A DNA stretch of 64,000 nt from IMG/VR virus record IMGVR_UViG_3300043410_001242; one strand, written 5' to 3'. This document shows, in pieces, positions 1 to 64,000 of this stretch. The translations under genes were made by a program, and so were the position numbers. The first letter of the stretch is position 1. Each line of letters starts with the position of its first letter. This DNA comes from a virus. The notes beneath the pieces were generated by a model. That model did no database searches and had not been told where the DNA came from. It worked only from the letters and a program-made list of their open reading frames with translations.

Positions 1-32
1 AACGGAAATGCAATTTAATTGATGGAGTTATT

Positions 33-851
33 ATGGAAATTTCTATTAAGAAAGAAGATTTACAAAAGCACAAATTGTTTGTTGCTACACCAATGTATGG
101 TGGAATGAATCATGGACTTTACATGAAGGCTTGTTTAGATTTACAAGCACTCTGTATGGCATATGGCATACAGGTAAAGTTTTCATTCCTTTTCAACGAA
201 TCACTTATCACAAGGGCAAGAAATTATCTTGTTGATGAGTTTCTTCACCGTTCTGATTGTTCTCATCTGTTGTTCTTGGATTCAGACATTTCATTTGATC
301 CTAATGACGTTATTGCTCTACTTGCACTAGACAAAGATGTTATTGGTGGCCCGTATCCTAAGAAGGCAATTAAGTGGAAAGCAGTTAAGACTGCAATCAA
401 CAAGAATGCAACAATTGATGCTGGTACTCTAGAAAAGGTCGCTGGTGATTTTGTGTTTAATCCTGTAAAGGGCACCGCACAATTCACTGTTACTGAACCT
501 TTACAGGTACTTGAAATTGGCACTGGTTTCATGTTGGTTAAACGCGAAGTCTTCACCAAGATGGAAGAAGCATATCCAATGATCCGATACAAACCTGACC
601 ATGTTGGACAAGCACACTTCGATGGATCTCGTTACATTCACGCATTCTTTGATACTGTAATCGACACTAAGGATTCTATTACTGGTGGTGGTTCTGAACG
701 ATATCTCTCAGAAGATTATATGTTCTGTCAGATGTGGCGCAAGATCGGTGGTGATATCTGGTTGTGTCCTTGGATGAGAACTTCTCATATTGGTACTTAT
801 CACTTCCAGGGTGATATGCCTGCTGTTGCTAACTTTGTGGGTGAAATGTAA
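33..851 (+). CDS. GT-A-fold glycosyltransferase-like protein conserved in T4-like phages
   Basis: FVATPMYGG start, ESLITRARN, DxD motif LFLDSDISF, YLSEDYMFC; SD GGAG upstream. Confidence 0.6.
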   Translation: MEISIKKEDLQKHKLFVATPMYGGMNHGLYMKACLDLQALCMAYGIQVKFSFLFNESLITRARNYLVDEFLHRSDCSHLLFLDSDISFDPNDVIALLALDKDVIGGPYPKKAIKWKAVKTAINKNATIDAGTLEKVAGDFVFNPVKGTAQFTVTEPLQVLEIGTGFMLVKREVFTKMEEAYPMIRYKPDHVGQAHFDGSRYIHAFFDTVIDTKDSITGGGSERYLSEDYMFCQMWRKIGGDIWLCPWMRTSHIGTYHFQGDMPAVANFVGEM

Positions 852-1174
852 TGACAAACGTGCAAGATCAAATTACCGATTCTGTAACAGTGGGTAAAAA
901 ATATGATCTTGGGAAGCCGATGTATAGTCTGCTTCCCACCAAAGCACTAAGAGCCACTGTAGATGTGTTGACCTTTGGTGCAAACAAATATGATATTGAT
1001 AACTGGAAATATGTGAATGATTCCAGACGCAGATATTTCGATGCGGCCCAGAGACACTTATGGGCTTGGAAAGAAGGAGAACAACTCGATCAGGAATCTG
1101 GTATGCACCATCTAGCACACGCAATGTGTTGTTTGATGTTCTTATATGAGAAAGACTTGGAAGGAAAGGATTGA
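851..1174 (+). CDS. dATP/dGTP diphosphohydrolase domain protein (DUF5664-like)
   Basis: GKKYDLGK..VLTFGANKY..NWK..AAQRHL..D.ESGMHHLAHA pattern. Confidence 0.75.
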   Translation: MTNVQDQITDSVTVGKKYDLGKPMYSLLPTKALRATVDVLTFGANKYDIDNWKYVNDSRRRYFDAAQRHLWAWKEGEQLDQESGMHHLAHAMCCLMFLYEKDLEGKD

Positions 1175-1199
1175 CAAGTTGATATTTTTTTGTTATAAT
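1171..1199 (+). promoter_or_regulatory. sigma70-type promoter for gp45 operon
   Basis: TTGACA-17-TATAAT with extended -10 TG. Confidence 0.8.
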
Positions 1200-1228
1200 G
1201 TAACTGTTTTTTATGATGAGGACTAATA

Positions 1229-1900
1229 ATGAAACTTTCTAATGAAACTTTGGCCGTGTTGAAGAATTTCTCAACCATCAATTCCGGTCTTGAGTTTAAA
1301 TCTGGTAATCAAATCGCAACAATGTCTCCAGGAAAGACCGTTCTTGCCAAGGCAGAACTCAATGATTCTTTCCCAGAAGATTTTTGTGTGTTTGATTTGA
1401 ATCAATTCTTGAGTGTTCATGCCACATTCCAGAACCCCAATCTTGACTTTGATGAGTTCAACATCATCTTTAATGAAAACAAGAGAAACACAAAATACAG
1501 GAAGACTGCTAAGGAGATGATTATTACACCTCCAGATAAGGCACTTACTCTTCCCACTGTAGATGCATCATTTAAGATTGAAGAATCAAATCTAATTTCA
1601 ATTCTAAAGACCGCCAACATTTTGCAATCACCGCACATTGCAATCGAATCTGATGGTGATAAGATTTGTCTGACATCCTTTAATGCAAAGGATGATTCGG
1701 CACACGTTAATACAATTGAACTTGCAGAAGGAAACGGTAATAAATTTACCGCTGTATTTCTGGCTGAGAACTGGAAAATGATTTCCGGAACTTACGATGT
1801 AGAAGTCTCATCTAGAGGCTTGGCATCATTTAATAACTGCAATCAAGGTATTCAGTATTGGATTGCACTTGAAGCAAAAGAATCTAAATTTGGAGAATAA
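1229..1900 (+). CDS. 45: sliding clamp gp45
   Basis: MKLSNETLAVLKNFSTIN start, YWIALE C-terminus, upstream of gp44/62. Confidence 0.95.
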   Translation: MKLSNETLAVLKNFSTINSGLEFKSGNQIATMSPGKTVLAKAELNDSFPEDFCVFDLNQFLSVHATFQNPNLDFDEFNIIFNENKRNTKYRKTAKEMIITPPDKALTLPTVDASFKIEESNLISILKTANILQSPHIAIESDGDKICLTSFNAKDDSAHVNTIELAEGNGNKFTAVFLAENWKMISGTYDVEVSSRGLASFNNCNQGIQYWIALEAKESKFGE

Positions 1901-1903
1901 TAT

Positions 1904-2089
1904 ATGATCTGGTTGTCTGATGTTAAAAATAATCACAAGGTTGCTGTTAACCCAAGTAATGTCGTTGCTGTGTTTACAGCACCAGACGGAGAGTTTGAAG
2001 GCAAGACTGTTGTTAGTCTTGTGAGTGGAACTCTTGTGGTTAATGAGACTGATCTTGATGTTGTAAGTATGGTAGAAGGAGCTAAGTAA
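1904..2089 (+). CDS. small hypothetical protein, FlbD-like pattern
   Basis: SD GGAG; MIWLSD..VAVNP..V...TVVSL..G..VVNE. Confidence 0.5.
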   Translation: MIWLSDVKNNHKVAVNPSNVVAVFTAPDGEFEGKTVVSLVSGTLVVNETDLDVVSMVEGAK

Positions 2090-2364
2090 TGAGTATCACT
2101 GTTCAAACTCTATATGGTACCTTTGATGAAAAACAGTTGAGGGAACTTAAGAGTGCGATTAATGAAATTGATGTTGAGATGACCAAAATTGATGGTCTTA
2201 ATGAATATATTGCAGATATTTGTGAAGTGACTCACCAGAATATTGGTATTCCTAAGAAGATTGTCAAGAAACTTGCTATCTCTAAACATAAACAAAACCT
2301 TGCACAGGTCGTTGCAGAAAGTAACGAACTTGAATCACTATACGAAGCAATCGGTAAAGTTTAA
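2089..2364 (+). CDS. dsbA: dsDNA-binding protein, T4 DsbA-like
   Basis: 91 aa helical protein, IPKKIVKKLA..HKQN...E..ELESLYE pattern. Confidence 0.65.
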   Translation: MSITVQTLYGTFDEKQLRELKSAINEIDVEMTKIDGLNEYIADICEVTHQNIGIPKKIVKKLAISKHKQNLAQVVAESNELESLYEAIGKV

Positions 2365-2408
2365 AATCTGTTGCCCCTTCGGGGGCATCTTTTATTATGG
2401 AGTATATT

Positions 2409-3338
2409 ATGGATCATATGTTGTGGGTTGAAAAGTATCGTCCTTCGAAGATTGCAGACTGTGTTCTTCCTGATAATATCAAGAAGATGTTTCAAGATTT
2501 TGCTGATCGCAAGGAAGTGCCAAATCTGCTTTTGTCTGGTGGTGCTGGTGTAGGAAAGACCACAATCGCCAAGGCACTTTGTAATGAAGTTGGTTGTGAT
2601 TACATGATGATCAACGGATCCGCAGATAATGGTATTGATTATATGCGGGTTCAGGTTAGAAATTATGCATCTTCTATGAGTCTGGCTGGAGGTCGAAAGG
2701 TCATCATCATTGACGAAGCAGATAATCTTTCACATGAGGCACAAAAGGCCTTGCGTGGTATTATCGAAGATGTGTCTATTAACTGTGCTTTCATTTTCAC
2801 ATGTAACTTTAAAAACAAGTTGCTGGATGCATTGCATTCTCGTTGCACCGTTATTGATTTTAAACTGAACGGAAGCAAACAAAAAGTTGCAGCCCAATTT
2901 TTCAAGAGGGTCGAGTATATTCTCGCTCAAGAGAATATTGAGTACAACAAAGAAGTTGTTGCGAATATCATCACCAAATATTTCCCAGACAATCGTAGAG
3001 TTCTAAATGAACTACAGAGATATTCTGTTTCTGGAACAATTGATGTTGGTGTTCTGAATTCGACATCTGATGTTGGTGTAGGTGAATTGGTCAAGAGCAT
3101 CAAACAACGTGATTTAGGATCCGCAAGAAAATGGGTCATTAATAACATTGATAACGATGTTGCATCAATGCTTCGCAAACTATATGATAGTTTGTACGAA
3201 TCACTCAAACCATCCTCTGTTCCTCAGATGATTATTTCAATTGGTACTTGGCAATATCGTAGTGCATTTATGGCCGATAATGAAATCGTTATGATGTGCT
3301 GTATTACTGAAATCATGTCTGATGCGGAGTTTAAGTAA
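2409..3338 (+). CDS. 44: clamp loader large subunit gp44
   Basis: LWVEKYRP, Walker A GGAGVGKTT, IIIDEAD, SRC; start moved to ATG after GGAG. Confidence 0.95.
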   Translation: MDHMLWVEKYRPSKIADCVLPDNIKKMFQDFADRKEVPNLLLSGGAGVGKTTIAKALCNEVGCDYMMINGSADNGIDYMRVQVRNYASSMSLAGGRKVIIIDEADNLSHEAQKALRGIIEDVSINCAFIFTCNFKNKLLDALHSRCTVIDFKLNGSKQKVAAQFFKRVEYILAQENIEYNKEVVANIITKYFPDNRRVLNELQRYSVSGTIDVGVLNSTSDVGVGELVKSIKQRDLGSARKWVINNIDNDVASMLRKLYDSLYESLKPSSVPQMIISIGTWQYRSAFMADNEIVMMCCITEIMSDAEFK

Positions 3339-3724
3339 TGCCTGATTTATTCAGAGAAATTATACCATCAATCTTACAGAACAAAAAGAATGTATTTGAA
3401 AATGGTATTTACTCAGATTACAATCCTTTTATTGTAAACCGGGCTTTATCCTATCATCTCGATTGTCTTCCATATGTTGCTGAATTGTCAATGTTATCAC
3501 ACCTTGATAAAGATATGCAATATCAGTACCTTATAAATACAATAAGGTCTTATAAACGCCCATTCCATAAATGGCAAAAAGTAGAGACTGTGGAAGATTT
3601 AGAATGTGTTAAAACCTATTTTGGTTACTCCAATCAAAAAGCAAAGGAAGCATTACGCATTCTCAACAATGAACAAATCGCTGAGATAAGAAAAAAAACG
3701 GACAAAGGCGGAGTGAAGAAGTAA
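3338..3724 (+). CDS. 62: clamp loader small subunit gp62
   Basis: YNPFIVNRALS, YFGYSNQKAKEAL; between 44 and regA. Confidence 0.9.
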   Translation: MPDLFREIIPSILQNKKNVFENGIYSDYNPFIVNRALSYHLDCLPYVAELSMLSHLDKDMQYQYLINTIRSYKRPFHKWQKVETVEDLECVKTYFGYSNQKAKEALRILNNEQIAEIRKKTDKGGVKK

Positions 3725-4128
3725 TGATTAACATTTCAAATTTAGTTGAAGTACGATTAATTGAGGAGGATGATTTTCTAAAAGTCAGAGAAACACTGAC
3801 TCGTATTGGTGTGGCCTCAAAAAAAGACAAGATACTGTATCAGTCTTGTCATATATTGCACAAGCAAGGACACTACTATATCGTACATTTTAAAGAATTA
3901 TTTTCGTTAGATGGTAAACCTACTGACATTTCTGAAAATGATTTGGCTCGTAGAAATGCAATTGCTAAATTATTGGAAGATTGGGGTCTTGTTGAAATTG
4001 TAAATAAGAAACAGATTGAGACTCCAGAACCTATTTTCTTGTCGCAGATCAAGATCATATCACACAAAGAAAAAGGTGAATGGGAATTAGTTCCGAAATA
4101 CAACATCGGAAAGAAAAAAGTCGTATAA
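3724..4128 (+). CDS. regA: translational repressor RegA
   Basis: DDFLKVRETLTRIGVAS, LYQSCHILHKQG, YIVHFKELF. Confidence 0.97.
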   Translation: MINISNLVEVRLIEEDDFLKVRETLTRIGVASKKDKILYQSCHILHKQGHYYIVHFKELFSLDGKPTDISENDLARRNAIAKLLEDWGLVEIVNKKQIETPEPIFLSQIKIISHKEKGEWELVPKYNIGKKKVV

Positions 4129-4279
4129 ATAATTATATCCCTCGGGATGGGACGCAAAGATCCACCTTAGGATCGTCTTGCCGTAGGAGCGTATGCCTAC
4201 TCCGGATCGGTAACCGGAACTATCACGCCTTCGGGGTGATACTTTAACATTAACTCGCTTTAATAGGAGAACTAAAATG
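4124..4279 (+). promoter_or_regulatory. T4-type late promoter plus multi-hairpin 5' UTR of hsp20 ending in ROSE-like SD hairpin
   Basis: TATAAATA 4124-4131; five hairpins; CTCGCT 4254-4259 pairs with SD AGGAG 4265-4269. Confidence 0.6.
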
Positions 4280-4726
4280 ACACATGCATATGGCAGAAAT
4301 CTGCTTCCTCTATCTGTTGGTTTTGACCATCTTCTCTCTACTCTTCAAGAATTCGAAGATATTGCCAAGCCATCAACATATCCTCCATACAATATTGTAA
4401 AGTTTGATGAAGATAATTATCAGATTCAAATTGCAGTTGCAGGATTTGGTCCTGATGAACTTGAAATTGAAGTGAAGGAAAACAAACTCACAGTAAATGG
4501 TGAAATTAAATCTGCATACACTTCAGATGTACAATTTCTACACCACGGTCTTGCATCCAGAGACTTCTCACACACGTTTAGATTGTCTGACACTGTTGTT
4601 GTAAAGACAGCTGATATTGTTAATGGTGTATTGAAGATTGATCTAGAGAATGTACTACCAGAAGAGAAGAAACCTCGCAAAATTCCTATTGGAAATGAAC
4701 CTCTCTTGACTTCTGACAAGAAGTAA
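4277..4726 (+). CDS. hsp20: small heat-shock protein Hsp20 (IbpA-like)
   Basis: YPPYNIVK, IAVAGF, FLHHGLASRDF, NGVLKIDL, PEEKKPRKIPI. Confidence 0.95.
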   Translation: MTHAYGRNLLPLSVGFDHLLSTLQEFEDIAKPSTYPPYNIVKFDEDNYQIQIAVAGFGPDELEIEVKENKLTVNGEIKSAYTSDVQFLHHGLASRDFSHTFRLSDTVVVKTADIVNGVLKIDLENVLPEEKKPRKIPIGNEPLLTSDKK

Positions 4727-4735
4727 TATATAATA

Positions 4736-4760
4736 GGGGGAAGAAATTCCCCCTTTTTTT
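4736..4760 (+). terminator. intrinsic terminator after hsp20
   Basis: GGGGGAA-gaaa-TTCCCCC then T8. Confidence 0.75.
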
Positions 4761-4775
4761 ATTTTGAGATTTGGA

Positions 4776-4967
4776 ATGAAGAACAAGATCAAACCAGTTC
4801 TAAGAAAAGTTAGACCTCTTGGAAATTTAGAAGATATATATTACACATATTCAAATTGGGACACCAAATTGATTGATGGTGTTGAGTACATCTATGTGGT
4901 TAAGAATATGGGTACAAGAGATACACCTAAATTAATGCGTAAAGACAACTTAGAAACGGTAAAATAA
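4776..4967 (+). CDS. hypothetical protein
   Basis: ORF abutting next gene, typical codon usage. Confidence 0.55.
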   Translation: MKNKIKPVLRKVRPLGNLEDIYYTYSNWDTKLIDGVEYIYVVKNMGTRDTPKLMRKDNLETVK

Positions 4968-5128
4968 TGGCACTGAAACAATCAAATAAGAATCGCAAAA
5001 AGAATACTTCTAAACAGACACAAGAAGAAATTAATCCAATAAAATCCTGGTGGTGGTTTCCCAACAAACCTAAACTGTATATTGTTGGAACAGGAGTGTT
5101 AATTTTTGTTTTGTTATTTTTGATATAA
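4967..5128 (+). CDS. small C-terminally anchored membrane protein (53 aa, below ORF-track cutoff)
   Basis: TAATG coupling; basic N-terminus, hydrophobic C-terminus YIVGTGVLIFVLLFLI. Confidence 0.5.
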   Translation: MALKQSNKNRKKNTSKQTQEEINPIKSWWWFPNKPKLYIVGTGVLIFVLLFLI

Positions 5129-5142
5129 CACAAGGGTATATT

Positions 5143-5508
5143 ATGAGACTTACTGGTCATGTTGAGAAATCTTGGGGCAATGAACTTATCTGGGCAACAA
5201 ATGATAAGTATTGTGGAAAACTACTAAATTTTAAGACAAACACTGAATTCTCCATGCACTTTCATTCTGAGAAAGATGAAAGTTGGTACGTCCTCAGTGG
5301 AAAATTTATTGTAAAATTTCTTGATACCAATACAGCCACGTTAAAACAACGCGAATTGTTACCAGGAGACACCTGGAGAAACGAACCGTTGTTACCACAT
5401 AAGTTGATATGCCTTGAAGAAGGAACGATCATTGAGGTGTCTACCGCAGACAGTGTGGAAGACAACTATAGAATTGCTCCTGGTGATTCACAAAGGAATC
5501 AAAAATGA
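5143..5508 (+). CDS. cupin-fold protein (mannose-6-P isomerase / sugar isomerase-like)
   Basis: VEKSWGNE, SMHFH..KDESWYV, PH, IIEVST..DNYR. Confidence 0.75.
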   Translation: MRLTGHVEKSWGNELIWATNDKYCGKLLNFKTNTEFSMHFHSEKDESWYVLSGKFIVKFLDTNTATLKQRELLPGDTWRNEPLLPHKLICLEEGTIIEVSTADSVEDNYRIAPGDSQRNQK

Positions 5509-5930
5509 AACAGAAATTTCTGGATGCATACATGGATGTTGCCCATCGTTTTGCACAGTTATCTACCGCAAATCGATTACAGGTTGGAGCAATCATTGTG
5601 AAAGATGATAGAATTATTTCTATCGGATACAATGGTATGCCTGCCGGCTGGACAAATGTTTGTGAACACTTTGTTGACAATGGACAACAGTCCGGATTTG
5701 TAACTAAACCTGAAGTCATTCATGCGGAAGCAAATGCAATCGCAAAGCTTGCCAAGTCACCAGAAAGTGGTGTAGGATCCACAATGTTTCTTACACATGC
5801 ACCTTGTATAGATTGTGCAAAACAAATCTACACTGCTGGCATAGAGAAGGTCTTTTATAAAGAAGATTATAGAAGTTGCCAAGGTCGAGATTTTCTGTTA
5901 CAATGTGGAATTGAGGTTGTAAAAGTATGA
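5505..5930 (+). CDS. cd: dCMP deaminase
   Basis: VGAIIVK, GYNG, HAEANA, PCIDC zinc motifs. Confidence 0.9.
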   Translation: MKQKFLDAYMDVAHRFAQLSTANRLQVGAIIVKDDRIISIGYNGMPAGWTNVCEHFVDNGQQSGFVTKPEVIHAEANAIAKLAKSPESGVGSTMFLTHAPCIDCAKQIYTAGIEKVFYKEDYRSCQGRDFLLQCGIEVVKV

Positions 5931-6058
5931 CTCAATGGCATGGTGGAAAAGGTTCCAGACCAAGAAATGTGGACAAAAAGAAGTTCGATGACAACTGGGA
6001 TCGAATTTTTGGTAAAAAAGATGAAAAAAAAGTGTTGCCAGATGAAAAAAAAAACTGA
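5927..6058 (+). CDS. small basic phage protein (43 aa)
   Basis: ATGA overlap with cd; GGKGSRPR...FDDNWDRIFG. Confidence 0.55.
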   Translation: MTQWHGGKGSRPRNVDKKKFDDNWDRIFGKKDEKKVLPDEKKN

Positions 6059-6064
6059 TACAAT
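6035..6064 (+). promoter_or_regulatory. sigma70-type promoter upstream of tRNA leader
   Basis: TTGCCA-18-TACAAT with TG extension. Confidence 0.55.
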
Positions 6065-6086
6065 ACCTAAAAATTGAAAAAACTTG

Positions 6087-6094
6087 TATAAATA
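6087..6094 (+). promoter_or_regulatory. T4-type late promoter
   Basis: TATAAATA, 5 nt before ATG 6100. Confidence 0.7.
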
Positions 6095-6099
6095 AAAAC

Positions 6100-6228
6100 A
6101 TGACTACTAAAAATTTATTTAAACTCTTAACCATATCGATGCCCGTGTCAAGCACATGGACTCCAGGTTATCGCCTGAATTCCATTCAATGCGCGGAACA
6201 TGATAGAATCGGGGTTTGTGACAGTTAA
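6100..6228 (+). CDS. putative attenuator leader peptide (42 aa, all 20 amino acids)
   Basis: MTTKNLFKLLTISMPVSSTWTPGYRLNSIQCAEHDRIGVCDS*; 36 distinct codons; 3' end overlaps antiterminator strand. Confidence 0.7.
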   Translation: MTTKNLFKLLTISMPVSSTWTPGYRLNSIQCAEHDRIGVCDS

Positions 6229-6255
6229 AAAGTAGAATTACCAAATAACAATCAC

Positions 6256-6287
6256 AAAACCCGAACCCTAAAAAGTTCGGGTTTTTT
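6256..6287 (+). terminator. attenuator terminator in front of tRNA array
   Basis: AAAACCCGAAC-cctaaaaa-GTTCGGGTTTT plus T run; left arm alternatively pairs with 6209-6221. Confidence 0.85.
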
Positions 6288-6295
6288 GTTATTAA

Positions 6296-6308
6296 GCTCT
6301 TTAAAAAT
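6296..6308 (+). promoter_or_regulatory. rrn-type boxA antitermination element
   Basis: GCTCTTTAAAAAT versus rrn boxA TGCTCTTTAACA; immediately before first tRNA. Confidence 0.65.
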
Positions 6309-6326
6309 ATAGAACGTTTGTATAGT

Positions 6327-6401
6327 GGTGACTGTGGTGTAATGGTAGCACCTCTCTCTGTGAAAGAGAAAGCACGGGATCGATACCCGTCAGTCACCCC
6401 A
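6327..6401 (+). tRNA. tRNA-His(GTG)
   Basis: cloverleaf, G-1, TCTCT-ct GTG aa-AGAGA, encoded CCA. Confidence 0.9.
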
Positions 6402-6402
6402 A

Positions 6403-6478
6403 GCCGGTTAAGCTAATCTGGTGAAAGCGCTTGTCTGAAGAACAAGAGAGCGTGGATCAAAACCACGAACCGGCACCA
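6403..6478 (+). tRNA. tRNA-Phe(GAA)
   Basis: CTTGT-ct GAA ga-ACAAG, CCA. Confidence 0.9.
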
Positions 6479-6483
6479 ATTTT

Positions 6484-6557
6484 GGGTCTTTGGTGAAATG
6501 GAATCACACCCTCCTTACAAGTGGGAGTCAGCGGATCGATACCGTTAAGACCTACCA
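6484..6557 (+). tRNA. tRNA-Val(TAC)
   Basis: cloverleaf, ct TAC aa loop, CCA. Confidence 0.88.
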
Positions 6558-6565
6558 AACAAAAT

Positions 6566-6642
6566 GCCCTTGTAGTGAAATGGAATTATCACGCATCGCT
6601 ACGGACGATGTATTGTGGGTTTGAATCCTGCCGAGGGTGCCA
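6566..6642 (+). tRNA. tRNA-Arg(ACG)
   Basis: CATCG-ct ACG ga-CGATG, CCA. Confidence 0.9.
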
Positions 6643-6648
6643 ATTTAT

Positions 6649-6737
6649 GGAGGGTTATGTAACCTGGGATGTTACGTCTGGTTTGAACCCAGAGCGAGCC
6701 GAAAGGCCAGGAGTTCGATTCTGCCATCCCTCCGCCA
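6649..6737 (+). tRNA. tRNA-Ser(TGA)
   Basis: TCTGG-tt TGA ac-CCAGA, long V-arm, G73, CCA. Confidence 0.85.
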
Positions 6738-6862
6738 ATTATAGGAGAAAAGAAATGGGGAGTACGAGTATTTAAATTATCAATATGTTGTTGATGATTA
6801 TACATTATACACATATACGGATTTTATGAGTGACTTCATCATATTTTTTTCTTTTAGTTTTT

Positions 6863-6949
6863 AGAAGATGATATCAGATGGTTCTGATACTTGCTTGGAA
6901 AGCAATGTGGTCCGAAAGGGCTGGGGCTCGATTCCTCCGTCTTCTGCCA
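6863..6949 (+). tRNA. tRNA-Ser(GGA)
   Basis: TTGC-tt GGA aa-GCAA, long V-arm, GCCA end. Confidence 0.8.
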
Positions 6950-6958
6950 ATTCAAAAC

Positions 6959-7046
6959 GGAAGATTAATCAGTTGGGAACTGGAACGGTTTGCTAAACCA
7001 GTTGAACCTGCAAGGGTTTGGGGATCGAGACCTCAGTCTTCCGCCA
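6959..7046 (+). tRNA. tRNA-Ser(GCT)
   Basis: GGT-tt GCT aa-ACC, long V-arm, GCCA end. Confidence 0.8.
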
Positions 7047-7052
7047 ATTTAT

Positions 7053-7129
7053 GGTAGTGTGTCCGAATGGGAAGGAAGCTGATTGCAAATCAGTTATGTT
7101 TGCGGGTTCGAATCCTGTCACTACCTCCA
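7053..7129 (+). tRNA. tRNA-Cys(GCA)
   Basis: GCTGA-tt GCA aa-TCAGT, U73, CCA. Confidence 0.9.
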
Positions 7130-7141
7130 AACAAAAAGTGC

Positions 7142-7170
7142 TTGACAAGGAAGACACTCTAGTGTATAAT
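7142..7170 (+). promoter_or_regulatory. internal sigma70 promoter in tRNA array
   Basis: TTGACA-17-TATAAT. Confidence 0.8.
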
Positions 7171-7197
7171 ATCTTCCATCAAGTGAGAGAAAGTTAT

Positions 7198-7274
7198 GGA
7201 CCTGTCGTCTACTTGGTTTAGGATACAAGATTTTCACTCTTGTGAACGGAGTTCGAATCTCCGCAGGTCTACCA
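7198..7274 (+). tRNA. tRNA-Glu(TTC)
   Basis: CAAGA-tt TTC ac-TCTTG, CCA. Confidence 0.9.
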
Positions 7275-7280
7275 AACAAT

Positions 7281-7366
7281 GCGTAAGCGCCGGAGTGGGA
7301 GAGCCGGGCCAGACTGTAAATCTGTTGTCTCTGACTGAATAGGTTCGAATCCTATATTACGCACCA
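7281..7366 (+). tRNA. tRNA-Tyr(GTA)
   Basis: CAGA-ct GTA aa-TCTG, long V-arm, CCA. Confidence 0.9.
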
Positions 7367-7371
7367 ATTTT

Positions 7372-7446
7372 GAGAGTGAAGCTTTAATGGTGAAGCATCT
7401 GGCTCTTAACCAGACGAAGAGGGATCGTTACCTTCCACTCTCACCA
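7372..7446 (+). tRNA. tRNA-Lys(CTT)
   Basis: TCTGG-ct CTT aa-CCAGA, CCA. Confidence 0.9.
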
Positions 7447-7449
7447 AAT

Positions 7450-7572
7450 GTGTTGCAACTAATGTCGGTGCTGTCGTTCTCCCGACTTAAAATAACCGTT
7501 AATACCAGAATGAATATCAACTAGGTTCGAAACTAGAAGAGACACGGACTGGAGTAGGTAACAACGACACCA
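7450..7572 (+). ncRNA. structured non-tRNA RNA candidate with T-loop and CCA end
   Basis: GTGTTG/CGACAC terminal pairing, GTCGG/CCGAC hairpin, CTAG-GTTCGAAA-CTAG, ends CCA, no anticodon arm. Confidence 0.5.
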
Positions 7573-7579
7573 ATTTTTT

Positions 7580-7653
7580 GGGGGTGTAATTCAATGGTAG
7601 AATAACTGGCTTTTAACCAGTCCACCGTGGTTCGATTCCACGTACCCCTACCA
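7580..7653 (+). tRNA. tRNA-Lys(TTT)
   Basis: ACTGG-ct TTT aa-CCAGT, CCA. Confidence 0.92.
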
Positions 7654-7658
7654 ATATT

Positions 7659-7732
7659 GCCCGATTAGTTCAAAGGTAGAACACGCAACTGATAATTGCG
7701 AAACGTTGGATCGATACCATCATTGGGCACCA
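7659..7732 (+). tRNA. tRNA-Ile(GAT)
   Basis: CGCAA-ct GAT aa-TTGCG, CCA. Confidence 0.92.
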
Positions 7733-7737
7733 AATTT

Positions 7738-7831
7738 GTCTCTATAGTGTAACGGTAGCACTCCGGCTTTATACTCCGGCATGGCCCCAGATTAGGGCGT
7801 AGTGTAGGTTCGAATCCTACTAGAGACACCA
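7738..7831 (+). tRNA. tRNA-Ile(TAT) with long variable arm
   Basis: CCGGc-tt TAT ac-tCCGG, ~24-nt variable region, A73, CCA. Confidence 0.75.
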
Positions 7832-7836
7832 ATTGA

Positions 7837-7910
7837 AGAGGATTAGGCTAGTGGTAAACCTTGGGATTCATATTCCTATATCATCAGTTCGATTCTGATA
7901 TCCTCTACCA
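7837..7910 (+). tRNA. tRNA-CAT (Met elongator or Ile2)
   Basis: TGGGA-tt CAT at-TCCTA, CCA. Confidence 0.85.
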
Positions 7911-7916
7911 AACAAT

Positions 7917-7992
7917 GGGTATGTAGTAATCTGGTGATTACGCTTGTCTGTCGAACAAGTTTAGGAGGGTTCGATCCCCTTCATACCCGCCA
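7917..7992 (+). tRNA. tRNA-Asp(GTC)
   Basis: CTTGT-ct GTC ga-ACAAG, GCCA. Confidence 0.9.
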
Positions 7993-7998
7993 ATTTAA

Positions 7999-8076
7999 TG
8001 TGCCTTAGCGATCACGGTGATTGCATCTCGCTGTTAACGAGAATGAAGCTCAGTTCGATTCTGAGAGGCACAGCCA
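7999..8076 (+). tRNA. tRNA-Asn(GTT)
   Basis: TCTCG-ct GTT aa-CGAGA, GCCA. Confidence 0.9.
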
Positions 8077-8082
8077 ATTTAT

Positions 8083-8158
8083 CTCTGTAAAGTGTTACTT
8101 GGCAGCATACTCCGTTTGGGGCGGAGTGGTGAAGGTTCAAATCCTTCTACGGAGACCA
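8083..8158 (+). tRNA. tRNA-Pro(TGG)
   Basis: CTCCG-tt TGG gg-CGGAG, CCA. Confidence 0.9.
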
Positions 8159-8163
8159 AATAT

Positions 8164-8238
8164 GGGGACAGTAATGGGTTACGGAGTTGCCTTGCAAGCT
8201 ACTTGTCTAGAAGGGTTCGATTCCCTCGGTCTCCACCA
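8164..8238 (+). tRNA. atypical tRNA-Ala(TGC) with shrunken D arm
   Basis: G3:U70, ct TGC aa loop, GGGTTCGATTCCC, ACCA; D arm GTAA-tggg-TTAC. Confidence 0.75.
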
Positions 8239-8243
8239 ATTAT

Positions 8244-8320
8244 GATCTTATCGTCTAGAAGGTTAAGGACACTGGTCTCTCAAACCGGAAAATTGGGTTC
8301 GATCCCCAATAAGATCACCA
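8244..8320 (+). tRNA. tRNA-Glu(CTC)
   Basis: CTGGT-ct CTC aa-ACCGG, CCA. Confidence 0.9.
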
Positions 8321-8326
8321 AATGAT

Positions 8327-8403
8327 GCGGATATAGCCCAATTGGCAGAGGCGGTAGGTTCAAACCCTACTCAGTGTCAGTTCAAATCTGACTATCCGTA
8401 CCA
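8327..8403 (+). tRNA. tRNA-Leu(CAA), short variable loop
   Basis: GTAGG-tt CAA ac-CCTAC, A73, CCA. Confidence 0.85.
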
Positions 8404-8462
8404 ACTTGACATTTGTTGAACACTGTGTTATTATAAATATAATAAAAAGATGAGAGGGTTCA

Positions 8463-9044
8463 ATGAATAAAAAAGACGAAATAATTAGATTGTTAAATGA
8501 AGGTAAATCTGTTTCTGAAATAGTTTCTTTAGTAAAATGTTCTAAAGGTACTGTTTCATACTATAGAAAAGAGCTTGGTTTGATTTATGAAAATCCAAGA
8601 AAACCAATAGATTCATTTCATTGGAGTGTCATACAACAAAATTATGATGAAGGTTGTTTATCTGTTTCTCAAATTTGTAAAAAGTATGGAATTTCAAGAA
8701 ACAATTTATTAGAAGCTAAAGAAAAAGGTTTATTTAATATAATACCTCAATCATACAATGATGACGAAGTATTTGTGGAAAATTCTGATTATTCTAGACA
8801 TTCATTAAAGAAAAGAATAATTAAACAGAATTTAATGGAATATAAATGTCAATGTTGTGGTATTGGTAATATGTGGAATAATATTGAATTGTCGTTACAA
8901 TTAGACCACATAAATGGAATAAACAACGACAATAGAATAGAAAATTTAAGATTCTTATGTCCTAATTGTCATTCACAACAAGACACATATGCGGCAAAGA
9001 ATCGGAAAAATAACCCGAACAGAGTTGCAAAAAAGTATGGTTAA
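8463..9044 (+). CDS. HTH + HNH homing endonuclease
   Basis: N-terminal HTH, CQCC, LQLDHING..NDNR.ENLRFLCPNCH; own promoters (TTGACA 8406, TATAAATA 8432). Confidence 0.88.
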   Translation: MNKKDEIIRLLNEGKSVSEIVSLVKCSKGTVSYYRKELGLIYENPRKPIDSFHWSVIQQNYDEGCLSVSQICKKYGISRNNLLEAKEKGLFNIIPQSYNDDEVFVENSDYSRHSLKKRIIKQNLMEYKCQCCGIGNMWNNIELSLQLDHINGINNDNRIENLRFLCPNCHSQQDTYAAKNRKNNPNRVAKKYG

Positions 9045-9045
9045 T

Positions 9046-9119
9046 ATCTCGTTAGTGTAGCAGTAACACGCTAGTCTCCAAAACTAGAATCAGGGGCGCG
9101 AAACCTCTACGGGATGCCA
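9046..9119 (+). tRNA. tRNA-Trp(CCA)
   Basis: CTAGT-ct CCA aa-ACTAG, GCCA; divergent T-loop. Confidence 0.85.
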
Positions 9120-9141
9120 ATTTAAAAAAGGAAATAATATA

Positions 9142-9318
9142 ATGAAAGTAACTGAATCAGAAGATTGTACCGATTGGCCAGAACGATTGGAAAAGATTGT
9201 TGAAGATTTAAATAATAAGAATCCAGACCTAAACCTTATCAGTATGCAACCTATGACTGCTCCAACTGGAAAGATTTTTAAGTTACGATTGAGAGAAGCT
9301 AAGAATAATGAAATATAA
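9142..9318 (+). CDS. 58-aa protein with gp23 capsid-like motif
   Basis: SD AAGGA; LISMQPMTAPTGKIFKLR. Confidence 0.55.
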   Translation: MKVTESEDCTDWPERLEKIVEDLNNKNPDLNLISMQPMTAPTGKIFKLRLREAKNNEI

Positions 9319-9634
9319 AGCGATTGACATTGTGAATTGGTCTTGTTCCAAACAATCTGATAACAGATGGATACCAGCAAGACCTTTGCCTTATTATGGT
9401 TGGTGGGGCGTAAAGACCAGAATTAAATGTGCGTGGTTTGTTCTCATTGGAAAATATGACGCATTAGATTGGGAGGATCAATGAATAAATTAAGTTTTTC
9501 GGAATGGAAAGAGTTGACTGATTTCAGTAAGGAACCACCAATGCACGAAGAAGATATTCTATTAGAATATGAAGAATATCTGAATAACTTAGAAAAAGTT
9601 GAGGAAGAATAGATTTTACTAAAAAGGTGTTAAC

Positions 9635-10108
9635 ATGATATTGAGGGAAATAAACTTAGATGAAGTAAGAGAATTCATTAATGCACAAAGTCCAGAAACC
9701 TGTGTCTATCTTGGTTCAGACTCAGAAAGACATAAGATTGATGGAAGATGGTATGCAGATTATACGACTTGTGTTATTGTGCATATTGATGGAGAACATG
9801 GTTGTAAAGTATTTGGTGAAGTTAAGAGAGAACTTGACTATGACCAGAAGAAGAACAAACCTTCCATGCGCCTAATGAATGAAGTCTATAATGTATCAGC
9901 GCTCTTCAGTGAACTAAAAGATGTTCTTGAAGATAGATATGTTGAAGTTCATCTTGACCTTAATCCAGATGTTCGTTATGGTTCTTCTTGTGTTATTCAA
10001 CAAGCAATAGGATACATAAGAGGAACTTGTAACCTAACACCAATGGTTAAACCAAACAGTTGGGCTGCATCTCATGCTGCTGACCGTTTGAAGGATTTGC
10101 TCCCATAG
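9635..10108 (+). CDS. RNase H-like YkuK (DUF458) family protein
   Basis: YLGSDS, RLMNEV, EVHLDLN, VKPNSWAASHAAD. Confidence 0.85.
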   Translation: MILREINLDEVREFINAQSPETCVYLGSDSERHKIDGRWYADYTTCVIVHIDGEHGCKVFGEVKRELDYDQKKNKPSMRLMNEVYNVSALFSELKDVLEDRYVEVHLDLNPDVRYGSSCVIQQAIGYIRGTCNLTPMVKPNSWAASHAADRLKDLLP

Positions 10109-10173
10109 TTTGAACGGTAAAACGATTCCTTGGTAAGGAATAAACGATGGTTCGACTCCATCTAGGAGCTCCA
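10099..10173 (+). tRNA. tRNA-Thr(GGT)
   Basis: ATTCC-tt GGT aa-GGAAT, CCA; overlaps YkuK stop codon. Confidence 0.88.
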
Positions 10174-10179
10174 ATTAAT

Positions 10180-10257
10180 GCCTCCGTACACCAATCTGGT
10201 AGAGTGAGCGGTCTTAGAAGCCGTAAAGTGTCAGTTCGAATCTGACCGGGGGTACCA
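10180..10257 (+). tRNA. tRNA-Leu(TAG), short variable loop
   Basis: GCGGT-ct TAG aa-GCCGT, CCA. Confidence 0.88.
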
Positions 10258-10266
10258 AATTAATGG

Positions 10267-10295
10267 TTGACAAAGTGTGGAATGTTTGATATAAT
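10267..10295 (+). promoter_or_regulatory. sigma70 promoter
   Basis: TTGACA-17-TATAAT with TG. Confidence 0.8.
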
Positions 10296-10314
10296 GTTGC
10301 ACACAATGAATGAA

Positions 10315-10398
10315 GCGGGTGTGGTGAAATGGTAGACGCAAGGGACTTAAAATCCCTCGGAGAAATCCGTGTCGGTTCGAGTCCGACCACCCGTACCA
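10315..10398 (+). tRNA. tRNA-Leu(TAA)
   Basis: canonical class II, AGGGA-ct TAA aa-TCCCT. Confidence 0.95.
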
Positions 10399-10402
10399 AA
10401 TC

Positions 10403-10478
10403 GGGCCTCTAGCATAACGGTTAATGCAGCAAACTCATAATTTGTTGACTCTCGGTTCGAATCCGAGGGGGCCCACCA
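10403..10478 (+). tRNA. tRNA-CAT (probably Ile2)
   Basis: GGGCCTCTAGC 5' end, ct CAT aa loop, CCA. Confidence 0.88.
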
Positions 10479-10498
10479 ATTAAAAAAAAGGAGATAGT

Positions 10499-10677
10499 AT
10501 GAACTGTATTTTGAATTCTTTGATGATTATTATTGTTTTTGCTTTTTTTGCGGTGGCAGGAATTTTTGGATTAGAAATGTATGAACAACACAAAGCAGTA
10601 GAAGCTGGATTACAGCAATGTGTTGTTGCAATTAATTCAAACACATACGAAGCAGTATGGCAGAAAGAATGTAAGTA
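10499..10677 (+). CDS. small membrane-anchored protein
   Basis: SD AGGAG; hydrophobic N-terminus, GLQQC..WQKECK. Confidence 0.5.
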
Positions 10678-10685
10678 ACAGTTTT

Positions 10686-10784
10686 TTTGGACGGTTGTGT
10701 CCTGCCACTACTCGCAGCGACATGATCGGTAGGACTGCCATCCTGCGAAAAGTCAATCTGGCAGGATTGATGAATGTATCCAAA
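10686..10784 (+). ncRNA. rod-shaped structured RNA candidate
   Basis: nested pairings TTTGGA/TCCAAA, TCCTGCCA/TGGCAGGA, TCGCAG/CTGCGA; GC-rich, non-coding. Confidence 0.5.
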
Positions 10785-10794
10785 TTTTTTTCAT

Positions 10795-10870
10795 GCCGCC
10801 ATAGTCTAATGGAGAGGGCAACGCTCTTCTAAAGCGTAAGGTAGGGGTTCGAATCCTCTTGGCGGCGCCA
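10795..10870 (+). tRNA. tRNA-Arg(TCT)
   Basis: ACGCT-ct TCT aa-AGCGT, CCA. Confidence 0.92.
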
Positions 10871-10879
10871 AATTAATGG

Positions 10880-10908
10880 TTGCCAAAATGGCATATATAA
10901 AGTATAAT
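10880..10908 (+). promoter_or_regulatory. sigma70 promoter
   Basis: TTGCCA-17-TATAAT. Confidence 0.7.
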
Positions 10909-10919
10909 GTATGAACAAT

Positions 10920-10993
10920 TTCGGGATCGTCTAATGGTAGGACATGTGACTTTGACTCACAGAATCGAGGTTCGAGCCCTTGTCCCGAAACCA
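10920..10993 (+). tRNA. tRNA-Gln(TTG)
   Basis: TGTGA-ct TTG ac-TCACA, CCA. Confidence 0.92.
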
Positions 10994-11001
10994 GTTTAAA
11001 T

Positions 11002-11075
11002 GCGGGTATAGTTTAAAGGTAAAACAGAACCTTGCCAAGGTTCAGTTGATAGTTCAATTCTATCTACCCGCTCCA
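11002..11075 (+). tRNA. tRNA-Gly(GCC)
   Basis: GAACC-tt GCC aa-GGTTC, TCCA. Confidence 0.92.
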
Positions 11076-11083
11076 ATTTAAAT

Positions 11084-11159
11084 GCGGATATAACTCAATT
11101 GGTAGAGTGTCAGCCTTCCAAGCTGTACGTTGCAGGTTCGAGTCCTGTTATCCGCTCCA
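11084..11159 (+). tRNA. tRNA-Gly(TCC)
   Basis: CAGC-ct TCC aa-GCTG, TCCA. Confidence 0.95.
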
Positions 11160-11180
11160 ATTTAAGGTAAGGAGTATATT

Positions 11181-11342
11181 ATGTCTGGTAGTGTAGTAAA
11201 GCGATGCGGTTGTAAAGGCACACCTTCACACAGTTCTGATTATCAGGACCAAAAGTATGGTGATGGTATGAGAGTGATGTGCATGGATCAGAAGAAGGTT
11301 GAAGCAGTTTGTACTATTTGTGGAAAAACTCATAAGGTGTAA
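11181..11342 (+). CDS. small zinc-ribbon-like protein (53 aa)
   Basis: SD AAGGAG; CGC...YQDQKYG.GMRV...CTICG. Confidence 0.6.
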   Translation: MSGSVVKRCGCKGTPSHSSDYQDQKYGDGMRVMCMDQKKVEAVCTICGKTHKV

Positions 11343-11344
11343 TT

Positions 11345-11554
11345 ATGAAAGGTATCAAACATAAACATCCAATGCAAACTCGTCATGGTAGAACTCGTTA
11401 TAAGGCATATTCACATATTGAATTGATGCTGATGTATAAGAAAGAGTCTACTCCCAAAAAGAAACATAAAATCATTGAAGAAATTAATAGAAAACTAAAG
11501 AATCTTGGTGTTGTGTTTCGAGTTAGTAAATCAAATCCAGAATTAAATATATAA
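11345..11554 (+). CDS. small basic hypothetical protein
   Basis: ORF directly after previous gene. Confidence 0.5.
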   Translation: MKGIKHKHPMQTRHGRTRYKAYSHIELMLMYKKESTPKKKHKIIEEINRKLKNLGVVFRVSKSNPELNI

Positions 11555-11563
11555 AGATTAACT

Positions 11564-11638
11564 GCCCCTCAAGCATAAGTGGCGATGCACTTGACTTGTA
11601 ATCATGAGAAATCGGTTCGATTCCGGTGAGGGGCTCCA
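11564..11638 (+). tRNA. tRNA-Thr(TGT)
   Basis: ct TGT aa loop, GCCCCTC/GAGGGGC acceptor, CCA. Confidence 0.9.
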
Positions 11639-11694
11639 AATGCAGACTGATAGGAAAGACTATCATCTTTTTGTTAACAATTAAAGGAGAAACT

Positions 11695-12051
11695 ATGACT
11701 TTTATTAAATCATTTATTGCGGCAATTGCTTTGTTCGGCACTTTCAGTGTGGCTAATGCTACTGTATCACCTGCCGGTGGTAACATCGTTACTGTTGGTT
11801 GTGCTGCTGATGCGCCTACCGGAGCAAATGTATATTCTGTAAATGCTGCAATTCTTAACGGTAGTGTAACTGATTCTTTGACTCTACCAACTGGAGTAGC
11901 CGCAGGGAATGCATGTGGAGTCGCACTAAATGCTCTTAGTGCAGTAACTTGTGCAACCGGTAAGACTTGGGTTCTTGTGAATGAACCAACAAATATTACC
12001 ATTGACAATACTGGTTACTCACTACAACAGTTTGTATTCCGTTGTCAGTAA
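11695..12051 (+). CDS. secreted/periplasmic protein, 4 Cys
   Basis: SD AAGGAG; signal peptide MTFIKSFIAAIALFGTFSVANA. Confidence 0.7.
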   Translation: MTFIKSFIAAIALFGTFSVANATVSPAGGNIVTVGCAADAPTGANVYSVNAAILNGSVTDSLTLPTGVAAGNACGVALNALSAVTCATGKTWVLVNEPTNITIDNTGYSLQQFVFRCQ

Positions 12052-12203
12052 TATAAACTAAATGTGATATAAAATCCTCCTTGATATCGAGTATAATATA
12101 TCACGAAACATCGAAAACCAGAAGTGATGTAAAATAAAACACTGGCGTGAACTAGAGCGGTTATAACGATATGATAACGCTGGATTTCGTAACCAGTAAC
12201 TTT

Positions 12204-12281
12204 CCGAGTGTAGTTCAGTTTGGTTAGAATACGTGCTTTGGGAGCATGGGGTCGGGGGTTCGAATCCCTCCACTCGGACCA
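12204..12281 (+). tRNA. tRNA-Pro(TGG), second copy
   Basis: CGTGC-tt TGG ga-GCATG, CCA. Confidence 0.93.
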
Positions 12282-12287
12282 ATTTCT

Positions 12288-12363
12288 TGGTAGGTGCGTG
12301 ATAGGTAATACGGGTTGACTGTTAATCAATTTCATGTGGGTTCGAATCCCACCCTACCAGCCA
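12288..12363 (+). tRNA. tRNA-Asn(GTT), second copy
   Basis: GTTGA-ct GTT aa-TCAAT, GCCA. Confidence 0.85.
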
Positions 12364-12380
12364 ATTTAAGTGAGATATAT

Positions 12381-12629
12381 ATGAGTTATAGACCAACAGG
12401 TAAAAATGTACTGATTGAGAGAATTGCTGCTTCTAAGCAAACTGAATCAGGAATCATTCTAAAATCATCAGAAGAACCTGATCGTGCAAAAGTTATTGCA
12501 ATTGGTCCAGAAGTTGATGAAGTTAGTATTGATGAGATTGCTGTAGTTAATTGGAATACTGCAACAAAGATTGAAGATGAATTATATATTATAAATATTG
12601 ATAACGTTGTTTTGGTTATCGAAGACTAG
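12381..12629 (+). CDS. GroES-like co-chaperonin
   Basis: RPTGKNVLIE, mobile loop TESGIIL, AKVIAIGP. Confidence 0.85.
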   Translation: MSYRPTGKNVLIERIAASKQTESGIILKSSEEPDRAKVIAIGPEVDEVSIDEIAVVNWNTATKIEDELYIINIDNVVLVIED

Positions 12630-12634
12630 TTAAT

Positions 12635-12710
12635 TGCGGGTTAGATTTCTGGTGAAATCACCGGTCTCATAAGCCGGTCCAGAGTAGTTCGATTCTGCTA
12701 CCCGCTACCA
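12635..12710 (+). tRNA. tRNA-Met(CAT), initiator-like
   Basis: ct CAT aa loop, unpaired 1:72 (T:T), CCA. Confidence 0.82.
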
Positions 12711-12713
12711 ATT

Positions 12714-12797
12714 AACGTCCGGACATGCCTCTCATAGAAGCACACACAGTCATCTGGAATTGACCAGTGAACACCAAAGACGTTTGGTACTACGGAA
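12714..12797 (+). ncRNA. multi-branch structured RNA candidate
   Basis: three hairpins closed by TCCG/CGGA; AACGTC/GACGTT alternative pairing. Confidence 0.45.
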
Positions 12798-12814
12798 TTT
12801 TTATTATAAACACG

Positions 12815-12846
12815 GCCCACCCATGTTCGCATCGGGTGGGTTTTTT
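12815..12846 (+). terminator. intrinsic terminator closing tRNA array
   Basis: CCCACCC-ATG-ttcg-CAT-c-GGGTGGG then T6. Confidence 0.85.
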
Positions 12847-12860
12847 ATGCCTAATTACTC

Positions 12861-12889
12861 TTGACAGATTTAATACTTTGTGATATAAT
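12861..12889 (+). promoter_or_regulatory. sigma70 promoter for gp43 operon
   Basis: TTGACA-17-TATAAT with TG. Confidence 0.8.
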
Positions 12890-12919
12890 TGTTTTGTTTA
12901 ACTGCGGAGGAAAATAGTA

Positions 12920-13231
12920 ATGGAAATTATTGCAATTAAGTTAGTCACCGGTGAAGAAGTTCTTGGTGAAGTTGTAGACACAGACCGTAATGGATACTGG
13001 AGGTTGAGAAACCCTGTAGGAATCTCGATTGTTCGTGGTCCTGATGGTGCACCTAATGTAGGATTCTCTCCCTTCCCACTACATGCAGAACAAAAGTCTG
13101 GATTTGAAATTGACATTGCATACAGCAATGTAGTATACTCCTATACTCCAGCTGAAGATTTCAGGTCAAATTATGATCAAATCTTCGGTACAGGTATTGT
13201 TGTTCCCAATAAAAAGATTATCACCGGTTAA
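12920..13231 (+). CDS. phage Sm-like domain protein
   Basis: IKLVTGEEVLGE...NPV...GFSPF...Y.QIFG.GIVVP; usual position before gp43. Confidence 0.7.
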   Translation: MEIIAIKLVTGEEVLGEVVDTDRNGYWRLRNPVGISIVRGPDGAPNVGFSPFPLHAEQKSGFEIDIAYSNVVYSYTPAEDFRSNYDQIFGTGIVVPNKKIITG

Positions 13232-15771
13232 TGAGTAAAGCATTCTATACAAACGTTTCTGTATCTGGCATCCACATCCAATATCGGGGTGTGGATTCTA
13301 AAGGTGCTCGAGTAAAAAGACTAATCGAGTACTCTCCTTCTTTGTATCTACCTTCAAAAAGAGAAACAAAGTTCAAATCTCTACATGGAGACTATCTCCA
13401 ACAAAAGATCTTTGGTAACATTAAAGAAGCCAGAGATTACATCAAGCATTTTGATGGTGTTGCTGGTGCCAATAAGATTTATGGCAATTCTCGTTTTGAA
13501 TATGCTTTTATTGCAGATCAGCATAAAGGCATGATTGAATGGGATATGAGCAAAGTTCTTATTGGCGTTCTTGATATCGAAGTCGGGTCGGAAAATGGTT
13601 TTCCTGACCCCTACGAAGCGAACGAACCAATCACAGCCATCACTATATCTTATCTCAACGGTCGAACCTACGTCTTTGGATGTGGTGATTATGAGAAACA
13701 AGGTGATGAGATATACTACAAGTGCAAAGATGAGTGGACTCTCTGTAAAGAGTTCCTTAAACTTTGGACTGAATACTGTCCTGATGTTCTGACTGGTTGG
13801 AATACCAAGTTCTTCGATATTCCATATATTATCAATCGATTTCGTAAAATTCTTGGTGCACCTGATACCAAAAAACTTTCACCCTGGAATTACATTTCAG
13901 AGAGAAAGACTGTCATCAATGGCCGAGAAATGACAGCATATGTGATAGATGGTGTTGCAAATCTAGATTATCTTGAACTCTACAAGTGGTACGCTCCAAA
14001 TGGCAAGACTCAAGAATCATATCGTCTAGACAATATTGCTCATGTTGAACTTAAAGAACGTAAATTATCATATGAAGAATATGGTAATCTTCACAATCTT
14101 TATAAAGAGAATTATCAACTATTCATTGAATACAACATTAAAGACGTTGACTTGATTCTTAGACTGGAAGATAAACTAAAACTTCTTGAACTTGGTTTGA
14201 CTCTGGCTTATGACACCAAATCAAACTATGAAGACATTTTTGCACAAACAAGAATGTGGGACTCTCTTTGTTATTCTTATTTGTTGGAAAGAAATATAAT
14301 TGTTCCTCCAAAAGTGATCAAAGAGAAAGACTCTGCATTTGAAGGTGCTTATGTTAAAGAACCTCAAGTTGGTATGCACAATTGGGTTGCATCATTCGAC
14401 TTGGACAGTCTTTACCCACATTTGATGATGCAATATAATATTTCACCTGAAACGATTATTGAACCTGAAGACTACACACCAGTAATGCGTAATATTCTGT
14501 CTCAAGGTGTTACAGTCGATAAGATGTTGAAGAAACAGGTTGTTATCGAAGGACTTGAACAAGCAACAATCACACCGAATGGACAATTCTTTAGATCTGA
14601 TATTCAAGGTTTTCTTCCAAAGATGTTGGAAGAGATGTATGAAGATCGTAAAAAGTTCAAGAAGATGATGTTGGAAGCAAAGCAACAGTATGTGAATGAA
14701 AAAGATCCACAGAAAAAGTTTGAACTATCTAAGTTGGTGGCTAGATATAACAATCTGCAATTGGCTAAAAAAGTTGGTTTGAACTCTGCTTATGGCGCTC
14801 TTGGTTCACAATACTTCAGATTCTATGATCTTAGAATGGCACTTGGTGTTACATCTGCCGGGCAGCTTTCAATTCGATGGATTGAAGGTAAACTTAATGA
14901 ATACATGAATAAACTTTTGGAGACAAACCGTGATTACGTTATTGCATCAGATACGGACTCAATTTATCTCAACCTTGGTCCGCTTGTGGACAAGTTCGTA
15001 CAACAAGAGAAATCAATTGAAGCAACAATCTCCATCATGGACAAGGTCTGTGAGGATAAGATACAACCATTTATTGACAGAAGTTACGCTGAGCTTGCTA
15101 CTTACGTTAACGCTTACAAACAAAAAATGCGAATGAAACGTGAGGCACTTGCAAACAAAGGTGTTTGGACTGCCAAAAAGCGTTATATTCTGAATGTATA
15201 CAATAATGAAGGCGTTCAGTATGACGAACCAGACTTAAAAGTTATGGGTCTTGAAATGATTAAGTCTTCCACTCCTTCTGCCATCAGAGAAAGAATGAAA
15301 GATACTATCAAACTCATGATGAATGGTACTGAATCTGATGTACAAGCATTTATTGAGAACTTTAGAAAACATTTCAAAGAATTGCCAGCAGAAGAGATTT
15401 CTTTTCCTCGCGGCGTGAATGGTCTTTCTAAATGGTCAGATCAGTCACAACTGTACAAGAAGGGTACGCCTATTCATGTCAAAGGAGCAATTCTATATAA
15501 TATGTTGTTGAAACAAAAGAATCTGGATAAGAAATATCCACTGATTCAAGAAGGTGAAAAGTTGAAGTTCACCTATCTCAAAATGCCGAATCCACTCAAA
15601 GATACGGTCATTTCATATCCGTCTAAACTGCCTACAGAAATGGGTCTTGATGATTATATTGATTATGACACACAGTTTGATAAGGCATTTCTAGACCCAA
15701 TTAAGATTATTCTTGATTGCATCGGATGGAAAACAGAAAAAACAAGTTCGTTAGATGATTTTTTTAGTTAA
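13231..15771 (+). CDS. 43: family B DNA polymerase gp43
   Basis: DIEV exo I, SFDLDSLYP, KKVGLNSAYG, SDTDS, C-terminal clamp motif SLDDFF. Confidence 0.98.
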   Translation: MSKAFYTNVSVSGIHIQYRGVDSKGARVKRLIEYSPSLYLPSKRETKFKSLHGDYLQQKIFGNIKEARDYIKHFDGVAGANKIYGNSRFEYAFIADQHKGMIEWDMSKVLIGVLDIEVGSENGFPDPYEANEPITAITISYLNGRTYVFGCGDYEKQGDEIYYKCKDEWTLCKEFLKLWTEYCPDVLTGWNTKFFDIPYIINRFRKILGAPDTKKLSPWNYISERKTVINGREMTAYVIDGVANLDYLELYKWYAPNGKTQESYRLDNIAHVELKERKLSYEEYGNLHNLYKENYQLFIEYNIKDVDLILRLEDKLKLLELGLTLAYDTKSNYEDIFAQTRMWDSLCYSYLLERNIIVPPKVIKEKDSAFEGAYVKEPQVGMHNWVASFDLDSLYPHLMMQYNISPETIIEPEDYTPVMRNILSQGVTVDKMLKKQVVIEGLEQATITPNGQFFRSDIQGFLPKMLEEMYEDRKKFKKMMLEAKQQYVNEKDPQKKFELSKLVARYNNLQLAKKVGLNSAYGALGSQYFRFYDLRMALGVTSAGQLSIRWIEGKLNEYMNKLLETNRDYVIASDTDSIYLNLGPLVDKFVQQEKSIEATISIMDKVCEDKIQPFIDRSYAELATYVNAYKQKMRMKREALANKGVWTAKKRYILNVYNNEGVQYDEPDLKVMGLEMIKSSTPSAIRERMKDTIKLMMNGTESDVQAFIENFRKHFKELPAEEISFPRGVNGLSKWSDQSQLYKKGTPIHVKGAILYNMLLKQKNLDKKYPLIQEGEKLKFTYLKMPNPLKDTVISYPSKLPTEMGLDDYIDYDTQFDKAFLDPIKIILDCIGWKTEKTSSLDDFFS

Positions 15772-15779
15772 GGTGAAAC

Positions 15780-16817
15780 ATGAGTATTCTAGATAAAATC
15801 AAAAAGAATTCCAGTATCAAGGATTCTGCAATTCTTTCTAAGTCCAAATTCTTTACAGAAAAGGACATGATTCCTACAGCAATTCCTATTATCAATGTGG
15901 CATTGTCTGCTAAACTTGATGGTGGCCTTACTCCAGGTCTTACAATGTGGGCAGGTCCAAGTAAACACTTTAAAACAGCATTTAGTCTGTTGATGGCTAA
16001 ATCATATTTGGAGAAATATGAAGATGCGGCTCTTCTTTTTTATGATTCTGAGTTTGGTACTCCACAGTCTTATTTTGACTCTTTTAATATTGACACTGAT
16101 AGAGTTCTCCACACTCCTATTACAGACATCGAACAACTTAAATTCGATATTATGAATCAACTTCAGAACATCGAACGTGGTGACCATCTAATCATTATAG
16201 TTGATTCAATTGGAAACCTTGCATCGAAAAAAGAAGTTGAAGATGCTCTGAATGAAAAGTCTGTAGCTGATATGTCTAGAGCAAAACAGATTAAGTCTCT
16301 ATTCCGCATGATTACTCCACATCTGACACTCAAAGATATTCCAATGGTGGTCGTTAATCACACCTACATGGAAATTGGTATGTTCCCCAAAGCCATCGTT
16401 GGTGGTGGTACAGGATCATATTATTCTGCTGATAATATCTTCATCATTGGTCGTCAACAGGAAAAAGAAGGACAGGAAATCGTTGGTTATAACTTCATCA
16501 TTAATGTTGAGAAGTCTAGATATGTTAAAGAGAAGTCTAAAATTCCTGTTACTGTATCTTATGATGGAGGCATCAGTCGTTGGTCTGGTTTATTGGATCT
16601 CGCTCTGGAATCTGGACATGTTGTGAAACCAAGCAACGGTTGGTATTCAAAAATGGATGAAAACGGTGAAATTGAAGATAAGAAATATAGAATCAAAGAC
16701 ACAGATAACAAAGATTTCTGGATGCCTATACTTAAGATGAAATCGTTTAGAGATTATATTGAAAACAAGTATAAAGTAGCTTCTATGGATATTATGCCTG
16801 AAGAACTGGAAATGTAA
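15780..16817 (+). CDS. uvsX: RecA-like recombinase UvsX
   Basis: GPSKHFKT, YDSEFG, DSIGNLAS, KSR. Confidence 0.97.
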   Translation: MSILDKIKKNSSIKDSAILSKSKFFTEKDMIPTAIPIINVALSAKLDGGLTPGLTMWAGPSKHFKTAFSLLMAKSYLEKYEDAALLFYDSEFGTPQSYFDSFNIDTDRVLHTPITDIEQLKFDIMNQLQNIERGDHLIIIVDSIGNLASKKEVEDALNEKSVADMSRAKQIKSLFRMITPHLTLKDIPMVVVNHTYMEIGMFPKAIVGGGTGSYYSADNIFIIGRQQEKEGQEIVGYNFIINVEKSRYVKEKSKIPVTVSYDGGISRWSGLLDLALESGHVVKPSNGWYSKMDENGEIEDKKYRIKDTDNKDFWMPILKMKSFRDYIENKYKVASMDIMPEELEM

Positions 16818-16819
16818 TT

Positions 16820-17431
16820 ATGTACAATATAGAATACTTTGGATCAAAAAAAGATCCACATATACTTTGTATCAAAAACTTTTTTGATGATAATGAACTT
16901 GATGGAATCTGGCAAGAACTTAGTTTTCTAACATATAAACACAAGTTGTTGCCACCAGCATCAACCAATACGGCTATGTTTGAGGGAAAACCCCTCAAAC
17001 AAAACAGTGGCATATTCTTAGAGTCTGTTTTTGCAGATAAGAATATTTCCAACATATTGACAATTTTAGAAAAAACATACGATTGTGGTTTCTTAGAGTA
17101 CTTGATGGAGTATGATCCAATTTTTAGATATATGATGTATTGCAAACGTAAATCTACATTGTTGTCCTATTATCAAGATGGTGATTATTATAAGAAACAT
17201 TGGGATGTTTCAACTATATCAGTTTTGTTTTATTTCTTCGAAGAACCTAAGTGTTTCTCTGGCGGAGACTTGTATTTTCCAGATTTTGACAAGAACATCG
17301 AAATAGAAAACAATATGGTCGTTATTTTCCCAAGTTGTTATAGACATGAAGTTGATACCGTAATCATGGAAGGAGAGGAGTTCAACAAAAAAGGACGTTA
17401 CTGTATTTCACAATTCTTATTCTCGGATTAA
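16820..17431 (+). CDS. 2OG-Fe(II) oxygenase
   Basis: Y.DGDYYKKHWD, FSGGDL, HEV, GRY. Confidence 0.85.
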   Translation: MYNIEYFGSKKDPHILCIKNFFDDNELDGIWQELSFLTYKHKLLPPASTNTAMFEGKPLKQNSGIFLESVFADKNISNILTILEKTYDCGFLEYLMEYDPIFRYMMYCKRKSTLLSYYQDGDYYKKHWDVSTISVLFYFFEEPKCFSGGDLYFPDFDKNIEIENNMVVIFPSCYRHEVDTVIMEGEEFNKKGRYCISQFLFSD

Positions 17432-17434
17432 AAC

Positions 17435-17749
17435 ATGAATGAAAATGAACACTACCAATTTATTGTATCAGAGACAGATCAAGAATACATTCACATCAAA
17501 CTGATATCTGGGCCATTTAAAGATACTATATTCAAATATGGAAAGATAAATGTAGAAGAAAAAAATGATGAGGGGTATTTACATTTTGATTATGATGTGT
17601 TACAATCCAATGTAATGAAACCAAAAAAATTGGAAAAGAACAAAGATTTCCAGAAATATATTGGTGACCTTTTGGTTGAAATTATTGCACGAGGATTAGA
17701 AGAATACAATGAGAGTCGAACAACTGATACTGAAGAATCTGATCTATAA
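17435..17749 (+). CDS. probable gp40-like head assembly chaperone
   Basis: synteny uvsX-x-41; GPFKDTIFKYGKI..LHFDYD. Confidence 0.55.
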   Translation: MNENEHYQFIVSETDQEYIHIKLISGPFKDTIFKYGKINVEEKNDEGYLHFDYDVLQSNVMKPKKLEKNKDFQKYIGDLLVEIIARGLEEYNESRTTDTEESDL

Positions 17750-19079
17750 TGAAGACTATTTTCGTAAAGTATTACCGTTTCTGAAAAGAGAATATTTTAA
17801 TGGCACTGATAAGCTTATCTTTAATGAAGTCTCCGCATTTGCGACGGAATACAATTCACCTCCTTCTATTGAAGCAATCTCTATTTCCATCAAAGATAAG
17901 AGAAATATCACAAATGAGGAAGTTGAGAAGTGCGAAGATTATGTGGAGGAGTTACATAGACTTGACACTAAGAACAGTAATCAAGAATGGCTCATCAACA
18001 AGACGGAAACATTTTGTCAAGAAAAGGCTATCTACAATGCGGTACTCAATTCAATATCGATATTGGATGGCAAAGACAAATCTCACGAACGGGGTGCGAT
18101 ACCTAAGATTCTTTCTGACGCCCTCGCGGTAAGTTTTGATACTTCAATTGGTCATGATTACCTAGACAATTCTGATGATAGATATGAATTCTATCACCGA
18201 AAAGAAGAGAGAATACCTTTTGATTTGGAGTATTTGAATAAAATCACAAAAGGTGGAATGCCATCAAAGTCACTTATTATTGCTCTTGCAGGAACAGGTG
18301 TCGGTAAGTCATTGTTTATGTGTCATGTGGCCGCATCAAGTATGATACTTGGTAAAAATGTGCTATACATTACATTGGAAATGGCAGAAGAGAAGATTGC
18401 AGAACGTATTGATGCCAATCTTTTGAATGTTACTGTTGATGATCTACACAAATTATCTAAAGATGATTATGATAAAAAGGTCGAAAAAGTACGAAAGAAA
18501 ACTCACGGTAAATTAATTATCAAAGAATATCCAACCGCTTCGGCTTCAACAACACATTTCAGGACACTATTAAATGAACTTCATCTCAAACGTAATTTCA
18601 GACCTGATATTATCTTTGTTGACTATCTCAACATCTGCACTTCTTCTCGCATTAAACCTGGTGCTAGTATTAATTCCTATACCTATGTCAAGTCCATTGC
18701 TGAGGAACTTCGTGGTCTTGCGGTTGAATATGGTGTACCGGTTGTGTCTGCTACACAAACTACAAGAGCAGGATTCAACAGTTCAGATCCTGGATTGGAA
18801 GACACTTCAGAGTCTTTTGGGTTACCAGCGACCGCAGATTTGATGTTTGCTTTGATCTCCTCCGAAGAACTGGAAGAACTTGGACAGATCATGGTAAAGC
18901 AATTGAAGAACCGATACTCTGATCCAACATACCTCAAAAGATTCACTCTAGGTATCGACCGGGCCAAGATGAAATTATATGATGTTGAAAATTCCGCACA
19001 AGAAGACATTGCTGATGCGGGTTATAAAAAGATGAATGAGAATAAACCCAAGAATAAATTTGCAGACTTCAAAGTATAA
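17709..19079 (+). CDS. 41: replicative helicase gp41
   Basis: AGTGVGKS, YITLEMAEE, VDYLNI, SATQTTR, KNRY. Confidence 0.97.
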   Translation: MRVEQLILKNLIYNEDYFRKVLPFLKREYFNGTDKLIFNEVSAFATEYNSPPSIEAISISIKDKRNITNEEVEKCEDYVEELHRLDTKNSNQEWLINKTETFCQEKAIYNAVLNSISILDGKDKSHERGAIPKILSDALAVSFDTSIGHDYLDNSDDRYEFYHRKEERIPFDLEYLNKITKGGMPSKSLIIALAGTGVGKSLFMCHVAASSMILGKNVLYITLEMAEEKIAERIDANLLNVTVDDLHKLSKDDYDKKVEKVRKKTHGKLIIKEYPTASASTTHFRTLLNELHLKRNFRPDIIFVDYLNICTSSRIKPGASINSYTYVKSIAEELRGLAVEYGVPVVSATQTTRAGFNSSDPGLEDTSESFGLPATADLMFALISSEELEELGQIMVKQLKNRYSDPTYLKRFTLGIDRAKMKLYDVENSAQEDIADAGYKKMNENKPKNKFADFKV

Positions 19080-19288
19080 TGGAAACAAGAAAACGAACAC
19101 TGGTTAGAATGTTGACGTATCGATTAACTGCATGGTTATTCACAATATTTTGTACCTATCTATTTACTGGTGACGTAACTAAAAGTACCGGCTTTGCAAC
19201 TGCATTACATGTACTTTTAAGTATTGACTATTACATTCATGAAAGAATCTGGTTGAGAATAAAGTGGGGATTGTCTGATGCTGACTAA
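19079..19288 (+). CDS. DUF2061-like small membrane protein
   Basis: ETRKRTLVR.LTYR...YYIHERIW.RIKWG. Confidence 0.75.
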   Translation: METRKRTLVRMLTYRLTAWLFTIFCTYLFTGDVTKSTGFATALHVLLSIDYYIHERIWLRIKWGLSDAD

Positions 19289-20381
19289 AGAAGATGCCAT
19301 CTATATTTCAAGTGTATTCGAAGATTACTTCGGACACCTTGAACGCATCGATGATTATATGAGAGAACAGAAATTGGCCTCATTGGCCGATTTACCTTCA
19401 AACCCACTGTTTCCACCTGAAGATGATTTATTCTCAGATTTTTCCATGCATCCATGGGATATGGACTTTTCTGTTGTGGATATTCCAAATAGTCAATGGG
19501 ATACTATGCTGAATATCACTTCATCTCACATCAATGGACCTTCACCTGGTCGTAATCTTAAACTGGCTGTTATAGAAAATACCACCAAGAAGTTTGTCGG
19601 TTTTATTAGACTTGGATCACCAATTATCAATTGCAAACCTCGCAATGAGATGCTCGGACAGGTTTTTACTCAAGACATTAATAATGCAAAAAGGTTCAAT
19701 AATTCTACTATGATGGGTTTCGTTATTGTTCCTGCACAACCTTTTGGTTATAATTATCTTGGTGGTAAACTTCTGGCTGCAATCTGTACTTCACACGAAG
19801 TTAGAGAAATCTGCAACAAGAAGTATAATATGAATATGTGTTTATTTGAAACCACCAGTCTCTATGGCAGTTCCAAAACAGTATCACAGTATGATGGTAT
19901 GAAACCTTATATTCGGTTTAAAGGAGTAACAGAATCAGATTTTCTACCAATGATGCACGGTAAACCTTATGAAGACTTAAAGAACTTTGTGGAAGGTAAG
20001 ATTGGTGTATTTGTGGAGGAGAATGCTTCTAGTAGAAAACTTAAGATTTCACAAAGGATCATTGCTTTGACCAAACAGGCTCTAAAAGGTTCAACAGAAT
20101 ATGATAAATTTTTAAAAATAATTTCCGATGCAAAGTCTTTAACTGAACAGAAGAGATACTACACTTCAAATTATGGATTCAAAAATTATATTGATTATGT
20201 GAATAATAAAACCGACAATCTAATTCCAGATGAAAACTATGAAAAACACCATCTTGAGAATATCGTTAATTGGTGGAAGAAAAAGGCATCCAACCGTTAC
20301 GACACACTATCCAACGAAAATCGTTTGAGAAGTGAAGTTGAGGTTTGGACATCAGGAAAACACATCGACATCATTAGATAA
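19278..20381 (+). CDS. DUF4338/DruA-like protein
   Basis: PFGYNYLGGKLLA, FETTSLYG..SQYDG. Confidence 0.6.
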   Translation: MLTKEDAIYISSVFEDYFGHLERIDDYMREQKLASLADLPSNPLFPPEDDLFSDFSMHPWDMDFSVVDIPNSQWDTMLNITSSHINGPSPGRNLKLAVIENTTKKFVGFIRLGSPIINCKPRNEMLGQVFTQDINNAKRFNNSTMMGFVIVPAQPFGYNYLGGKLLAAICTSHEVREICNKKYNMNMCLFETTSLYGSSKTVSQYDGMKPYIRFKGVTESDFLPMMHGKPYEDLKNFVEGKIGVFVEENASSRKLKISQRIIALTKQALKGSTEYDKFLKIISDAKSLTEQKRYYTSNYGFKNYIDYVNNKTDNLIPDENYEKHHLENIVNWWKKKASNRYDTLSNENRLRSEVEVWTSGKHIDIIR

Positions 20382-20405
20382 ATATTATCATTTGAGTCAC
20401 TATCA

Positions 20406-21461
20406 ATGGCCTACGATTTTATACCGACTTCTACACAAGAAATCGAAAAACAGATAAAAGATAAAAATATCTCGGAGGAGATACAGCTGGCTTTTGTCAA
20501 TTTAACCTCTAAGTACCCACATATACCGGATCCTTTGGCTATAGATAAAACTAAACCAAAACAACCGAAAATAACAAGAAGATTACAAACTCAAGTTGAT
20601 GTGAAAACTATGCAAAAAAAATTAAAACTTATTAAATTGTCTTTTGGTGATGGATCCAGAGGTGGACGAGGCGTAGCAAATAAAGGAAATGCATTTGAGG
20701 GTATTTTGGCTGGTGATATTGAGCGTTGGAAGAGGGGAGAAAATCTACAAGATGAAACCAATTTACCCATAATTGAATTGTTGGAGAAACAATATCACAT
20801 CAGCAAATACAAGAAGTTGGAAACAAAAATGCTGGGTGAAAAGAACACCAAGAGACCAATTTCTTATGGTTCCAAAATCATTGTAGGTAAAGGACCTGTA
20901 GATATCGGAAAAGATGTTACCGATGTTGACTTGGAAGGTGACGGAAAACTTTTAGCGCATCTAAGTTTAAAACATGGAGGAACTGTAACATTCTTTAATG
21001 CTGGCGTACTCAAGGTATTAAAGACTTCAGAAATTAAAGATGGTTTGGTGCAAGAAGGAGACGGTAAAAGATTATTAAAACTACTTGGTGTTGAAAATGT
21101 GAGAATGTGTCAAATCTTTAATGGAAATTTTGGTGTGTCTGGCAAAGTTAATGTGACCAATGAAATTAATCGTTCTGATCTAGAATATTTTATTGAATCT
21201 GGGATTGGATATGGTTTTCAAATGGTACACAAGATCGCAAGAAATAAAGTGAAATGTTTCTTTGTGGATCAAAATTATATGAAAAGTGCCGCAAAGATTG
21301 AAAGTGTTAATGTGTATTATGGTGGTAAAGGCGGCCGAGGTAAAAGAATTGATGTTGAAGTTGTGACACCTAAGTACACATTGAAGATGAACTTAAGAGA
21401 TTCTACTGGAAACAATAATGGTTATCCAACCCGACTGATGTGTGACTATTCTTATAATTAA
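20406..21461 (+). CDS. hypothetical protein, possible PD-(D/E)XK nuclease fold
   Basis: GNAFE, VTDVDL...LSLK; late-like GATAAATA upstream. Confidence 0.45.
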   Translation: MAYDFIPTSTQEIEKQIKDKNISEEIQLAFVNLTSKYPHIPDPLAIDKTKPKQPKITRRLQTQVDVKTMQKKLKLIKLSFGDGSRGGRGVANKGNAFEGILAGDIERWKRGENLQDETNLPIIELLEKQYHISKYKKLETKMLGEKNTKRPISYGSKIIVGKGPVDIGKDVTDVDLEGDGKLLAHLSLKHGGTVTFFNAGVLKVLKTSEIKDGLVQEGDGKRLLKLLGVENVRMCQIFNGNFGVSGKVNVTNEINRSDLEYFIESGIGYGFQMVHKIARNKVKCFFVDQNYMKSAAKIESVNVYYGGKGGRGKRIDVEVVTPKYTLKMNLRDSTGNNNGYPTRLMCDYSYN

Positions 21462-21475
21462 AATTTGGAGTTATT

Positions 21476-22189
21476 ATGACGGCAACGGTGATTATTCCCA
21501 CAACGGGAGCATATGATGTTAAACAAGCAATAGAAAGTGTTTTAGAACAGACATACGAAACTCAAATTTATGTTGTAATCGATGGACTTAGATTTGAGGA
21601 TAAAGTTGATGATATTTTAAATAAAGTTCGAGGAGACTTTACAAACGTACATTTCTGTACTCTTCCAATCAATGTGGGTGCCAATGGATTCTATGGTCAT
21701 AGAGTCTATGCGGCATTCACTCATCTAATCAACACTGATTATGTGTTATATCTTGATCAGGATTGCTGGATGAGGCCGAATCATGTTGAATCTTTAATCG
21801 ATACTATTGAATCCAATAATCTGGATTGGGCATATTCTCTTAGAAGTATCTGGTCTCAAGATGGTGCATTTATTTGTCTTGATAATTGTGAATCTCTTGG
21901 CCCAGAATGGCCAATCATGGGTTATCCCCATGTAGATACAAACTGTTATTGTATCAAAACTTCCGTTGCAACTAAGGTTGCGTCAGCATGGCATGGTGGT
22001 TGGGGACAGGATAGAGTTTTCTTAAACGTCCTCTCCACACACTTTAAATCGTATAAATGTTCCAGTCTATATACTTTAAACTACAGAATGGGTGGTGACA
22101 CTAATGCAGTGAACGCCAACTTCTTTGTTGAAAATAATATGAAGGTTGAAAAACATTATAATGGAGAACTACCGTGGCGAAAAACTTAA
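21476..22189 (+). CDS. GT2-family glycosyltransferase
   Basis: TVIIPT, AIESVLEQTY, VVIDG, YLDQD. Confidence 0.85.
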   Translation: MTATVIIPTTGAYDVKQAIESVLEQTYETQIYVVIDGLRFEDKVDDILNKVRGDFTNVHFCTLPINVGANGFYGHRVYAAFTHLINTDYVLYLDQDCWMRPNHVESLIDTIESNNLDWAYSLRSIWSQDGAFICLDNCESLGPEWPIMGYPHVDTNCYCIKTSVATKVASAWHGGWGQDRVFLNVLSTHFKSYKCSSLYTLNYRMGGDTNAVNANFFVENNMKVEKHYNGELPWRKT

Positions 22190-23028
22190 TTATTGGTGGA
22201 TTTACTAATTACAATTACAATCAATTAAAACCTTGGGTTGAATCTATTGACGAATCTGGATTCCAAGGAGACAAAGTTCTTGTTTTTGGTAATGCATCTG
22301 AAGAAACACTAAAACAACTGAGTGATAGGAATTTCAAATTAATTCCTATGCAAAATTCAAATATGCCAATTCATGTGGCAAGATTCTTATACATCTATGA
22401 ATACTTGAGAGAACATTGGAAAGAATATAATCATGTAATCACAACCGATGTAAAAGATGTTTACTTTCAAACAAATCCAACTGAATGGTTGGAGGGCAGG
22501 TTGGATGGATTTAAAATCATATGCGGTTCAGAAGGCATAAGATATAAAGATGAATCTTGGGGTGATGAGAATCTGAAACAGTGTTATGGCGAATATATCT
22601 ATAACCTCTTCAAAGACAATGAAATATACAATGTTGGTGTATTGGCTGGAAAGTCAGAATATATCAAAGACCTTGTTTTCAATATCTTTACAAATGCAGT
22701 AAATAGACCCATTCCAATTGTAGATCAAGCAGTATTCAACGTACTTATCAATACACAACCATATAAAGATTGTACGTATTTTGCAAAGCAATATTATGGT
22801 TGGGCATGTCATGCTGGAACAACTGTCGATCCAAGTAAAATCGAAAGGTTTAGGCCAAACCTAACTGAACCAGAACCACACTTTAAAGATGGTATTGTGT
22901 ACTCATCAAATGGTGAACCTTTCTGTATTGTTCATCAGTATGATAGAGTTCCAGAATGGAAAGAATTTGTCATGAATAAGTATAATCAAGAAGACGAATC
23001 AAACTACTTTAGGTATAAAACAGCATGA
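22174..23028 (+). CDS. GT-A glycosyltransferase-like protein
   Basis: TDVKDVYFQTNP, NVGV, DQAVFN, VHQYDR. Confidence 0.65.
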   Translation: MAKNLIIGGFTNYNYNQLKPWVESIDESGFQGDKVLVFGNASEETLKQLSDRNFKLIPMQNSNMPIHVARFLYIYEYLREHWKEYNHVITTDVKDVYFQTNPTEWLEGRLDGFKIICGSEGIRYKDESWGDENLKQCYGEYIYNLFKDNEIYNVGVLAGKSEYIKDLVFNIFTNAVNRPIPIVDQAVFNVLINTQPYKDCTYFAKQYYGWACHAGTTVDPSKIERFRPNLTEPEPHFKDGIVYSSNGEPFCIVHQYDRVPEWKEFVMNKYNQEDESNYFRYKTA

Positions 23029-23819
23029 GTGAAATTTCAATTGTAACAGCATTTTATGATATTGGTCGTTCGGGTTGGACTACAGACATAGGATTGCCTC
23101 ATTATTTACACAGAACTACAGACACATATTTTGAAAGATTCTCATATCTGGCTTCGTTGGATAATGAGATGGTTGTTTTTACATCTGAAGACTTGGTCGA
23201 CCGTGTAAAGAAAATTCGCGGAGATAAACCAACTCAAGTTATTGCTGTAGACTTTAAAGATCAGTTTTTAGACCTGAAAAGGCAGGTAACTCAAATTCAA
23301 ATTAGTGATAAGTTTATTAACATGATCAATCCATACCAGATCAAGAATCCTGAATATTGGAGTTGTGATTATGTTGTAGTTAATATGTTAAAGTCTGTGT
23401 TTGTCAATTTAGCAATAAAGATGAATCTAATCAATAATGATTTAGTTGCATGGATGGACTTTGGTTACTGTAGAGATGAAAGTATACTTAATGGTGTAAA
23501 AACCTGGAAATATAATTTTAATAAAGATAAAATACATTTCTTTAACATCAAAGATTATAAAGAAGGCACCTATATCTCAGAAATTATTGCAAATAATGAT
23601 GTACATATTACTGGACCATGTATTGTTGCTTCTAAAGAACTCTGGCCAAAATTAGAAAAACTGGTAGATCATTCACTAAAAGAGTTGTTGAATAATGAAT
23701 TAATTGATGATGATCAAACTGTTCTGTTAATGTCATATCTACTCCAACCAGAGTTATTTGAGTTACACAAAGTTTCAGACACAGATTGGTTTGTTGCTTT
23801 TAAGGAATATAGTGAATGA
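23025..23819 (+). CDS. HtrL/YibB-family protein
   Basis: IVTAFYDIGR, YFERFSYLA.LDN, AWMDFGY, DDDQT. Confidence 0.8.
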   Translation: MSEISIVTAFYDIGRSGWTTDIGLPHYLHRTTDTYFERFSYLASLDNEMVVFTSEDLVDRVKKIRGDKPTQVIAVDFKDQFLDLKRQVTQIQISDKFINMINPYQIKNPEYWSCDYVVVNMLKSVFVNLAIKMNLINNDLVAWMDFGYCRDESILNGVKTWKYNFNKDKIHFFNIKDYKEGTYISEIIANNDVHITGPCIVASKELWPKLEKLVDHSLKELLNNELIDDDQTVLLMSYLLQPELFELHKVSDTDWFVAFKEYSE

Positions 23820-24562
23820 AAATCTACTTAAGTTGTACTGCAAATCTTGGAGACTTTCTTAATGCAATGCCCGTTTTATCGGGCATTCACAACTCTTATG
23901 GTAAATTTGAATTCATCATAAGAAATGAAATGAAGAAGTTTAATGGTATTAAACATTTCTTATCACATCAACAATTATTCACTGATGTTTTTTATGATGA
24001 TGAAGTCATTCTGTATGGAGAACAACCATTATACTTATCATCATGGACAAGAGAGGATAGAAATTCAGATATTAGACCTGTAGAAACTTGTCGATATGAA
24101 AATTGGATAAGAGACAACTACAATTTAAACTTCGAAGTTGATGATAACTTCACTCTGAAATTACCAGAGGTTGAAATTGAATTTAATAATGATCGATATA
24201 TCTTGGGTGACAGGTGGGATGAGACATTAGATCCAAGTGTCGATTCAAGACGAAAGACCAGAGTTCTTGAGGACAGTGGTAAATTCGATAATAATGAAGT
24301 TCATTATCTTGACTACAACCAAGATTTGTGTTATAATGTTAATATCATAAAATTCAGTGAAAAACCATTCATAACTACATTTACTGGCATCGGTATTTTG
24401 TCCGATCTTCTAGGAAAAGAAACTTATGTCTTGTGGGATGATGACATGGAGTTCTGGGATGGAAGACCAGTTCAATATGACTTTGAACGACACTATTATG
24501 CCGACAGGAAAAGTAAGTTGAGATATATAAAAGATTTTAATTTGGGAGAACTAAATGATTGA
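23816..24562 (+). CDS. glycosyltransferase-like (GT-B, GT9-like N-terminus)
   Basis: NLGDFLNAMPVL; in glycan cluster. Confidence 0.45.
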   Translation: MKIYLSCTANLGDFLNAMPVLSGIHNSYGKFEFIIRNEMKKFNGIKHFLSHQQLFTDVFYDDEVILYGEQPLYLSSWTREDRNSDIRPVETCRYENWIRDNYNLNFEVDDNFTLKLPEVEIEFNNDRYILGDRWDETLDPSVDSRRKTRVLEDSGKFDNNEVHYLDYNQDLCYNVNIIKFSEKPFITTFTGIGILSDLLGKETYVLWDDDMEFWDGRPVQYDFERHYYADRKSKLRYIKDFNLGELND

Positions 24563-25085
24563 CTTTGAAAAAGACTATCAGACAGCATTAAGAACAACTA
24601 CTGATATTAATGAACATTTACCAGTTTTATCTGATCTTGCATCAAAATGCAGTCATGTGACCGAACTTGGTGTTGGTTGGGCTCAAAGTACCAGAGCATT
24701 TCTGAGAAACGATGTTGTGTTACACAGTTATGAATATATGCCACAACCTGGTATCGAACAATATTTCGAAGAATGCAAAAAGTCGGGCCGTAATGTAACT
24801 CTTCATGTTGCAGATACTCGTCTTGTTGAAATTGAACCAACCGATATGATGTTGGTTGATAGTCTTCATGTTTACGAACAGGTTAAAGAAGAATTGCGTT
24901 TACACGCGGATAAAGTGAAGAAGTTTATTGTCTTTCACGATACTACAACTTTTGAATCTGTTGGTGAATTTGGTGGTAAAGGCATTTGGCCAGCAGTTCA
25001 AGAATTTCTTGAAGATCATCCAGAGTGGCAGATTAAAGAACGTAGAACTAATAACAATGGTTTGACGGTTTTACATCGTGTCTAA
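24555..25085 (+). CDS. class I SAM methyltransferase (Methyltransf_24-like)
   Basis: VTELGV, VDSLHVY, IVFHDT, NNNGL. Confidence 0.75.
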   Translation: MIDFEKDYQTALRTTTDINEHLPVLSDLASKCSHVTELGVGWAQSTRAFLRNDVVLHSYEYMPQPGIEQYFEECKKSGRNVTLHVADTRLVEIEPTDMMLVDSLHVYEQVKEELRLHADKVKKFIVFHDTTTFESVGEFGGKGIWPAVQEFLEDHPEWQIKERRTNNNGLTVLHRV

Positions 25086-25812
25086 AATTTCATTTTGGCA
25101 TTGTGCATCTATTCGTAAAAATGCCACTGAACAAGTAATCTCAAATATAAGACAGTACCATCCAGACAGTTATTACTTTTTGTGTGTTGATGCAACAGAA
25201 AGTTATGAAAAGATGGCTGACAAGTATCAATGTGATTACTTGTATTGCAATGAAAAATTAGGTTATCCTGATGCATCATATGGTTATGATTTGAATAGGG
25301 TTTTGGAATTCTTGCGAAGATTCCATATAGCATGCATTCGTTGTAAAACTGATCATATAATGATGGTAGAAGATGATGTTTGGCTGTTAAATCCAGTAAC
25401 AATTAATACTGATTGGGAAATGGCATGTCATCATATCACACATGGTAATGTAATACCTGATAGTGTTATAGGTATGATACAACAATATTCGGGTAAAATG
25501 CCTTTGACAAAACATTATTGTGGTGCTGGTGGATCAATCTTCAATGTCAAAACGTTTGTAGACAACTATGACAACATAATCAAGTTCTTTAAAGACAATT
25601 TTGATCATATACAAAAAGAATTATATCCAACTATAGGCTGGATTGATTGTTTTATGGTTGTTTATTTTTATCTTTGTGGTAAGGACTTGTCAGTTAATAA
25701 TAATCTGGTTGATACACACAACCATGCACCAGGTTTTGATTATGAATCTTTTGTAACTGGTTTGCCTTCTAATATTGAAATCGTTAATAATTATAAGAAG
25801 TTTTATTGGTGA
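25078..25812 (+). CDS. glycosyltransferase-like protein
   Basis: MMVEDDV DxD-type motif; in glycan cluster. Confidence 0.5.
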   Translation: MSKISFWHCASIRKNATEQVISNIRQYHPDSYYFLCVDATESYEKMADKYQCDYLYCNEKLGYPDASYGYDLNRVLEFLRRFHIACIRCKTDHIMMVEDDVWLLNPVTINTDWEMACHHITHGNVIPDSVIGMIQQYSGKMPLTKHYCGAGGSIFNVKTFVDNYDNIIKFFKDNFDHIQKELYPTIGWIDCFMVVYFYLCGKDLSVNNNLVDTHNHAPGFDYESFVTGLPSNIEIVNNYKKFYW

Positions 25813-25815
25813 TAT

Positions 25816-26517
25816 ATGTCTGATGTGATTAATATTCCGTTTGGTACTTTTGGCCAAACTATTAGAAATGGTGATATGATAGGTATTGCAAATGTAGTTC
25901 AATATCTAAGAAAAGACAATAAACAACTAAAGTTTTATATTCAGAGAAACAATATACAACAAACTGATTACTGTTTAAAGTTCTATGACTTTTTGTGTGA
26001 AAACACAAGTTACTTCTCTACAGTTCCTGGAGATAAAGACTTATCTTGGAAGAATGTCAATGTTTGGGATTTTAGAGACATATCCGGTGATCAGGTTTCC
26101 ATACGAAACAAAAAAGAAATAGAAAACAAAATTGTTGTTTTTCCTGTTCTTGACGCACCATATAATACATATAGAAATTGGCCTAAAGACTTGTTGCAAA
26201 GCATCTTAAAAGAAAGTTCAACTTTCTATGAAAAAAAGATACTGTGTGTCAAAGAACAAATTGATAATTTGGATCTGCATGGATTTGAAATCAGTACAGA
26301 CTTTATGACTAACATAGAACACATAATGACTTGTCATACGTTTGTTGGAGGTGATACTGGCACATCACATTTCGCATCTGCATTGAATAGAGGCCCAATA
26401 GATCTGGTATATTACTACTCAAGTCGAGGATTGATACACACTATGCCATTTTACTTATTGGATGGTAAAGGAACAATAAAAACATATTGGGGAAATTTTG
26501 AAGGCACGACTTGGTAA
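25816..26517 (+). CDS. GT9 heptosyltransferase-like protein
   Basis: RNGD, RNWP, FVGGDTGTSHFASAL. Confidence 0.6.
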   Translation: MSDVINIPFGTFGQTIRNGDMIGIANVVQYLRKDNKQLKFYIQRNNIQQTDYCLKFYDFLCENTSYFSTVPGDKDLSWKNVNVWDFRDISGDQVSIRNKKEIENKIVVFPVLDAPYNTYRNWPKDLLQSILKESSTFYEKKILCVKEQIDNLDLHGFEISTDFMTNIEHIMTCHTFVGGDTGTSHFASALNRGPIDLVYYYSSRGLIHTMPFYLLDGKGTIKTYWGNFEGTTW

Positions 26518-26520
26518 TAT

Positions 26521-26528
26521 TATAAATA
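26521..26528 (+). promoter_or_regulatory. T4-type late promoter
   Basis: TATAAATA. Confidence 0.7.
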
Positions 26529-26566
26529 CCTACATGTCAACCACAGTGTGTTGTAGAAGGTAATAC

Positions 26567-28381
26567 ATGAAATCATTTTCTTATTATTTGCAAGAGTCTG
26601 TTTATGATAATCTTGGAGGTTCAAGAGGTCATTACAGACATCCAGAAGAACTCTTTTTAGATCATGGCAAAGAGGGTGCAGTAGCTGCACACAAATTGTT
26701 ACATGATACCGCACACAATAGACATCCTCTACAAAAGAAGGGTGACGGTTCTCTTGCTTTCCATATATTGACAAACGTTCAAGGAAAGAAAGGCGTAGCA
26801 ACCAAATCTATTGATAATAAAGAACCAAAGATTAATTATACACATGACGATATTGAAAGAAATCACGGCCATGCTCCAGGATTAGCACAGAAATTACACG
26901 CATTGCTTGATAATGCGGATAAAATCTCTGGAAGCAATAGACACATATCAGGTGAATTTTTATTTACTCCAGATGAAGTAGAACATAAAGATGGGCAAGC
27001 ATCATTTAAACCAAACACAATCAAAAATATGGTTGGTGATGACGCTGAGGCACAAAGAATCAAAAATGCCAAGGTCGGAGTGGCAATGCACTCAGCATTC
27101 GACAATAAAGGATCAAGAAAACCGCTTGAACCGGGGGATGTTCGCGAGCATCCAGACGTTTATAACATGGATCTTTCGGCGCCAAAAATAAACAAGACGC
27201 CTGAAACTTCTAAACATCTGAAGAACCTTTCTGACACCATCAGAAGAACTCCATCTCAGGCTTTTGATTATGTTAGTCAGCCACATATAAGAGATCACTT
27301 TAAAACCTATATCAATAAGACCGTGCGTGATGGATCATCACCAAATACTGATGACTTCATAAAACACATCTCAGACACTCATCAAAAACTTATTGATAAG
27401 GTAAAAACTGATAAGGCAAAAGAACAGAAGATGGCGGCAAGAAATTCCGAACTTGCTGACGTAACTCAAAATAAGAAACATCTCGATCATGCCTTTAAAG
27501 TGCATCATGCAACTGTTGCTGCTAAAGATCATCTTGTTGATTTAATTAATAAACATGATTCTACCAGTAAAGTTACGCACCACCTAGAAAATGGAGACGG
27601 AACATATCGCCAAACAGGTGCTGAGGGTTGGACATTCGATTCACCACAACACTCGACTATCAATACGTTGAAACTTGTTAATCGTGGTGATTTTAGTAGA
27701 AACAATTTCAACCTAAATTCTCGTTTTAGAAAGCCTGTTAATGAATCTCTTTGGGTACATACACTTAATGAATCATTAACCAATTATAACCCTCAAAGCA
27801 ACCATGCTGTCTTGACTTTCGGTCGATTCTCACCTCCACACAAAGAACATAGTCACTTAGTTGATGCTGTGGTTGATCACGCAAATGAAATTGGCGGAGA
27901 CCCTCATGTTTTTGTTAGTCACTCACACGATAAAGATAAAAATCCATTAACTGGAAACGAAAAAGTTGCAATTTTAAGAACATCTCATCCAGAATATAGA
28001 CACATTTTTCATACATCTTCAAAACAGTCACCCAGTATATTCCACGCTCTTGCCAACCTACATGCAAAGGGATACAAACATGCAACAGTTGTGTTGGGTG
28101 ATGACCGTGTTGAGGAAATGAGAAACAGTCTGCACTCTTACAATGGTCAGTTTGATAAACACGGTAGAGGTTATAAATTTGACTCTATCAACGTTATGAC
28201 TAGACATGATCAAAATAATATGAGAGACGCATCTGGACGTGACGGTGTTCATGCCTCAGACGTTAGAAAAGCAGCCAGAGAAGGCGACATTGAACTGGTT
28301 AAATCACAATTACATCCCAATTTAAGTATGGGTATGGTCAGATCAATCGTAAATAGAATTCAACAGAGGACAAAAAAGTAA
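26567..28381 (+). CDS. fusion: ligase-like/DUF6267-type N domain + HIGH-class cytidylyltransferase-like C domain
   Basis: H..HPEE, K.DGS, KLVNR..FS; TFGRFSPPHKEH, KNPL, GDDRV, ASDVR. Confidence 0.7.
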   Translation: MKSFSYYLQESVYDNLGGSRGHYRHPEELFLDHGKEGAVAAHKLLHDTAHNRHPLQKKGDGSLAFHILTNVQGKKGVATKSIDNKEPKINYTHDDIERNHGHAPGLAQKLHALLDNADKISGSNRHISGEFLFTPDEVEHKDGQASFKPNTIKNMVGDDAEAQRIKNAKVGVAMHSAFDNKGSRKPLEPGDVREHPDVYNMDLSAPKINKTPETSKHLKNLSDTIRRTPSQAFDYVSQPHIRDHFKTYINKTVRDGSSPNTDDFIKHISDTHQKLIDKVKTDKAKEQKMAARNSELADVTQNKKHLDHAFKVHHATVAAKDHLVDLINKHDSTSKVTHHLENGDGTYRQTGAEGWTFDSPQHSTINTLKLVNRGDFSRNNFNLNSRFRKPVNESLWVHTLNESLTNYNPQSNHAVLTFGRFSPPHKEHSHLVDAVVDHANEIGGDPHVFVSHSHDKDKNPLTGNEKVAILRTSHPEYRHIFHTSSKQSPSIFHALANLHAKGYKHATVVLGDDRVEEMRNSLHSYNGQFDKHGRGYKFDSINVMTRHDQNNMRDASGRDGVHASDVRKAAREGDIELVKSQLHPNLSMGMVRSIVNRIQQRTKK

Positions 28382-28385
28382 TAAA

Positions 28386-29507
28386 ATGAAAGACTTAAAG
28401 AATTTTCTTGGTCAAATTTCACGATACAAAAAGAAGAGTGAAATATTTGGTGAAAACAAGGCTATTTTTGTGACTGGTGTGCCTGGTTCTGGAAAAGATG
28501 TGATTATTAGAGAGATACTCTCGCATGTTGATATAACAGAAATAAACCATCTACAGGCCTACAACTATCTTCAGGATAAGAAAAGACTGAATGAGAAAAG
28601 CAACGACTATCGTAGAGAATCATTCAGAAATCACTTTCCAATAATCATTAATGCTCCAGCTGACGATTTTGATAAAATTAATTATATCAAAGAAGAACTG
28701 GAGAAATTGGGATATTCATCCTTAATGGTTTTTGTTAATACCACCAATTCGGTCAGTAAAGAACGAAATGAAAACTTATCTAGGATGATGATAGAAGCTG
28801 TCAGACATAATAGATGGTCTTTATCGCAAAATAATAAATCAGTCTATAAGGACATATTTGAAAATTTCATACAAATTGATAACAATGACACTCTAGAAGA
28901 GATACAAGAAGAAATTCAATTTGTATACAAGAAAATTAATAAATATCTTGTTTCCGAGTCAAAACCGTCCATTATTAAACTTAATCCGGAATTAACGGCT
29001 GACGGTCCTGCTGATGTAACACCAGATAATCGTCCTGGTGAATCCAAACACGGTGATGATATTAAAGGTGATACACCGGCGAGAAAGAATCCGAATAAGT
29101 CATATATCTTCAAAACATATAGTGAAGATGCAAAATTGGTTGTGTTCCCAGAACCTAAAAAGAGCAATTTCTCGAAAGACAAAGAATCTAAAAAGAAAGA
29201 TACCACATCTCCAAACGTAAATCAAAGATTGAGAAACACAAGTGGTATAAGCCCAGAATTTGATACACGACAGCAGGGTACTGTATATCCCATGTCCGGT
29301 CTTGGTGATGTTACTTATAGAGAAAGCAGAGACTTCAAAGGCTTTAGAAATAAATTAAAAGAAGCAATTGATGATCCTGGTGCAGTAGATATGGGAGTTG
29401 GTGGAACACTAAATGGTGCCACTAATAAAGAACCTATGCAGTCTTATAAAGATCAAGAAAGAAACATTGGTATTAAAATAAAGAAAAAAGGAAACAAAAA
29501 TGTTTAA
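28386..29507 (+). CDS. P-loop kinase-like N domain + low-complexity tail
   Basis: AIFVTGVPGSGKD, MVFVNT...S.ERN..R. Confidence 0.6.
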   Translation: MKDLKNFLGQISRYKKKSEIFGENKAIFVTGVPGSGKDVIIREILSHVDITEINHLQAYNYLQDKKRLNEKSNDYRRESFRNHFPIIINAPADDFDKINYIKEELEKLGYSSLMVFVNTTNSVSKERNENLSRMMIEAVRHNRWSLSQNNKSVYKDIFENFIQIDNNDTLEEIQEEIQFVYKKINKYLVSESKPSIIKLNPELTADGPADVTPDNRPGESKHGDDIKGDTPARKNPNKSYIFKTYSEDAKLVVFPEPKKSNFSKDKESKKKDTTSPNVNQRLRNTSGISPEFDTRQQGTVYPMSGLGDVTYRESRDFKGFRNKLKEAIDDPGAVDMGVGGTLNGATNKEPMQSYKDQERNIGIKIKKKGNKNV

Positions 29508-30954
29508 CAACAAATTTACTAAGAAAGACCCGATTGCGGATGCAGCACTGAAGGTTATGGAATCATGGGACGATGATGAAGATGATGATGTAAAACGTGC
29601 AGATGCAGAACTCGCGAGAATGAAGGCCAAGCCAATTGAAGCAGACAAGAAGACTGATCCAGATAAGGAAATTTCTAAGTTAGCAAAGAAGACTCCAAAG
29701 GAAGTTGATGAAGCAGTAAGTGCAAAGAGTGCTATTAGTGATATACAGAAAACACTTAATAATCCTAAAGAATATGCAAAAATTAAGGGAGAACCTAAGA
29801 AGTGGACTGGTCCTAAAAAAGGAGACTATGGATATCCACATGCCTCTGGTCATGGATATGGTTCTAAAAAAGAAGAAACCGAAGTCAATGAAGACAAATG
29901 GACAGATATTGCTGACGGTCCTTGGAAGAAATCTAAACTTAAAACTACACAACAACGTGCTAGTGCTGCCGCTAATGCTGCTGGTAAAGGACTGAAAGGT
30001 GCTCAACATAAACTTGATGTTGCTAAACCAAAGGGTAAACTTACTGCTGCTGATTTCAAGGAACTTCGTAAGGAAGAATCGGAACAGATTGATGAATTGT
30101 CCACAAATACTTTAAATTCATATTCAAAAAAAGCTTCAAATGACTTAGATTCATCTTCTTTTTATCGATATGATTCTAAAGTTCCAGGTGCTAAATCTTT
30201 AAATGCGAAAAAGGATCACACTGAAAAGAAAAGAGAGTCTGGAATTAATAGAGCAGATAATATTATCAAGAAACGCGAAAACGCGGAAAAATCTAAATCA
30301 GTATTAAATAAATTTAAATCAAAATTAGGTTTTAAAGAAGAAGTAGAAATTCAAGAAAAGACTCTGACTCCTGCTGAATCTAAGAAGAAAGAAGAAATTG
30401 TAAAGTCTATGAAGAAGGGTGCAAAAGGTTTCAAGGAAAGATATGGTAAGAGAGCAAAGGAAGTAATGTATGCAACTGCTACTAAACAAGCAAAGAAAGT
30501 TGCTGAAGAAATCGAATCTGTAGATGAGAAAGTTAAGGTTAAGGTATCAACCGACAAACCAATCGGTTATAAAGTTTCTGATATTGGCCCTGGCAAAAAG
30601 GAATATAATGTAAAGACTGATAAGGCTTGGGATGACGCACAGAAGAAAAAGAAAAATGTTTCTGAATCACAAGGTCCAACAACTACGTATTCTTCTGATA
30701 CATTTGTTCAGAATGCAAATACAAGTAGTAATCCTTCACCTCTTTCTAGAGCAAAAGAACTGGCACGTTCAGCAATGTCTAGAATGAAAAATGAGATGTT
30801 GGGAAAAGCTGGAGCAACTTCAGAAGAAATTGATCCAAATGTAAGATCTACTGATACTCTAAAGGGTAGAGTTGCAGGCGGCAAAAAGGATGTTGTCGGA
30901 CCAGGTTCAGACGGAAAATCAACAAAGGTGAAATACACTCCAGGACCAAAGTAA
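29500..30954 (+). CDS. K/E-rich probable internal head protein
   Basis: repeated (I/V/L)xE sites: VDEA, VNED, IDEL, IQEK, VDEK, VSES. Confidence 0.55.
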   Translation: MFNNKFTKKDPIADAALKVMESWDDDEDDDVKRADAELARMKAKPIEADKKTDPDKEISKLAKKTPKEVDEAVSAKSAISDIQKTLNNPKEYAKIKGEPKKWTGPKKGDYGYPHASGHGYGSKKEETEVNEDKWTDIADGPWKKSKLKTTQQRASAAANAAGKGLKGAQHKLDVAKPKGKLTAADFKELRKEESEQIDELSTNTLNSYSKKASNDLDSSSFYRYDSKVPGAKSLNAKKDHTEKKRESGINRADNIIKKRENAEKSKSVLNKFKSKLGFKEEVEIQEKTLTPAESKKKEEIVKSMKKGAKGFKERYGKRAKEVMYATATKQAKKVAEEIESVDEKVKVKVSTDKPIGYKVSDIGPGKKEYNVKTDKAWDDAQKKKKNVSESQGPTTTYSSDTFVQNANTSSNPSPLSRAKELARSAMSRMKNEMLGKAGATSEEIDPNVRSTDTLKGRVAGGKKDVVGPGSDGKSTKVKYTPGPK

Positions 30955-32069
30955 TGGATAAATCAGCTGAAAAACTAAAATCACTGATTAAAGGAAAAGT
31001 CAAGGACCGTCCCACTTTTGGGACGGATCCTAACGATCCATGGTCAGTTAAATCAAATGTCAATGAATCTGGTGAACTTGACAAATACTTGAAATACAAA
31101 GGTATTGATCCTACACGTTTAAGCAGAGAAGCTAAATTATCTCATGCGAAAAGTAGTTTATTTTCAAAATGGAAATCCGACCGCAAATTCAACGAAGAAA
31201 CTGTCATATCTGAAGATGAACTTCTTAATGCATATCTGAAAACGAAAGGTTTGAATCCAAAGACTGCAAGTAAAATTTCTAAAATCTCAGCTTCGAAGAC
31301 TGGTGATTTTGAGAAGTGGAAGAGAGATCATGCTAGGGGTGGTAGACTTCCTGTTCCACCAAAAACAGAACAAGTTACATACCAAAGTTCTCCCACACTA
31401 AAAAGACAGAGAGTGCTGGATAGAGCCTTTAAGAAATCAAGACCAATTCGTATAGCTGGACCAGATATGCATAAAAATCTGCATAAAGGTACCACACATT
31501 TTGAAGAGGTTGATAAAAAAGATACCATCACAATGGATATTCCATTGTTAATTCGTATGCTTGAGTTATCCCGCGAAGACATTAAAACTGATGCCGAGTT
31601 GCACAGAGTTGTTGAGAAACTTATAGAAATCAGAAACAAGGGAACTCTGACCATGGATGACTATGAGTTTGTTTCTAAACTAAAAGAATCTTTACAATTG
31701 GAAGATGTATATCAAGATTCATTTGCAGCTACTCAGACTACAGGTCCAGAGATAATGAATTCTGATGACACCAGTAAGAATGCTTCAGACTCTATTTCTA
31801 GAAAAGCGAAGTTAATTAAGAGTATAGTCAAGAAAGGTGTTGTTAAAGAAGACCTTTATGATCATGAGAAAGAAGATAAGTCCGTTTCGACTCCAGGAAA
31901 ACCAAAAGTGGTAAAAGACATAAATCGTCCTTTAGCTGCGGCTGTAGTTACTGGTGGAAAAACTTTAACAGGTCAAGGCAGAGATGATATCGAATTGGAT
32001 CCCATGATGAGGCATCGTCCTGCATCACAGGATGTAATCAAAAGTAACAAGACCAATAACAATAAATAG
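30954..32069 (+). CDS. probable internal head protein
   Basis: duplicated ExxLxxYLKxKG.xP module; xxE sites; MDIPLLIRMLE. Confidence 0.5.
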   Translation: MDKSAEKLKSLIKGKVKDRPTFGTDPNDPWSVKSNVNESGELDKYLKYKGIDPTRLSREAKLSHAKSSLFSKWKSDRKFNEETVISEDELLNAYLKTKGLNPKTASKISKISASKTGDFEKWKRDHARGGRLPVPPKTEQVTYQSSPTLKRQRVLDRAFKKSRPIRIAGPDMHKNLHKGTTHFEEVDKKDTITMDIPLLIRMLELSREDIKTDAELHRVVEKLIEIRNKGTLTMDDYEFVSKLKESLQLEDVYQDSFAATQTTGPEIMNSDDTSKNASDSISRKAKLIKSIVKKGVVKEDLYDHEKEDKSVSTPGKPKVVKDINRPLAAAVVTGGKTLTGQGRDDIELDPMMRHRPASQDVIKSNKTNNNK

Positions 32070-32102
32070 TAATACAAACTTATAAGTTTTAGGAGAAATA
32101 AA

Positions 32103-32687
32103 ATGCCATCTTGGGGTAATACCGACTCACTTGCGGATAAACCACACTTTCCTTTTGAAAGACAGGTTCGTCCTTTCGCTTCATTCGTTACTGCTAACAC
32201 TACCAGCGCAGGCAACACCATTGTATTCACTGGTGTGAACTCGGCTACTGCTGCCAACGTTGGTGTTGTTGCTGGAATGTATGTTTATTGTGCTAATGTA
32301 TCAACTACTGGTGAACAGGAGTTCTTTGTATCAAATAACGTTGTAAGATCAGTAAGTGGAAATACCATTACACTGTCAAATAATGTTTTTGGTTCAATTG
32401 CATCTGGTACAACCGTAGATATTGGTGTCGCAATCCAATATAATTCAAATGTTGCAAACACATACTTTGCCGACACCGTTCTTGTATCAACTACTCGTAT
32501 GGCCAACACTGTTGGTTTTGCAAATACTGAAACCAGTCATCCAGGTTGGGTATATGTACAAACTGGAACTGGTGGTCGTGCAGGTCGTGTCCAAACTGAA
32601 GTTCTTGTTGCTCTTGCGAACACTGCTACTGCAAATGTTCTTTCAGGTAACACAAGTAACTCACAAGTCTACTACGCTGGACTATAA
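32103..32687 (+). CDS. virion structural/decoration-type protein
   Basis: MPSWGNTD, H.GWV..GGRAGRVQTEVLVA; T/N/G-rich; late-like AATAAATA upstream. Confidence 0.55.
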   Translation: MPSWGNTDSLADKPHFPFERQVRPFASFVTANTTSAGNTIVFTGVNSATAANVGVVAGMYVYCANVSTTGEQEFFVSNNVVRSVSGNTITLSNNVFGSIASGTTVDIGVAIQYNSNVANTYFADTVLVSTTRMANTVGFANTETSHPGWVYVQTGTGGRAGRVQTEVLVALANTATANVLSGNTSNSQVYYAGL

Positions 32688-32716
32688 TATAGGGGGATTT
32701 ATTTCCCCCTTACATT

Positions 32717-33100
32717 ATGCAAAATCTAACTGAAGACAACTTTCTGATATATGCAATGAAGTGCTATAATGCGCCTCATTGCATTATGTCGGAGTTTGAA
32801 AGTGACATCAAGAGAACTAAATATCTAAAGAGATTGTTTCGTAGATATAAAGTAACAAAAATATTAAAAGAAAGACTAATACTCAATCATATAATTCTAT
32901 TAAATAATGTTTTTGGTCCTGTACCAACATCAAGAATATTATTTTATAAAATTGATGAACGCGACTATGATATTCTAAAAACGTTCTTAGAATATCTGGA
33001 TATAATGCCAGAAGAGGTCAGAGGCATTAGAGGTAAGATCATACACACTTCTGATATTCCCTTAGATAATAACATCGCAGAGATACTGTTAAAGATATGA
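32717..33100 (+). CDS. conserved T4-like hypothetical protein
   Basis: LTEDNFLIYAMK.Y, LKERLILNHII.L.NVFG. Confidence 0.7.
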   Translation: MQNLTEDNFLIYAMKCYNAPHCIMSEFESDIKRTKYLKRLFRRYKVTKILKERLILNHIILLNNVFGPVPTSRILFYKIDERDYDILKTFLEYLDIMPEEVRGIRGKIIHTSDIPLDNNIAEILLKI

Positions 33101-33495
33101 AAACATTCAAACAATTCCTAGAAGAAATGAAAAACCCTTGCTGGAAGGGTTATAAAGCATACGGAATGAAAAAGAAGGGTGGAAAAACCGTTCCTAATTG
33201 TGTCAAAGAAGAAACTCAATTAGATGAAAAGTCTGCTGCATGGCAACGTAAAGAGGGAAAGAACCCAGAAGGCGGTCTCAACAGAAAGGGTATTGCATCC
33301 TATCGTAGAGAGAATCCAGGTTCTAAGTTAAGTATGGCAGTAACTACTCCACCATCTAAACTAAAGAAGGACAGTAAAGCCGCAAAACGCAGAAAGTCAT
33401 TTTGTGCAAGAATGGGTGGTATGCCTGGTCCAATGAAGGATGAAAAGGGTAGACCAACCAGAAAGGCATTATCACTAAGAAAGTGGAATTGCTAA
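33097..33495 (+). CDS. basic conserved phage protein, probable internal protein
   Basis: CWKGY..G.K..VPNCV, AWQRKEGKN..GGLN, RRKSFCARM, SLRKWNC. Confidence 0.7.
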   Translation: MKTFKQFLEEMKNPCWKGYKAYGMKKKGGKTVPNCVKEETQLDEKSAAWQRKEGKNPEGGLNRKGIASYRRENPGSKLSMAVTTPPSKLKKDSKAAKRRKSFCARMGGMPGPMKDEKGRPTRKALSLRKWNC

Positions 33496-33686
33496 TGAAA
33501 TCATTCAAACAATTTATAAATGAAGATGGAATGGGTGGCGGAGCAATTGCCGCTGGCCCAACCAACGTAGTTGGTAGTGGTGCAATTGCTGGTAGCGGGG
33601 GAAAAGGCGGTGAACCAGGCGTTCATATGAAAAAGAGAAAAAACAGTCCGGTGATGGGATATATTAGACGGAGAAAAACTGTATGA
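33495..33686 (+). CDS. small Gly-rich probable internal protein
   Basis: MKSFKQFINE..PTN.VGSGAIAG..GEPGV. Confidence 0.6.
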   Translation: MKSFKQFINEDGMGGGAIAAGPTNVVGSGAIAGSGGKGGEPGVHMKKRKNSPVMGYIRRRKTV

Positions 33687-34297
33687 TTTTAAATGATTCG
33701 TTATTGTCTAGTATGTTAACACGAAACAAAAATGTATCATCGTTAACAGAAATATTCAATGAGTTGTTTTCAAAATATGAAATAAACACAATAAACAGAA
33801 TCTCTGGATTCTTGGCACAATGTGGTCATGAATCCAATGATTTTACTGTGTTAAAGGAAAACTTGAATTACTCTGCTGATGGTTTAAATAAAGTTTTCCC
33901 AAAGTATTTCAAGAATGCTGGACGAAATGCAAATGACTATGCAAGAAATCCAGAGAAGATTGCTAATGTGGTATATGCTAATAGAATGGGTAATGGTGAC
34001 ACATCCTCTGGTGACGGATGGAAATACAGAGGTCGTGGTGCCATACAATTAACTGGTAAGGATAATTATTCTAGTTTTGCAAAGTATATTGGTAAATCTC
34101 TAGATGAAACTGTATCTTATTGTGAAACATTACAGGGTGCAGTAGAGTCTGCATGTTGGTTTTGGAAAACCAGAAATTTAAATGAGACTTGTGACAAAGA
34201 TGATATCGTCACAATGACCAAAAAGATTAATGGCGGAACGATAGGGTTAGAAGACAGAAAGAAACATTACAATAACAATAAAAAAATTCTTGGTTAA
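33683..34297 (+). CDS. GH19 chitinase-like endolysin
   Basis: FLAQCGHES, ENLNYS, YRGRGAIQLTG, TKKINGG..GLEDR. Confidence 0.92.
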   Translation: MILNDSLLSSMLTRNKNVSSLTEIFNELFSKYEINTINRISGFLAQCGHESNDFTVLKENLNYSADGLNKVFPKYFKNAGRNANDYARNPEKIANVVYANRMGNGDTSSGDGWKYRGRGAIQLTGKDNYSSFAKYIGKSLDETVSYCETLQGAVESACWFWKTRNLNETCDKDDIVTMTKKINGGTIGLEDRKKHYNNNKKILG

Positions 34298-34299
34298 TT

Positions 34300-34797
34300 A
34301 TGTTTATTATACAACTGATACTAGAGAAGGTTTATGAGTTTATCGTAAGCAATTTATTATCTCTAGGTTCTCTCGGTTTAGTATTCTCTTTTGTGGCAAA
34401 GTTTATACCCCAAGTATGGCCGTATAAACGTCCGATACAGATTGCATCAGTTATTATATTGTTGGTTGGTTCATACCTTCAAGGTGGTATCAACAAAGAA
34501 AAAGAATTTCAACAGAAAATTGTTGAAATGCAAATTAAATTAGATGAAGCTGAAAAGTATTCCAAACAAGAAAGTTCTAGAGTGGAAGAAGAAGTCAATA
34601 AGAGACTTAGTGAAATAAAGGGAAAAGTAAATGAAACTAAAAAACAGATTGACAAACACAAAACTGTTATTGATTCTGAGTGTAAGTTATCTGATGTTGC
34701 AAGGATGCTCTACAACCGTTCCGTTAACAATGAAGTTTCCCGAGGCACCGAAGAGTCTAATGACTCCTCCACCTCAACTAGAACCGTTAAAAAGTAA
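34300..34797 (+). CDS. i-spanin (Rz-like)
   Basis: N-terminal TM segments, coiled coil, C-terminal Cys; follows endolysin. Confidence 0.7.
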   Translation: MFIIQLILEKVYEFIVSNLLSLGSLGLVFSFVAKFIPQVWPYKRPIQIASVIILLVGSYLQGGINKEKEFQQKIVEMQIKLDEAEKYSKQESSRVEEEVNKRLSEIKGKVNETKKQIDKHKTVIDSECKLSDVARMLYNRSVNNEVSRGTEESNDSSTSTRTVKK

Positions 34798-34924
34798 TAA
34801 TGTTAGTGACTTGTTATATAATGCTAATGACAACTATGGAAAATATTATGAGTTAAAACAAAAGTATCTTGCCTGGCAGGAATGGTATAAATCACAGAAA
34901 CAAATATACAGTGATATAAAATAA
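34631..34924 (+). CDS. o-spanin lipoprotein (Rz1-like), overlapping i-spanin
   Basis: lipobox LQGC, Pro-rich FPEAP..LMTPPPQL; overlapping frame. Confidence 0.75.
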   Translation: MKLKNRLTNTKLLLILSVSYLMLQGCSTTVPLTMKFPEAPKSLMTPPPQLEPLKSNNVSDLLYNANDNYGKYYELKQKYLAWQEWYKSQKQIYSDIK

Positions 34925-35265
34925 TGGAACTGCCAGAGAATATACAGGTTAATAGTATGTTTTTGATGTATTTGGTATTGGTTATAGTTTTACTTGTTTT
35001 TGTTCGATTTTTGCTAAGAATTGATCATGATAAAAAAGTAACATATAGTTTAATGGACTTAATTGTTGATGATGGTAAGATCCAAGAAAGAAAGGTCACC
35101 AGACTAGGTACATGGATAGTTTCTACTTGGGGGTTTGTTTACTTAATAATTGAAAACAAATTGGACGAGTGGTATTTTGTAGGATATATGGGTGTTTGGG
35201 TTGCAAATGCCATTCTCGGAAAAATTAAATCAGTAAACGACAACCAGGAAGATACAAATGCCTGA
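34924..35265 (+). CDS. holin candidate
   Basis: 2-3 TM segments, in lysis cassette. Confidence 0.5.
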   Translation: MELPENIQVNSMFLMYLVLVIVLLVFVRFLLRIDHDKKVTYSLMDLIVDDGKIQERKVTRLGTWIVSTWGFVYLIIENKLDEWYFVGYMGVWVANAILGKIKSVNDNQEDTNA

Positions 35266-35674
35266 TGATCTAACTCAAGTTAAAGTTGATGTGGGTGTCT
35301 TGAAATCCCAAACCGCAACATTAACTACCCTGTGTGAAAAAATGGACAGGGTAATCGAAAAAATAGTTTCACAACAGGAAAAGTATATCTCACAGGTCTA
35401 CGATGACATGGAAAAAAGACGACAGGAAAAAAACGAGGAACTCAAAGAAGTTAATAAGAGAATCGATACTGTCATTGATAAAGTTGAATTGACCGAGCGC
35501 CGCATCATGGACGAGATCCGTGACCTTAGGCAACAAATAACCAAGAGTAACGAAAAGGAAGAACAGGCCATCCATAAGTTAAACGAATGGAAGTGGACCA
35601 TAGCCGGTGGAATTATTGTAATTTCATGGTTGATTTCTCACGTGGATTTTGATACAATAGCCAAACTGTTTTAA
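35258..35674 (+). CDS. coiled-coil protein with C-terminal TM
   Basis: heptad pattern then WKWTIAGGIIVISW; typical before gp61. Confidence 0.6.
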   Translation: MPDDLTQVKVDVGVLKSQTATLTTLCEKMDRVIEKIVSQQEKYISQVYDDMEKRRQEKNEELKEVNKRIDTVIDKVELTERRIMDEIRDLRQQITKSNEKEEQAIHKLNEWKWTIAGGIIVISWLISHVDFDTIAKLF

Positions 35675-35692
35675 CAACCAATCATTTTCGTC

Positions 35693-36709
35693 ATGAGTGT
35701 ATATCTTGATCGCAGTTACCTGATGCAGGTTTCTCCTAAACTTGTCCGTTTCTCACAGAAAAAGGAAGACCTCTACAACTTTAGATGCCCCATCTGCGGA
35801 GACTCGCAGAAGAACAAGACCAGGTGTCGAGGATACGTTTATCGTAAGAAGAACGACTACTTCTATAGGTGTCACAATTGTGGCGCCTCCTTGACATTCT
35901 ATCAGTTCCTGGATAAAGTCGATCCAGATCTTGTCAGACAATATGCTCTAGACAGATATAAGAATGGTGAAACGGGAACACATAATTACCCTAAACCAGA
36001 CTTTAATGAATTCAAATCAAAGCCTGTCTTTAAAAACAAGACTAAGATTAATCTCGATTCGATTGATCAGTTACCTGAAGATCATTTTGCAAAAGTATAT
36101 TGTAAAAATAGATTAATACCTTCAGAAAAACTTAAAAATCTGTATTACACCTCCGATTTTAAGAAGTTTGTCTCTGAAATTGGTGTTAAAAAGGATAAAT
36201 TGGTTGACGGTGACCATCGACTTGTGATACCATTCTACGACAAAGACGGTAATTTAATTGCCTGTCAAGGCCGTGCTCTTGGCGAATCCAAGATGAGATA
36301 CATAACTGTGAAACTGCAAGATGAAGGACATAAGTTCTTCGGTCTTGATACTGTGAATGAAGAAGAAACAATCTATGTTGTAGAAGGACCTATCGATTCA
36401 TTATTCTTAAACAATGCAATCGCAACCGCAGATTCAAATCTAACCTCAGCAACAGAGGCATTTGATAAATCAAAATTTGTTTTGGTGTTTGATAATGAAC
36501 CAAGAAACAAAGAAATTGCCAGTCTAATGGAAAAGGCCATTGATAACCACTTCAGTGTTGTTATCTGGCCTGATATGATCACTAAGAAAGATATTAATGA
36601 AATGGTATTGGATGGATTATCACCTGATGACATTCAAGATATTATAGAAAGGAACACATTTGTTAATTTAAGAGCGAAGATGGAATTTATTAATTGGAAG
36701 AAAGTATGA
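35693..36709 (+). CDS. 61: DNA primase gp61
   Basis: FRCPICGDS, CHNCG, VVEGPIDSLF, FDNEPRN, KDINEM. Confidence 0.96.
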   Translation: MSVYLDRSYLMQVSPKLVRFSQKKEDLYNFRCPICGDSQKNKTRCRGYVYRKKNDYFYRCHNCGASLTFYQFLDKVDPDLVRQYALDRYKNGETGTHNYPKPDFNEFKSKPVFKNKTKINLDSIDQLPEDHFAKVYCKNRLIPSEKLKNLYYTSDFKKFVSEIGVKKDKLVDGDHRLVIPFYDKDGNLIACQGRALGESKMRYITVKLQDEGHKFFGLDTVNEEETIYVVEGPIDSLFLNNAIATADSNLTSATEAFDKSKFVLVFDNEPRNKEIASLMEKAIDNHFSVVIWPDMITKKDINEMVLDGLSPDDIQDIIERNTFVNLRAKMEFINWKKV

Positions 36710-37359
36710 AAGTAACATTGAAATCATTTACACACGATGCTGAAGGTGGTCGTAATTTATTAGAACAAATCGCGTATGTCGCAAGGGTATCAAACCCATC
36801 AAATCAAAATAATGATCAAACTGCTGAGAAACTTGTAAATTATCTAGTCAAACATAAACACTGGTCTCCACTTGAAATGGTAGACGCAACCCTAGAAATT
36901 GAAACTACTAGAGATATCGCAAGACAAATCCTTAGACACCGTTCATTTGTATTTCAAGAATTCAGTCAGAGATATGCAGATCCTACTAAGGATTTGGGAT
37001 TTGTAACTAGAGATGCTAGATTGCAAGATCCAAAGAACCGTCAGAATAGTATAGAAATACCAAACCTCCCACTCCAAGAACAATGGGAGACGCAACAAAA
37101 AATCATTACGAATGCTGCACAGGTTGCATATAAATGGGCTATTGTTAATGGTATTGCAAAAGAACAAGCGAGAGCAGTTCTACCAGAAGGTCTAACAGTA
37201 TCAAGAATGTATATGAAAGGATCTATTCGTTCTTGGATTCACTATATACAAATACGTTCTGGAATAGAGACTCAAAAAGAACACCGTGAAGTTGCAATTG
37301 CATGTGCAGAAGCAATTGAACCTATTTTCCCAATGATTAAGGAGTTTGTAAATGAATAG
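36706..37359 (+). CDS. thyX: flavin-dependent thymidylate synthase
   Basis: ARVSNP, HWSPLE, RQILRHRSF.FQEFSQRY, EQARAVLP. Confidence 0.95.
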   Translation: MKVTLKSFTHDAEGGRNLLEQIAYVARVSNPSNQNNDQTAEKLVNYLVKHKHWSPLEMVDATLEIETTRDIARQILRHRSFVFQEFSQRYADPTKDLGFVTRDARLQDPKNRQNSIEIPNLPLQEQWETQQKIITNAAQVAYKWAIVNGIAKEQARAVLPEGLTVSRMYMKGSIRSWIHYIQIRSGIETQKEHREVAIACAEAIEPIFPMIKEFVNE

Positions 37360-37711
37360 TCATGATGATGTAAAAGTTTTTATGGAGGCCTGTGGTCAAA
37401 CTGAAACAGGGTTTGGTGAACAATCCAATCTATATTGGAACTTAATCAAAGAAGAATTTGATGAACTATATGAAGCTCTCTGCAATAAGGACCTTGTTGA
37501 AGTTGCAGATGCTTGTGCTGATCTTAAATGGGTAATCGAGGGTCTAGAACACACTCTAAATATTCCGCAACAGGAAGTCTGGGATGAAGTCGCAAGAAGC
37601 AATCTGCAAAAGGTAGATCCAATTACAGGAAAGGTTCTTAAGAGAGCAGACGGAAAGGTTATGAAGCCTGAAGGATGGACACCACCAGATATTAAATCAA
37701 TTTTTGAATAA
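37352..37711 (+). CDS. MazG/PRA-PH-like NTP pyrophosphohydrolase
   Basis: LIKEEFDEL, EVADACADL, EV.RSN.K, DGKVMKP.GW.PP. Confidence 0.85.
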   Translation: MNSHDDVKVFMEACGQTETGFGEQSNLYWNLIKEEFDELYEALCNKDLVEVADACADLKWVIEGLEHTLNIPQQEVWDEVARSNLQKVDPITGKVLKRADGKVMKPEGWTPPDIKSIFE

Positions 37712-37731
37712 TAATAAGAAGCGAGAGAAAA

Positions 37732-39540
37732 ATGGAAGAATACCTTGGTTTACAAATTGATTTAGATAGAGATTCTTTGTTTGATGAATTGGGCATCAAA
37801 CGATTACAAGAATCTTATATGCGTGAGGACGAAACGTCACCACAACATCGTTTTGCTTTTGTTTCTAAAGCATTTGGTTCCAATCTGGAACACTCACAAA
37901 GACTATATAATTATGCTAGTAAACATTGGTTATCATATTCTACTCCCATTCTTTCGTTCGGTCGTAGTAAAAGAGGGTTGCCAATATCATGTTTCTTAAA
38001 CTTTATAGAAGATACTGCGGAGGGATTAGTTGACAACTTATCGGAAACCAATTGGCTTAGTATGCTCGGCGGTGGGGTTGGCATTGGCTTTGGTATTCGT
38101 TCCGCTGATGATAAGTCTACTGGTGTTATGCCGCATCTTAAGATCTATGACTCCAGTTCTTTGGCTTACAGACAGGGACGTACTCGTAGGGGTTCTTATG
38201 CTGCTTATCTTGACATATCTCATCCTGATATAATTTCATTCTTAGAAATGAGAAAACCAACGGGCGATCCTAACGTCCGTTGTTTGAACTTACATCATGG
38301 TGTTAATATTACAGATGACTTCATGCACATCATTGAAAAGTGCATGATTGATCCAGAATCGAATGATGATTGGGAATTGAAAGATCCACACACCGGTGAA
38401 GTCAGAGAAGTGGTTTCAGCTAAGCACCTATGGCAGATGTTAATCGAAATCAGAATGCAGACTGGTGAACCTTATTTGCACTTTATTGACACAAGTAACA
38501 GACAGTTACCAGATTTTTTAAAGAAAAGAGGTTTGAAAATTAATCAATCTAATCTTTGTTCAGAGATTATATTGCCAACAAATGAAGAGAGAACTGCTGT
38601 ATGTTGTTTATCATCACTCAACTTGGAATATTTCGATGATTGGAAGAATGATACTAATTTCTTGCGTGACGTTGCTGAAATGCTTGATAATGTCCTTCAG
38701 TATTTCATTGATAATGCTCCTGATTCTATCTCTAGGGCACGCCATAGCGCATATAGGGAGCGCTCAATTGGTGTTGGTGCTCTTGGCTTCCATGCCTATC
38801 TGCAACGCAATAGAATTGCTTTTGAAGGTGTTATGGCCAAAGTTGCAAATAACAGAATCTTCAAACATATCAAAGAAGGTTTAGACATTGCTAATATTGA
38901 GATCGGAAAAGAACGTGGAGAGGCCCCTGACGCTGAAGGAACTGGTCGTAGATTCTCACACACATGTGCTATTGCTCCTAATGCATCTTCTTCCATCATC
39001 ATGGGGAACACTTCTCCTAGTATAGAACCATATAGAGCCAACGCATATAGACAGGATACATTATCTGGTGCTTTCATGAATAAGAATAAGCATCTCGACA
39101 CTGTTATTCGTGAATATTGCAACAGTCCAACGCCAGACGGAAAGATTGGAATGGATTATGATGAAATCTGGTCTTCTATCATTGCAAATGATGGGTCTGT
39201 ACAACATTTGTCATGGATGGACGAAATGACTAAAGATGTATTCAAAACATCTATGGAAATTGACCAAAGATGGATTGTAGAATTGGCTGCTGATAGACAG
39301 AATCACATTGACCAATCACAATCTTTGAATTTATTCTTTAGACCTGATGCCAATATTAAATATGTCCACGCTATTCATTTTATGGCATGGAAGAAAGGTG
39401 TAAAGACTCTTTATTACTGTCGTTCAGAGAAAATTGGAAAAGCGGATAAGGTTTCCAAGAAAATTGAAAGAGAAGTTATCAAAGAACTTGATATGACTCA
39501 AATCGCACAAGGAAATGATTGTATTGCATGTGAAGGATAA
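37732..39540 (+). CDS. nrdA: class Ia ribonucleotide reductase alpha subunit (no ATP-cone)
   Basis: PISCF, SNLCSEI, IAPNASSS, TLYY, C-terminal CIACEG. Confidence 0.95.
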   Translation: MEEYLGLQIDLDRDSLFDELGIKRLQESYMREDETSPQHRFAFVSKAFGSNLEHSQRLYNYASKHWLSYSTPILSFGRSKRGLPISCFLNFIEDTAEGLVDNLSETNWLSMLGGGVGIGFGIRSADDKSTGVMPHLKIYDSSSLAYRQGRTRRGSYAAYLDISHPDIISFLEMRKPTGDPNVRCLNLHHGVNITDDFMHIIEKCMIDPESNDDWELKDPHTGEVREVVSAKHLWQMLIEIRMQTGEPYLHFIDTSNRQLPDFLKKRGLKINQSNLCSEIILPTNEERTAVCCLSSLNLEYFDDWKNDTNFLRDVAEMLDNVLQYFIDNAPDSISRARHSAYRERSIGVGALGFHAYLQRNRIAFEGVMAKVANNRIFKHIKEGLDIANIEIGKERGEAPDAEGTGRRFSHTCAIAPNASSSIIMGNTSPSIEPYRANAYRQDTLSGAFMNKNKHLDTVIREYCNSPTPDGKIGMDYDEIWSSIIANDGSVQHLSWMDEMTKDVFKTSMEIDQRWIVELAADRQNHIDQSQSLNLFFRPDANIKYVHAIHFMAWKKGVKTLYYCRSEKIGKADKVSKKIEREVIKELDMTQIAQGNDCIACEG

Positions 39541-39543
39541 TTT

Positions 39544-40065
39544 ATGGACCATGATACTGATGAACGTATGGTTAAACTGTTTGATGATGTTTTGTGCCCA
39601 GAACAATGTTCAGAGATCTATAATAGATTAATCAGTGAAGAGTGTTGGTCATTTACAGGACATAGTACCTTTCGTGAAGAAGGGTACATGTTTTGGCAAC
39701 ACGATCTAACAAATAATGATTTTTATTCCGATTTCTTTTTCAATAGAATATTAGAGATAACAGAACAAGATTTTGAATTGGTCAGAGTGTATGCAAATGG
39801 ACAGACCTATGGCCAACCAGGTCATTTGCATGTGGACGGTGAATGTACTGATACTTTCTTATATTATGCAAATCCTGAATGGGATGTCTCTTGGGGTGGT
39901 CATACTGTATTCTGCAATTCTGAAACACTTGAAAATTTCAGTTTTTTACCTAAACCAAATTCAGCTTTGCTGTTTGATAGTCACATACTACATTGTGGAA
40001 TGGATCCATCCAGACATTGTTATGACCTTAGAATATCAATCGCGTTTAAGTTGAAAAGGAAATGA
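39544..40065 (+). CDS. 2OG-Fe(II) oxygenase
   Basis: YANGQT..HVD, WGG.T, HCG, RISIAFK. Confidence 0.8.
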   Translation: MDHDTDERMVKLFDDVLCPEQCSEIYNRLISEECWSFTGHSTFREEGYMFWQHDLTNNDFYSDFFFNRILEITEQDFELVRVYANGQTYGQPGHLHVDGECTDTFLYYANPEWDVSWGGHTVFCNSETLENFSFLPKPNSALLFDSHILHCGMDPSRHCYDLRISIAFKLKRK

Positions 40066-40652
40066 TATACGCTGATTATATATACACCAAGAAAGTCAAT
40101 TTAGACTTAAATAAGATTCGTCAAAGTTGTTTTGTAATGCAAGATTACATTTTTTCTACTTTTGGTAATCAAACCAAATATTACACTGGAGAATCAACAT
40201 TGACAACACAACTATTTCTCAATTATAATTTACTGATGTATCCTAAACCGGGATTTCATCAATTATACTCAGAAATAAAAAACTTCTTCCATGAAGTATA
40301 TGATGGAACATATGAATCATTTTATATGCAAAGTTGGTTGAACTTCTATAATAAGGATGATTTCATAGATTGGCATAGTCACTGGCCAAAAGAAAAGGAA
40401 TCATGGCATGGTTTTTTCTGTGTTGACTGTGGTGAAAACATGAGTGGAACTTTATATCGAATAATGGACGTTCAGAATGAGATATTTGTTCCAAGTGAGA
40501 ACAATTTATTGGTTATAAGTAAAAGTGAGAAAGACATACATAAATCGACCGAGTGGTTAGATGAAAGAAATCCAAGAATAACTATTGCTTTCGATATAAT
40601 TCCAGACAAACACATCGATGTCAATTTACCAAACCACTGGATACCAACTTGA
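40062..40652 (+). CDS. 2OG-Fe(II) oxygenase-like protein
   Basis: SWLN, WHSH, HKS, RITIAFD. Confidence 0.65.
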   Translation: MIYADYIYTKKVNLDLNKIRQSCFVMQDYIFSTFGNQTKYYTGESTLTTQLFLNYNLLMYPKPGFHQLYSEIKNFFHEVYDGTYESFYMQSWLNFYNKDDFIDWHSHWPKEKESWHGFFCVDCGENMSGTLYRIMDVQNEIFVPSENNLLVISKSEKDIHKSTEWLDERNPRITIAFDIIPDKHIDVNLPNHWIPT

Positions 40653-40663
40653 TAGGATTATTA

Positions 40664-41644
40664 ATGAAGAAAATTAACAACTTAACAGAAGAACGGGCAT
40701 ATTTTAAACCATTTAATTATCCTTGGGCGTATGATGCTTGGTTAAAACACGAACAATCACATTGGCTTCACACAGAAGTTCCTATGCTTGAGGACGTTAA
40801 AGACTGGAAGAAAAAATTAACAAATGAAGAAAAACATTTTCTCACGCAAATTTTTAGATTTTTTACACAGGGAGACATTGACGTTGCTGGCGGTTATGTG
40901 CGTAATTATCTGCCTTATTTCCCTCAACCTGAAATTCGGATGATGTTGACTGGATTTGCAGCAAGAGAGGCATTACACATTGCTGCATATTCACACCTAA
41001 TCGAAACTCTTGGTTTACCAGAAACGACCTATAATGAATTTCTAGAATATACCGAAATGAAAGAGAAACATGACTATGTTATGGATCTTTCATCTAGAAA
41101 TGGAACAAAAGAGAATACAGCCAGACATATTGCAGTATTCTCAGCATTCACTGAAGGTATGCAACTTTTTTCTTCTTTTATTATGTTGCTTAATTTCCCC
41201 AGACATGGTAAAATGAAGGGTATGGGACAGATTGTTACTTGGTCGATTGTTGATGAGACTCAACATGCAGAATCGATGATCAAATTATTCAAGACCTACA
41301 TAGAAGAAAATCGTGAGATATGGAATGATGAACTGAAGTCTTCAATCTACACGGTTGCAGAAAGAATGGTTGAATTAGAGGATAAGTTTATTGATCTTGC
41401 ATTTTCTACCGGTGCAATGGAAAACATTACACACGAAGATGTAAAGAAATATATTCGTTATATCGCTGATCGCCGTTTGATCTCTATGGGACTCAAGGGC
41501 ATCTTCAAAGTAAAAAAGAACCCTTTGCCTTGGGTAGAGGAAATGATTAACGCACCAACACATACTAACTTTTTTGAGAATAGAGCTACAGACTATGCAA
41601 AAGGCGCACTAACAGGAAGTTGGGGTGATGTATGGGCTCATTAA
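40664..41644 (+). CDS. nrdB: ribonucleotide reductase beta subunit
   Basis: FFTQGD, EALH..AY, EG.QLFSSF, DETQH, NFFE. Confidence 0.95.
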   Translation: MKKINNLTEERAYFKPFNYPWAYDAWLKHEQSHWLHTEVPMLEDVKDWKKKLTNEEKHFLTQIFRFFTQGDIDVAGGYVRNYLPYFPQPEIRMMLTGFAAREALHIAAYSHLIETLGLPETTYNEFLEYTEMKEKHDYVMDLSSRNGTKENTARHIAVFSAFTEGMQLFSSFIMLLNFPRHGKMKGMGQIVTWSIVDETQHAESMIKLFKTYIEENREIWNDELKSSIYTVAERMVELEDKFIDLAFSTGAMENITHEDVKKYIRYIADRRLISMGLKGIFKVKKNPLPWVEEMINAPTHTNFFENRATDYAKGALTGSWGDVWAH

Positions 41645-41656
41645 CAAGGAATACAA

Positions 41657-41851
41657 ATGTCATTACACAAATCAATCAATGGAGAATGTTCATACTGTGA
41701 ATCTGCATTTTTGATCAATTACTCAGATATGTTAGCATCTAAAGAATATCCAGAATTCTGTCCTTTTTGCGGTGAACCCATCGAAGAATTGTCTGAAGAC
41801 TATATAGAAGAGTCTGAAGATGAATTTGAAGATGAGGAAACATGGCATTAG
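41657..41851 (+). CDS. small zinc-ribbon protein
   Basis: CSYC and FCPFCG, acidic tail. Confidence 0.65.
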   Translation: MSLHKSINGECSYCESAFLINYSDMLASKEYPEFCPFCGEPIEELSEDYIEESEDEFEDEETWH

Positions 41852-42249
41852 AATGGAAATATAATAACGAGATATTCACAGAAGAAATGATTGGTGATAA
41901 CTATGGATTCGTCTATATTATCACCAACAACTCTACAAACAAAAAATACATTGGTAAAAAATTCTTTTATTCCACTAAAACAAAACAAGTTAAAGGCAAA
42001 AGAAAAAGAATTAAAGTATCCAGTGATTGGCAATCTTATTATGGCTCAAATGAGGTACTGAAGGGTGATGTAAAATTATTAGGTGAAGAAAATTTCAGTA
42101 GAGAAATCATACACTTATGTAAATCCAAAGGTGTATGTGGTTATCTAGAAGCAAAAGAACAATTTATTCGTAATGTACTTGAAACTGACGATTATTATAA
42201 TACATGGATTATGGTGAGAGTCAGACAATCACACCTAAAAGGTATTTAA
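41842..42249 (+). CDS. GIY-YIG nuclease, endonuclease II (DenA)-like
   Basis: GFVYII..KYIGKK, W.SYYGS, FSREI, YYN; after nrdB. Confidence 0.75.
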   Translation: MALEWKYNNEIFTEEMIGDNYGFVYIITNNSTNKKYIGKKFFYSTKTKQVKGKRKRIKVSSDWQSYYGSNEVLKGDVKLLGEENFSREIIHLCKSKGVCGYLEAKEQFIRNVLETDDYYNTWIMVRVRQSHLKGI

Positions 42250-42597
42250 ATGCTAAAAGTTTTTGAAGATTCTGGTATTAAAGGTTCCAAATTCGATTGT
42301 TTAACGTTTATGCCATCGGAAGATGATAATGTTAGAATCGAAGCTGGTCAGTTACAAACGCAGGGTGAAAAAGTGGGTGGTAGTTCTCTGGGTGACTCTT
42401 ATCAGATAGTGTTATTCAAAGAAGATGATGAAGGACAACCGACACACATAGATCAGTTCAATGCCATTCTTGGATGTCCCTTGGAATACGCCTCCTTTCT
42501 CATTCCAGCTGGATGGTATGGTCTAATACTCAAACATACAACAACATCACCAGAGATTGTGGAAGAGTTGCTTGGTAGGATCAAATCGTATGCTTGA
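42250..42597 (+). CDS. hypothetical protein
   Basis: abutting ORF. Confidence 0.55.
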   Translation: MLKVFEDSGIKGSKFDCLTFMPSEDDNVRIEAGQLQTQGEKVGGSSLGDSYQIVLFKEDDEGQPTHIDQFNAILGCPLEYASFLIPAGWYGLILKHTTTSPEIVEELLGRIKSYA

Positions 42598-42652
42598 CAA
42601 GTTGTTGAAAATGTGATATCATGTTAAAACAATAAACTATGGATGTTAAATC

Positions 42653-43513
42653 ATGATACTCGTTGATCTCAATCAAGTTCTACTGTCTGGCTTGATGGCA
42701 CAAATCTCAGGACAGAAAAAAGTCAACTATAATGAGGATCTTATTAGACATATGATCCTGAACATTCTCAGAAATCACATTAAGACGTTTAAATCTGATT
42801 ACGGCGAAGTTATTCTATGTTGTGATAACAGAAAGTATTGGAGGAAAGAATATTTTCCTTTCTACAAGGCTCACAGAAAAAAGAATCGTGAAAAATCAGA
42901 CCTTGACTGGCATCTTATCTTTGATATGCTGGCCAAGTTTAAAGACGAACTAAAAGAAAACTTTCCGTATAAGGTAATTGATGTTGAAGGCGCAGAGGCT
43001 GATGATATTATTGGTACTCTTGTTCCTAGACACATCATGCATGAAAATATTGTAATTATTTCTAGTGACGGTGACTTCCTACAGTTGCAGAGATACAACA
43101 ATCAAAATTATACTGTCAAACAATATAATCCTGCACAAAAGAAGTATATCACATCAGAAAATCCGGTTTCTGAACTTAAACAGAAAATCATTCAAGGAGA
43201 TAAGGGTGACGGTATTCCTAACATACTCTCTCCTAGCGACTGTTTTGTTCGTGAAGTCAGACAAAAACCTATCACTAAGGGTAATTTGACAAAATTGTTG
43301 TCTGAAGACTTCTCTAATTGCAGTAATGACTATATCAAAGCTGGTTTTCTTCGTAATCAAACTTTGATTGACCTCTCGTTTATTCCTACAGAAATAAAGC
43401 AGAGAATCATAAATAGTTACGACGAGTTTAAGCCAGCACCTAAACAGAAACTTTTTAATTATTTTGTCGAAAAGAAATTGATGAATCTAATTGATAGTAT
43501 TGGTGATTATTAA
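42653..43513 (+). CDS. rnh: T4-type RNase H / 5'-3' exonuclease
   Basis: ILVDLNQ, YWR..YK..R, EADDIIG, SSDGDF.QL, GDKGDGIPN; promoter TTGACA 42594. Confidence 0.93.
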   Translation: MILVDLNQVLLSGLMAQISGQKKVNYNEDLIRHMILNILRNHIKTFKSDYGEVILCCDNRKYWRKEYFPFYKAHRKKNREKSDLDWHLIFDMLAKFKDELKENFPYKVIDVEGAEADDIIGTLVPRHIMHENIVIISSDGDFLQLQRYNNQNYTVKQYNPAQKKYITSENPVSELKQKIIQGDKGDGIPNILSPSDCFVREVRQKPITKGNLTKLLSEDFSNCSNDYIKAGFLRNQTLIDLSFIPTEIKQRIINSYDEFKPAPKQKLFNYFVEKKLMNLIDSIGDY

Positions 43514-43935
43514 TGAAAAATATCTATGAGGTGTTTGATGAATTCGAACAAGCAAACACAAAGAAACAAAAAATTCAAACGATAGAGAAAAACCTATCAA
43601 AAGCACTCTACGAGGTGCTTCTATTCACTTTCCATCCAGACTATGAATGGAAAGTCAGTGAATTCCCAGAAGAATATCGAATACCTGATACAAAACCAGG
43701 AATCTCTTATTGTCAAATCGGTACAGAACTAAGAAGAATGTATCTTTTTAGAAAAAATGACATCACAGCTGAAACTTTGAGTGATCGCAAGAGAAAAGAA
43801 CTCTTAATCCAGTTTCTAGAGTCTCTGGAACCAAGAGAGGCAGAAGTTGTTATGGGTATTTTTAAAAAAGATCAAGGAGTTAATGGACTAACTTATGAAT
43901 TTGTCAAGGAATGTTTCCCTGACATGTTACCTTAA
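43513..43935 (+). CDS. conserved T4-like hypothetical protein
   Basis: IYEVF, ELRRMYLF, LIQFLESLEPREA, FPDMLP. Confidence 0.7.
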   Translation: MKNIYEVFDEFEQANTKKQKIQTIEKNLSKALYEVLLFTFHPDYEWKVSEFPEEYRIPDTKPGISYCQIGTELRRMYLFRKNDITAETLSDRKRKELLIQFLESLEPREAEVVMGIFKKDQGVNGLTYEFVKECFPDMLP

Positions 43936-43982
43936 CTGCCGGGTATAAAAACAACGGCACACAATAACGTAGGAGCAACAAA

Positions 43983-44183
43983 GTGTCAAAAAATCTAGCA
44001 AAATTTCATTCAAATCATCTCTATGATGAAGACTATGAAGGTTTTGGTGGTCATTTTATGAAAAGCAAGAAGAAAGTTGATAATAGTGTTGAAGTTAAAC
44101 GCAGTAAAAATGCAACAACCACTCGTTTTAAAGCAAAAAACTACAAAGAATACGGCCGCGATGAGGATTTTTACTACGAATAG
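43983..44183 (+). CDS. hypothetical protein
   Basis: SD AGGAG, GTG start. Confidence 0.5.
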   Translation: MSKNLAKFHSNHLYDEDYEGFGGHFMKSKKKVDNSVEVKRSKNATTTRFKAKNYKEYGRDEDFYYE

Positions 44184-44252
44184 CTAAAATTGTTGACAAA
44201 GTTTTTGGAACGTGTTACAATGTATGCTTAATTGAACACCGGAAACTTAATT

Positions 44253-44600
44253 ATGATGATTTATGCTCGTGTACCACGTTCCAAACCGAAACGCAAACCA
44301 AAAAATGTCGAAATCACCAAAAAAGTTGTAGCTCAAGCGCCTCTTAAGCGTCTTACTAACTACAATCTGTCTATTCCTGGCGACAGAATCAGTCCGGACT
44401 ACAAGTCTGTTGATACCGGCGTCACCGGAGCACTCACAAAATCTGGAATTATGCGTGATTATCACAAACTTTCAGATGAAGATCGTAAAATTGTAGAGAA
44501 AGTAGGTCAATGCCTAGCTCCCCTTCATAAAGGCAACTACATTTATGTCTCTGAAGGCATGAATCCTGCTTCTCTTGGACGTAAAAATGAGGTACTCTAA
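44253..44600 (+). CDS. conserved basic hypothetical protein
   Basis: APLHKGNY..V; promoter TTGACA 44193-TACAAT 44216. Confidence 0.6.
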   Translation: MMIYARVPRSKPKRKPKNVEITKKVVAQAPLKRLTNYNLSIPGDRISPDYKSVDTGVTGALTKSGIMRDYHKLSDEDRKIVEKVGQCLAPLHKGNYIYVSEGMNPASLGRKNEVL

Positions 44601-44763
44601 TGTTTCCAGAGCATGATCCAGAAGAATTTATGAGAAATATGTACGAAGATTGTGTAACTTTCGATGATTTGACTGAAGATGAACTAAAAATTCAATTACA
44701 ATCATATAAAATGATGCAAAAACTAGCAGAACAAGGAAAAACTATCTGGAATTTCGATCAAGA

Positions 44764-44991
44764 ATGGTTGATGTAATGCAAAAATCAGAACCTAAAGAGT
44801 ATTATACCTTTACTGAAGTGGTAAAAGACCCGTTTAATGAGTTATCAGACGATCTTTGGATCACAATTCATGAAGATGTTATTGAAGAATTGGGTTGGGA
44901 TGATAAAACACTCTTAAAATCTACTGTAAAGTTGGGTAACAGAGGCAATGTATTGGTCATTGAACGGATCGATGATCTTGACAACACCTAG
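44764..44991 (+). CDS. AbrB-like small protein
   Basis: V.KDP....L.I.I.EDVIEELGW. Confidence 0.45.
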   Translation: MVDVMQKSEPKEYYTFTEVVKDPFNELSDDLWITIHEDVIEELGWDDKTLLKSTVKLGNRGNVLVIERIDDLDNT

Positions 44992-45036
44992 AATTTGTGG
45001 TATAATATATCCACAAATCTATTAGAGAACTATATT

Positions 45037-47190
45037 ATGATACTTGAATCCAAATCACTTCTTGCTAAATTGATGGCTACCGAGAACCTTGTGATCGAAC
45101 AACGCAAGGTTTCCACGGCTATGTTTGACACCGAGAATCGTGTCCTTATTGTTCCTGTTCTGGACAACAACATTCCGTCACACACTTATGATCTTTTTAT
45201 GGGTCATGAGGTCGGTCATGCTCTTTGGACGCCACCAAATGGTTCGGAAATCAGAAAACAATACAATGTTCCCCATTCTCTGGCGAATGTTATTGAAGAT
45301 TCTCGTATTGAACGCAAGATCAAACACAAATATCCTGGTCTCAAGAACTCTTTTGTCAAAGGATATCAAGATTTGCTTGATCGGAACTTCTTTGGCACCA
45401 AAGGACAGTCTATCAATCAGATGAAATTTCTTGACCGGCTGAATATTCACTGTAAAGGTGGCGCCGTATTGAACATTCACTTCACTGATGAAGAACGTGA
45501 AATGGTAAAATTGGTAGAATCTACTGAAACCTACGAAGATGTGATGGTAGTTTGCCAAAAAGTCATCAATTTTATCAAAGAATCCACTAAAAACATCAAA
45601 CTTCCTGAAATTAATAAAGAAGATTTTGATGTTTTTATTGATGATGAAGAGGAAGAACAAGACGATTCTCAAGAAGAAGAATCATATGACGAAGAACCTG
45701 TTGAAACAGAACCAAAAACTGTTGATGAAAGTGAAAACACAGAATCGGAAGATGAAAAATTTGGTGCTGACGTAACAAAAACTGTTGTTTCCGAAGATCC
45801 ATATGAAGACATTCGTGATCTTTTGGAATCTGACACTGAGGCTTCTTATAAACAGAACGAACAAAAACTGTTTTCAGAAGATCGCAGAGAAATTGTATAT
45901 GTGAATATTCCTAGACTGAACACAAAAGACTTTGTTGTTGACTATAAGGATGTATATTCACAATACGAACATGAAAGACTTACGACCGGTTATTTTCCAT
46001 CCACCGAATCCTATTGGTATGATCGTGAAGGTTTCATGAAGATTCGTGATGAAATCAAGACTGGTGTTTCTTACCTTGTAAAAGAGTTTGAAATGCGTAA
46101 GTCTGCTGACCAGTTGAAAAAGGCCACACCTGCAAAGACTGGTGATTTGGACATGAAGAAAATCTACTCACACGCCTTCAATGAAGATATCTTCAAGCGA
46201 ATCACTGTTATGCCTGGTGCCAAGTCTCATGGTCTGGTGATCTTCCTGGACTGGTCTGGTTCAATGACACAACATATCAGAAATACTGTTAAACAATTGT
46301 TTAATATTGTTATGTTCTGTAAGAAAGTTAATATTCCATATGAAGTATATACTTTCACCAATACTTCATTGGACAAATACAATTGGTCACAAAAACAAGT
46401 TCCTAATGATTTGATGTGTTCCAACTTCAAACTGATGAATATTCTGTCTCACAGAATGTCTGCAGCTGAATTCACCAAAGCTGCATCAGCAATGGTCAGT
46501 ATGAGTAAGGCTAATGGTGGTTCATATGATGAGATGCACGCTCTTCCCAGTATGTTCAGTATGGGTGGTACTCCACTGAACAGCACTATTATTGGTGCAA
46601 TGGAACTTATTCCTGAGTTTCAAAGGAAGAACAAATTGCAGATTGTCAATACTATCTTTCTTACTGATGGAGATTCTGATACAGGTCTTTACTTCTGCAA
46701 GAAAGAAGGTAATGGAATGTATGCAAGAGCAGTTGGTAGATATAACTATACAACCAACCAATCAACCAATCTGATTATGCGTGATCCTGTAACCAAGTAC
46801 AACCTATCTTTTAACTTGGATGATAATAGATCAGTAACATCATCATTTATTAGTATGTTGAAGCAAAGGGTCAATTGTAATGTTGTGGGTTTCTATATAC
46901 TATCACCGAAAGATTTTCGTAGGTTTGTAGATACCAGACTTCTGTACAAAGGATCTGATACTCAAAACATTCGTGCAGAGTTTAGTAAGAACCAGTGTGC
47001 TGTATTGAAAACTGAAGGTTATGATGAATACTACTTGCTTCGTAGTGACAAGAAAGATTCAGAAGAACCTGAGTTGGAAGTAAAAGAAAATGCAACAACC
47101 AAAGTACTGGCCAATGCATTTATCAAATACAACAACAAACGCAGTAATAACCGCGTGGTTCTAAATCGTTTTATCAACCTGATCGCATAA
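45037..47190 (+). CDS. zincin peptidase + VWA (CobT-like) protein
   Basis: KSLLAKLMATEN, HEVGHAL, MIDAS DWSGSM, GGTPL, LTDGD; promoter TTGACA 44978-TATAAT 45001. Confidence 0.85.
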   Translation: MILESKSLLAKLMATENLVIEQRKVSTAMFDTENRVLIVPVLDNNIPSHTYDLFMGHEVGHALWTPPNGSEIRKQYNVPHSLANVIEDSRIERKIKHKYPGLKNSFVKGYQDLLDRNFFGTKGQSINQMKFLDRLNIHCKGGAVLNIHFTDEEREMVKLVESTETYEDVMVVCQKVINFIKESTKNIKLPEINKEDFDVFIDDEEEEQDDSQEEESYDEEPVETEPKTVDESENTESEDEKFGADVTKTVVSEDPYEDIRDLLESDTEASYKQNEQKLFSEDRREIVYVNIPRLNTKDFVVDYKDVYSQYEHERLTTGYFPSTESYWYDREGFMKIRDEIKTGVSYLVKEFEMRKSADQLKKATPAKTGDLDMKKIYSHAFNEDIFKRITVMPGAKSHGLVIFLDWSGSMTQHIRNTVKQLFNIVMFCKKVNIPYEVYTFTNTSLDKYNWSQKQVPNDLMCSNFKLMNILSHRMSAAEFTKAASAMVSMSKANGGSYDEMHALPSMFSMGGTPLNSTIIGAMELIPEFQRKNKLQIVNTIFLTDGDSDTGLYFCKKEGNGMYARAVGRYNYTTNQSTNLIMRDPVTKYNLSFNLDDNRSVTSSFISMLKQRVNCNVVGFYILSPKDFRRFVDTRLLYKGSDTQNIRAEFSKNQCAVLKTEGYDEYYLLRSDKKDSEEPELEVKENATTKVLANAFIKYNNKRSNNRVVLNRFINLIA

Positions 47191-47197
47191 GGAGATT

Positions 47198-47407
47198 ATG
47201 TCGAAATATAAAATAAAACTATCTGACTCTAATGGTCTGTGTGCCAATGTGGGATATGTCCGAGAGGAATCATCCCACAGGGTTCGTTACTATGCACACG
47301 GTGAACTGGTTGGTGAAGAGTATTTCAATACAGAAGGTGAAGCAACATCTTCTGCAATCAATTTCATTAACGGAGAACAATATGGAAGTAATTTCAACTT
47401 TTTCTAA
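47198..47407 (+). CDS. hypothetical protein
   Basis: SD AAGGAG. Confidence 0.55.
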   Translation: MSKYKIKLSDSNGLCANVGYVREESSHRVRYYAHGELVGEEYFNTEGEATSSAINFINGEQYGSNFNFF

Positions 47408-47582
47408 TGGTAACTATGAAGCTCAGGTTGCCAAGACATTTGATAACCTGTATACTGTAAGTTACATGATTGATGGTAAAGTTATTCGTAAAACCAATCA
47501 TGTGAAGTTGGAACTGGCAGAATCTGTTGCTGGTGATTTCATTCTGGATGGTGGAAACGATCAGCAGTTTTTATCGGACTAA
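47382..47582 (+). CDS. hypothetical protein
   Basis: SD GGAG before ATG 47382. Confidence 0.55.
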   Translation: MEVISTFSNGNYEAQVAKTFDNLYTVSYMIDGKVIRKTNHVKLELAESVAGDFILDGGNDQQFLSD

Positions 47583-47836
47583 TGGACAACAACATTTTTG
47601 AAATATCACCACAAGCATTGAATCTGTTCTCATTCATGCTTGGAATGACCTTTGCATCATTCCTTTCATGGTACCGTAGGACAGCATTCATGTATGTGGT
47701 TGCCTACTTTATGTTTCTTGCATTCTATTATGGTGCTATCAAACCCAATCTTGATGCCGCACCAGAAAAAACACCACTGACTCCAAAATCAGAATACTCA
47801 AGACCACTACCATTACCTACACCTAAGAACAAATGA
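47582..47836 (+). CDS. two-TM membrane protein with Pro-rich tail
   Basis: hydropathy. Confidence 0.55.
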   Translation: MDNNIFEISPQALNLFSFMLGMTFASFLSWYRRTAFMYVVAYFMFLAFYYGAIKPNLDAAPEKTPLTPKSEYSRPLPLPTPKNK

Positions 47837-48411
47837 TTAAGACACAAGAATATGTAAATAAGACCGGTAAACGTGCAGAAGCGTTTGCTTTGATGTTGAA
47901 CTATATCAAAGACAATAGACCTAACCCACTTATCATCGAAACTGGTTGCGCCAGGAAAGAAGATAACTTTGATGGTGACGGTATGTCAACACTGATCTTC
48001 GATTCTTTTATCACTGAACTAGGCCAAGGAGAATTCCATTCTGTAGACATTTCACAAGAAAACGTGGACTTTGCCAGTACCAAGATTCTAAACCCGAACT
48101 CCAAGGTACATTGCTCAGACTCAGTAAAGTTCCTCTATGGAGTAACACAAGACTGCCTCCAAACCAACAGACATATTGACCTACTTTACCTAGATTCATT
48201 TGACTTTGATCCTAATGATCCTCATCCATCCTCTCTACACCACATATATGAATTGACTGCGGCAATACCCGCCCTAAAACCTGGATCACTCATAGCAGTA
48301 GACGATAACTTTGGAGAAACCGGAAAAGGTGCCTACGTCAAACATTTTATGGACCTTCTAGGTAAACCGAGAGTCTATGAAGGTTACCAGTGGATCTGGG
48401 TGGTAGGATGA
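47833..48411 (+). CDS. class I SAM methyltransferase-like
   Basis: IIETG, SVDI, DSV, IDLLYLDS, LIAVDD, GKG. Confidence 0.75.
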   Translation: MIKTQEYVNKTGKRAEAFALMLNYIKDNRPNPLIIETGCARKEDNFDGDGMSTLIFDSFITELGQGEFHSVDISQENVDFASTKILNPNSKVHCSDSVKFLYGVTQDCLQTNRHIDLLYLDSFDFDPNDPHPSSLHHIYELTAAIPALKPGSLIAVDDNFGETGKGAYVKHFMDLLGKPRVYEGYQWIWVVG

Positions 48412-48812
48412 ACAAAGAATGGGAATATGCAGGGTTGTTGATCGACTCGTTTAATATCGATGTCAAACGTGTGGTTGCCGATGCACGATTTGGTGATTCT
48501 TATCCAGGTCAATGGGTAGCACATATGGAGAAAGAACGTATAGGTAAACCAACATTCACCATATCTGCATGGGGTGACACAGCCTGTGATGCCGTTATTA
48601 ACGTATACAACAAATCACACCATGCAACACCAGTGAACCAGTATAAGGGTCAGAAAGTCTATATTGAACCAGAGAAACACTACTGGGTCATTCGACACTA
48701 TCTGCCTACTACCAAACAACATAGAAAAGTGTTCAATTCTTACAGATCAGAAAGTGCTGCTTTGTCTGCGGCAAAACAACATGAATTGGAAGTTGTACAA
48801 TGGATGCAGTGA
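48408..48812 (+). CDS. hypothetical protein
   Basis: ATGA overlap. Confidence 0.5.
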   Translation: MNKEWEYAGLLIDSFNIDVKRVVADARFGDSYPGQWVAHMEKERIGKPTFTISAWGDTACDAVINVYNKSHHATPVNQYKGQKVYIEPEKHYWVIRHYLPTTKQHRKVFNSYRSESAALSAAKQHELEVVQWMQ

Positions 48813-48978
48813 GTAAAGTTTACCTGGTAACCATATTAATCAAAGCCAACCAACGATTTAAGATTGAGAAAGTCTTTAATAACATCGAATCCACTCAGAA
48901 GTGTTGTAAGAGTTATAACCGACTATTAAAAGAAGATGATCCGTATATCTGTGAGATATTAGAATATGTGGTGTATAA

Positions 48979-49215
48979 GTGAACGAAAAAATTAGACAAT
49001 TAATGATGGAGGCAGGTGAATATGCCAATTCAGTGTGGGTTGATCCTATCACAAACAAAGAAGATCATATATCTTGGCATGATCTGTACAATGAGAAGTT
49101 TGCTGAACTAATCATTAAAGATTGTGCTAAAAATTGCTTGGGTATCGTAAGTAGTGGTGGTGACTTAGACTTCGCTATTTGGAAGATTAAGAAAGAATAT
49201 GGTATTGAAGAATGA
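48979..49215 (+). CDS. hypothetical phage protein
   Basis: NEKIRQL..EA...EKFAELIIKDC. Confidence 0.6.
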   Translation: MNEKIRQLMMEAGEYANSVWVDPITNKEDHISWHDLYNEKFAELIIKDCAKNCLGIVSSGGDLDFAIWKIKKEYGIEE

Positions 49216-49595
49216 ATGATTGTCCTATCTGTGGTGATGAAGGTACTGTCACCGAACATACAAGACAAAATAACTCTGAATATAAGAATGAATACTTTAA
49301 AGGTCTTCTGATTGATTCCTCTGAATGCTCTGCATGTGGTTCTGAGTTTGCGACACCGGAGCAGATTAACAGAAATGCTCAGAGGGCCAGAGAGAGACTG
49401 AGAGAGGATGGTATTATAGGGAACGCAAAACCGATCCATGCTTGGATTGATGAGTGGGTCTTAGAGTCGCTTAGAGAGAGGGATAGAGAGATTACTCTGA
49501 GAGAAAAGTTATATGGCAAACCTACCAGGAAGGGTTCTGCCCGGAAATTCCGGTCCAGGAAAATTTTTTGGAATAAGAAAAATCGAAAATTCTGA
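49212..49595 (+). CDS. MqsA/YgiT-type zinc-finger protein lacking HTH
   Basis: CPICG..25-30 aa..CSACGSEFATPEQ..RN. Confidence 0.65.
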   Translation: MNDCPICGDEGTVTEHTRQNNSEYKNEYFKGLLIDSSECSACGSEFATPEQINRNAQRARERLREDGIIGNAKPIHAWIDEWVLESLRERDREITLREKLYGKPTRKGSARKFRSRKIFWNKKNRKF

Positions 49596-49685
49596 GGTGG
49601 CTCCAGAAAATAAAAAATTGGAAAAAAGAGTTTGACCAGGTGGAGCTTTTTATTGCTACGCTCGCCTTCGGCTCGCCCATCATCC

Positions 49686-49714
49686 ATTATATCATAGTCA
49701 TTCCGCAAAGTCAA
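49686..49714 (-). promoter_or_regulatory. leftward sigma70 promoter
   Basis: reverse complement GCTTGACT-17-TATAAT with TG. Confidence 0.65.
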
Positions 49715-49855
49715 GCATTTTATTTTCGCCCTGGCTGTTGCCATTCACTGCGGAATATGATAGCCTCCTCCTCCACAAGCACCGAAGTCCACACAAAATT
49801 TAAATTGTTTCGCCCTGGTTGACACACTATAGCGCAAAATAGACACAATGGGGGC

Positions 49856-49884
49856 TTGACTTTTCTCTCTGAGTGTGAGACAAT
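49856..49884 (+). promoter_or_regulatory. early promoter cassette 1
   Basis: GCTTGACT-17-TGaGACAAT, upstream ATTGTTTCG. Confidence 0.65.
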
Positions 49885-49919
49885 AACTCATAATTTAAAT
49901 CAACAGAGAGTATTTAAAA

Positions 49920-50108
49920 ATGAATAATAATCAAATGTATAACTTAACTCACTCAGAATTAGTATCTGAATTGTATCATGTAATGCAAGATGCAGTATTA
50001 AATAAGTATTCAGAAAATGAATACGAAACACGTTTAAGACTATTGTGGGATTATCTCGAAGAATCTGATACTGATACTCTTGAAACTCTCTATACTGTAT
50101 ATTATTAA
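49920..50108 (+). CDS. small acidic hypothetical protein
   Basis: first ORF after promoter. Confidence 0.55.
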   Translation: MNNNQMYNLTHSELVSELYHVMQDAVLNKYSENEYETRLRLLWDYLEESDTDTLETLYTVYY

Positions 50109-50304
50109 TTGAGAGTATTATATTATGAAATTAGAAAATTATACTGCATTAGTTACTCATGATTATCAAGTATGGGTATATGATGAAAATATGTCGATGG
50201 TCGGTTATCTGAATGAATACTTCAATTCCAAAAAGTCTGCATTATCATATGCAAAACAGTTTGGAAAAGTAGAGTTCGAATAAGTATTAAGAGAGTATTA
50301 TATT

Positions 50305-50502
50305 ATGAAAAGATTATTGAAAGAGTATTTGGTGACTGTATACAGCAAAGATAATGTTCGTCTTGGTGCATATACACTATATGGTAAAACATATCAGGAA
50401 GTATCTGATAAGGTTGAAACTAGATTAAATGGTGATGAAGGTAGTGTTTTCCTTGATTATAAGGGACAATCATTATTAGAAGATTGGTCGGATGAATATT
50501 GA
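50305..50502 (+). CDS. hypothetical protein
   Basis: GAGAGTATTATATTATG leader shared with neighbour. Confidence 0.55.
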   Translation: MKRLLKEYLVTVYSKDNVRLGAYTLYGKTYQEVSDKVETRLNGDEGSVFLDYKGQSLLEDWSDEY

Positions 50503-50552
50503 TTGCTTCCTAACAGTAAATAGACTGTTTCGTAAATGTCACGATAAAACGC

Positions 50553-50581
50553 TTGACATTTCCAAAAAAGTCTGATAGAAT
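50553..50581 (+). promoter_or_regulatory. early promoter cassette 2
   Basis: AGACTGTTTCG...GCTTGACA-17-TGaTAGAAT. Confidence 0.7.
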
Positions 50582-50618
50582 CTTACTTTAAATTGAAAAT
50601 TGATTAGGAAATTATATT

Positions 50619-50831
50619 ATGAAAACTGTAAATGAAACCCGCGAAAGAATGCACCTTGAATTAGCTCTGGCTGTTGCTGAGTTTGAAATGACTCACAAAG
50701 TAACCTATTGCACACCACAAAAGAATAAAGTATCTCGCTCTGTACGTGCTAAAGAGAAACTGGTATTTAAATCTAAACAACCAGTTAATCGTCCTTGCGT
50801 GATGTTCGATAATGTTCCACTGGTAGTATAA
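50619..50831 (+). CDS. small basic protein, paralog of next gene
   Basis: ELALAVAEF....VTYC....KVSR. Confidence 0.55.
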   Translation: MKTVNETRERMHLELALAVAEFEMTHKVTYCTPQKNKVSRSVRAKEKLVFKSKQPVNRPCVMFDNVPLVV

Positions 50832-50848
50832 TAGAGAGGTAGATTATT

Positions 50849-51070
50849 ATGGCTAAGTCAGATATTCGCGCTGAATTGAATACGGCAGTGGATGAATACC
50901 TCGCAAAAGGAGGTAAGATATTGGTATGCGAAACCAAGCAGGTAAAAGTATCCAGAAAGGTGAAGGTAAAACCCCACCTATTCATTAAACCATCTGAACC
51001 TCGTGGAGTGGTTTCTATGTTTTATCGTATTGATGAGAGACATAATGTAGGTGCTTGGAATAATTGGTAA
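50849..51070 (+). CDS. SutA-like RNAP-binding motif protein
   Basis: RAELNTAVDEYLAKGGKI. Confidence 0.55.
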   Translation: MAKSDIRAELNTAVDEYLAKGGKILVCETKQVKVSRKVKVKPHLFIKPSEPRGVVSMFYRIDERHNVGAWNNW

Positions 51071-51097
51071 CTGTTTCGTTTTTGGTCTACACCGTTA

Positions 51098-51126
51098 ATT
51101 ATACACTAGGAGATACTATATGTCAA
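51098..51126 (-). promoter_or_regulatory. consensus leftward sigma70 promoter overlapping an RBS
   Basis: reverse complement TTGACA-17-TATAAT. Confidence 0.65.
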
Positions 51127-51293
51127 GCGTTTTAAATCAAATGGATTGGTTCGAAGAACTCGAATATGCACCTGAGAATACCATTGTAGAGGTATTAGAA
51201 GAGGATGAAGATAATGGTAATGATATTCGCACATATCGCAATTTTGATATTGATTTTGATGAAAGTCAATTTAGCGTTTGGGCAGATTTGTGA
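51120..51293 (+). CDS. 57-aa acidic protein
   Basis: SD AGGAG; MSSVLNQMDWFEELEYAPE...DIDFDESQFSVWADL. Confidence 0.55.
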   Translation: MSSVLNQMDWFEELEYAPENTIVEVLEEDEDNGNDIRTYRNFDIDFDESQFSVWADL

Positions 51294-51302
51294 TAATAAC
51301 TA

Positions 51303-51331
51303 TTGACTTTTCTGAGTATATGTGATATAAT
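51303..51331 (+). promoter_or_regulatory. sigma70 promoter reading into NrdR-box array
   Basis: TTGACT-17-TGaTATAAT; no sizeable ORF downstream. Confidence 0.7.
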
Positions 51332-51384
51332 GGAGAAGTAATATAAAAAATTTCTCTTGCCATACTCTCACTTAGTCGGACATA

Positions 51385-51567
51385 CCACTACATATAGTAT
51401 CAATCAATCGCTGACAACACTATATCCGCGACATGGTTCCGACTAACGACAGTGACCTCTACATATTGTGTCGCAATATCATTATAAGCACAAGATATAG
51501 TATCACATATCCTTATCAATTTACTATATCTTGTGTCTTTTTTATTCTAATATACTACATATAGTGT
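51385..51567. repeat. array of six NrdR-box-like pseudo-palindromes
   Basis: cores CTACATATAG 51388, CTATATCCGC 51420 (degenerate), CTACATATTG 51459, CAAGATATAG 51491, CTATATCTTG 51524, CTACATATAG 51555. Confidence 0.75.
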
Positions 51568-52198
51568 CCACGGATATATACTGTTTACACTTATTACCAT
51601 GGTATCTGGTATATTGTGGTTTTGGTATAACCTTATTACAATATGGACATTCTATTCTTGGTTGATTCTTAGCCTTCTGACTAATCTTCTCTCTGGCTAT
51701 ATCATCATGGGTTTTACCATACATTGCATTATTAATACCCTTAGACTTCACGGATAATTTGTTTCTGGATTCTTCTGTCCATATTCTATTCTTATTTGAT
51801 TGTATAATGGCATTTATAGACTTTTGGTTATTAGTCTTACCATATCTTGGACTATTCTCACCTGATAGCATTATACTATATTGTTTTTTTCTTTCTTCGG
51901 TGAATACATAACCTGACGCACCTTCGGCACCATCGGTTCTATTTCTTAATATACCCGTATTATTGTCTTTTCTGCCGAACCAACGGATATAATATCTCTC
52001 AAGGATAAATGACTGTAATTCGGTTAGATTATCTTGTATGATTATTATACGGGATTTATCTTTGGGTGGTAGTATTTCACCTTTCTTATATTTGTTATAG
52101 GCTCTATCGTCTTTGCCTTTACCAATATAATATGGTGTATAATCCTCTCTCAAATAGGCATAAACATAGAATGGTGTTGATTGAGCATATATACTCAT
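51542..52198 (-). CDS. GIY-YIG homing endonuclease with NUMOD3-like repeats
   Basis: [35 protein letters not shown]....REKIS; late promoter TATAAATA on - strand 52290-52297. Confidence 0.88.
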
Positions 52199-52500
52199 AG
52201 CTGATACTCCTCTGTAGTATTAGAACCCTTGGATATTACCAGTATCGCGAAGGGTATTTTTCGTGCGTTAGCACTTGTGTTGACACTATTATTTATACAT
52301 TATATTATGAAATCTATATCTGTCTTATCCTTTCTATTAAACCTTTCTATGGTACTATCCATTATAGCATTCTCATATAGAGGATGGATTGGTATTATCT
52401 CTATTATATCTGGTATTCGGTTATGATTAATATTATTCTATTGGTATCTGTATTGGTTATATTCTTTTATTGTTTATTCTTTTTCTATGAGGATTAGGTT

Positions 52501-53172
52501 ATGGATATATCATTAACAGTTATTAGAAAGATAGCCAAAGAGAATGGTCTATCTGTTAATAATAATATACTGGCATTTGCACAAGGTATATCCAATCATG
52601 TATCGGGTAAGATTGAAACTGATATTAAGAAAAAGGTGGCGCGGGATATTGTTGAGATGCTCGGTACTAATGTTACTACCTCTGGTGGTACTGTTAAGGT
52701 TAAGTTTCGGAATGATTTGAGTTTTGATGATGTACGGGCATTATTTGATTATGATGGTGTGAATGGTGGTTTAGTATGGAAGAAGGACGGTAAACCTGCC
52801 GGTTCTGTTGAGCATCATGGTTATATTCGTATTGGTGTAAGAGGGAAAACATATAGGGCACACCATTTGGTATGGTTATGGCATCACGGTGTATTTCCTG
52901 ATACTATTGTGGACCATATTAATCAGATCAAGAATGATAATAGGATTGAGAATCTTCGGTTATCTGACCCGACTCTGAATAACCTTAATCGGACGACCGG
53001 TTCCAATAACACCTCTGGATATAAGGGTGTATCATATCTCAAGAAACGGAACAAGTATGAGGCATCCATTACAGTCAAAGGGAAAATGCACCGGTTAGGT
53101 CAATTCAATACCTTTGAGGAGGCCAAGTATGCACGAATGGCATATGAGGAAGAATTGTTGAACGGTGGTTAG
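52501..53172 (+). CDS. HNH + AP2-domain endonuclease
   Basis: AHHLVW, VDHIN..KNDNRIENLR, NTSGYKGVS, LGQF.T.EEA. Confidence 0.88.
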   Translation: MDISLTVIRKIAKENGLSVNNNILAFAQGISNHVSGKIETDIKKKVARDIVEMLGTNVTTSGGTVKVKFRNDLSFDDVRALFDYDGVNGGLVWKKDGKPAGSVEHHGYIRIGVRGKTYRAHHLVWLWHHGVFPDTIVDHINQIKNDNRIENLRLSDPTLNNLNRTTGSNNTSGYKGVSYLKKRNKYEASITVKGKMHRLGQFNTFEEAKYARMAYEEELLNGG

Positions 53173-53230
53173 CAGACTATTTCACGGATGCTGGCTTGAC
53201 TTTTTGGTTGGTTCTGATACAATCTTTCCA
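53170..53230 (+). promoter_or_regulatory. early promoter cassette 3
   Basis: AGCAGACTATTTCACGG..GCTTGACT-16-TACAAT (GGTTCTGATACAATC). Confidence 0.75.
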
Positions 53231-56100
53231 TGATGAAAGTTAAGACAAAGACAGCGAAAGAAATGGTACTGGTATCCGAATGGTTAACTCGGTTTGGTAT
53301 CAATTACACTATTAAAGGGTTCACTATTCAATTCTCTGATATTGAATATCATCATTGGTTGATTATTAAATCAGCCGTGAGATTGAATACTGATTCTGTT
53401 ATTGACCATTTGGAGATTGAATAAAATGAAAGTTTATATTGTAGTATATCGTTATTGGGATGATTCTGAAGTGATTGGCGTATTTACTTCGGCAGATATT
53501 GCAGAGAAGTATATCGAGCAGTCTATTCTTACCTGTTTTGGTAAGAAGGCAGATATTAGTAAGTATCGTGATTGTTATTCGGTTTCTATTGAAGATGTTA
53601 TTGCGGAGTAGTGGTGAATATTATGAAAGATTATAAAGAAATGTCTGAATCTGAATTGGTATCTGAATATAAGGATATTTGTGAAGAATTGGAAGAATGT
53701 GAGTTTGGTTCTTATTCCTACGATGTTTTGAATATGGAATTACAGTATATTCACAGCGTATTATCTGAAAGAGGTTTATAATGTGTGAATGTAATTATGT
53801 TTATTGTGTAATGGAATCTTCATACCCTGCACCTATGGGATTGAGGGTATTCTCTACCTATGCAAAGGCAGATGCATTTAGAAAGGTATTGATGGAAAAG
53901 TATCCTAATTATTCTAATTTTTATGTTGAAAGTATTGAGGTTGATGAATAATGAAAATCAAATATAGAGTTCGTTGTAAGGGTTTAAGGTGGTATGCGAC
54001 ATTTAATACCTTATCAGAAGCAGAAAATCATGCTAAAACCGCATGGGAATTTAAGGATAGTCCCAATAACTATATTGAAGTGATTATAACTGCAAAAGTT
54101 TAATTGGATTTGGAGTTCATATTATGAAAGGTTATATTGTATATCATTATGCAGAGAATTCTCAAGAATGGATGAATGAGTTATTCAAAGAGAATAAGTT
54201 TCCGGTATTTGATTTTGTATCTGACGATAGAGTATTAGCCATGGAGAAACATACCGAATTAGGTGGTATGGATAAGGGTTATTATATTGCACAAGTATCT
54301 GAAATGGTAATGGGAGAATGAATAATGTGGTTTTATATAACGTATTGGTCGAATCTTGATAAATGTTATGGTGAAGATACTATATGGGCAGATTCTTCTG
54401 AATCAGCAAAGAGTATATTCTTTGAATCTCTCGCAAATCATGATTGTGAAATAGTATCCGTGGAGATTGAATAATGGAAGATGAATATAAAAAGTTTATT
54501 AAGGTTGAAGAAGTGGTTGAGCATACACTTGAAATTGATATTGATGAATATGATGATCCCTGTCCTGATTGTGGTAAGCAATTAAAAATGTCCAATTCTG
54601 GTGGTGTATATTGTTCTTGTGGGTATTGGTTCTGTTATTAGAGGGGTGAATTATGACTAATGAAGTAATGATTGCCTCAGTAATGGGGTTTGTGTTGATT
54701 ATAATGGCGTATTACATTATTACAATTTAATTATGAAAGTATATAATGATTTATATTATGTAAAAGAATTGGAGATTGAATAATGAATAAAGTATTAGAT
54801 TTATATTGGAGTGATATGTATAATGAAATCAAGAATGGTAATATATCACCTGATGAATTTCATCAATGGTTATGGGATATATCAGATCAATCCTATCGGA
54901 ATGGTTATAATGATAGTGACCGCGTGAATACTGGTGGTGTATAATGAAAGTTTATATTATTATTGAAACTGGTACTCATGGTCGTGATTGTATCTATGGA
55001 GTATTTGCGTCTAGAGAATCAGCATCTAATTGGATTGATAATCAACCTTGGTTATCTGAAGTAGATAAAGAGTTTCTTATTATTATTGAAGAAGAATTGA
55101 GGGTTGAATAATGAAAAAGACATATATCATATATTGGAATTTTGATGGACGGATAGTTCAAAATCGTGAGAAATGTACCTATGAAGAATTAAAAAAACAT
55201 ATCCATAAAACGATAACTGAATATAAAGCAAATATAGAATATGTGGAAGAAATTATAGAATCGCGGGCCCGAATTGATATAGATGGAAAAGAACCGAAAA
55301 CCTTTATTGGTCCGAAGTCAGACAAAAAGTCGTTATTGGAAATGATTGAGGCAATACCTAGACGCATTGAGCCATTAGGCGGTCAGAGATTCAGCTACGT
55401 CAAACTTGCAGAAGTAATTGACACCATAAAGGACTATTATGGAGTATTGTAAGATAATGGTAGAAATGCAGAATCGCGTATTAGATTTATATTGGAGTGA
55501 TATGTATAATGAAATCATCAAGGGTAATGTATCACCGGATGAATTTCATCAATGGTTATGGGATATATCGGAACAATCATATCGGGATGGTTATAATGAT
55601 AGTGACCGTGTGAATACTGGTATTGTTGGAGAACCGCAATAATGGAAAATGATTATAATAAGTTTATTAGGGAAATATCAGACGAATACCTATTCAAATC
55701 TGATATTGATGATGTTGAGGAGTTTATTGAAACCAAGGATTTTGAATCGTTTGGTGTAGAATATGAAACCGTGGTATTTGATGTTACCATGTTTATATTA
55801 GAGCAAGATTATGAGTGGGATGAATAATGAATAATAGAGATAGTGTAGTCCAATTGAGAGAGATTATAGAATGGATTAAGGAGATTGATACAGGGAATGA
55901 AAACTATAATTATAAACTGTTGAAAGTCCAGCAGTTTATAGAAGATATTGTTATTGATATGGTATATGATAAACTGGATAATGGGAGTGAATAATGAATA
56001 ATTGTGGTGAATCCATATTCGTTTTTATTCTATTCACTCTATTTGTATTGGGTACATGGAAAGCATTTGAGATTATTATTTGGTTATTTCAACACGTTAG
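53230..56100 (+). other. train of ~18 translationally coupled micro-ORFs (about 25-115 aa)
   Basis: repeated GGAG/GAGG..GAATAATG stop-start junctions; includes 53230, 53426, 54124, 55111, 55439, 55642 ORFs. Confidence 0.65.
54792..55621 (+). repeat. 144-bp direct repeat (54792-54935 and 55478-55621), duplicated micro-gene
   Basis: both encode VLDLYWSDMYNEI..G...PDEFHQWLWDIS.QSYR.GYNDSDRVNTG. Confidence 0.9.
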
Positions 56101-56244
56101 GATAGTATAATGTTATATCTTATTAGTGTTGATAATGATGGTCTGATATATTCTGGTGGTGATACACCAGAGGATGCCATTAAGGCTGTTGAGTTTTTTC
56201 TTGGTGAAGGCAGGCAATATACGGTCCTGCACCAAATCGACCTT

Positions 56245-56420
56245 TAAGAATCAACCACTTACAACACACAATCCTCCCCTCCTGCATCCTTCCCACCTGC
56301 CCTGGTGTTCACCGTCACGGACACAACCAGGGCGCCTCTCGATTGTTCACTCCTAAGAAGCGCATTGTTTCACGGCCGCTGGCTTGACTTCCTCACTGGT
56401 TCTGATACAATCTTTCCATA
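56245..56420 (+). repeat. long early-promoter repeat with IHF-consensus site, copy 1
   Basis: AATCAACCACTTA 56249, C/T tract, GCCCTGG 56299, ATTGTTTCACGG, TTGACT 56384-16-TACAAT. Confidence 0.75.
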
Positions 56421-56586
56421 GTCAGAGAGAAATTGAATTAGGAGTTAAATTATGAAAGTCAATAAACAATATATGGTCGGTTACAATAACGGGTTTTGGA
56501 TGGAATTCAAAGTCTCATTATCCCTTGTGGTTATGTTTCTGACCTTTCTTACCCTTTTCGCGAATTAATTAATAGGAGAATATATC

Positions 56587-57003
56587 ATGGCTTATATGAA
56601 TCAAAACCTCAAAGCAGAATTGGCACCTGGTATCAAGGCTGTATTAAAGAAATATGGCATGAAAGGTAGTATTGCTGTCCGTCACCATATGTCCCTGGTT
56701 GTCAATATCAAGAGTGGTAAACTGGATATCATGCAAAACTGGTATGATAAAGTAACCGAAAATGGTACTGTCAACCAGTATGGTGACAATATCAGAAAGC
56801 CTGAATACCTTGATGTTAATCAGTATTGGATCGAAGATGGTTATACTGGTATTGTCAAGGACTTCATTAATGAACTATATGCCGCCATGAAAGGTGATAA
56901 ATGGTTCGATAAATCAGATATTCAATCAGACTATTTCCATACCGCATACTATATGGATATTCATGTTGGGAATTGGAATAAACCGTATATCTTTGAGGGT
57001 TAA
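56587..57003 (+). CDS. conserved phage early protein
   Basis: MAYMNQ..K...AP.IKAVLKKYG.KG, DKSDIQSDYFH.AYY, VG.WNKPY. Confidence 0.7.
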   Translation: MAYMNQNLKAELAPGIKAVLKKYGMKGSIAVRHHMSLVVNIKSGKLDIMQNWYDKVTENGTVNQYGDNIRKPEYLDVNQYWIEDGYTGIVKDFINELYAAMKGDKWFDKSDIQSDYFHTAYYMDIHVGNWNKPYIFEG

Positions 57004-57295
57004 TAATGGATACTAGAGTTAAATTTAGTGAAGTGTCTATTGGAGAGATATTCTTTGATGAAGTATCTGGAGAGTATTGGAGAAAAGACAATCTCACGAC
57101 TGCCAGTATTATGTCTGGCCATTATGATGGTACTGATATTTTTCAAATTGATGAATATGTTATTGTAGAGGTTGAATAGTATGTGTGAAGATTATGATGT
57201 ATATCAGTATGATGAGTATTATTGGGATAGTATTCCATATGATGATATTTACGATACTGCCGAAGAAATTGATTTAAAGGATTGGGATGAATAAA

Positions 57296-57544
57296 ATGAA
57301 AAAATATAGTAAGAAAGAACAATATAATATTCTCTGCCAGTCGGCAATACTGGTTAATGATGAAGGATCATTTCGTATTGATTATGTACCCGAGTATGAT
57401 GTTTTATTAAATGGTGATGATTCTATTGTATTGAGTAATGAATCAGATGGTGAAGATTATTATTATGATCTTGATGAAATTGATTTAAATGATCCATCTA
57501 CCAATACCTATAGACTGGTATTATCTAACCCTATTGTGGAGTAA
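57296..57544 (+). CDS. acidic hypothetical protein
   Basis: coupled junction GGGATGAATAAAATG. Confidence 0.5.
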   Translation: MKKYSKKEQYNILCQSAILVNDEGSFRIDYVPEYDVLLNGDDSIVLSNESDGEDYYYDLDEIDLNDPSTNTYRLVLSNPIVE

Positions 57545-57797
57545 CCATGGATAATGTATTTGTTGTGGTATATGAGTATTTCGATGATTTTGAAGTCTTG
57601 GAAGTATTCAAGACTAGAGCATTAGCAGAATGTTATATTGGGAATTTCCCGCATGATGGTGTATATTATACTGTTGATAATTTCGATATACTAGAAAAGA
57701 AACTTTGGGAGTAATATGTTAGAATTTGATAACCTTCAAATGATGGTGCTCTGGCACTATGATTGGGTGCTACACCTCCACCTGTCATTCTGACAAT

Positions 57798-57985
57798 CCA
57801 GGGCATTTATAAATCAATCACTTATAACACCCAATCCTTTCCTCCTGCATCCTGCCCTGGTTGCACGGCATACACTCACACCGATCCACGGACCACTGTT
57901 AACCAATCTGCTCATCATTGTTTCATGGATTGACAGCAATCCGCGCTTGACATTCGATGGATTTTGTGAGACAATACCACCATGA
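57798..57985 (+). repeat. long early-promoter repeat with IHF-consensus site, copy 2
   Basis: CCAGGGC 57798, AATCAATCACTTA 57812, GCCCTGG 57854, ATTGTTTCATGG, TTGACA 57947-17-GACAAT. Confidence 0.75.
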
Positions 57986-58169
57986 AATCAAGAAACACAA
58001 AGCGAAACGGGTACTTCCAGGTTCTAGTCTATCAAGGCACCGACTGGGTTGATACCAAGAAATATAAAACCATGAACCGTGCTTATGACTTCAAAGCAGT
58101 AAGAGAATCCCTGGGATATACTGTTAAGGTCAAATGGGTTAATTTGGACTGATTATTAGGAGATATATT

Positions 58170-58385
58170 ATGTGGGATTTTAAAGATATGTATATTACTG
58201 CTGATTATTATGGCCATACCGTTACTGGTAAAGTCAGAGATTCTCGCGTAAAACTGGGTGGTACTATTGTCCATTATATTGACTTCGATCAACCACAGCC
58301 GGTGGGTTTTCGTGGAACTATGCGGGATGGTGTAATGGTCGAACACGCTTGGGTTAAAAGGGTAAGAGATAACATTGGAGAATAA
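58170..58385 (+). CDS. hypothetical protein
   Basis: SD AGGAG; V.GKV.DSRVK.GG...H. Confidence 0.6.
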   Translation: MWDFKDMYITADYYGHTVTGKVRDSRVKLGGTIVHYIDFDQPQPVGFRGTMRDGVMVEHAWVKRVRDNIGE

Positions 58386-58532
58386 TTATGTATATTCAAT
58401 TTGATGATGCTATGGGTTTGTGGGCAGTATTAACTGATGATGATCGGTTACTGTCTTATTTCTATAATAAAATGGATGCTGAATCATTTCTTAATGGTAT
58501 GAAGTCATTCATTAATACGGTTGGTGGTTAAT

Positions 58533-58706
58533 ATGAAGAAATATGTATTTGAATATCTCGATGATGAAGGACTATTCGAGGAGTTTCATATAAAGGCTGA
58601 AGACCGAGAAACGGCATGGTTTAAAATCAAAGAATATGCTGGTATTGGTGCCGTTATTCTGGGAGTATATGAGGAGATTTTCAGCGGCGAGTGGTTGGTT
58701 GAGTGA
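58533..58706 (+). CDS. small acidic hypothetical protein
   Basis: ORF in cassette. Confidence 0.5.
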   Translation: MKKYVFEYLDDEGLFEEFHIKAEDRETAWFKIKEYAGIGAVILGVYEEIFSGEWLVE

Positions 58707-58719
58707 TTGTTGCCTCCTG

Positions 58720-58790
58720 GTTAGCAGACTGTTTCATGGATAGAGCTTGCAATCCTCCACGGTTCTGATACAATCCTCCCATAGTTTGAA
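58720..58790 (+). promoter_or_regulatory. early promoter cassette
   Basis: AGCAGACTGTTTCATGG..GCTTGCAA-16-TACAAT, CCCATAGTTTGA. Confidence 0.75.
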
Positions 58791-58987
58791 ACATTGATTG
58801 GAGATTATATTATGAAAAACAGAACTACCGTTAAAACTCGCACCCTTCCCTTCACCGTGGTATACACCGTCGATGGTGTAACCACCAAAAAGAGATTCAC
58901 GGAGGCTGGTGCCGCATGGAGTTTTATGTCCAAGGTCGGCGGACACCTTAACATGGCATTCCGCACCGCTTAATTAGGAGATATATT

Positions 58988-59731
58988 ATGAAACTGTTAT
59001 CCACTGGTAACCCAAAAGTATTAAAAGGTCTGTCTCAAGGGTACAATACCTATATCCTGCACCTTGCACCTGCTGACCTTTCTGGGTATGAAACCTGCGC
59101 CAAACGGACTGCTGGTTGCACCGCCGCCTGCCTTAATACTGCCGGACGTGGCGGTATGTTTAAGACTGGTGAAACCACTAATGTTATCCAGCAGGCTCGT
59201 ATTCGCAAAACTAAACTATTTTTCGAGGATCGGGTTACCTTTATGGCCCAATTGGTCAAAGATATTGAACTTGGTATTAAGCAGTCTCTTAATAAGAATC
59301 TGATTCCAGTATTCCGTCTTAATGGTACTTCAGATATTGCATGGGAAAAGTATTCAGTAACCCGTGATGGTCTGGTATATAAGAATATCTTTGAGGCATT
59401 TCCTAATGTTCGGTTTTACGATTATAGTAAAGTATTGGGTCGTCGCATTAATCATATTCCAAACTACCATATTACCTTCTCTGCCGCTGATGGCAATGGT
59501 TTGGATGTCGTTAAGGCTATTAATGATGGGTATAATGTTGCGGTAGTATTTGGTGGTAAAGTATTACCCACAGAATATCTAGGCCGTCCTGTTATTAATG
59601 CTGATGATAATGACCTGAGATTCCTTGATCCTAAGGGTGTTATCTGCGGACTTGTTGCAAAAGGTAAAGCTAAAAAGGATACTACTGGTTTTGTGAGATA
59701 TCCTTCCTTTGAAATTAAGTCTGCGGCATAA
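58988..59731 (+). CDS. gp88-like Cys-motif (radical-SAM-like) phage protein
   Basis: C......C...CLNTAGRG, RLNGTSDI, FYDYSK, D..DLRFLDP, KGKAKKD..GFV. Confidence 0.75.
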   Translation: MKLLSTGNPKVLKGLSQGYNTYILHLAPADLSGYETCAKRTAGCTAACLNTAGRGGMFKTGETTNVIQQARIRKTKLFFEDRVTFMAQLVKDIELGIKQSLNKNLIPVFRLNGTSDIAWEKYSVTRDGLVYKNIFEAFPNVRFYDYSKVLGRRINHIPNYHITFSAADGNGLDVVKAINDGYNVAVVFGGKVLPTEYLGRPVINADDNDLRFLDPKGVICGLVAKGKAKKDTTGFVRYPSFEIKSAA

Positions 59732-59809
59732 TTATTTTCTAGAAAACCATTATATTTTCACATTTTACGACTAAATAATTAAGTATAGTTTGTAAACTAG
59801 GAGAATATA

Positions 59810-60373
59810 ATGGACTGGAATAATAAAGAACAAGTCAGAGAGTATAACAGACAGTATAGAAAAGAGTGGGAAAAATCACCAAAAGCTATTGAATATCGTA
59901 AAAAGAGAAATGAATTAAAAAAAGAACAAAGAAGATTAGATAAATTAAACAGACCATCTAAAGAGAAAAAGATTATTGATCCTCTTATTAAAAAAGAAAA
60001 GGATCGAATAAAATTTGAAAAGTATTATTGCACCACAAAAGGTCGTGCGGCACATATGCTTGATAATGCAAGAGCTCGAGCCACTAAAAAGAATATTCAA
60101 ATCACTATAACCCAAGATTGGATACAGGAGAAACTCGATAATGGTATCTGTGAAGTATCTGGTTTACCTTTGAATTTTAGTATAAATGGTGGTAAGGGAC
60201 ATAAAGAAAATTCATTTGCTCCATCTATTGATAGAATTAACCAAACTGGTGATTATACACCAGAGAATTGTCGATTAACTTGTTGGATTTTTAATAGAGC
60301 ACGGGGTGCATTCCCTGATGATGATTTTGATATATTACTTGAAGCGTTAATTGAAAGGAAAAAGAATGTCTGA
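59810..60373 (+). CDS. His-Me-finger-like endonuclease
   Basis: CEVSG, PSIDRI....YT.ENC...C...N. Confidence 0.65.
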   Translation: MDWNNKEQVREYNRQYRKEWEKSPKAIEYRKKRNELKKEQRRLDKLNRPSKEKKIIDPLIKKEKDRIKFEKYYCTTKGRAAHMLDNARARATKKNIQITITQDWIQEKLDNGICEVSGLPLNFSINGGKGHKENSFAPSIDRINQTGDYTPENCRLTCWIFNRARGAFPDDDFDILLEALIERKKNV

Positions 60374-61304
60374 ATTAAAAGAATATATTGTATTGTTTCG
60401 GGATGGTACTGAATATCTGGTTGATCCCTGGGGTTTCAGAGCAATGGCTGAAGATTATGCCCATGCCGAGGAACAGTTATTGGATGCTGAACCGGGTGTT
60501 GAGATATTATGGGTCGTTGAAACTGATGATTATAATACTGCATTAGAAGATTATTATAGTAATGGTGAATAGTATGAATATGAGTTATTGTAGGTTTCAG
60601 AATACTGAAATTGATTTGAGGGAATGTGTTAGTGAACTGGAATATGTTGATGATTTGGAATCACTGGAATTGAGTGATGATGAAGCAAGAGCAATGAAAC
60701 GTATGTATACCTTGTGTATTAATTATGTTCATGAATATGAAAGGTTGAATGATATTGACCAAGATATTGCAGGGTAATAATATGGATATAGTAGAAAAAT
60801 CATCAGCAATAGTAAATGATGCATTTGACCGATGGATAATTGATGAGAATCTGGATATATTCAATCAATATAAAGTAATTGGCGCATTGAATACTTGTCT
60901 TAATGATTGTATTGAAAATGGTGATGATTCAACTGCATTTTATAAAGATACTATTAAGGATGATGATATTAATGATGTAATGCATTATATCTCTGACCGT
61001 TGGTTTTGTAGTGGTCGGATACGTTTCATATTGAGGATTATAAATGACAGATAATAGTTTTAAACTGACAGATAATATTACCTATACATTTGAAGAACCA
61101 ATATATCCGGTTGGTGCGATATACTTTATTCAAAAGGGTAAACCAAGACTGTTATACTCACCAAAGGCCGATATAACCAATATTGAATTGTCGAGATTGC
61201 TTCCATTATTTGCCATTGGTATGATGCAATATGGTGGCAATTATGATTTTCGTGGTTATATTGATGAGCATGGGTTAACACGGCATTTTATTGAAACCAA
61301 TTAA
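60366..61304 (+). other. four small hypothetical ORFs (60366, 60562, 60782, 61044)
   Basis: overlapping stop/start junctions; NMSYCRFQNT..DL motif in second. Confidence 0.55.
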
Positions 61305-61313
61305 CGGTGCCAA

Positions 61314-61510
61314 CCAGGGCATCCACGCCATTGTAAATCAACCACTTACCGACTCAATTCCTTCCTCCGTGCGTCCTTCTACCGTGCCCTGGTGTTGACC
61401 TTCACGGACTGAAGGACCACTGCTTCACAAATCGCTCAACATTGTTTCTCGGATGGGTACGATCCAGGGCTTGACTTCCGCCCTGGTTCTGATACAATCC
61501 TCCCATAGTT
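61314..61510 (+). repeat. long early-promoter repeat with IHF-consensus site, copy 3
   Basis: CCAGGGC 61314, AATCAACCACTTA 61336, GCCCTGG 61386, TTGACT 61471-16-TACAAT. Confidence 0.75.
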
Positions 61511-61537
61511 TGAGACAACCACTTAGGAGAATATATT

Positions 61538-61951
61538 ATGGCTACTCGCTCTACCATTTCAATCGAGAATCTTGATGGCTCTATCAATACCATTTATTGC
61601 CATTATGATGGATATATCTCTCATAATGGAGTTATTCTACAAACCAAATATAATGACCGTGAATTGGTCGCCAAACTGATTATGGGTGGTGCCATTTCAA
61701 CCTTGGGTTCTAGTATTTCACCAGTACCGCTGGACTTTGATGAACCGACCGCTTATACCAAGTATTATTCATATCGTGGTGAAATCACCACTATTGATTA
61801 TTATAAGGATTTTGATGATTATGACCAGAATCACCATTATGAGGAATTTGAATATCTTTTTACCAAAGATAATGTTTGGTCAGTATTCTTTCGTGGTGAT
61901 TGGCACGACCTTGAATATGTAATTCAAGAATCAGAAAAAGAGGTAGCATAA
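61538..61951 (+). CDS. conserved phage early protein
   Basis: MATRSTI...IYCHYDGY...G..L...Y. Confidence 0.7.
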   Translation: MATRSTISIENLDGSINTIYCHYDGYISHNGVILQTKYNDRELVAKLIMGGAISTLGSSISPVPLDFDEPTAYTKYYSYRGEITTIDYYKDFDDYDQNHHYEEFEYLFTKDNVWSVFFRGDWHDLEYVIQESEKEVA

Positions 61952-61952
61952 T

Positions 61953-62291
61953 ATGTTCTATACTTATAATCAAAATAACTCTGGTGGTTCATTCCACCAT
62001 GATGATAAGATAACCTTATATGTAATTGTAGAAGCGGATTCACCGGATGAATCTGATACTATTGCAGAAGGTATTGGTATCTATTTCAATGGTTGTGATG
62101 ATGATATTGATTGTCCGTGTTGTGGTGATAGATGGTGTCCCGCATATGATGGAAAGGATGAACCATTAGTATATGGTAAATCACCAGATGAAATGAAAAC
62201 TGATGAATGGGGTTTAATGTGGACCGATCCCGGTGAAGTATATTGTCGAGTATTCTATAAAGATGGTACTATTAAGGAGTATATTAAATGA
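61953..62291 (+). CDS. conserved phage protein with Cys motif
   Basis: FYTYNQNNSGGSF, GIYFNG...DCPCCGDRW. Confidence 0.7.
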   Translation: MFYTYNQNNSGGSFHHDDKITLYVIVEADSPDESDTIAEGIGIYFNGCDDDIDCPCCGDRWCPAYDGKDEPLVYGKSPDEMKTDEWGLMWTDPGEVYCRVFYKDGTIKEYIK

Positions 62292-62405
62292 TTTTTATTG
62301 ATTTTCTTGGTCTTATTATGATGGTATTGGTTATTTGGTTTTATTATCCGGTACTGAAGGCAGAATTCAAGAGTCTACGGAGAAAGTGATTGTTTCGCCG
62401 GACGA

Positions 62406-62474
62406 AGCAGACTGTTTCACGGCCAGGGGCTTGCAATCCTGGCCGGTTCTGATACAATCCTTCCATAGTTTGAA
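62406..62474 (+). promoter_or_regulatory. early promoter cassette
   Basis: AGCAGACTGTTTCACGG..GCTTGCAA-16-TACAAT. Confidence 0.75.
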
Positions 62475-62490
62475 ATTTGGAGATTGTATT

Positions 62491-62685
62491 ATGAAAACTG
62501 AAAACAAAAAATTTTATGTAACCCTTGAATATGTTAGCGGTAGCAATAAATCCTTTGAGTATAGTACCACCCTTGGTCGTGGTTTCGCCTCTTTTGATGC
62601 TGCTCAGCAGTTTGGTGATACCGTAATGGATAACACCAAAGATTGTAATACCCGCGTTGCTAACTTCACTGTCTGTTGGAGATAA
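62491..62685 (+). CDS. hypothetical protein
   Basis: SD GGAG, true start after promoter. Confidence 0.55.
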   Translation: MKTENKKFYVTLEYVSGSNKSFEYSTTLGRGFASFDAAQQFGDTVMDNTKDCNTRVANFTVCWR

Positions 62686-62866
62686 TATATTATGAATACT
62701 TTAGGACTGTTTAGATTTACATTTGAAGATGGTACTACCGAAACCTGTTTCGGTGATGGATTGGCCGATGCCTTTTGGATGTTCGCTGATAAGTTTGGAA
62801 CGGACGATTTGAATGGTTTACTTTCTCTTGAAAGAACCCACACCTTTTAATTATTGAGGTCATATT

Positions 62867-63169
62867 ATGAAAACCAAAAAGTATACCGTATATGCCGACC
62901 CTGGCCATTCATGGGTAAAGGTTAAATTCACCGAATTACTTGACTTGAATATTCACCAGAATATCACACCATATTCATATACCAGAAATGGTCATGTATA
63001 TCTAGAAGAAGATTTGGACGCTGGTGTATTAATTGATGCATTATCTGATAAAGGTATCAAACCATATTGGGTAGTAAAGCATACTAATAAGCAATCAAAG
63101 ATTCGGAGTTATTCTCACTATATTGCTCCGAGAGTATATATTGAAAATTCTTTTAAAATTCAAGGATAA
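62867..63169 (+). CDS. conserved phage protein
   Basis: DPGHSW.KV, I..YSY, YLEED.DA, S.IRSY. Confidence 0.7.
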   Translation: MKTKKYTVYADPGHSWVKVKFTELLDLNIHQNITPYSYTRNGHVYLEEDLDAGVLIDALSDKGIKPYWVVKHTNKQSKIRSYSHYIAPRVYIENSFKIQG

Positions 63170-63175
63170 TATATT

Positions 63176-64000
63176 ATGACTAATATGAGTAAATTCCCAC
63201 ATATCGAGCAGTTCCGTAATGTAATCCGAAAGGTTACTGATAAGACTCGGTATTCTGGTAAAGATGATAATGGTAACGCTATTTTTAATAATTCACCATT
63301 ACCCACCCTTAGATTCACTGGCACTACCAAGATTCATGGTACCAATGCCGCTGTCGGTGTTACCAATGATGGTATCCAATGGACTCAGAGTAGAGAAAAC
63401 ATTATCACCCCAGAAAAGGATAATGCTGGTTTTGCTACCTTTGCTTATAAGAATAAACAATTCTTTTCAAATCTATTGGAAAAGATGGACTATTATAGAA
63501 GTGAATATAGTGGTTTTGTTGTATATGGCGAATGGTGTGGTAAAGGTATTCAAAAAGGTGTAGCTGTATCAGAATTGGATAAAATGTTTGTGGTATTTAA
63601 TATCAAACTTATTTCCAATTCTGAAGAACAACCTAATCGTTGGTTGGAAAATGATTATGTCCAAGAATTAATCGGACATAATGAAGATGAAAGAATCTTC
63701 AATATCTTCACGTTTGGTAAGTGGGAAGTGGATATTGATTTCAATTATCCTGAACTGTCTTCCAATAAGCTTATTGAATTGACCGAATCTGTAGAATCTG
63801 AATGTCCTGTCGGTAAGTATTTCGGAGTAACCGGTGTCGGTGAAGGTATTGTATGGTCTTGCAATACTTGGCCTTATGTCGGCGGTGACTTTATGTTTAA
63901 GGTTAAAGGTGAGAAACATTCTGCTTCTAAGGTCAAAACCTTGGCCGCTGTTGACGTTGAAAGGGTTAATAGTATCAAGGAATGTGTTGATAAGATTATC
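63176..64000 (+). CDS. RNA ligase (Rnl2-like), truncated by window end; absent from ORF track
   Basis: own translation: motif I TKIHGTN, QSR, YGEWCG.GIQK, GEGIVW, FKVKGEKH. Confidence 0.85.
   Translation, partial: MTNMSKFPHIEQFRNVIRKVTDKTRYSGKDDNGNAIFNNSPLPTLRFTGTTKIHGTNAAVGVTNDGIQWTQSRENIITPEKDNAGFATFAYKNKQFFSNLLEKMDYYRSEYSGFVVYGEWCGKGIQKGVAVSELDKMFVVFNIKLISNSEEQPNRWLENDYVQELIGHNEDERIFNIFTFGKWEVDIDFNYPELSSNKLIELTESVESECPVGKYFGVTGVGEGIVWSCNTWPYVGGDFMFKVKGEKHSASKVKTLAAVDVERVNSIKECVDKII

Follow-up and report, generated by a model that had tools for sequence, protein, structure and literature searches.

The classical leader peptides of amino-acid operons (trpL, hisL, leuL, pheL, thrL and the multivalent ilv leader) carry repeated codons for one to three amino acids and control the enzymes that synthesize them. 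When the trp leader is not translated, it terminates. T-boxes bind tRNA directly, one tRNA each, and require no ORF. Why phages have tRNA arrays is a long-standing question, and recent studies have linked the arrays to escape from tRNA-cleaving defences and to host tRNA loss (PMC10264068, PMC11464382, PMC11555353). Two upstream ORFs (uORFs), toiL in front of topAI-yjhQ (PMC12121999) and the uORF of the whiB7 leader (PMC10274678), activate downstream genes upon stalls at various positions and of various causes, and in mycobacteria leaderless polycysteine short ORFs act as attenuators (bioRxiv 10.1101/834739).

Here, we analyzed a 64,000-nt stretch of DNA of a T4-like phage (IMG/VR record IMGVR_UViG_3300043410_001242; hereafter, the window), in which a short ORF and an intrinsic terminator precede a tRNA array. 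In our assessment, the region quite probably represents a ribosome-mediated leader-peptide transcription attenuator that audits the decoding of nearly every amino acid. Similar to classical attenuators (see also PMC1183508, PMC3082878), it combines a short leader ORF, mutually exclusive 1:2, 2:3 and 3:4 helices and an intrinsic terminator, and would follow the same logic, whereby a ribosome finishing the leader masks region 2 and causes termination, whereas an upstream stall leads to read-through. The phage leader departs from the classical ones in being viral and probably leaderless, in having no runs but all or nearly all of the 20 amino acids, and in its proposed control of tRNA genes. Moreover, unlike the trp leader, the phage leader is predicted from its folds to allow read-through in most members of the family when untranslated.

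Other known systems resemble this locus in part. Like the toiL and whiB7 uORFs, the phage leader would be a regulatory uORF responding to varied stalls. However, toiL acts on Rho-dependent termination and on translation, whereas the phage locus carries an intrinsic terminator; the outputs of the two cellular systems are a toxin-antitoxin pair or a resistance regulon rather than tRNAs; and neither of the two is reported to hold a complete amino-acid set, in contrast to the phage leaders. With the mycobacterial polycysteine ORFs, the phage leader would share a leaderless, AUG-first short ORF as the sensing element, but the mycobacterial ORFs, with their Cys runs, respond to a single amino acid, are cellular and operate without a 2:3/3:4 terminator switch, and the phage leader differs on each of these points. 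As in a T-box, charged-tRNA availability would be gauged and antitermination would occur before translation-supply genes; the T-box covariance model gave no match at E up to 1 in the span 5800-13000. Finally, as in rrn boxA/Nus antitermination, a boxA-like 12-mer heads a long untranslated transcript, but, unlike in the rrn system, the phage site is a separate element downstream of the attenuator switch. We found no published description of such all-amino-acid control of tRNA arrays.

Leader ORF, predicted RNA switch and tRNA array in the window

The features of the locus are collected in Table 1. The leader ORF encodes 20 different amino acids using 36 different codons, including five of the six Ser codons, all three Ile codons and both codons each of Cys and Asp; its peptide matched no Pfam family. 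Given the phage's own codon usage, the probability of finding 20 amino acids in 42 codons is 0.011, and that of at least 36 different codons is 3e-5. None of the 11,732 windows of 42 codons in the phage's genes reaches 36 codons, and shuffling the nucleotides of the ORF reproduces its amino-acid count with P = 0.017 and its codon count with P = 0.002. Rare codons account for 24% of the leader versus 8% of the phage genes. The recount thus bears out the sequence-only reading as to the composition of the ORF and its rare-looking codons, and attaches chance values to the former. The same reading considered the leader to be a "pan-codon" sensor, which holds for amino acids but not for codons: given the peptide, codons are as diverse as expected from uniform synonymous choice (mean z = 0.35), and the leader touches 26 of 29 phage anticodons, which is not above chance (P ~ 0.3). 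The pan-codon idea was accordingly rejected, and these comparisons indicate that amino-acid completeness, not codon completeness, is the selected property.

Table 1. Coordinates of the features of the tRNA leader locus in the window
Feature	Position	Strand	Description
Sigma-70-like promoter	6035..6064	+	TTGCCA, 18 nt, TACAAT, TG before the -10; 10/12 in consensus scan
Putative T4-type late promoter box	6087..6094	+	TATAAATA; ends 5 nt before ATG
Leader ORF	6100..6228	+	42 codons plus TAA, ATG start; homologous ORFs in 34 distinct relatives
Region 1	6120..6127	+	Weak pairing with 6211-6218 before region 3 is transcribed; from nascent RNA fold 6100-6225, MFE 6070-6295
Internal hairpin domain, stable	6134..6205	+	Inside leader ORF; from RNA folding
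Region 2, antiterminator 5' strand	6209..6221	+	Core GGGGTTTGTG; encodes the leader's last residues Gly-Val-Cys
Region 3, antiterminator 3' strand	6252..6264	+	Core CACAAAACCC; 6256-6264 shared with the terminator 5' arm
Intrinsic terminator	6256..6287	+	11-bp stem 6256-6266/6275-6285, 8-nt loop, six-U run to 6287
boxA-like element	6296..6307	+	GCTCTTTAAAAA; 10 nt past the terminator stem, 8 nt past the U-run
tRNA array	6328..12710	+	ARAGORN and Rfam tRNA clan

Regions 2 and 3 are complementary at 12 of 13 positions, and the pairing overlaps the left arm of the terminator, exactly as had been claimed. The calculated energies in the window are -19.5 kcal/mol for the 2:3 duplex and -15.8 kcal/mol for the terminator alone. 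In folding with a simulated mask, a ribosome at the stop codon resulted in the terminator, and a mask in mid-ORF resulted in the 2:3 helix. Region 1 forms eight pairs with 6211-6218, three of which are G-U. The hairpin domain inside the ORF shows one compensatory pair change in comparison with the relative L081, and a hairpin occupies the corresponding position in other relatives, where the aligned L017 and L069 sequences differ by an A-U to G-C exchange; a role as a pause or timer element is possible. Overall, the region folds well (z = -4.2). No Rfam family matched it; the Thr_leader model (RF00506) reached 25.3 bits against a gathering threshold of 55 and covered only the terminator.

Two promoter-like elements precede the ORF. 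The sigma-70-like promoter overlaps the 3' end of the preceding 43-codon ORF and is kept in L081, and promoters scoring 11-12/12 are present at the same relative place in L027, L017/26/43 and L069/90. The late promoter box in T4 occupies positions -13 to -6 (PMC1524935). With TATAAATA located 5 nt before the ATG, the predicted +1 is thus the A of the start codon, and the mRNA would be leaderless; late in infection, this is probably the state of the leader mRNA, judging from the promoter spacing. The identical 5-nt spacing is found in L081, L027, L040 and L021/30 as well as, with one mismatch in the box, in L006. Counted by lineage, TATAAATA lies 5 nt before the ATG in five and a sigma-70 -10 box lies 6 nt before it in six; at least 11 lineages have an ATG whose A coincides with the predicted +1 of either a late or a sigma-70 promoter. 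By contrast with the window leader and most members of the family, in which no Shine-Dalgarno site was found, members starting with GTG carry GGAG or AGGA 5-8 nt upstream. For the window leader, the promoter spacing suggests leaderless or A/U-rich initiation.

The position of the putative late promoter box at the leader start codon had gone unmentioned in the sequence-only reading. Across the window, TATAAATA is not enriched (7 occurrences versus 7.2 expected). The phage carries RegA, UvsX, gp41-like and gp43-like genes of the T4 kind; gp55 was not found within the 64-kb window.

Downstream of the switch, the boxA-like element matches the rrn-type GCTCTTTAACAA at 11 of 12 positions, and the match is exact (12/12) in L081. 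A match with at most three mismatches is present in 24 of 33 relatives versus 8% of background windows. On this basis, we classify the element as an rrn-type boxA-like antitermination site, at which Nus factors may bind. The array begins with tRNA-His, 41 nt past the U-run, in agreement with the earlier estimate of about 40 nt. ARAGORN detected 31 tRNAs specific for 19 amino acids. The twentieth is represented by a tRNA-Ala(UGC) with a G3:U70 pair (8163-8238), which was missed by ARAGORN but matched by the Rfam tRNA clan and aligns to the tRNA-Ala of L081, so that the array serves all 20 amino acids, as had been proposed. A tRNA-Ser-like gene (6863-6945) was also missed by ARAGORN.

The first tRNA block, from His through Cys (6328-7129), lies ahead of the first of four internal promoter-like sites (7142, 8406, 10267 and 10880), which score 11-12/12 and substantiate the earlier caveat that internal promoters bypass the attenuator. 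No good promoter is present between the terminator and the tRNAs in the window, which belongs to one of eight lineages lacking a promoter between the terminator and the boxA or tRNA. In these lineages, the first tRNA block could thus be made only by read-through. In about half of the lineages, a strong sigma-70 promoter is located between the terminator and the tRNAs. Given these bypass promoters and the internal ones (in the window, from 7142 on), the attenuator would govern only part of the tRNA output.

Conservation of the leader and its predicted switch

Relatives in IMG/VR yielded 34 distinct leaders from approximately 20 lineages. Each relative carries an ORF of 21-42 codons ending at a G-rich strand that pairs with the 5' side of the terminator. 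Relative to the end of region 2, the leader stop codon falls at -4 to +13 nt in all members, and 21-32 nt separate it from the terminator that follows. Every terminator has a stem of 8-11 bp followed by a U-run, with covarying inner stems. Per lineage, such an ORF would arise by chance in about 10% of cases (product over lineages, 7e-21). Furthermore, no instance lacks a same-strand tRNA gene within the next 400 nt (43 of 43), and this holds for each of the 23 recovered by a context-free pattern scan. The geometry, conservation and covariation of the leaders, their amino-acid completeness and their exclusive link to tRNA arrays are directly observed.

Searches beyond these relatives returned little. 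In GenBank phages, megablast and blastn searches with the region and with the leaders of two relatives produced tRNA matches only, or none, and revealed no relative in culture; two further pattern scans for lineages with small arrays revealed no new members; and peptide-profile searches of protein databases recovered only 10-11 unnamed short proteins. A second, identical terminator in L137 was considered as a possible second leader and rejected, as it follows an ordinary gene.

Covariation was assessed on a MAFFT alignment that had not been fitted to structure. The antiterminator pairs in 78% of the cells, with compensatory changes in 7 of 11 pairs, whereas slid-register controls reached 35-54%. 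The covariation score, 0.227 versus 0.129 +/- 0.015, was attained by none of 500 shuffles. The 2:3 duplexes of the family range from -13 to -21 kcal/mol, whereas the median over 134 control terminators from the same contigs is -5.8. The nascent RNA up to region 3 folds as 2:3 in 27 of 34 leaders, and the full-length RNA folds as the terminator in 31 of 34. RNAalifold on the same alignment reported only 4 pairs, because terminator registers differ among members, and was set aside in favour of counting the named structures.

A good fold with covarying helices, a leader codon usage unlike that of the phage genes and the lack of a Shine-Dalgarno site in most members could also be taken to signify a non-coding RNA switch responding to a tRNA, protein or metabolite ligand, in which the helices are real and the reading frame is incidental. 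We consider this very unlikely, given that the frame is open in 20 of 20 lineages, the stop codons consistently fall at the border of region 2, and ATG starts fall on the predicted +1 while GTG starts come with Shine-Dalgarno sites. In addition, sequence and length vary too much ahead of region 2 for a common ligand pocket, and Rfam, including the T-box, provided no match.

The leader peptide itself shows approximately 25% column identity across the family and no invariant columns; codon columns with amino-acid changes outnumber those with synonymous changes only by 40 to 16, and the third-position excess is weak (26:21:37, p = 0.09). The peptide sequence is thus barely constrained, which fits a leader rather than a working protein. 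An ordinary small protein gene with its own promoter and terminator, in which the complementarity is a by-product and the tRNAs are made from other promoters, is the explanation to which we give the least credence. It would accommodate the promoter-ORF-terminator arrangement, the strong promoter past the terminator in half of the lineages and the few members annotated as hypothetical proteins in databases. However, besides the poor conservation of the peptide, the 2:3 pairing shows covariation in spite of changes in the C-terminal residues, the eight lineages without a promoter ahead of the boxA or tRNA speak against it, and there is no known reason for a working peptide of 31 residues to need 20 amino acids. 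Of what the sequence-only reading anticipated in relatives, the short ORF, the covarying switch and the unconserved peptide were found, whereas codon diversity beyond uniform synonymous choice was not; it is complete or near-complete amino-acid sets that recur instead.

Amino-acid completeness and its limits

All 20 amino acids are present in 15 of the 34 leaders, and 19 are present in another 9. Among 665 other ORFs of 30-42 codons from the same contigs, which served as controls, at most 0.9% contain 20 amino acids and 0.4-6% contain at least 19; for gene windows, the share with 20 is 0.02-0.6%. Under a conservative null, in which M, W, Y, C, G, V and R were granted free and each lineage was represented by its worst member, completeness remains extreme (Fisher p = 9e-7, 20 lineages), and composition-keeping nucleotide shuffles give P of 0.001-0.02 per leader. 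Extra members retrieved from protein databases again carry 19-20 amino acids. In terms of the known marks of attenuators, the locus displays an ORF with plausible initiation signals, a terminator, a covarying antiterminator and the placement of the stop codon, the latter as geometry only; in place of a run or excess of regulatory codons, it has near-complete sets of 19-20 amino acids.

None of the leaders contains amino-acid runs, and an excess of cognate residues was detected only in L006 and L033. This lineage has small arrays, with 6 and 4 tRNAs, respectively; its short leaders draw on 12 and 11 amino acids and favour those served by tRNAs of the same array (P = 1e-4 and 7e-3). In L033, Trp is absent from the leader and tRNA-Trp is absent as well. 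Strict matching between the leader and the tRNA set was rejected as a rule and is a trend only, since the leader of L137, a complete 168-kb phage, lacks His despite a tRNA-His gene, and that of L021 lacks Gln and Gly although tRNA-Gln and tRNA-Gly are present.

Several observations limit the reading of completeness. Conserved in-frame RNA motifs dictate part of the rare-residue content, supplying Trp, Tyr, Arg/His, Cys, Gly and Val. Completeness has recently been lost in some branches, where 20 amino acids became 19 or 19 became 17, and a substitution test on pairs of close relatives gave no significant sign of its maintenance (p = 0.48). Furthermore, if a simple ribosome footprint is assumed, 2-3 amino acids occur nowhere but in the last 8-9 codons. 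These are mostly Val (24 of 34 leaders), Trp (19 of 34) and Gly; in the window, they are His and Asp. A stall in the last 8-9 codons would mask the antiterminator, and thus termination rather than read-through would be favoured. The earlier claim that a stall at almost any codon frees the antiterminator therefore does not extend, under the simple footprint, to the residues restricted to the tail.

These limits, together with the lack of tuning at the codon or anticodon level, are what would be seen if the attenuator were real but gauged only the closeness of the ribosome to the polymerase (reflecting supply, initiation or infection phase), with completeness as a side effect of RNA motifs and relaxed peptide selection. 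This explanation appears unlikely to us, because completeness is extreme even with seven residues free, the composition-keeping shuffles rarely reproduce it, and a small-array leader is enriched in the amino acids of its own tRNAs.

Proposed control of phage tRNA synthesis

The core of the sequence-only reading, a leader attenuator gating the tRNA array, gains support from conservation in approximately 20 lineages, covariation and extreme completeness. How the locus would work, from translation of the ORF and the action of the ribosome footprint to the direction of the change in output and its physiological trigger, is inferred as follows. Transcription would start from the late promoter, so that the AUG opens the transcript, or from the sigma-70-like promoter upstream of it. 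A lead ribosome keeping pace up to the stop codon would cover region 2, leaving region 3 free to form the terminator, and the polymerase would halt before the boxA and tRNA-His. If the ribosome is absent or delayed at almost any amino acid, regions 2 and 3 would pair and no terminator would form; the polymerase reading through would then meet the boxA-like site and transcribe the tRNAs. Consequently, tRNA output would rise when decoding falters and fall when decoding is healthy. Possible triggers include host tRNA decay, tRNA-cleaving defences, starvation and codon-usage mismatch. Thus, the phage probably makes tRNAs when the decoding of almost any amino acid slows.

More tentatively, and as a possibility to be taken seriously rather than one we would assert, the decoding audit may serve as feedback on phage tRNA arrays, whereby the amino-acid repertoire of the leader tracks the tRNA repertoire and any shortage of aminoacyl-tRNA, whether through decay of host tRNAs or through anticodon nucleases and other defences directed at tRNA, switches on replacements. 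If so, complete arrays would go with complete 20-amino-acid leaders, and small arrays with short leaders enriched in their own amino acids, and such feedback might represent a widespread, as yet undescribed regulatory principle of viral tRNA genes.

The question is accessible with a synthetic construct of approximately 300 nt comprising the promoter, leader, terminator and a reporter, and the sequence signature can be used to find such controls in other phages. For engineering, the locus may also provide a small, naturally evolved sensor that reports on translational health. If the proposed mechanism is correct, this would be the first attenuator sensing general decoding failure rather than one amino acid, as well as the first leader-peptide control of tRNA genes.

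The leader frame and its family

The sequence-only reading had proposed an attenuator ahead of the tRNA array, in which a ribosome finishing a short leader ORF would let a terminator form, whereas a stalled or absent ribosome would leave an antiterminator helix and allow read-through into the tRNAs. Its coordinates and counts are all right: the ORF encodes 20 amino acids in 42 codons, 36 of them different, regions 2 and 3 of the window (the two antiterminator strands) are complementary at 12 of 13 positions, and tRNA-His lies 41 nt past the terminator. Under the phage's own codon usage, the chance of meeting all 20 amino acids in 42 codons is 0.011 and that of at least 36 different codons 3e-5, and none of the phage's gene windows reaches 36 codons per 42; in nucleotide shuffles of the ORF the corresponding P values were 0.017 and 0.002. 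Because one striking ORF chosen by eye is little proof, relatives were sought.

The phage is T4-like (36% G+C) and encodes RegA, Hsp20, a dCMP deaminase, UvsX, a gp41-type helicase and a gp43-type DNA polymerase ~50% identical to cyanomyovirus enzymes; no close relative was found among GenBank phages. With the neighbouring dCMP deaminase as the query, we recovered 80 IMG/VR loci, many of which display a window-like layout immediately ahead of the first tRNA. An exact-match scan yielded a relative with 83% identity, L081, and a second, context-blind scan, using only the two antiterminator strands as the pattern, added 23 further instances. We then applied a rule-based pipeline, in which each candidate needed a terminator preceded by a strand able to pair with its 5' side, together with an ORF that ended at that strand. 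This left 34 different leaders belonging to about 20 lineages; protein databases contributed a few additional members, all unnamed. Three relatives (L003, L048 and L053) have no leader; their homologous terminator, directly followed by tRNAs, lies 19-25 nt past the stop codon of an ordinary gene that encodes a protein of 170-185 residues with a zinc-protease-like HExxH motif.

An open frame is present in every lineage. It comprises 21-42 codons, or 45 in a single member from the databases, and its stop falls between -4 and +13 nt relative to the 3' end of region 2, 21-32 nt ahead of the terminator. Shuffled upstream sequence yields such an ORF in ~10% of cases for each lineage, which multiplies to 7e-21 over 20 lineages. 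Leader length is constant within lineages, whereas the peptides have ~25% column identity and no invariant columns; 40 codon columns are amino-acid changing and 16 vary synonymously only, the excess of third-position changes being weak. The alignments thus indicate that the reading frame is kept and the peptide is not, as expected of a leader.

In the window and four other lineages, exactly 5 nt separate the end of TATAAATA from the ATG. Since this late promoter box covers -13 to -6 in T4 (PMC1524935), the predicted +1 falls on the A of the AUG. The same +1 is predicted in six other lineages, where the -10 hexamer of a sigma-70 promoter ends 6 nt ahead of the ATG. Leaderless initiation is not an option for the members with a GTG start, and these have GGAG or AGGA at 5-8 nt upstream. 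The convergence of two promoter classes on a predicted 5'-terminal AUG would be hard to explain without translation of the ORF.

Features of the window and, where applicable, their occurrence in relatives
Feature	Position	Remarks
RegA-type translational repressor gene	3724-4128	2 kb upstream of leader
Leader ORF	6100-6228	
Region 1	6120-6127	pairs with region 2 (1:2)
Region 2	6209-6221	
Region 3	6252-6264	pairs with region 2 (2:3)
Terminator	6256-6287	
BoxA-like 12-mer, rrn-type	6296-6307	head of tRNA transcript; also L081, L027, L096, L137, L134 and others
31 tRNA genes	6328-12710	ARAGORN
Long-variable-arm tRNA-like gene, reads like Ser(GGA)	6863-6945	missed by ARAGORN; Rfam tRNA-Sec model, 34.4 bits; alignment to L081
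Second Ser-like candidate	about 6954-7047	ends GCCA; absent from ARAGORN calls
tRNA-Ala(UGC), G3:U70	8163-8238	missed by ARAGORN; weak Rfam tmRNA/tRNA-clan match and alignment to L081
TATAAATA box	8432-8439	just upstream of HNH ORF
HTH-HNH homing-endonuclease-like ORF and RNaseH-like ORF	8463-9044 and 9635-10108	inserted within tRNA array
TATAAATA box	12590-12597	just upstream of last tRNA-Met
Near-consensus sigma-70 promoter after terminator		L005, L016, L039, L051, L060, L084, L093, L095 and others

The proposed RNA switch

Across the family the terminator is homologous, its loop similar and its inner stem covarying; in a register shifted by one from that of the window, 89% of it is paired. 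Pairing of the ORF-end strand with the 5' flank and arm of the terminator amounts to -13 to -21 kcal/mol, versus a median of -5.8 for 134 other terminators on the same contigs, and is kept despite differing sequence and C-terminal residues (L006/L033, L004, L017/26/43, L027). On an alignment not fitted to structure (A2), 78% of the cells of the 2:3 helix are paired, compared with only 35-54% in slid registers. Compensatory changes occur in 7 of its 11 pairs, and its covariation score was reached by none of 500 shuffles; the antiterminator pairing does covary among the relatives, as the attenuator reading anticipated.

Folding predicts a weak 1:2 helix before region 3 appears; the minimum-energy state is the 2:3 helix for the nascent RNA in 27 of the 34 members and the terminator plus 1:2 for the full RNA in 31. 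Energies in the window are -19.5 kcal/mol for the 2:3 helix and -15.8 for the terminator; with a simulated ribosome at the stop only the terminator remains, and with one in mid-ORF 2:3 remains.

Amino acids of the leaders and of the tRNAs

All 20 amino acids are present in 15 of the 34 leaders, some with just 31-35 residues, and 19 in nine more. Among control ORFs of 30-42 codons from the same contigs, 20 amino acids are reached in 0-0.9% and at least 19 in 0.4-6%; real-gene windows contain 20 in 0.02-0.6%. Amino-acid completeness is the unusual feature, and a family-wide trait. Because several rare leader residues come from conserved in-frame RNA motifs, we chose a stricter null, in which Met, Trp, Tyr, Cys, Gly, Val and Arg were free and each lineage was represented by its least significant member; the combined p was 9e-7. 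Later members, retrieved from protein databases, likewise reach 19-20 amino acids. The claim that the leader samples codons as such did not hold: given the peptide, codon diversity is that of uniform synonymous choice, and no more phage anticodons are touched than by chance. What the family shows is a pan-amino-acid trait rather than a pan-codon one.

Not every leader is complete: there are recent losses, and preservation of completeness between close relative pairs was not significant. Under a simple footprint, the last 8-9 codons would be unable to signal, and Val, Trp and Gly are often confined there (in the window it is His and Asp); that the footprint model fits incompletely is a weak point of the attenuator reading.

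In the window, L093 and L164, 20-amino-acid leaders accompany tRNAs for 19-20 amino acids; the window array covers all 20 once tRNA-Ala is added to the ARAGORN set. Both Ser-like candidates occupy the 315-nt gap between tRNA-Ser and tRNA-Cys. The L006/L033 lineage has only 6 or 4 tRNAs, and its leaders comprise 22 or 21 codons and 12 or 11 amino acids, with an excess of those that their own tRNAs serve (P = 1e-4 and 7e-3); L033 has neither Trp in the leader nor tRNA-Trp. Outside this lineage and the large arrays the match is loose, the complete phage behind L137 having tRNA-His and a leader without His.

Proposed control of tRNA output

A same-strand tRNA lies no more than 400 nt downstream in 43 of 43 instances and in the window, mostly within 125 nt. 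Of 33 members, 24 have the boxA-like 12-mer after the terminator, versus 8% of background windows, and in L081 it is an exact rrn-type boxA, GCTCTTTAACAA; its conservation suggests that the long untranslated array may be subject to Nus-factor antitermination. In eight lineages, the window included, no promoter-like sequence was found between the terminator and boxA/tRNA, so that the first tRNA block would be transcribable only via terminator read-through. About half of the lineages have a near-consensus sigma-70 promoter between the terminator and boxA/tRNA-Gln, about 26 nt past the terminator; such arrays would be fed both constitutively (early) and through the attenuator. In the window, strong promoter-like sites are predicted to restart transcription from 7142 on. 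Given these post-terminator and internal promoters, the attenuator would govern only part of the tRNA output, plausibly the late-phase part. The two further TATAAATA boxes in the array are possible late promoters bypassing the attenuator.

The family shares its architecture with trp/his/thr-type attenuators but is missing their defining run of regulatory codons. Closest in logic are the toiL (PMC12121999) and whiB7 (PMC10274678) uORFs, which respond to many kinds of stall; the mycobacterial leaderless Cys ORFs (10.1101/834739) are also close. Full-text literature searches turned up no account of phage or cellular tRNA genes being controlled by a leader peptide. Overall, the conserved ORF, the covarying 2:3 helix, the tRNA target and the amino-acid completeness largely support the attenuator reading. 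By comparative sequence evidence, the leaders would represent a known attenuation mechanism in a new form, with a sensing design that appears to be unprecedented.

Follow-up and report, generated by a model that had tools for sequence, protein, structure and literature searches.

The window, the whole stretch of 64,000 nucleotides that was analysed, is part of a T4-like myovirus with 36% G+C and 31 tRNA genes, and its family-B DNA polymerase is approximately 50% identical to cyanomyophage polymerases. Small plus-strand early genes run from approximately 47 kb onward, and among them lie a sigma-70-type promoter, a non-coding leader and an array of 16-nt palindromes (Table 1). The neighbours of the array are small ORFs of no assigned function and two homing-endonuclease genes, with no ribonucleotide reductase (RNR) operon or nrdR promoter there and no nrdR-like ORF within the 64-kb window. 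A preliminary description of this DNA had placed the phage nrdAB genes 10-14 kb away without a visible NrdR box and had remarked that the phage NrdA lacks an ATP-cone. Both statements agree with the present analysis: nrdA (37732-39540) and nrdB (40649-41644) lie 10-14 kb upstream of the array, no NrdR box is found upstream of either gene (best score 7.6 bits), and NrdA gives no profile match to an ATP-cone. Megablast of the region against GenBank phages returned nothing, and the one feature recovered by distant blastn was the endonuclease gene, in cyanophages. No exact match is on record for the product of the 57-aa gene or for that of the GIY-YIG gene.

Table 1. Features of the array locus in window coordinates; L-numbers denote loci compared with the window.
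Feature	Position	Strand	Evidence or remark
57-aa early gene upstream of the module	51120..51293	+	synteny anchor with relatives
Sigma-70-type promoter, TTGACT-17 nt-TATAAT, TG-extended	51303..51331	+	11/12; predicted start ~51338
Most conserved leader block, core ACTTAGTCGGACA	51362..51384	+	five-phage alignment; 22/23 identical to L121
NrdR-type box 1	51385..51400	.	6/6 invariant positions, 16.9 bits, without valid partner
Box 2 of the preliminary description, not valid	51417..51432	.	T11 and G13 missing (4/6), 4.3 bits
Phased NrdR-type chain, boxes 3-6	51456-51471, 51488-51503, 51521-51536, 51552-51567	.	6/6 positions, 13.0-17.0 bits
Terminator-like element	51489..51546	+	boxes 4/5 inverted repeat, then T-run
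GIY-YIG/NUMOD3 homing-endonuclease gene, inserted	51542..52198	-	Pfam NUMOD3 6e-14; PHROG homing endonuclease; YVYAY...YYIGKG motif
End of ancestral leader, ACGGATATAT	51570..51579	+	endonuclease insertion begins directly after
HNH-AP2 homing-endonuclease gene, inserted	52501..53172	+	Pfam HNH_3 9e-12 and AP2; missing from L121
Cassette-type promoter TTGACT-16 nt-TACAAT, now serving the downstream gene	53196..53223	+	same cassette before orthologs in L172, L173 and L174
64-aa gene	53230..53424	+	directly after the leader in L121, product 81% identical

The promoter and the lack of any sizeable plus-strand ORF behind it had likewise been proposed beforehand and are borne out here. Box 1 begins approximately 47 nt and the chain of boxes 3-6 approximately 118 nt past the predicted transcript start, the sites together spanning 47-230 nt, and a promoter scan of the region found no convincing promoter that overlaps any box. 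Over 14 nt, non-consensus positions included, box 5 is the exact reverse complement of box 4, and the two form a perfect 14-bp inverted repeat (arms 51489-51502 and 51522-51535) that is followed on the plus strand by a T-run at 51538-51546; the minus strand carries no T-run. The RNA fold of 51338-51550 has a z-score of -4.6, and the predicted transcript of approximately 205 nt terminates in a 15-bp hairpin and a U-run. This element resembles intrinsic terminators at convergent gene ends in its 14-bp hairpin and T-run on the plus strand, before the 3' end of the convergent gene. It differs from them in its AT-rich stem (4 of 14 pairs are G-C) and 19-nt loop, in place of a G+C-rich stem and short loop, and in that each arm is a full NrdR-type box in phase; the long loop is the reason that a terminator consensus scan missed the hairpin. 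Box 6 lies beyond the terminator-like element and is overlapped by the last 8 codons of the GIY-YIG gene.

Other features of the early region and the nrd genes were recorded alongside the array. An ORF at 49212-49595 was considered as a phage NrdR candidate and rejected, since its product, a 127-aa zinc-ribbon protein with a basic tail, is Lar/MqsA-like (best match Lar, E 9e-6, then the MqsA N-domain) and matches the NrdR zinc ribbon only at E = 0.23. Directly after nrdB, a 64-aa zinc-ribbon ORF at 41657-41851 (CSYC...CPFC) ends in a very acidic tail (...EETWH), and NrdB itself ends in ...GDVWAH; the ORF may encode a partner of the NrdA-binding NrdB tail, or a mimic of it. A 73-aa early protein encoded at 50849-51070 scores 28.3 bits against the SutA RNA-polymerase-binding domain (Pfam cut-off 29.3 bits; E 1e-6) and may be a modulator of host RNA polymerase. 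A perfect 12/12 sigma-70 promoter on the minus strand (51126-51098) points leftward over the start codon of the 57-aa gene and is kept in L121 (15855-15827), and a transcript from it would be antisense to the upstream early genes.

Identity of the repeated palindromes

The preliminary description had reported six 16-mers, one of them degenerate, and had taken them for NrdR boxes in three correctly spaced pairs. All six are present where reported, with start-to-start spacing of 32, 39, 32, 33 and 31. A 2026 mutational study identified six highly conserved positions of the NrdR box, C4, A6, A8, T9, T11 and G13 (PMC13584703), and boxes 1, 3, 4, 5 and 6 carry all six, with flanks that match the acaC...Gtgt consensus. 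Only two positions distinguish box 1 from the second box of E. coli nrdEF (PMC13584703). Box 2, the degenerate one, fails at two of the critical positions and its G sits 7 bp from C4, a shift that abolishes binding when introduced at E. coli nrdEF (PMC13584703); this 16-mer is part of a conserved leader block, CACTAT..CCGCGAC.

Binding by NrdR needs two boxes, and the length of the linker between them matters while its sequence does not (PMC13584703); tight binding by four NrdRs was found at linkers of 14-17 bp or 24-27 bp (PMC12051234). The linkers between boxes 3 and 4, 4 and 5, and 5 and 6 measure 16, 17 and 15 bp, inside the tightly bound 14-17 bp range, which favours NrdR identity. Boxes 1 and 2 are also separated by 16 bp, yet box 2 is invalid, so that box 1 is solitary and, of the three pairs proposed, a phased chain of boxes 3-6 stands. 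The five linkers of the array show no mutual sequence similarity, as at natural NrdR sites, and because they are unrelated a tandem duplication is ruled out as the origin of the array. A horizontal origin also found no backing, as blastn against all fetched loci gave box-length matches only.

The window was scored with a log-odds matrix derived from ten boxes, of E. coli and S. coelicolor, for which NrdR binding has been measured. Among approximately 64,000 window positions the five boxes occupy ranks 1-5 with scores of 13.0-17.0 bits, inside the range of the training boxes, the best position outside the array reaches 11.3 bits, and box 2 ranks 170. Phased pairs score 27-30 bits, whereas no pair in 200 Markov simulations exceeded 21. 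The six-position criterion selects 23 sixteen-mers across the window, approximately the chance expectation, and 5 of the 23 fall in the 183 bp of the array. Boxes of at least 13 bits, five of which are observed, occurred with a mean of 0.008 and a maximum of 1 in 5000 dinucleotide-preserving shuffles of 51380-51575 (196 bp). The repeats are probably NrdR-type operator boxes, arranged as a phased chain of four and one solitary box, on the combined strength of their invariant positions, flanks, linkers and matrix ranks.

The promoter-leader module in related phages

Relatives of the phage were found through its 731-aa protein (44995-47190), which has homologs on four IMG/VR contigs, L121 among them, and further versions of the module (L175, L177 and L178, the sequence of L179 being that of L178) were found through 57-aa homologs in a large protein collection. 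Neither the 57-aa nor the 64-aa neighbour gave a match when its protein was searched singly against IMG/VR, and a conserved leader 19-mer searched in IMG/VR and metagenomes recovered the L121 phage again and chance matches only. A non-coding promoter-leader module of 230-330 nt is shared by five phages: window 51296-51600, L121:16039-16370, L175:978-1222, L177:1640-1866 and L178:548-790. In L121, L175 and L177 the module is immediately preceded by the gene for a homolog of the 57-aa protein (55-88% identity), and in L178 by a gene of 50 aa. Common to the five modules are the promoter, the near-invariant ACTTAGTCGGACA block at or near the transcript start, the CACTAT..CCGCGAC block and a CTACGGA end, while an IHF-like ATAAATCAATA..TTAC site is present in the four relatives but not in the window. 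In each relative the module runs into a small gene, and this gene differs between phages.

The closest view of the junction is given by L121, where only 340 bp, free of endonuclease genes, separate the 57-aa and 64-aa orthologs. Within this interval lie the same promoter (16046-16074, nearly identical to that of the window), the 23-nt block, a CACTATATCYGCGAC block and the ACGGATATAT block. In L121 the ACGGATATAT 10-mer lies within the spacer of a promoter-like site just ahead of the 64-aa gene, and in the window it stands directly after box 6, a placement which indicates that the two endonuclease genes split the leader end; box 6 aligns with the -35 of the same promoter-like site. The GIY-YIG gene is missing from L121, L175 and L177, and orthologs of the 64-aa gene elsewhere lie behind an ordinary promoter cassette without boxes. 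On this comparison, the two homing-endonuclease genes are later insertions that separate the module from the downstream small genes.

No NrdR-type box is present in the module of L121, L175, L177 or L178; the relatives carry a CCACTAGA-like sequence at the position of box 1 and unrelated sequence at those of boxes 3-6. Four related contig fragments (7-31% complete) likewise contain no phased box pairs, no AmoC and no ATP-cone, although fragments so incomplete carry little weight on this point. Given their absence from four relatives that share the module, the boxes are, as judged from the alignment, a lineage-specific gain inside an older conserved non-coding module. The array had been called an orphan, which is accurate in that no RNR gene is near but overlooks its place in a conserved promoter-leader module that ancestrally ran into a small early gene and was cut off by two endonuclease insertions. 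Neither the absence of the boxes from all four relatives nor the box 4/5 terminator-like hairpin figured in the preliminary description.

The junction at 51542-53172 is a homing-endonuclease hot spot, occupied in the window by the GIY-YIG and HNH-AP2 genes; the same HNH gene is found in the close relatives L170 and L171, and another relative carries a plus-strand GIY-YIG-like gene approximately 380 bp after the 57-aa gene. In another relative, L174:100-170 holds a strong TTGACA-17-TATAAT promoter and, behind it, three 20-nt repeats in tandem (core CCACTATTCACCACATATT), with no ORF for approximately 370 nt.

Box arrays in other phages and in bacteria

Similar arrays were sought with a pattern of three boxes in phase, of which the first has a CTACAT core, and the matches were afterwards validated with the matrix. 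In IMG/VR 40 loci were returned, and at 30 of them the matrix validated three to six boxes in a chain with 30-34 bp spacing. Three of them (L140, L150 and L152) lie directly upstream of nrdD or nrdB, are operators of the known type and serve as positive controls. A further 19 loci represent one widespread phage family with a four-box array near terL; in one subclade a DUF932 gene follows the array at a distance of approximately 130 bp, and the boxes are kept across 70% TerL identity. Members of the terL family (36-38% G+C; L132-L134, L138, L139, L143-L146, L148, L151, L155-L161, L163, L168 and L169) have a box spacing of 32-31-32 or 32-32-33 and no RNR gene in the fetched flanks. Approximately nine other IMG/VR arrays adjoin SNF2 helicase, GP88 or unknown genes, with no class I/III RNR homolog within 2.5 kb. 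A search of IMG/VR with a single box 15-mer was uninformative, returning more than 117 unrelated one-box matches.

In bacterial genomes the pattern matched at least 120 loci. Among the matches listed there are 56 validated chains, and 33 of the 56 lie within 2.5 kb of an NrdA/NrdD homolog, a figure that is a lower bound because it covers class I and class III RNR genes only. The other 23 of the 56 chains among the matches listed (L186, L195, L217, L241, L243, L251, L259, L281 and others) have no NrdA/NrdD homolog within 2.5 kb and may precede class II RNR, nrdR or other genes. The match in Ekhidna (L235) is a long tandem repeat with a 96-bp period and not an operator. As judged by the matrix and by neighbouring genes, the three-box pattern recovers true NrdR operators, and in phages these are often located at a distance from RNR genes; arrays of three to six boxes so placed are common in IMG/VR phage contigs. 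Similar arrays, which the preliminary description had suggested looking for in related phages, are present in none of the four relatives and in many unrelated IMG/VR phages. A recent regulon study of E. coli and P. aeruginosa found phased box pairs at no operons other than those of RNR (bioRxiv 10.1101/2025.03.28.645925), and a literature search found no paper on NrdR boxes in phage genomes.

The array shares with the bacterial RNR operators (E. coli nrdAB, nrdHIEF and nrdDG; S. coelicolor nrdAB and nrdRJ) the 16-bp partial palindrome with its six positions, the presence of at least two boxes 15-17 bp apart, and unrelated linkers; chains of three or four boxes, like the one here, are also found at bacterial nrdD and nrdA promoters. 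It differs from these operators in having no adjacent RNR or nrdR gene and no overlap with a promoter hexamer, and in lying inside a lytic phage leader. The other phage arrays are alike in their three to six strong boxes, 31-33 bp spacing, intergenic position and lack of a class I/III RNR homolog within 2.5 kb. They are unrelated to the array outside the boxes and lie in front of genes, whereas the one described here is now separated from its gene and also serves as a terminator-like hairpin.

Possible functions of the array

The gain of five strong sites in approximately 180 bp, with none in four relatives, points to selection, and the phage probably uses them to link its early region to the host dNTP sensor or to interfere with that sensor. 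The explanation that is preferred, though tentatively, is that the NrdR-type operators make transcription through the leader dATP-dependent. On this view the boxes were acquired by this lineage within a transcribed leader that belongs to a conserved early promoter module. Host NrdR would bind the DNA only as a tetramer with dATP and ATP, each tetramer taking two boxes 15-17 bp apart, and with plentiful dATP up to two tetramers could occupy boxes 3-6. NrdR-covered DNA lying 118-230 nt past the start site of promoter 51303-51331 would impede RNA polymerase in the leader and affect both rightward transcripts from this promoter and leftward transcripts out of the convergent GIY-YIG gene, making transcription across the early-region junction dependent on dNTP status. 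Before the insertions, the same sites would have stood directly before the 64-aa gene now at 53230 and acted at the entry to that gene. A phage NrdA without an ATP-cone might let dATP rise during infection and so promote NrdR loading. We infer NrdR binding, the presence of NrdR in the host and the effect on transcription, whereas the match to NrdR boxes, their phasing and non-random occurrence, the leader position, the lineage-specific gain, the endonuclease insertions and the terminator-like hairpin are shown.

Regulation in cis is favoured by the position of the array between a promoter and, formerly, a gene, and by the other phage arrays, which precede genes. It is weakened by the absence of an nrd gene nearby and of any overlapped promoter, by a distance of approximately 118 nt that is far for a classical NrdR operator, and by the lack of conservation of the boxes in four relatives. 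NrdR is missing from approximately 23% of bacterial genomes (PMC13584703), so the host may lack it, which weakens this reading further. A protein roadblock would also be partly redundant, since the box 4/5 hairpin and T-run alone would stop rightward transcripts, and the present function may be reduced or lost, since the insertions separate the array from downstream genes that have their own promoter.

The decoy reading, which the preliminary description preferred, is unlikely; it holds that the array regulates nothing in cis and that its sites, multiplied by replication, titrate dATP-loaded NrdR and so release the host nrd operons from repression. Several features would suit a decoy: strong sites in correct phase, their recent gain in non-coding DNA, no overlap with a recognisable promoter and, at present, no sense gene downstream. 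The upregulation of the NrdR regulon by phage infection in S. pneumoniae (PMC6755750) would suit it as well, though dNTP depletion alone suffices to account for this. The phage's own nrdAB genes are free of boxes, however, and would leave little to be gained from derepression of host RNR. T4-type phages also commonly shut off host transcription, which counts against a decoy. Known titration loci, such as E. coli datA for DnaA and plasmid iteron arrays, provide the model for a decoy in that they are clusters of high-affinity sites away from the target genes of the regulator, but the array here offers only approximately two tetramer sites per genome and NrdR binds only when dATP-loaded. Moreover, the arrays of other phages are intergenic before genes, as with the four boxes upstream of the DUF932 gene, and so resemble cis regulation. 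The computed evidence gives a decoy no edge over a dNTP-responsive transcript, the alternative offered in the preliminary description, and the leader position fits the latter somewhat better. A true decoy or sensor aimed at the host dNTP-sensing repressor, with replicating phage genomes titrating dATP-loaded NrdR or taking its occupancy as a read-out of the dNTP pool, is improbable.

Three other readings are less likely than a dNTP-responsive leader. The boxes may have once controlled the promoter of the 64-aa gene and may now be an inactive relic, recently cut off by insertion, with the box 4/5 hairpin kept as a terminator that shields the convergent endonuclease gene. This reading, to which a low probability is given, fits the insertion directly after box 6 in the spacer of the L121 promoter-like site, the separate cassette promoter of the downstream gene, and the exact complementarity of boxes 4 and 5 with their T-run, which exceeds what NrdR binding needs. 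It fits poorly with five boxes still intact at every invariant position, and the close relatives with the same HNH gene (L170 and L171) stop short of the array and so give no age for the insertion.

Much less probable is that the repeats are sites for a phage protein, either iterons or origin repeats, with promoter, repeats and AT-rich DNA acting as an R-loop or initiator-dependent origin; both iterons and an origin were mentioned in the preliminary description. A strong promoter followed by repeats and no ORF would be in keeping with an origin, T4 oriF and oriG each consist of a promoter and a downstream unwinding element, and the promoter and tandem repeats of L174 show a comparable layout. 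The origin finds no support at the array, however, as the palindromes match the NrdR box at all invariant positions and flanks with NrdR spacing, no further copy of the motif occurs in the 64 kb, the repeats are missing from relatives that share the module, and no candidate initiator gene adjoins the array. Least credible of all is a purely RNA function, a structured small RNA of approximately 205 nt with the boxes as by-products of its hairpins: the fold, the terminal hairpin with U-run and the 5' block kept in five phages speak for it, but the leader of L121 is not significantly more structured than its shuffled versions (z = -1.5) and lacks a terminator, box 6 lies past the terminator, Rfam has no meaningful match for the region, and pairing leaves the 16-nt consensus, the flanks and the 31-33 nt phasing unexplained.

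In the literature searched, NrdR is treated as an RNR-specific repressor. A four-box array in the early leader of a lytic phage, together with approximately ten independent phage lineages that carry similar arrays away from RNR genes, suggests that phages read or manipulate the host dATP/ATP sensor. What seems to be new here is the occurrence of NrdR-type operators in a phage outside an RNR context, doubling as a terminator; the carriage of such operators seems general among phages. The idea is directly testable, since purified NrdRs bind heterologous boxes in vitro. If phages do so, the arrays offer a simple handle on how phage gene expression is timed to nucleotide supply, and they bear on anti-phage defences that deplete dNTPs, under which NrdR would dissociate and repression at the phage sites would be lifted. 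If the decoy or sensor reading is true, the many multi-box arrays away from RNR genes in unrelated phages would be a general and undescribed route by which phages tap or disarm a host metabolic repressor.
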